A DNA stretch of 19,675 nt from an uncultured bacterium (GTDB lineage: Bacteria; Lernaellota; Lernaellaia; Lernaellales; Lernaellaceae), in NCBI GenBank assembly GCA_964534375.1, contig CAZHPN010000114.1, positions 1 through 19,675 of the forward strand. Reading direction: 5' to 3'. Positions 1 to 19,675 of the stretch are shown here, piece after piece; within the stretch, counting starts at the first letter, position 1; each line of letters starts with the position of its first letter. The position numbers were made by a program, and so were the translations under genes. The notes under the pieces are model-generated. The model had not been told where the DNA came from and did no database searches. It was given only the letters and a program-made list of their open reading frames with translations.

Positions 1-1901
<1,901 letters not shown>

Positions 1902-1945
1902 CCGACTCGCAGTCGGCGTCCGTCGAATTGAATTGACGCGTTCCG

Positions 1946-1996
1946 GGCGGCGCATTTCCGATCACAGAAACGAGGTCGGAGGTGCGCCGCCTTTTT
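1946..1996 (+). terminator. Probable intrinsic terminator of eno
   Basis: ggcggcgcatttccgatc (1946-1963) pairs with ggtcggaggtgcgccgcc (1974-1991), allowing G:U, and is followed directly by TTTTT (1992-1996). Confidence 0.7.
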
Positions 1997-2131
1997 CACG
2001 AGCACACCTTTGCCGCAACGACAAAAGTGTGCCACCCAGTAGCCGGGTCTTGTTAACAGCCGTCTCACGGAAAGAGCGTACGGGGTGGCACACTTCCGAC
2101 CGAGCATCGAGGTCGGAGGCGCGCGCTGCCT
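1946..2131. repeat. Cluster of three related REP-like hairpins
   Basis: Hairpins at 1946-1991, 2002-2032 and 2083-2131. Perfect 13-bp inverted pair aagtgtgccaccc (2025-2037) / gggtggcacactt (2083-2095). Direct repeat gaggtcggaggYgcgc at 1972 and 2109. Confidence 0.65.
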
Positions 2132-2222
2132 CTCGGCCTTTCAGTCCCTCGTCTCCCAGCCTGCCAGCCTGCCGGCCTCCCGGTCTCTCAGTCTCCCAGT
2201 CTCCCAGTCGCCCAGTCTCCCC
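2128..2222. repeat. Degenerate 8-mer tandem repeat (consensus GTCTCCCA), about 12 units
   Basis: Units gtctccca, gcctgcca, gcctgccg, gcctcccg, gtctctca, gtctccca, gtctccca, gtcgccca, gtctcccc in exact 8-bp register over 2151-2222, with three more degenerate units upstream. Confidence 0.85.
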
Positions 2223-2294
2223 TCCTCGCGATTGTCGAAATCGCGTGTCGGCGCCATACTCGCCGTCGTTGACCAACCTGTCTGCGGAGAAGCG

Positions 2295-2627
2295 ATGAAA
2301 CGATGGCTGGCGCTCGGTTTGCTGGCGGCGGTGCTGGCGGCCGGCTGCGCGTATTACCAAAAGCAGGCTATGCCGAAAGACCTGTACACGGCGCCGCAGA
2401 TGGAAGCGAAGGGGCTCACCCGCGGCGAGCACATCGTCAAAACGCGCTACGGCTTCCGGTTGTTCACGATTCCGATCAGCGTCCCCGAGCCGAACGAGAT
2501 GATCGCCAACGCGATCCAGGAATACAAAGGCGTGGGGATCACCGACGTCGAAGTCGAATTCAGCGAATTCAACGTTTTCCTCTTCGGCATCCCGAAACTG
2601 CGGGTGTCCGGCGACATCGTGAAGTAG
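2295..2627 (+). CDS. Small hypothetical lipoprotein (paralog A)
   Basis: RBS GGAG, then MKRWLALGLLAAVLAAG-C with a canonical lipobox. Clearly paralogous to the next gene. Confidence 0.85.
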   Translation: MKRWLALGLLAAVLAAGCAYYQKQAMPKDLYTAPQMEAKGLTRGEHIVKTRYGFRLFTIPISVPEPNEMIANAIQEYKGVGITDVEVEFSEFNVFLFGIPKLRVSGDIVK

Positions 2628-2634
2628 GCGGCGG

Positions 2635-3105
2635 ATGCGGGGCGTCGTCGCGGTTTTCGCTCTGCTGCTCGCGGCGCCGGCCTGCTCCTATTACGGTTTG
2701 CAGACGATGCCGGCGGACGTGTACACGGCCTCCGATCTCGCCGGCGGCGCCTACCGCGTGGGCGAGCCGATTCGCGTCAGCCGTTACGGCTTTCGGCTGT
2801 TCACGATTCCGATCTCCGTGCCCGATCCGTTGCCGATGATGGCGGCGCGGATTCGGCAAAACCACGCGGTCGGCCTGACCGACGTCGATGTCGATTTCTC
2901 CGAGTTCGGCGGCGGCGGGCAATTGCCGCTCGGCTGGGGCGGCATCCTCGAGTTTTTGTTTCAGGTCCCGAAGGTCACGGTGACCGCGCGGCTGGTGTAC
3001 AAAAACGACGCGGCCCCGCCGGCCGCCGCGCCGGCCGAATGCGCGCCGCCGGCGAAAGCGCCGCCGGAAAAGGCGCCCGCGGAAAAAACGCCGGACAATC
3101 CTTGA
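2635..3105 (+). CDS. Small hypothetical lipoprotein (paralog B) with Pro/Ala/Lys-rich tail
   Basis: Signal peptide ending AAPA-C. Shares RYGFRLFTIPISVP and VG[IL]TDV[ED]V[ED]FSEF with the upstream gene, 7 bp downstream of it. Confidence 0.85.
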   Translation: MRGVVAVFALLLAAPACSYYGLQTMPADVYTASDLAGGAYRVGEPIRVSRYGFRLFTIPISVPDPLPMMAARIRQNHAVGLTDVDVDFSEFGGGGQLPLGWGGILEFLFQVPKVTVTARLVYKNDAAPPAAAPAECAPPAKAPPEKAPAEKTPDNP

Positions 3106-3158
3106 CGGCGCCCGTGCGTTTTTGTTATTGATAGTTAGTTTTAAACCGGAGGTGACCG

Positions 3159-3461
3159 ATGAAAAAGATCGCTTTGCTCTGCGCGTTGGCGCTGGTGCTG
3201 TCGTTCGTGCAATTGGCCGCCGCCGGCGAATCGCAGACCGTCGATATCTTGATCAGCAAGTTGGAGAAGAATTTCGCGGTGAAAACCAACTGGGGCAACA
3301 TTTACTTCAACGAGCGCGACTTGCACCGCCTGATCCACGGCGCGGCGTATCTGCGGCCCGTGATGCTGGGCGAGTTCTTGAGCGACACCGGCTCGCGGCT
3401 GATGGTCAAGACCGTCGGCTACGACAAGGGCGTCGTCACGCTGTCGATGAGTCCGAAGTAG
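3159..3461 (+). CDS. Small secreted hypothetical protein
   Basis: Strong RBS GGAGGT, Sec signal peptide MKKIALLCALALVLSFVQLAAA, GC3-rich codon usage. Confidence 0.8.
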   Translation: MKKIALLCALALVLSFVQLAAAGESQTVDILISKLEKNFAVKTNWGNIYFNERDLHRLIHGAAYLRPVMLGEFLSDTGSRLMVKTVGYDKGVVTLSMSPK

Positions 3462-3553
3462 CTTCGAGTCTGCCGCCAGGCAGTTTTTCAGAAGTTTCCG
3501 AACGAATGCGCGTGTCGGCGCGGCCGGGCCGTAGGCGCGCGCTTGCCCCGACG

Positions 3554-3650
3554 GACATGGGAATCATGGGAAGTCTGGGAATTATGGGAGTGGTCGGGGC
3601 GCGCGTTGCATCGGTCTTATAGGTCGGATAGGTCCTATAAGTCCTATTCA
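3554..3650. repeat. Inverted pair of 9-mer tandem arrays (ATGGGA-nnn / nnn-TCCTAT); possible bidirectional terminator or stabiliser
   Basis: Left arm gacatggga atcatggga agtctggga attatggga. Right arm ggtcttat aggtcggat aggtcctat aagtcctat. atggga pairs with tcctat using one G:U. Lies between convergent genes. Confidence 0.7.
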
Positions 3651-5849
3651 TGAATTAGGCGTAATCAAAAACACGGCCGCGCTTTGCGCGGGCACGTTCG
3701 CCAGCCACGAGTCGTTGGCCTGGCGCACCAGCGTCGCGCCGGCGGCGCCGAAGACTTGCACGATCGTGCCGCCGTTCGGGAACGATATCGCCAGATCGCG
3801 GTCTTGGAAATTGAACGACGTCGGCGTGAGGCTCCACGCAAAGATCGCGACCAGCCGCGCGTTGCCCTGTTCGCGCACCCACACCAGCGGCGGCGCATTG
3901 GCGAGGCCCAGGAGGTCGTCCACGAGCGTCGGAATCGGGTACGGCACGGCCTCGGAGAGCAAATCGGGCGCCCAGAACCGGCCCTTCGCCGACGTGCGCA
4001 ACGATTCGGATTCCGGCGCGAGCAGCAGGCCAAGGCGTTCCTGGGTCAGTTCGAGCAGGCTGTCGCCCAGCAGCGTCGAACCGCTCATCCAGACCATCGC
4101 CATTTCCACTTCGGCCTGCGCGTCGGACAGCGGCGGGCGGATCACGAGGTTGTCGGGGTCGTAGGCGAACCAGACGCCGTCGGCGAACGCGCGGGCGCCG
4201 TGGAACCGCCCGAGGTTCGCCATCGTCGTGAACACGGGCACGCCGGGGAACGAGCTGACGACGTCCGGCGAGCCGCGCACCGCGTGCACTTCGCCGACCA
4301 CCGGCAGCCACGGCGCGCCGCAGCCGACGATGTAGGAATTCGCGCCCGCGGCGGCGCGCAGCACGGCCATCGCTTTGTGGAACGCTTGCATCGCGGTCGA
4401 GCCGTCGGCGTGCACGGCCTCATAGGCGCCGACGAAGAGGAAGTCGAACTTGAAGTAGGCGAAGCCTTCGGTCGCGCGTTGCGCGACGACGCTCGTCAGG
4501 TGCGCGGCCGCGGCCGGCACGGTGATGTCGAGCACGTAGTACTGCACGCTCGAAAGCGACAGCGGATCCCAGAAGATCACCGGATTTTTTTGCGCGTCGT
4601 AGAGGAACCAGTCCGGATTCTCCGTGACCAACTTGCTGCGCGAATCGACCAGCAGCGGCGCCATCCACACGCCGGGCGTCATGTCGATCGCGCTGATCGC
4701 CTGCGCGACCGGCGCGAGGCCGGCGGGGAAACCGGACGTGTAGCTCGTCCAGTCGCCGGTGAGCGTCTCGTAGCCGGAGTCGATCTGGCAGACGAGATTG
4801 GCGACGTTCGGATACGTCGTCTTCACCTTCGCGCAGTTCTCGATCACCGTGGACGCGTCGATGTTGGAGAAGTAGTAAGACCACGTCGACCAGCCGAACG
4901 GCCGCGGGCGCGTCGGGTCGAGCGGCGGCACTTGCGCCGCGACGGCGTCGGCGTAGGCGCTTTCGTCATACGCCGGCCGGCCGGACAGCATCAACCAAAC
5001 CGGTTCGAGGGTCAGCGTGCCGCCGGCCGCGAGCGCGCGCGCATCGCCGGGCGTGCCCTGCACGACGTCGAAGTGCAGCGCCTGATTCAACTGCGGATAC
5101 CAACTCGCGCCGTAGGTCTTCCAATACTGGGCCGACAACGCGCCCCAGAGCAGCCCGCCGGTGCGGTCGGAGGGGCCGAGCGCGCCGAACCACCACGACA
5201 CGCCCGGGCACGTCGACAAATAGCGATAATCGTCGGCGCACGGAAACGGCGCGCCGTTGACCCACTGCGGCGGCTGCTCGATGTTCTTCATTTTTTCGAC
5301 GCCGGTGAAGGTCCACGAGTCGTGGCCGTTTTGCAGCCAACCCGCGTCGCCGCTCGCGCCGGGCAGCGTCACGCCCGCCTGGTCCGCTTCGGTGCTCGGC
5401 AGCTCGAACCAGTCGACGGTCCACGCGCTGCCGCCGGCCGGCACCGAGAGCGTCGCGCTCAACGTCGCCGCGTTCTGCTCGCTGTTCAGCGAAACGGCAA
5501 TGGCAATGTCGGGCGCAGTGGCGAGGCCCGAGAGCGACCAGAGCCAGCCGTTGCTGGTCTGCGTCGCGGCGCGCGTCGGGTAGTCGGAGGCCTGGACGAT
5601 CAGCGTTTGGCCGTTCGACTCGACCGCCAACTTTACCGTCGCGTTTTTCAGCAAGACGTCGCACGCGACGCTGACGAAATCGAACGTCGTCGCGTCCGCG
5701 GAGAACGACCAATCGCCGTCGCAGACGTCGACCGGCGCGAGATACGGCGCGCCCAAGTGCGCATCGGGGTAAACATGGTATTTTTGGCAGCCGAATAAAC
5801 ACAACACGCCAAACGCCAAAGCCGCAATAGTTATTCGTGAATTTTTCAT
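3648..5849 (-). CDS. Lipoprotein glycoside hydrolase family 36 (alpha-galactosidase-like, clan GH-D)
   Basis: Lipobox LFG-C after MKNSRITIAALAFGVLC. GH36 motifs FGWSTW, QIDSGY, PGVWMAP, YFKFDF (nucleophile), GCGAP and RGSPD (acid/base). The 100-codon extension in the ORF track overlaps the TPR gene and was trimmed. Confidence 0.85.
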   Translation of the reverse strand: MKNSRITIAALAFGVLCLFGCQKYHVYPDAHLGAPYLAPVDVCDGDWSFSADATTFDFVSVACDVLLKNATVKLAVESNGQTLIVQASDYPTRAATQTSNGWLWSLSGLATAPDIAIAVSLNSEQNAATLSATLSVPAGGSAWTVDWFELPSTEADQAGVTLPGASGDAGWLQNGHDSWTFTGVEKMKNIEQPPQWVNGAPFPCADDYRYLSTCPGVSWWFGALGPSDRTGGLLWGALSAQYWKTYGASWYPQLNQALHFDVVQGTPGDARALAAGGTLTLEPVWLMLSGRPAYDESAYADAVAAQVPPLDPTRPRPFGWSTWSYYFSNIDASTVIENCAKVKTTYPNVANLVCQIDSGYETLTGDWTSYTSGFPAGLAPVAQAISAIDMTPGVWMAPLLVDSRSKLVTENPDWFLYDAQKNPVIFWDPLSLSSVQYYVLDITVPAAAAHLTSVVAQRATEGFAYFKFDFLFVGAYEAVHADGSTAMQAFHKAMAVLRAAAGANSYIVGCGAPWLPVVGEVHAVRGSPDVVSSFPGVPVFTTMANLGRFHGARAFADGVWFAYDPDNLVIRPPLSDAQAEVEMAMVWMSGSTLLGDSLLELTQERLGLLLAPESESLRTSAKGRFWAPDLLSEAVPYPIPTLVDDLLGLANAPPLVWVREQGNARLVAIFAWSLTPTSFNFQDRDLAISFPNGGTIVQVFGAAGATLVRQANDSWLANVPAQSAAVFLITPNS

Positions 5850-5968
5850 GCGCGCCACCTTAACAGAAAGAGAGGGAGACGAAAAGAGTAGGGGCCGGCC
5901 CCCGCGCCTGCCCATCTTGCGGGCAACCACGGGGGTTGCCCCTGCGAATTTTTCGACGCCCGCGCCCG

Positions 5969-7162
5969 TCATGGCAGGCTTTTCAGCAGGTTCTCGCCCT
6001 CGGCCGGCCGGCCCGTCACGCGATACACCTCCGCGAGGTTCTTCGCGCACGTCACGGTCGACGGATGCTTCTCGCCCAGCGTCTGGCGATAAATCGCCAA
6101 GGCCCGCTTGAACAACGGCTCGGCCGCGGCGTACCGCAGCCGCGAACAATAGAGCGCGCCGATGTTGTTGTACGACGCCGCGGTGTCCGGATGCATTTCG
6201 CCCAGCGCCTTGAGCCGGATGTCCAGCGCCCGCCGATACAACGGCTCGGCCTGATCGTAACGGGCCGTGAGCCGGTACAACTCGGCGAGATTGTCGAACG
6301 AGGCCGCCGTGTCGGGGTGCTGGTCGCCGAGATCGCGCCGGCGGATTTCCAGCGCCTTCTTGAAGAGCGGCTCGGCCTCGGCGACGCGGCCCGCGGCCAT
6401 ATAGAGCACGCCGAGATTGTTGTCGGGCGTCGCCGTGAAAACGTGATCCTCGCCCAGCGCCTTGCGGTAGATCGCCAGCGCCTCTTTGTAAAGCGGCTCG
6501 GCTTCGGCCGGCCGGCCCGTGGCGCGGAGCAGTTCGGCCAAATCGTTGCAGGCGCTGGCGGTGTCGGCGTGCGCCTCGCCGAGCGTCTTGCGCCGCACGG
6601 CCAGCGCCGTTTTCAGCAGCGGTTCGGCCGGCGCGTAGCGGCCCTGGGCCGTCAGCAGCAGGCCGAGGTTGTTGCTATGGGTCGCCGCGTCCGGCGTGTT
6701 CTCGGCCCGCAGTTGGCGATCGATGTCCAGCGCCTTTTGGTACAGCGGCTCGGCCTCGGCGTAGCGGCCGGCGACGCGGTAGAGTTCGGCCAAATTGTCA
6801 TACGCGGCCGCGGTGTCGGCGGCCCGTTCGCCCAGCGCCTTGCGCCGGATTTCCAGCGCCTTGACGAACAACGGCTCGGCGTCGGCGTAGCGCCCCGCGG
6901 CGCGATCCAGTTCCGCCAGCGCGGTGGCCGACGCCGCCGTGTTCAGATGGCGTTCGCCCCACACCTGCCGCGCCAGGCTCAAGGCCTGCCGCGCCGCCGC
7001 GATGCCCTCGTCGTAGCGGCCGGCGTGATAGGCCTGCCGCGCGCGGTCCGTCAGTTGCCGCCATTGCTCCGCGTCCGTCGTCTGGGCGTAACCGCGCGGC
7101 GAAAGCAGCGCCGCCGCCGCGACAAACACAGCCAACGCGAACAACATTTTTCTTGTCGCCAT
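5969..7162 (-). CDS. Secreted tetratricopeptide-repeat protein (42-aa kinesin-light-chain-type TPRs, about 8-9 repeats)
   Basis: Repeats of the form TAASxxNLAELYxxxGRYxEAEPLxxxALxIRRxxLGExHPD. Signal peptide MATRKMLFALAVFVAAAALLSPRGYA. RBS GAGGT before 7162. Confidence 0.9.
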   Translation of the reverse strand: MATRKMLFALAVFVAAAALLSPRGYAQTTDAEQWRQLTDRARQAYHAGRYDEGIAAARQALSLARQVWGERHLNTAASATALAELDRAAGRYADAEPLFVKALEIRRKALGERAADTAAAYDNLAELYRVAGRYAEAEPLYQKALDIDRQLRAENTPDAATHSNNLGLLLTAQGRYAPAEPLLKTALAVRRKTLGEAHADTASACNDLAELLRATGRPAEAEPLYKEALAIYRKALGEDHVFTATPDNNLGVLYMAAGRVAEAEPLFKKALEIRRRDLGDQHPDTAASFDNLAELYRLTARYDQAEPLYRRALDIRLKALGEMHPDTAASYNNIGALYCSRLRYAAAEPLFKRALAIYRQTLGEKHPSTVTCAKNLAEVYRVTGRPAEGENLLKSLP

Positions 7163-7241
7163 CGCCGACCTCGCGGCCTGCCCGCAATCGTTGACTGTTT
7201 CCGGACGTCGCCGGCCCCGCTCCCCGCCGCCAGCGGAGACG

Positions 7242-7270
7242 ATCATGTCGGAAAAAGGGGGAAACCGCAA
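7242..7270 (-). promoter_or_regulatory. Candidate sigma70 promoter for the TPR gene
   Basis: Minus strand TTGCGG-17 bp-CATGAT, 80 bp upstream of the start codon. Confidence 0.4.
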
Positions 7271-7286
7271 TTGATTGGCCATTTTT

Positions 7287-7356
7287 TTTCACCGCAAAGA
7301 CGCAAAGAGCGCCAAACCGCGCGAAGACCGGCGCAAGGCGTTCGCCACCGGTGAAA
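7287..7356. repeat. Degenerate CGCAAAGA-type short repeat element with inverted ends
   Basis: tttcaccg (7287-7294) and cggtgaaa (7349-7356) are inverted. Internal units cgcaaaga cgcaaaga gcgccaaa cgcgaaga cgcaagg. Confidence 0.5.
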
Positions 7357-7370
7357 GCTTTCTTTTCTGC

Positions 7371-7399
7371 TGGACGCCGGCGGCCGAAAACGATAACTT
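7371..7399 (+). promoter_or_regulatory. Candidate sigma70 promoter for the MBL hydrolase-purB operon
   Basis: TGGACG-17 bp-TAACTT, ending 21 bp before ATG 7421. Confidence 0.4.
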
Positions 7400-7420
7400 G
7401 CCCTCCGACAAACGGAGGGC

Positions 7421-8242
7421 ATGGTGCGCTTCATTTCGCTGGCGAGCGGCAGCAAGGGAAACGCCTATCTGGCGTGCGGCGACGGCGCGAACGTGCTGAT
7501 CGACGCCGGGTTGTCCGCGCGCGAGTTGGAGCGGCGGATTCAACTGGCGGGGCTGTTGCCGTCGCAAATCAGTTTGCTGCTGCTGACCCACGAACACGCG
7601 GACCACATGATGTCGGCGGCGCTGTTGTCGCGCCGGCATGGCTGGCCGGTCGCGGCCACCGAAGGCACGCTGCGCTCGCCGTGCGGGCGGCTCAAGCCCG
7701 TTGCGGACGGCACGGAGCGCATTCAGACGATGCCGGCGGGCAAGAGCCTCACGGTCGGCCGGATGACGATCCGTTCGTTTTCGGTCAGCCACGACGCGGC
7801 CGATCCGGTCGGGTACGTGATTCAGAGCAACGGCTTCCGCGCGGCGGTGGCGACGGATCTGGGCGAGGCGACGCTCGACGTGCTGGCGCGGCTGCACGGC
7901 CTCGATCTGCTCGTGCTGGAAAGCAATCATTGCCCGAAGATGCTCGCCGGCGGGCGCTACCCGGCGTGGCTGAAAAACCGCATCGCGTCGCCGGTCGGGC
8001 ATCTGAGCAACCAGCAGGCGAGCGACGTGACGCGGGCCGTCGCGCACCCGGGCCTGCGGCATCTGCTGCTGGCGCACCTTTCCGAGAACAACAACACGCC
8101 CCGCGCGGCCTACGACAATATGCGCGCGACGCTGGCGGACCTCGGCGCGGCGGCGCAACTGCGCGTCTGCCGCCAGAATCGCGTTGGGACGTGGATCGAT
8201 CTGAACGAGGAGCAAGCGCATGATTCCGAGGTATACGCGTAA
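7421..8242 (+). CDS. MBL-fold metallo-hydrolase, YycJ/WalJ-like putative exonuclease
   Basis: Motifs LASGSKGNA, LIDAG, THEHADH (HxHxDH), SHDAADPVGY, ATDLG, LESNH, GHLSN and LAHLSENNN are typical of the YycJ/WalJ subfamily. RBS GGAGG. Confidence 0.9.
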   Translation: MVRFISLASGSKGNAYLACGDGANVLIDAGLSARELERRIQLAGLLPSQISLLLLTHEHADHMMSAALLSRRHGWPVAATEGTLRSPCGRLKPVADGTERIQTMPAGKSLTVGRMTIRSFSVSHDAADPVGYVIQSNGFRAAVATDLGEATLDVLARLHGLDLLVLESNHCPKMLAGGRYPAWLKNRIASPVGHLSNQQASDVTRAVAHPGLRHLLLAHLSENNNTPRAAYDNMRATLADLGAAAQLRVCRQNRVGTWIDLNEEQAHDSEVYA

Positions 8243-9518
8243 AGAAATGGCGGCGATCTGGAGCGACCAGAACCGCTATCAATGCTGGCTGAACGTCGAA
8301 CTGGCGGCGCTCGAAGCGATGGCCGCGCACGGCCTCGTGCCGGCGGAAGCGGTCGCCGAGGCCAAGGCCAAGGCGAAGTTCGACCCGGAGCAGATCGAGA
8401 AGATCGAAGCGGTCACGCGGCATGACGTCATCGCGTTTCTGACCAACGTCGCGGAACACGTCGGCCCGGCGAGCCGCTACATTCACCTGGGCATGACCTC
8501 GTCGGACGTGCTCGACACCGCGTACAACATGCAGCTCGTGCAGTCCGCCGACCTGCTGCTGGCCGACCTCGACAAGCTGCTCGCCACGCTCAAGCGGCGC
8601 GCCTTCGAGCACAAAGACACCGTGCAGATGGGCCGCAGCCACGGCGTGCACGCCGAGCCGATCACCTTCGGCCTGAAGCTGGCGATCTGGTGGGACGAAA
8701 TGCGCCGCAATCGCGTCCGGCTCGTCGCGGCGCGCGAGGACGTGCGCGTCGGCAAGATCAGCGGCGCAGTCGGCACCTTTGCGCACCTGCCGCCGAGCGT
8801 CGAGGAGCAGGCGCTCGCCGCGCTCGAGATGCAGCCGGCGCCGGCGTCGAGCCAGATCGTGCAGCGCGACCGGCACGCGGCGTTTTTCACGACGCTGGCG
8901 GTGCTCGCCGGCTCGATGGAAAAAATCGCCGTCGAGATTCGCCACCTCCAGCGCACCGAGGTTTACGAGGCCGAGGAGTTTTTCCACAAGGGCCAAAAGG
9001 GTTCGAGCGCGATGCCCCACAAACGCAACCCGGTGCTGTCGGAAAACGTCGCGGGCCTCTGCCGCCTGCTGCGTTCGTACGCGATCGCCGCGCTGGAAAA
9101 CCAGGCGCTCTGGCACGAACGCGACATCAGCCACTCGTCGGCCGAGCGCGTCATCGGGCCGGACGCGACGATCGTCGCCGACTTCGCCCTCGCCCGCATC
9201 GAGGGTCTGCTCGACAAGCTGCTGGTCTACCCGGAAAACATGCTGAAAAATCTGAACCTCACCAGCGGCCTCTACGCCAGCCAGACGCTGCTGCTCGATT
9301 TGGTCCAGGCCGGCCTCACGCGCGAAGACGCTTACAAGATCGTGCAACGCTGCGCCATGCCGGTGTGGGAGCAAGGCAAAGATTTCCTCGCAACGCTGCT
9401 CGCCGATGAAGAACTGCGCAAGTACGTGGACGAAAAGACGATTCGCGACGCGCTCGACGTGAAGCGGCAGCTACGGCACGTCGATTACATTTTCAAGCGG
9501 GTATTTGGGGAAGTTTGA
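8220..9518 (+). CDS. purB: Adenylosuccinate lyase
   Basis: MIPRYT start, TRHDVIAF, HLGMTSSDVLDT, GRSHGVHAEP, GAVGTF, fumarate-lyase signature GSSAMPHKRNP, WHERDISHSS. RBS GAGGAG. Overlaps the upstream gene by 23 nt. Confidence 0.99.
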   Translation: MIPRYTRKEMAAIWSDQNRYQCWLNVELAALEAMAAHGLVPAEAVAEAKAKAKFDPEQIEKIEAVTRHDVIAFLTNVAEHVGPASRYIHLGMTSSDVLDTAYNMQLVQSADLLLADLDKLLATLKRRAFEHKDTVQMGRSHGVHAEPITFGLKLAIWWDEMRRNRVRLVAAREDVRVGKISGAVGTFAHLPPSVEEQALAALEMQPAPASSQIVQRDRHAAFFTTLAVLAGSMEKIAVEIRHLQRTEVYEAEEFFHKGQKGSSAMPHKRNPVLSENVAGLCRLLRSYAIAALENQALWHERDISHSSAERVIGPDATIVADFALARIEGLLDKLLVYPENMLKNLNLTSGLYASQTLLLDLVQAGLTREDAYKIVQRCAMPVWEQGKDFLATLLADEELRKYVDEKTIRDALDVKRQLRHVDYIFKRVFGEV

Positions 9519-9606
9519 ACCACAGAGGCACAGCGGGCACAGAGGAGCACAGAGGATTTAAACATCGATTTCTCTGTGCGTCTCCGTGTTCTCTGGGTCT
9601 CTGTGG
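9515..9606. repeat. CACAGAG/CTCTGTG palindromic tandem-repeat element, copy 1
   Basis: ttgaaccacagaggcacagcgggcacagaggagcacagag, then an AT-rich spacer, then ctctgtgcgtctccgtgttctctgggtctctgtgg. Lies between convergent purB and POT genes. Confidence 0.85.
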
Positions 9607-9689
9607 CGATTATTCATGCTTTTCGGTTGCGGCCGAAGGCCGCGTTGTGCAATCTGCGGATCAACATCACATTTACGCGCACAGCGCGC

Positions 9690-11075
9690 TCACGCGTCTT
9701 GCTCCGCCTTTGCCTCCAGCACGCCGGCCGGCGCGTTTTCCATCGCCATCGCTTTCTTCAGCGGCTTGGAGAACGCCAGAATGCCGAAGCCGGAGGCGAT
9801 GCCAATGGCGGTCAGCAGGCTGAAGAAACTCGTGTGCGGCATTCTTTCGTAGTAGGCGCCGATGAAGCCGGCGAGGTAGTTGCCGAAGAACGAACTGAGG
9901 AACCACATGCCCATCATCAGCGAAATCAGCCGCGCCGGCGCGATTTTCGTGACCAGCGAAAGGCCGGTGGGCGACAGGTAGATTTCGCCGAGAGTCAGGA
10001 TCAACGTCGTCGCGAACGGCCAGAAGATGCTGCCCTTGCCGGCGCCGATGAGGTTGGCGCCGACGATCATCACAATATACGAGGCGCCGAGCAGGAAGCA
10101 GCCGAAGGCCATTTTGGCGACGGTCGACGGCTCCTTGCCGCGTTTGTTCTGCCAATCCCACAGGATGTTGATCAGCGGAATGCCGCCGATGATCATCAGC
10201 GGGTTGAACAACTGGAACCAGGTCGACGGAATCGTGAAGCCGAAGATGCTCGGCCAGATCGTTTGCTCGTCGGCCCACAACTGCATCGTGTTGCCCTGCT
10301 GCTCGTAGATGCCCCAGAACGGAATATTGAGCGCGCAGAGCACGCACAGCGCGATGATGCGCGACCAGTCGTTGCGGGTGAGCGGTTCGACCGTGACCTG
10401 GCCGGCGGCCTTGGTTTTCATGACGTTGTCGGGCGCGAGGTCTTTCTGGCCCCACAGGTAAATCGTCACGCTCAGCAGCATCACGATCGCGGCGGAGATG
10501 AAGCCCCAATGCCAGGCGATCTTCTGCCCGAGCGTGCCGCAGATCACCGGCGCCAGCATCGCGCCGAGGTTGATGCCCATGTAAAAGATGCCGAACGCCT
10601 TATCGCGGCGCGGATCGTCGGGATCGGGGTACAGCGAACCGACCTGCGTCGAGATGTTCGGCTTGAACATGCCGTTGCCGAGGATCAGGAGAATGATGCC
10701 GAGGAAGAAGGTCGGCTTGTTGGCGATCACGAGATGGCCGACGGCCATCAGCAGGCCGCCGAAGACGACCGACTTGCGCTGGCCGAGCCAGCGGTCGGCG
10801 ATCGCGCCGCCGAAGATCGGGGTCAGATAACAAAACGCGGAGTAGATGCCGTAAATCTGCGACGACAGCGCCTGCGCGCTGAGCGGGCCGAAGACCCATT
10901 CGAGAAAGGTCTTGATCTCGGCGTAGCCCCAAAGCTGTTCCGGCATCGACTTGAACAGGAACAGCATATACAGCACCAGCAGCGCGCGGTTGCCGTAGTA
11001 GGAGTTCCGCTCGCCGGCCTCCGTGGCAAACAGCACGTAAAGGCCCCGCGGATGCCCCTTCTTCTTTTCGGCCAT
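9690..11075 (-). CDS. POT/PTR family proton-dependent oligopeptide transporter (MFS), copy 1
   Basis: GHPRGL, ExxER variant EAGERNSYYG, GGAIADRWLG, GNGMFKPNIS, PTR2 motif FYMGINLG, GEIYLSP and many TM helices. RBS GGGGAG before ATG 11075. Confidence 0.95.
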   Translation of the reverse strand: MAEKKKGHPRGLYVLFATEAGERNSYYGNRALLVLYMLFLFKSMPEQLWGYAEIKTFLEWVFGPLSAQALSSQIYGIYSAFCYLTPIFGGAIADRWLGQRKSVVFGGLLMAVGHLVIANKPTFFLGIILLILGNGMFKPNISTQVGSLYPDPDDPRRDKAFGIFYMGINLGAMLAPVICGTLGQKIAWHWGFISAAIVMLLSVTIYLWGQKDLAPDNVMKTKAAGQVTVEPLTRNDWSRIIALCVLCALNIPFWGIYEQQGNTMQLWADEQTIWPSIFGFTIPSTWFQLFNPLMIIGGIPLINILWDWQNKRGKEPSTVAKMAFGCFLLGASYIVMIVGANLIGAGKGSIFWPFATTLILTLGEIYLSPTGLSLVTKIAPARLISLMMGMWFLSSFFGNYLAGFIGAYYERMPHTSFFSLLTAIGIASGFGILAFSKPLKKAMAMENAPAGVLEAKAEQDA

Positions 11076-11186
11076 CTTTGCTTCTCCCCGTCTCCGTCGA
11101 CGCAAACAGGAAATTGGCGGCAGTGTGAGGCGCGCATAGTAAACTACTTTGCGGGCGCGGCGAAAGCGCCGATTGCAGCTTGCGGG

Positions 11187-11263
11187 TTGAACCACAGAGC
11201 CACAGAGGACGCAGAGTTTATCAATGTTTCAGTCTCTATGACCTCTGTGCCTCTGTGGTTCGA
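11187..11263. repeat. CACAGAG/CTCTGTG palindromic tandem-repeat element, copy 2
   Basis: ttgaaccacagagccacagaggacgcagag, spacer, ctctatgacctctgtgcctctgtggttcga. The first 13 bp are identical to copy 1. Lies between the porin 3' end and the POT 5' end. Confidence 0.85.
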
Positions 11264-11378
11264 GCCACATAATCTGCGCGCAGCGCAAGAAAATTTCTGG
11301 TCCGTAGTCCAGCGAGCAGAAACGGTCGGCAGGAGACGCCTTCCTTTGCTCCTCCGTGTTTGGCCCGATCACCAATCC

Positions 11379-12866
11379 TCAAATGCGGACGTGGAACCGC
11401 ACGCCGAAGACGCCCACCGGGCCGCGGTCGGCGTTCATGCCCGGGTTGAAAATGCCCTGCGCGTCGAGCGTCAGTTCCAGATAGCGCCAGAGGCCGAACA
11501 CATAGTAGCTCTCGATCACCGTTTCGGTCGCCCGCCGCAGGCCGCCGTCGCCAAGCTGGTAGGTGACGCCGCCCGCGGCGAGATATTTGCCGTCGATCGG
11601 CGATATGCCGTTCAGCGCTACGGCTACGGCGAGGCGGTCGTCGGGCCGCTGCCAGGGTTCGCCGGCGATCTCGGCGCCCGCCGAAAGGTCGCGATCGATT
11701 TCGGTGAACACGAAGACCTCGCTCTTGCCGTCGCTGGCCCCGATGCGGAAGAAGGCGTTCACCCATTTGCCGAACTGCTGATCCACGAGCAGGCCGACGC
11801 CCTGCTTGCGCGCGCCGATCTTTTCGACCGCCGTGACGTCGGGCGCCTTGCCCGGCGCGGCCTCGTTGAGGGCGTCGGCGTAACTGCCCATGTGCGCCCA
11901 ATTGGACCAATAAAGCAGCTTGGCCGAACCCGGTTGGTCCAGCGGCCGGTACCGCGCCTCGCCCTCGGCCATGACCGAGCCGTTGTGGTGGACGTCCCAA
12001 TCAAGATTCGGGGCGTTGGCCGCCGTTGGCATCGCGGCGGTTCCCGCCCGCAGCGCGAAGTCCGGGTGCTCCAGCGAAATCACGCCGCCGGTCGTGTAGC
12101 CGCGGGTGTCGGCCGGGTAGTCCCAAGAGCCCTGTTCCATCAGCGACCAGTTGAGAAAATGGCGGCGTGGGTCGGCAGCCACCGCGCTGGCGTCAAAGAA
12201 ATCGTTCATCGCGAACTCGCCGAGCACGATTTCCAGCCGAAACGGCGTGTTCGCTTCCCGCACGGCAAATGGGCCGGGACCCGTGGGCGCGAAGCGTTCC
12301 TCGAACTCGGCTTTTTCGTCGGTGGGCGCGCCGCCGAGGGGAATGGATTGCCTAATGTACGCGCGAGCCACGTAAGGCAAAATGCCAACCTTGGCCACGC
12401 GCACGATTTCGCCGTTGACGTAGCCGGCAAGGCCGCTGACGTTCGGCATTCCGCCGCCGTCGGCGAACTCGGGCTCGGCGACGACCGACGCGCCGGGCCA
12501 AAGGCGGAAGGCGCCGTAAAGCGTGGCCGTCACCGACCACCCGAGCGACGGTTTCGGTCCGTAGCTGATCGCCGGATTGTCATAGGGCGATTTCATCCGG
12601 GTGTTGACCTGGGCGACGCCGGTCGTCTGGCCGCCGAATAGCCACCATTCGCCGAAGCCGTAGGGGTGTTCCTCGGCGGGGGCCGCGGCGGCGGCGTTTT
12701 CGGCGGGTTTCGGAGCGCCGTTGCCGCCCAGCTCCTCGGCAAGGGCGGCCCGCGGTGACGCGGCCCGCGAGAGAGTCAAGGCGATCACGGTCGTCAGAAG
12801 AACCCTGCCGATAAAGCGGAAGCATTCAAACAAACATAAGCGTTTGCGAGAGCGAAGATTGAACAT
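11379..12866 (-). CDS. Outer-membrane carbohydrate-selective (OprB family) / MnoP-like porin
   Basis: Signal-peptide-like N-terminus, PYVARAYIRQ, FLNWSLM, WDYPADTRGYT (recalled from MnoP-like porins), ETVIESYY, NPGMNADRGP and an amphipathic C-terminal strand GVRFHVRI. Exact start is uncertain. Confidence 0.85.
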   Translation of the reverse strand: MFNLRSRKRLCLFECFRFIGRVLLTTVIALTLSRAASPRAALAEELGGNGAPKPAENAAAAAPAEEHPYGFGEWWLFGGQTTGVAQVNTRMKSPYDNPAISYGPKPSLGWSVTATLYGAFRLWPGASVVAEPEFADGGGMPNVSGLAGYVNGEIVRVAKVGILPYVARAYIRQSIPLGGAPTDEKAEFEERFAPTGPGPFAVREANTPFRLEIVLGEFAMNDFFDASAVAADPRRHFLNWSLMEQGSWDYPADTRGYTTGGVISLEHPDFALRAGTAAMPTAANAPNLDWDVHHNGSVMAEGEARYRPLDQPGSAKLLYWSNWAHMGSYADALNEAAPGKAPDVTAVEKIGARKQGVGLLVDQQFGKWVNAFFRIGASDGKSEVFVFTEIDRDLSAGAEIAGEPWQRPDDRLAVAVALNGISPIDGKYLAAGGVTYQLGDGGLRRATETVIESYYVFGLWRYLELTLDAQGIFNPGMNADRGPVGVFGVRFHVRI

Positions 12867-12886
12867 CGAATCAACTTCTTCTATTG

Positions 12887-12904
12887 TTAGCCTGAGCTAC
12901 CTAA
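12887..12904. promoter_or_regulatory. Candidate DtxR/MntR-like operator
   Basis: TTAGGTAGCTCAGGCTAA (minus strand) has TTAG...CTAA inverted ends and sits immediately downstream of the predicted porin -10 box. Confidence 0.35.
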
Positions 12905-12933
12905 AGTATGTGCACCAATTTGCGCAAAGTCAA
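12905..12933 (-). promoter_or_regulatory. Candidate proximal sigma70 promoter of the porin gene
   Basis: Minus strand TTGACT-17 bp-CATACT in an AT-rich patch. The palindrome TTTGCGCAAA (12919-12928) lies essentially in the spacer. Confidence 0.55.
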
Positions 12934-13138
12934 ACATGCATTGTAATTCGGTATTCGGCGCGAAGGCCTGAAGTTCGGGAGAAGGGGCGGCGCTAGGCGG
13001 ACCGGCGGGAAACGACGGTCAGCCAGTCGGCGCTTTTTCCCCGAGCCGGGGGCGCTTCGCTGCTACTAGGTCCGTCGTCCATCATCGTCTCTCTTCCGCG
13101 CGATTTTTCGCGCTCGAACAATGTTGATTTCGGGCGGG

Positions 13139-13167
13139 ATTTTACTCGCTCGGCGCAAGGCTGTCAA
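13139..13167 (-). promoter_or_regulatory. Near-consensus sigma70 promoter
   Basis: Minus strand TTGACA-17 bp-TAAAAT (11/12 consensus), pointing toward the porin gene about 270 bp away. Confidence 0.75.
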
Positions 13168-13203
13168 CATAATTCCAGGGCAAATAATTGCAGCGCCGGT
13201 TCG

Positions 13204-13232
13204 TTGACTTCCCTGCCGGCGTGTTCTACTAC
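13204..13232 (+). promoter_or_regulatory. Candidate sigma70 promoter for POT copy 2
   Basis: TTGACT-17 bp-TACTAC, back-to-back with the minus-strand promoter. The -10 lacks the conserved last T. Confidence 0.4.
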
Positions 13233-13280
13233 AGGCGCAAGCCAAGCTGCACGATAACCGCACGAACAAAGGGGCGCCGT

Positions 13281-14846
13281 ATGTCGCAGACGGAACGGAT
13301 CCCGGCCGGTCATCCGAAAGGCCTTTACCTGCTGTTCACCGTCGAGATGTGGGAACGTTTTTCGTACTACGGTATGCGGGCCATTCTCGTCTTGTTCATG
13401 GTCAAGTTTCTCGTGTTCACGACCGAACAGGCCGGTGATCTGTACGGCTGGTACACCAGCCTCGTTTATCTGACGCCGCTGCTCGGCGGTTATCTGGCGG
13501 ACCGCTATCTCGGCCAGCGGCGCAGCATCGTCATCGGCGCGCTCGTCATGGCGCTCGGCGAGTTCGCGTTGATGGGCGCCGGCCTGTCGATGACGCCGAA
13601 GGAACAGGTCGTGCCGATCGTGCTGACCAAAGATCAGGCGGCGGCCTTCGCGGCGAATCCTGACGCGGCGCTGGAGCTCGCCAGCCCGCAGAAAGACGCG
13701 GTCGGCAGCGTGTGGAAAAACTTCAAGTCCGCGACCGCGCGCGTCGCGAAGGAAAACGTCGATGGGAAAGGGTGCGTCGCGCTGACCGTGCGCGGCGACG
13801 GGCTCGTCTCGACGGCGATGCCCGCCATTCCCGGGCGGACGCTGACGCTGTTCGGCCTGGGCCTCGCGCTGCTGATTCTCGGCAACGGTTTCTTCAAGCC
13901 GAACATTTCGACCACCGTCGGCCAGCTTTACGGGCAGAACGATCCGCGGCGCGATGGCGCCTTCACGATCTTCTACATGGGCATCAACCTCGGCGCGTTC
14001 TTCTCGCCGCTGGTCTGCGGCACGCTCGGCGAAAAATACGGGTGGCACTGGGGATTCGCGGCGGCCGGCACGGGCATGCTGGCCGGGCTGACGGTCTATT
14101 TCTGGGGCCAGCATAAATATCTCGGCGAGGCCGGGTTGCATCCGGCCGGGGCCCCGAAAAAGACGGGGGCCGCGGCGCACGAACCCTTGACGAAAGCCGA
14201 ATGGCAGCGCATCGCCGTCGTGTTCGTGCTGGTGTTTTTCAATATCTTCTTCTGGTCCGCGTTCGAGCTGGCCGGCAGCGCGCTGACGCTCTTCGCCGAC
14301 CGCTCGACCGACCGCGTGCTGCCGATCGTCAATTGGGAATTCCCCGCCAGTTGGTACCAATCGGTCAACCCGGCGTTGATTTTCATCCTGGCGCCGCTGT
14401 TCTCGGGCCTGTGGCTGAAACTGGCGCGCGCCCGGCGGGAGCCGTCGACGCCCAACAAGATGGCGCTGGGTCTGGCGATGCTGACGGCGGGCATGCTGGT
14501 GATGGTCTTCGCGGCAAATCTGGTCGGGAAGAGCGGCGGCAAGGTCAGCGCGCTGTGGCTGACCGGCTGCTATTTCATGTGCACCCTGGGCGAACTTTGC
14601 CTCTCGCCGGTCGGGCTGTCGGCGGTCACGAAACTTGCCCCGGCGCGCTTCGGCTCCCTGATGATGGGCACGTGGTTCTTGTCGAACGCCGCGGCGAACT
14701 ACCTGCAGGGCGCGTTCGCCGGCCAATACGACAATCTGCCGCTGACGACGTTCTACCTGGTCCCGGTCGGCGCGGCGAGCGTTTCGGCGATCGTGCTTTT
14801 GGCGCTGGCGCCGAAGCTGCGGCAATGGATGCACGGCATCCACTGA
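13281..14846 (+). CDS. POT/PTR family proton-dependent oligopeptide transporter (MFS), copy 2, with a large TM3-TM4 insertion
   Basis: GHPKGL, canonical EMWERFSYYGMRA, GGYLADRYLG, GNGFFKPNIS, FYMGINLG and GELCLSPVG. Confidence 0.97.
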   Translation: MSQTERIPAGHPKGLYLLFTVEMWERFSYYGMRAILVLFMVKFLVFTTEQAGDLYGWYTSLVYLTPLLGGYLADRYLGQRRSIVIGALVMALGEFALMGAGLSMTPKEQVVPIVLTKDQAAAFAANPDAALELASPQKDAVGSVWKNFKSATARVAKENVDGKGCVALTVRGDGLVSTAMPAIPGRTLTLFGLGLALLILGNGFFKPNISTTVGQLYGQNDPRRDGAFTIFYMGINLGAFFSPLVCGTLGEKYGWHWGFAAAGTGMLAGLTVYFWGQHKYLGEAGLHPAGAPKKTGAAAHEPLTKAEWQRIAVVFVLVFFNIFFWSAFELAGSALTLFADRSTDRVLPIVNWEFPASWYQSVNPALIFILAPLFSGLWLKLARARREPSTPNKMALGLAMLTAGMLVMVFAANLVGKSGGKVSALWLTGCYFMCTLGELCLSPVGLSAVTKLAPARFGSLMMGTWFLSNAAANYLQGAFAGQYDNLPLTTFYLVPVGAASVSAIVLLALAPKLRQWMHGIH

Positions 14847-14970
14847 CCGGACGGAAGCGGCCGGCGAAGTATCCGCCGCGCGCTTGACGAACCGGCGCCG
14901 ATTCGCTAAATGCAAACCATCGCGCTCGGCGCCGAGCGCAACTATTCGCGGCATTGGTGGGGGGGGCTTC

Positions 14971-16230
14971 GTGAACCGACAAACGTCGGCAATCCGCGTT
15001 TTCCTTTTCGCTTGCCTGGCGCTGTTCGCGGCCGGGCGAGCGTACGCCGCCGGCGAGCCCGCGCCGCCGCCGCTCCCCCTGATGCCGCCGACCGATGTGC
15101 GCGCGTTCGACACGCCGTCCGACGGCGGCGGTTCGATCACGATCGAATTCGGCCCGTCGCCCGACGAAGCTGCGCCGAACGACCCGGTGGTCAGCTACGC
15201 CGTCGAACGCGCGGCCTGCAAACCCGAAAAGTTTTCGTTCACCGGCGCGACCTCGGCGCGCCTGCTCGCCCCGCGGCGGCGCGCCCGCGAAACGCCCGCG
15301 CTGACCATCGTGGACAGCGACACGCAGGACGGCGCCGACTACTTCTATCGCGTCGTCGCCGTCGCCCGCAGCGGCCGGCGCAGCGATCCAGTCGCCATCG
15401 GGCCGGTGCAGTCGAAGGCGCAGTGGTTCGCCGTCAACAAGCTGAATCTGCTGTGCCTCGGCGCGATCGTTTCGCTGGCGATCGTGTTCTTCATCGAAGC
15501 GATCCGCCGGGGCAAGAAGCCGTTCATCCGCAAGATCGCCGGCCTCGACGCGGTGGACGAAGCGATCGGCCGCGCGACGGAAATGGGCCGACCGATCCTT
15601 TTCGTGCCCGGCATCAACGACATGAACGACGTGCAGACCGTCGCCGCGGTCATCATCCTGGGCCGCATTGCGCGCACGATCGCCGAATACGACACGCGGC
15701 TGATGATGCCCAACACGCGCAGCCTGGTGATGGTCGCCGCGCGCGAAACGGTCAAGGAGGCGTACACCGCGGTCGGCCGGCCGGATTCGTACACCGACGA
15801 GATGATCACCTATCTGACCGACGAGCAGCTCGGCTACGCGGCGGGCGTCACGGGCATGATGCTGCGCGAAAAACCGGCGACCTGCTTCTACCTCGGCGGC
15901 TTTTACGCCGAGAGCCTGATTCTGGCCGAGGCCGGCAATTCCATCGGCGCGATCCAGATCGCCGGCACCGCCAACCCCGACCAGTTGCCGTTTTTCGTCG
16001 CCGCCTGCGATTACACCTTGCTCGGCGAGGAACTCTTCGCGGCCAGCGCCTATCTCTCGAACGAGCCGAAGCAACTCGGCAGTTTGAAGGGGCAGGATGT
16101 GGGCAAGGCGATCGCCATGCTCGTCATCCTGATCGGCACGGCGGTGGAAACGGCGGCGACGCTGGCGAACTCCGACCTGTTGCAGCGGATCGCCGATTTC
16201 ATCCACGGCCTGTTCCGCGTGGCGGCGTAG
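14971..16230 (+). CDS. Membrane protein: signal peptide + fibronectin type III-like domain + TM + DUF6754-like domain + C-terminal TM
   Basis: GTG start after a G-rich RBS and signal peptide ending RAYA. FN3-like segment (PPTDVRAFD...VVSYAVER...DYFYRVVAV). IRKIAGLDAVDEAIGRATEMGRP and QLPFFVAACDYTLLGEELFAASAYL match my recollection of DUF6754 proteins. Confidence 0.8.
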   Translation: MNRQTSAIRVFLFACLALFAAGRAYAAGEPAPPPLPLMPPTDVRAFDTPSDGGGSITIEFGPSPDEAAPNDPVVSYAVERAACKPEKFSFTGATSARLLAPRRRARETPALTIVDSDTQDGADYFYRVVAVARSGRRSDPVAIGPVQSKAQWFAVNKLNLLCLGAIVSLAIVFFIEAIRRGKKPFIRKIAGLDAVDEAIGRATEMGRPILFVPGINDMNDVQTVAAVIILGRIARTIAEYDTRLMMPNTRSLVMVAARETVKEAYTAVGRPDSYTDEMITYLTDEQLGYAAGVTGMMLREKPATCFYLGGFYAESLILAEAGNSIGAIQIAGTANPDQLPFFVAACDYTLLGEELFAASAYLSNEPKQLGSLKGQDVGKAIAMLVILIGTAVETAATLANSDLLQRIADFIHGLFRVAA

Positions 16231-16242
16231 GGGGACGGCGGA

Positions 16243-16929
16243 ATGCTCACACGCAGCGTGCCGATCCTGATCACCTTCGTCGTGGGCGTGGTGCTCGTGG
16301 TCAGTTTTTTCATTCCGCACCAGCCGTTCGGCAAACTCGGCGAAGATTTTTCGGTGTTCTTCGACATTATCGCGTCCTTCGCCTTCTTTCTTGGCGGCGG
16401 CAACCTCGTGCGCATCCACCTCGAAACCGTCGGCAAACGCAAACCCGGCTGGGGATATTCCGGCATCACGCTCGTCTCGTTCTTCGTCACGCTGTTCATC
16501 GGTTTTTCGAAAATCGGCAATCCGTGGGGCATCCAGGGCGACTTGTCGGAATACGGCTCGCCGTTCTACGTGATTTACGAATCCATTTTCACGCCGGCCT
16601 CAGCGACGATGTACGCGCTGCTCGCGTTTTACGTCGCCTCGGCGAGTTACCGCGCTTTTCGCGCCAAGAATCTCGAGGCGACGGTGCTGCTGATCGCGGC
16701 GTTCGTCATCCTGCTCGGCCGCACGTTCGTGGGCGCCGTGCTGACGGCCTGGCTGCCGGACTCGCTGGCGTTCCTGCGGATTCCCAATTTGGCGAACTGG
16801 ATTCTGGTCACGCCCAATCTTTCCGGGCAGCGCGCGATCATGATCGGCATCTCGCTCGGCATCATCTCCACCAGCCTGAAACTGATCCTCGGCATCGAGC
16901 GCAGTTATCTGGGCGGCGACGGCGAATAG
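16243..16929 (+). CDS. Uncharacterised polytopic membrane protein (about 5-6 TM)
   Basis: Highly hydrophobic 228 aa. Motifs ATMYALLAFYVASASYRAFR and LKLILGIERSYLGG. Starts 12 bp after the preceding gene. Confidence 0.85.
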   Translation: MLTRSVPILITFVVGVVLVVSFFIPHQPFGKLGEDFSVFFDIIASFAFFLGGGNLVRIHLETVGKRKPGWGYSGITLVSFFVTLFIGFSKIGNPWGIQGDLSEYGSPFYVIYESIFTPASATMYALLAFYVASASYRAFRAKNLEATVLLIAAFVILLGRTFVGAVLTAWLPDSLAFLRIPNLANWILVTPNLSGQRAIMIGISLGIISTSLKLILGIERSYLGGDGE

Positions 16930-16938
16930 GGGCGGACG

Positions 16939-18009
16939 GTGGCGAAGAAAACATTCTATGACCGCGTCCGCGACATCGACCGCCGGCTGATCTTCCTTTT
17001 CATTGCGCTTTCCGTGGCGATTCCGCTGATCTTTCACCTGTATTTCCCCGAGACCCCGACGCCGATGACGCAGGCGGTGTTCGACAAGATCGAACATCTC
17101 CCGGCCGGCAGCCGCATCCTGATGGATTTCTCCTACGACCCGGCGAGCATGCCCGAGATCGAACCGATGGCCACCGCCTGGGTGCGCCACTGCCTGTTAA
17201 AAAAGCACAAGATCTACGCCATCGCGCTCTGGCCGGTCGGGCCGCAGTTGGCGAGCGACACCTTCAACGCGGCGGTCAATTTTTTGCGCAACCTCGACCC
17301 CGAGCGCCGCATCGTCTACGGCGAGGACTACGTCAATCTCGGCTTCAAGTCCGGCGCCCAGGGCGTGATCAACGTGCTGTTGACCAACCTCGGCACGCTT
17401 TATTCGACCGACATCAACGGCGCGAACATCGCCGACATTCCGATGATGAACGGCGTGGTGAACCTCAAGAGCTTCGACCTGATCGCCAGCATCAGCGCCG
17501 GCACGCCGGGCACGAAGGAGCTGATTCAGTTCGGGTCCGTGCCGGCCGGCGTGCCGCTGGTCGCGGGCACGACCTCGGTTTTCGCGCCGCTGCTTTATCC
17601 CTATTATCCGGCGCAGATGCTCGGCATTCTCGGCGGCCTGAAGAGCGCCGCGGAATACGACGCGCTGCTGTTCCGCAAGATCAAACCGCAGTTGCAGGCG
17701 CGGCTGCGCCTGGCGCCGAAGCTGCTGCAGGATGAAATCGCGCAGTTGACCGGCGACCGGTCGCTGGACCCCGCGGCGAAACGCAAGCTGGTCGCCGAAA
17801 AGACCGCGGCGCTGCGCGCCGTGGAAAAAGCCGATCCGGCGACGCTCGGCGACCGCCGGTTGATGGATTTGGCCGGCCCGGTGTTGGGTTACACGCAAAA
17901 GGGCATTTCGCGGATGGGGCCGCAGGCGGTCGCGCACCTGGTGATTGTGCTGTTTATCATCATCGGCAATATCACCTATTTCATCGACAAACGGCGGGGG
18001 CGGCGATGA
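16939..18009 (+). CDS. Uncharacterised membrane protein: N-terminal TM, large soluble alpha/beta domain, C-terminal TM
   Basis: GTG start 9 bp after the previous stop. TM LIFLFIALSVAIPLIF. Motifs YGEDYVNLGF and YPYYPAQMLGILGGLKSAAEY. C-terminal TM AHLVIVLFIIIGNITYF. Confidence 0.85.
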   Translation: MAKKTFYDRVRDIDRRLIFLFIALSVAIPLIFHLYFPETPTPMTQAVFDKIEHLPAGSRILMDFSYDPASMPEIEPMATAWVRHCLLKKHKIYAIALWPVGPQLASDTFNAAVNFLRNLDPERRIVYGEDYVNLGFKSGAQGVINVLLTNLGTLYSTDINGANIADIPMMNGVVNLKSFDLIASISAGTPGTKELIQFGSVPAGVPLVAGTTSVFAPLLYPYYPAQMLGILGGLKSAAEYDALLFRKIKPQLQARLRLAPKLLQDEIAQLTGDRSLDPAAKRKLVAEKTAALRAVEKADPATLGDRRLMDLAGPVLGYTQKGISRMGPQAVAHLVIVLFIIIGNITYFIDKRRGRR

Positions 18010-19127
18010 GCCGGAGCATGGCCGTCAGCCTGGGGTTCCTCGCCGTATTCGCGGCGCTGGCGCTGCTCGGCGCCGTTTTCGGCGGCCTGACCAGCCCCTT
18101 GCCGCGCGCCGACGAGATCAAGTTGACCATGCCCAACAACATGGTCGTGGTCGCGCCGCAGGGGAAGATCAGGCGGGAGGTCGACCCGGCGACGCAGAAA
18201 ACGAAATTCGTGGCCGCCGACGGTTTCCGGATCGTGCGCGAGGTGCCGGCGTCGTACCAGCCGGCCGGCGGCGAGAAGAACCCGTGCATCGCGGCCGACG
18301 AAAAAAAACCGGAACTGATTTTCAAACCCGTGCGACACGAGACGCATTATGGCGCCGTGGTCGCCGGCGACGCGACGATGGAGGAGAAGAATGGCGAGGC
18401 GTACGTGCGCGTGCCCAACGGCGGCAGCCTGATCGAGCGCGTGCGGTCGTTCCGCGGCTTCTGGACGTGGGTGGCCGCGTTTTTGACGCTGGGCATTCTC
18501 AGTTTTCTGTACGACGACAACCCGTTCTACAAGTTCACCGAGCACTTGTTCATTGGGGTCAGCGCGGCGTATTGGATGTGCCTGGCGTTTTGGTCGACGA
18601 TCGTCCCGAACTTGCTGGGCAAGCTTTGGCCCGCGCTCGTCGCGTCGATCAATCCGGGCGTCGGCGGCGAAAAGCGGAACCTGCTTTATCTCGTGCCGTT
18701 GGTGTTCGGGGTGCTGCTGTTGACGCGCCTGACCTCGAAGTTCGGCTGGCTCAGCCGCTGGTCGCTGGCGTTCATCGTCGGCACGACCGCCGGCCTCAAT
18801 TTCGTCGGCTATCTGCAGAGCGATTTCGTCGGCCAGATCGAGGGCTCGATCGGCTCGCTGGTCGCGATCGACCCGGCCAAGGGCGTGCAGTGGGGCGCCA
18901 CGTTCAGCGCGATCGTGCTGTTCGTCGGCGTGCTGACCTGCCTCGTGTATTTCTTCTTTTCGACCGAGCACAAAGGCGTCATGGGCGCCGCCAGCCGCGT
19001 CGGCATCTGGGTGCTGATGATCACCTTCGGCGCCTCGTTCGGCTTCACCGTGATGGGCCGCATTGCGCTGCTCGTGGCGCGGATGGAATTTCTCTTCAAC
19101 GATTGGCTGCACATCATCATTCAGTGA
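18006..19127 (+). CDS. Uncharacterised polytopic membrane protein with an N-terminal soluble extension
   Basis: ATGA overlap with the previous gene. N-terminal hydrophobic segment, hydrophilic domain, then about 6-7 TM with SFLYDDNPFYKFTEHLFIG and LMITFGASFGFTVMGR. Confidence 0.85.
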   Translation: MSRSMAVSLGFLAVFAALALLGAVFGGLTSPLPRADEIKLTMPNNMVVVAPQGKIRREVDPATQKTKFVAADGFRIVREVPASYQPAGGEKNPCIAADEKKPELIFKPVRHETHYGAVVAGDATMEEKNGEAYVRVPNGGSLIERVRSFRGFWTWVAAFLTLGILSFLYDDNPFYKFTEHLFIGVSAAYWMCLAFWSTIVPNLLGKLWPALVASINPGVGGEKRNLLYLVPLVFGVLLLTRLTSKFGWLSRWSLAFIVGTTAGLNFVGYLQSDFVGQIEGSIGSLVAIDPAKGVQWGATFSAIVLFVGVLTCLVYFFFSTEHKGVMGAASRVGIWVLMITFGASFGFTVMGRIALLVARMEFLFNDWLHIIIQ

Positions 19128-19238
19128 ACAGTGAACAGTGAACAATGAACAATGAACAGGGAACAGGGGACAGTCATCAATGCGCGGTTGAGGGGCGGCC
19201 CGCCGTCACTGCTCACTGCTCACTGCTCACTGTTCACT
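19122..19238. repeat. Inverted pair of 7-mer tandem arrays (CAGTGAA)n / (TCACTGY)n; possible bidirectional terminator or stabiliser
   Basis: Seven units cagtgaa x3, caatgaa x2, cagggaa, cagggga (19122-19170), and tcactgc x3, tcactgt, tcact (19206-19238). Confidence 0.9.
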
Positions 19239-19674
19239 TTTCAGCGAACGACTCGCCCATCTTGACGCACCACGTGCGGCAATTTTCGACGGTCACGCAA
19301 TCGCCGTCGCGCGCGACCGTTGGCGGGGGCGCCGCGTCGGCGTCGGAGCGGCTGTTGCGGTATAGCGCCGACTGCCCATCGCGGAAACGGCCCTCGGTCA
19401 CGAGCCGCCAACCGGCGGCCTCGTCGAGGCCGATCCGTGGCCGGGTCTCGTTCAGGAGCGACGAATCGTCGAACGTGAACAGCAGCAGATTCGGCCAGGT
19501 CCTCACCGCTTCCAGATTTGGGAACGGCGAATGGTCGCCGGGGGCGACGCGGATCATCTGCGTGTAGAAATCGTCCAGCAACAAGCACCATTTGGCGCCG
19601 TGCAGGCTGGTGAGCGCCGCGCAGTCTTTGTCCGTCACCACCGGGCGGAAATCGTCGTAGGGCACCAGAATCTT
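19234..19674 (-). CDS. Partial hypothetical protein (5' end outside window)
   Basis: Frame is open from the window edge (KILVPYDDF...) to TGA at 19236-19234, with GC3-rich codons. No recognisable motif. Confidence 0.6.
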   Translation of the reverse strand, partial: KILVPYDDFRPVVTDKDCAALTSLHGAKWCLLLDDFYTQMIRVAPGDHSPFPNLEAVRTWPNLLLFTFDDSSLLNETRPRIGLDEAAGWRLVTEGRFRDGQSALYRNSRSDADAAPPPTVARDGDCVTVENCRTWCVKMGESFAEK

Positions 19675-19675
19675 G

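Follow-up and report, generated by a model that had tools for sequence, protein, structure and literature searches.

The DUF6754 family (PF20539) has no described function, and in the literature that we searched neither "DUF6754" nor "PF20539" was named in any paper. The GlmL/MutL proteins, which are accessory to glutamate or methylaspartate mutase, form a group with an Or-4 relative (PF13941, NF040745, NF040744, TIGR01319), and we know of no member of the GlmL family with demonstrated ATPase activity. NqrA is a soluble protein that is encoded with membrane subunits. In ECF-type ABC importers one ECF module serves several S components, and FtsEX/MacB-type systems and MreB-MreC-MreD connect a cytoplasmic ATPase with membrane proteins that have periplasmic domains; MreB, too, is an ASKHA protein. 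The locus analyzed here shares features with the first three of these groups, may resemble the others, and appears to encode the membrane half of a bacterial machine that is very widespread but has never been studied, and of which the searched literature contained no description.

The window, that is, the whole stretch of 19,675 nucleotides that was analyzed, contains four open reading frames on the forward strand (14971-19127), separated by gaps of 12, 9 and -4 nt, which confirms the four co-directional genes (g1 to g4) reported in an earlier note on this DNA. That all four products are membrane proteins was borne out by hydropathy, which gave 3 hydrophobic helices for g1, about 5-6 for g2, 2 strong terminal helices plus a weak segment within the soluble domain for g3, and 1 N-terminal helix followed by about 5-6 more for g4. 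The note had seen no Walker A, Fe-S or heme motifs, and a motif scan of g1-g4 likewise found no Walker A, CxxCH, CxxC or CxxCxxC. Searches with g2, g3 and g4 returned no match in Pfam, NCBIfam or PDB sequences, and none of the four proteins matched ECF, TRAP, PTS, Mrp or other curated families. The claim of a real, uncharacterised multi-subunit membrane system is supported.

The first gene, g1 (14971-16230, forward strand, GTG start), encodes a 419-aa, full-length member of DUF6754, a label that the earlier note had suggested and that proved correct (PF20539, E 1.6e-119; score 398 bits, cut-off 27 bits). A 419-aa database record matches g1 with 100% identity and coverage over the part searched (residues 150-419). 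The homologues of g1 have uninformative names, either "DUF6754 domain-containing" or "fibronectin type III domain-containing protein". The AlphaFold2 model is confident (pLDDT 89.3) and comprises a helix (residues 4-20), an FN3 sandwich (41-148), a TM helix (155-179), an alpha/beta domain (190-363) and a long helix (366-399). The FN3 domain, read earlier from the sequence, was recovered in two ways: a PDB profile search hit titin FN3 at E 1.7e-30, and a fold search aligned 94 residues at rmsd 1.9 A (Z 12.0). It lies at 15091-15414 (forward strand, residues 41-148), followed by the Pfam DUF6754 domain at 15415-16164 (forward strand, residues 149-398). With sidedness assigned by the positive-inside rule, we infer a signal/anchor helix, an exported FN3 domain, a TM helix, a cytoplasmic DUF6754 alpha/beta domain and a C-terminal TM helix. 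The DUF6754 domain is the most conserved stretch of the cassette, and the 49 invariant columns of g1 among 61 homologues all fall inside residues 187-379. The ectodomain is highly variable across loci, ranging from one FN3 domain up to open frames of 900-1350 aa without Pfam match.

The second gene, g2 (16243-16929, forward strand), encodes a polytopic membrane protein of 228 aa without a family, whose cluster matches in the Atlas are named "hypothetical protein" only. The product of g3 (16939-18009, forward strand, 356 aa) has a Rossmann-like alpha/beta domain and a helical insert between two TM helices; in its confident AlphaFold2 model (pLDDT 94.2) the TM helices span residues 15-31 and 321-355 and the alpha/beta domain residues 42-232. 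Its fold matches are generic at best (1kjn at Z 9.0; sirtuins, TrkA/KtrA and transhydrogenase dIII at about Z 8), and its profile matches 5239 representative proteins at E <= 0.001. The basic termini described earlier for g3 are present, with six K/R in residues 1-16 and five in 350-356, and by the positive-inside rule the alpha/beta domain (residues 42-232) is probably periplasmic. In g4 (18006-19127, forward strand, 373 aa), residues 1-145 form an N-terminal TM helix and an extra domain of ~125 aa that is missing in most homologues, and residues 146-373 form the conserved polytopic core. Two wetland studies contain small RNA-library contigs with matches to g1, g3 and g4, a weak hint of expression only.

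The earlier note had placed similar four-gene blocks in diverse uncultured bacteria, and their occurrence in many uncultured bacteria was confirmed. Co-occurrence of the four families is strict: their hits lie on a single strand in 80/80 related loci, and their order is a substring of a repeated g1-g2-g3-g4 in 79/80, the sole exception being an artefact of overlapping HSPs. A complete tandem triple cassette is present in 31 of the 80 loci and a single cassette in 14. Fusions of g3 with g4 occur in some lineages, as in P0092 (hhalign probability 100, E 6e-61).

Three soluble proteins accompany the cassette: a GlmL/MutL-family ASKHA ATPase (PF13941), the 374-aa X375 and the ~110-aa S110. In the window genome this trio is encoded on another contig (C26), unlinked to g1-g4, and was therefore invisible from the window alone. 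The GlmL-like protein gives a PF13941 match of 412 bits and retains an intact nucleotide-binding set, DCGSTTTK, DIGGATTD and SGGVLSH, which we take to be the ASKHA phosphate-1, phosphate-2 and adenosine motifs; PF13941 and these motifs are common to it and the GlmL/MutL group. Its best NCBIfam matches are GlmL (NF040745) and an ornithine-degradation protein (NF040744), but it scores below each NCBIfam GlmL cut-off (226 vs 475, 197 vs 600, 172.6 vs 204). It further differs from GlmL/MutL in a C-terminal extension of ~120 aa and in its neighbours, which are X375 and membrane genes, with no mutase in the scanned flanks. S110 lies directly upstream of GlmL in the window genome, with a 4-nt overlap, and is present at 13 other loci.

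Another reading is a membrane-anchored metabolic enzyme complex, in which catalysis would rest with the DUF6754 domain, X375 or both. The GlmL-like protein would then be a helper, either a kinase or of the reactivase type, the role that has been proposed for GlmL alongside glutamate mutase, and the complex would convert a lipid at the cytoplasmic membrane face or a compound derived from amino acids or peptides. We consider such a complex improbable. The named relatives of the ATPase (NF040745, NF040744) do work in amino-acid catabolism, the invariant columns of DUF6754 are enzyme-like with many G, D, E, R, K and T, and peptide-transport genes from three families lie beside the system both in the window and at 3/105 other loci (OPT, a family-5 binding protein and an Opp-type ATPase at the latter). 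However, the shortfall against the GlmL cut-offs, the lack of a B12 mutase among the scanned flanking ORFs and of a cofactor motif in the motif scan, and the two periplasmic domains and two polytopic subunits that would be left without a role all argue against it.

X375 is a barrel-sandwich/KOW-like protein; outside its N-terminus the only match is to a KOW-like C-terminus, in 9/31 alignment members. Its N-terminus resembles NqrA/RnfC and biotinyl/lipoyl domains through sub-threshold matches, with Biotin_lipoyl in 20/31 members and, at E <= 0.1, RnfC_N in 18/31 and NQRA_N in 10/31 (best E-values 6.8e-6 for RnfC_N and 5.8e-4 for NQRA_N). Like NqrA, X375 is soluble and its gene accompanies those of membrane subunits. 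The NqrA/RnfC-type N-terminus prompted the reading of an Rnf/Nqr-like redox-driven ion pump, to which we give almost no credence: the common domain is a generic barrel-sandwich hybrid, also matched as Biotin_lipoyl; the motif scan turned up no Cys motif whatever in any of the seven proteins, and g2 lacks cysteine altogether; there is no match to Rnf/Nqr membrane-subunit, flavin or Fe-S families; and X375, unlike NqrA/RnfC, has no Fe-S or flavin motifs. Unlike in biotinyl/lipoyl domains, its candidate lysine is not conserved and is not among the invariant columns.

The soluble and membrane genes are linked in several ways. Of 16 sampled loci, 15 of them planctomycetal and 1 belonging to the phylum of the window, 11 have GlmL-X375-g1-g2-g3-g4 as a single operon. 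The seven-gene operon S110-GlmL-X375-g1-g2-g3-g4 occurs in Planctomycetota and, within the window's phylum, in one genome. GlmL and X375 adjoin cassettes in 17/80 related loci, mostly of Zixibacteria type, where one ATPase gene set stands by three paralogous membrane cassettes in the visible flanks. Across 301 Planctomycetota genomes, DUF6754 was found in 79 and X375 in 78 (both in 75, one in 7, neither in 219), counts that span related genomes and are not independent evidence. The exceptions are four genomes with DUF6754 and no detected X375, one of them just 1.7 Mb in a sample whose completeness is not reported, and three with the reverse. Where both are present, X375 lies <=4.5 kb from DUF6754 in 52/75. 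In the window's phylum, DUF6754 and PF13941 are each found in 17/17 genomes and X375 in 15/17; in the two genomes that lack an X375 hit, GlmL is matched on the minus strand ~450 bases or less from contig position 1, so that X375 would fall off the assembly. In G320, G063 and G259 the parts are dispersed yet all kept, with GlmL, X375-g1 and g3 at three separate places.

Gene fusions also join parts of the system. GlmL::X375 fusions are common in many lineages, with 49 protein clusters of about 660-1020 aa that carry PF13941 and cover >=91% of X375, although some may be gene-calling artefacts, as the linker of P0003 resembles translated intergenic DNA. In the sole X375::g1 fusion, P0045, one protein carries X375 together with the signal helix, FN3 and DUF6754 domains of g1; it is the only member of its cluster and could stem from a sequencing error.

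The earlier note had described the four membrane proteins as an ATPase-less transporter or transmembrane signalling complex; taken as a self-contained secondary transporter or signalling complex of these four alone, we regard this as very unlikely. It is true that they form their own operon here without a soluble partner, that 19 of the 75 Planctomycetota genomes having both likewise keep the parts unlinked, and that g1-g4 have no nucleotide-binding motif. Against this, the cassette is inherited almost without exception together with the GlmL-like ATPase and X375, a single operon is shared in most lineages, an X375::g1 fusion may exist, and Pfam shows in g1-g4 no histidine kinase, receiver, GGDEF or comparable output domain. 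The label "ATPase-less" is not supported: an ASKHA ATPase is tied to the cassette by shared operons, genome co-occurrence and fusions, and since a likely motor ATPase and two helpers are encoded elsewhere in the genome, the system is probably not ATPase-less. The comparative data show g1-g4 and the soluble families to be inherited together and, judging from gene order, usually co-transcribed as S110-GlmL-X375-g1-g2-g3-g4.

We consider it rather probable that g1-g4 are the membrane module of a conserved, seven-gene, GlmL-ATPase-coupled machine. They would form one inner-membrane hetero-oligomer with a conserved cytoplasmic face, made up of the DUF6754 domain of g1 and conserved loops of g2 and g4, onto which the GlmL-X375 pair would dock. 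ATP binding or hydrolysis could then change the conformation of the membrane module and, through it, act on the periplasmic side (the g3 domain and the FN3 domain of g1). Our committed guess for the output is the ATP-driven movement of a small substrate over the inner membrane, and in three-cassette lineages several paralogous membrane modules might be served by one ATPase module. That the machine is a translocase is a tentative proposal; in broader wording, an ATP-coupled inner-membrane translocase or force-transmitting machine is our best guess. One ATPase set with three cassettes presumably parallels the ECF arrangement, but the ATPase has an actin/Hsp70 fold rather than a P-loop, and no ABC, EcfT or S-component family was matched.

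The second half of that wording, which we find possible but rather doubtful, is an envelope force-transmission machine in which the ASKHA ATPase would drive conformational changes via the TM helices of g1 and g3 with no solute moved, so that the FN3 and g3 domains would place or switch on a target in the periplasm or cell wall. Its action would resemble that of FtsEX, Tol-Pal or MreBCD, although it stands outside those families. Consistent with this, g1 pairs its highly variable ectodomain with a cytoplasmic domain that hardly varies, polar residues that are invariant in g4 map by hydropathy to loops and not mid-membrane, the ATPase is 61-73% identical between phyla, and presence in all 17 genomes of the phylum is as expected of a housekeeping envelope function. 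However, no peptidoglycan, outer-membrane or division gene recurs among 152 flanking ORFs (103 + 49), a periplasmic enzyme partner is not apparent, and three paralogous cassettes per ATPase pair are easier explained by different substrates. Compared with FtsEX/MacB and MreBCD, there is no sequence or family match, and cell-wall neighbours are not conserved in the scanned flanks.

The upstream neighbour, a POT/PTR2 peptide:H+ symporter gene (13278-14846, forward strand; PTR2 E 2.6e-62, TIGR00924 E 2.6e-98), had been taken as a hint at peptide or amino-acid substrates; this hint is weak, as tblastn placed a POT gene beside the cassette in 0/80 related loci, so that POT does not belong to the conserved system. 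The gap between POT and g1 holds a perfect GC-rich palindrome with a 10-pair stem (14919-14942), which may be a POT terminator or an operator. Downstream, in the interval where g4 and a minus-strand gene converge, the repeat hairpin said to close the operon is real (19122-19243), its arms being tandem heptamers, (CAGTGAA)x7.6 at 19122-19174 and (TCACTGC)x4.7 at 19206-19238. Its RNA fold of -49.8 kcal/mol (z -3.5) was equalled by 0/200 shuffles. The hairpin is one member of a genome-wide repeat family and not specific to the operon, the triple heptamer with <=2 mismatches having 222 copies in the genome against 1 for a control pattern. Contig depth across the hairpin stretch was 733, compared with about 7.5 elsewhere (run X1).

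The four-gene membrane cassette of the window comprises g1 (14971-16230), g2 (16243-16929), g3 (16939-18009) and g4 (18006-19127), four open reading frames that all lie on the forward strand and are spaced by 12, 9 and -4 nt, in agreement with the co-directional arrangement described in the earlier note. The window makes up one entire contig (19,675 bp) of the source genome (GCA_964534375.1), which measures 6.3 Mb in 381 contigs and is 94% complete. Upstream of the cassette lies a gene for a POT/PTR2 peptide symporter (13278-14846), matched by both Pfam and NCBIfam models; a perfect palindrome, rich in GC, comes after it (14919-14942). The repeat hairpin said to close the operon is present at 19122-19243, downstream of g4, after which a convergent gene begins. 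Short contigs in two wetland metatranscriptome assemblies match g1, g3, g4 and the symporter gene, a weak hint that these genes may be expressed; these RNA contigs are only short pieces of the window, and the parts that they do not cover are uninformative.

All four products are membrane proteins, as had been claimed, and the architecture proposed in the earlier note was recovered by hydropathy and by two confident AlphaFold2 models, those of g1 and g3. The g1 protein consists of an N-terminal helix, an FN3 sandwich (residues 41-148), a transmembrane helix, the alpha/beta DUF6754 domain (190-363) and a further transmembrane helix. Its DUF6754 label was borne out by the Pfam model PF20539 at 398.2 bits (cut-off 27; E = 1.6e-119; model positions 2-251 of 257). 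The FN3 assignment is likewise solid by profile and by fold search, with a match to titin FN3 at E = 1.7e-30 in a profile search of PDB sequences and a VIA fold match with a Z score of 12.0 (rmsd 1.9 Å over 94 aligned residues, model residues 37-150). When the full-length g1 model was used, the Foldseek and wide VIA lists were both filled by FN3 domains, which masked the DUF6754 domain. In g3, two transmembrane helices enclose a Rossmann-like alpha/beta domain (42-232) that is followed by a helical insert; the g3 model gave no Foldseek match at E <= 0.001 and a best VIA Z score of 9.0, and no function was drawn from the VIA matches, which are generic Rossmann-like folds only. By hydropathy, g2 and the core of g4 are polytopic, g4 carrying in addition an N-terminal helix and a domain of about 125 residues that is missing from most homologues. 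No Pfam or NCBIfam model matched g2, g3 or g4 even at E <= 1, and the profile search of PDB sequences yielded nothing for them beyond a chance-level echo of MrpF for g2 (E = 0.4); in the ESM Atlas, g2 and g4 fall solely into clusters of hypothetical proteins. Homology within the cassette was rejected both for g1 and g3 (hhalign probability 3.2) and for g2 and g4 (0.4). Large insertions in g2 were seen in two Planctomycetota loci, one encoding 350 residues compared with the usual 228 or so (L070:8132-9184) and the other giving two HSPs 1.1 kb apart (L084:8473-10308).

The earlier note had placed the soluble domains of g1 and g3 on opposite faces of the membrane; the distribution of lysine and arginine agrees, favouring a DUF6754 domain in the cytoplasm and a g3 domain outside it, an orientation that is predicted from sequence. 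Two polytopic subunits and an externally tethered alpha/beta domain are features that would suit a translocase. A motif scan of g1-g4 for Walker A, Cys and heme motifs found none, as had been reported, and a redox pump is unlikely because cofactor motifs are absent. Nor did the four proteins fall into the curated families of known multi-subunit transporters: at E <= 1 there was no match to the Pfam or NCBIfam models of ABC/ECF, TRAP, PTS or Mrp/Mnh systems.

To establish how widely the cassette is kept, one genome per prokaryote species was scanned for relatives of g1, and 80 loci were retained from the 126 found, with record titles naming Zixibacteria, Eisenbacteria, "Ignavibacteria", Phycisphaerae and Planctomycetota MAGs. 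In tblastn searches with the window's proteins, all hits lay on a single strand in 80/80 loci and their order was a substring of a repeated g1-g2-g3-g4 series in 79, the exception being an artefact of overlapping HSPs, so that the proposed co-occurrence of all four families holds. Three complete tandem cassettes (12 genes) were present in 31/80 loci and a single cassette in 14/80; the remaining 35 showed incomplete patterns, most of which fit truncation at the locus end. When the DUF6754 parts were placed in a maximum-likelihood tree (61 rows, none left out), the three cassette positions formed three supported clades (100/98, 98/93 and 100/100), and the window's g1 clustered with two MAGs (100/94), adjacent to single copies of the Eisenbacteria type (94/86). 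The family is very large: g1 has at least 8000 matches at E <= 0.001 among clusters of 90% identity, and a profile of g3, for which Pfam has no model, matched 5239 representatives (50% identity), with E <= 1e-10 for 3974 of these. Between phyla, the parts of the system are about as well conserved as core cell machinery. DUF6754 had no match in 14 control genomes of well-known organisms. One DUF6754 match in a Planctomycetota genome (G123:C20:254535-255250) is interrupted by two TGA codons and may be a pseudogene or an assembly error.

Among homologues, a highly variable g1 ectodomain is attached to an invariant cytoplasmic core, and the invariant residues of g4 map to loops by hydropathy. Both features would be in keeping with a force-transmitting envelope machine; no Pfam domain was matched in the long g1 ectodomains. 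The translocase reading draws support from the three paralogous membrane cassettes, which are accompanied by a single ATPase gene set in the flanks examined, and from the peptide-transport genes of three families found beside it, POT in the window and others in 3/105 further loci, namely L093 (OPT) and L098 and L106 (a family-5 binding protein). POT itself adjoins the cassette in 0/80 related loci, and the earlier suggestion that this neighbour points to peptide or amino-acid substrates is weak.

The window's operon cannot be understood alone, as its soluble partners are encoded on another contig. A Pfam scan of 103 ORFs flanking 21 loci revealed a gene annotated as "MutL" (PF13941, the GlmL family of ASKHA ATPases) beside the cassettes in 8 loci, in 3 of which an unannotated 375-aa gene, here X375, separates it from the cassettes. 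By tblastn, both genes were present in 17/80 loci, and two Planctomycetota MAGs had X375 immediately before g1. The window's own genome carries one GlmL-like and one X375 copy, adjacent and co-directional on contig C26, where they form a three-gene operon with S110 (L083:6997-10290, minus strand). The gene for S110, a protein of about 110 residues with no Pfam match, immediately precedes that for GlmL, with a 4-nt overlap in this genome, and is present in 13 other loci. The C26 trio is followed by genes of the purine-nucleoside-phosphorylase and PfkB-kinase families.

The C26 ATPase keeps the ASKHA nucleotide motifs and passes the PF13941 cut-off with ease (412 bits against 27), but differs from characterised GlmL/MutL proteins in that it falls below the NCBIfam cut-offs (NF040745, 226 vs 475; NF040744, 197 vs 600; TIGR01319, 172.6 vs 204) and has neither a mutase nor a B12-binding mutase subunit among its C26 neighbours. 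No B12 mutase was found in 152 flanking ORFs of related loci (103 + 49) either; the only B12-binding match, in L042, belongs to a radical SAM protein. Between phyla, the GlmL-like ATPase is 61-73% identical. In full texts from outside the subscription journals, no literature was found on DUF6754, PF20539, PF13941, TIGR01319 or GlmL as an actin-like protein.

X375 has 62 invariant columns in its alignment, and its sub-threshold matches across 31 members (Biotin_lipoyl in 20, RnfC_N in 18, NQRA_N in 10 and KOW in 9) suggest a likeness to barrel-sandwich hybrid families with a KOW-like C-terminus, with which weak PDB echoes agree. The resemblance stops short of an Rnf/Nqr system: X375 of the window's genome scores 17.3 bits with RnfC_N, below the cut-off of 25.6, g1-g4 include no Rnf/Nqr membrane family, and Cys motifs are absent from all seven proteins. 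Homology between X375 and g1 was rejected (hhalign probability 0.2). Modelling X375 in complex with the DUF6754 domain of g1 (residues 183-366) gave no answer either way on binding (score 0.00, mark 0.32). In several loci of the Zixibacteria type, an extra fast-evolving protein of about 250-275 residues with no Pfam match is encoded between the GlmL-like gene and X375 (L062:191-970, L047:240-995, L074:139-924, L046:598-1431, minus strand). In one genome of the window's phylum, X375 is in fragments with a TGA codon (G008:C3:133243-134360) and may likewise be a pseudogene or an assembly error.

The description of the complex as ATPase-less in the earlier note is not supported by comparison with related genomes. 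Sixteen further loci were fetched, 15 from Planctomycetota and one from the window's phylum, and 11 of them have the layout GlmL-X375-g1-g2-g3-g4; the others show X375-g1 alone (3/16), GlmL-X375-g1 (1/16) or g1-g4 alone (1/16), and the three genomes of the X375-g1 type carry their GlmL and g3 genes elsewhere. Within the window's phylum, DUF6754 and PF13941 were each detected in 17/17 species genomes and X375 in 15/17. In both misses the GlmL match lies on the minus strand within about 450 bases of contig position 1, so that X375 would lie beyond the assembled sequence. Of 301 evenly sampled Planctomycetota genomes, 79 had DUF6754 and 78 had X375, with both in 75, DUF6754 only in 4, X375 only in 3 and neither in 219, counts that overstate independence because these genomes are mutually related. 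The distance between the two genes in the 75 genomes was at most 4.5 kb in 52 and 4.5-10 kb in 4, and they were unlinked in 19; the split arrangement of the window is thus a minority pattern, not a rare one.

Gene fusions were also recovered. A search for longer X375 relatives returned 75 clusters, 74 of which contain PF13941. In 49 of these 74, which are about 660-1020 aa long, 91% or more of X375 is covered; the sources include Planctomycetota and Neomarinimicrobiota. The fusion claim rests on this cluster search and not on the single GlmL-X375 frames of 970-990 aa met in genome searches, which proved to be pairs of genes whose frames overlap in GC-rich DNA. Some of the GlmL::X375 fusions may themselves be artefacts, as the linker of one (P0003) resembles a translated spacer. 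In a single-member cluster (P0045), X375 is in frame with the g1 signal helix, FN3 and DUF6754, and g3::g4 fusion proteins exist as well (P0092).

We tentatively propose that the cassette is the membrane module of an undescribed class of primary-active machine, with a housekeeping role, powered by an ASKHA (actin/Hsp70-fold) ATPase and not by a P-loop or P-type one, in which paralogous four-subunit modules plug into one shared soluble motor; we regard this as a possible reading that is still rather less than probable. All genomes sampled from the window's phylum carry the system, as do a quarter of the Planctomycetota sampled and some MAGs labelled as Zixibacteria and Eisenbacteria. If the ASKHA ATPase truly drives the membrane complex, this would be a new coupling of ATP to membrane work, and the name "glutamate mutase L", under which several of these genes are annotated, would need correction.

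Apart from the seven genes themselves, the flanks of related loci showed no neighbour that recurs consistently. Lactate-racemase-system genes lie near the cassettes in four loci (L024:834-3023, L072:926-3129, L002:7521-9450, L003:11121-11729), as a LarA-like gene with LDH/MDH in two, LarC with LarB in one and LarC in one, a recurrence that may be due to chance. Three Planctomycetota loci have a PIG-L-family deacetylase gene near the system, two of them with a family-2 glycosyltransferase gene on the opposite side (L094:3678-4493 and 11839-12693; L096:4312-5100 and 12402-13388; L091:10795-11703); their genomes are probably related to each other.

The arms of the hairpin after g4 are tandem heptamers, CAGTGAA facing TCACTGC. 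With up to 2 mismatches allowed, the genome contains 222 copies of the triple heptamer and one of a reversed control, and the hairpin reaches a depth of 733 vs about 7.5 in a wetland metagenome run; it looks like a REP-like family of dispersed intergenic repeats. Tandem-repeat hairpins of another family, in which (CACAGAGG)n stands opposite (CCTCTGTG)n, are present at 9520-9607 and 11190-11260; one follows the adenylosuccinate lyase gene and the other separates two minus-strand genes. Hairpins with short tandem-repeat arms seem to mark gene ends regularly in this genome. An 8-bp tandem repeat, CTCCCAGC x 8.6, at 2151-2221 is apparently non-coding, and a repeat with a 252-bp period (6349-6901; 2.2 copies, 71% match) lies inside a minus-strand TPR-repeat gene (5969-7282) and simply reflects the TPR units of the encoded protein.
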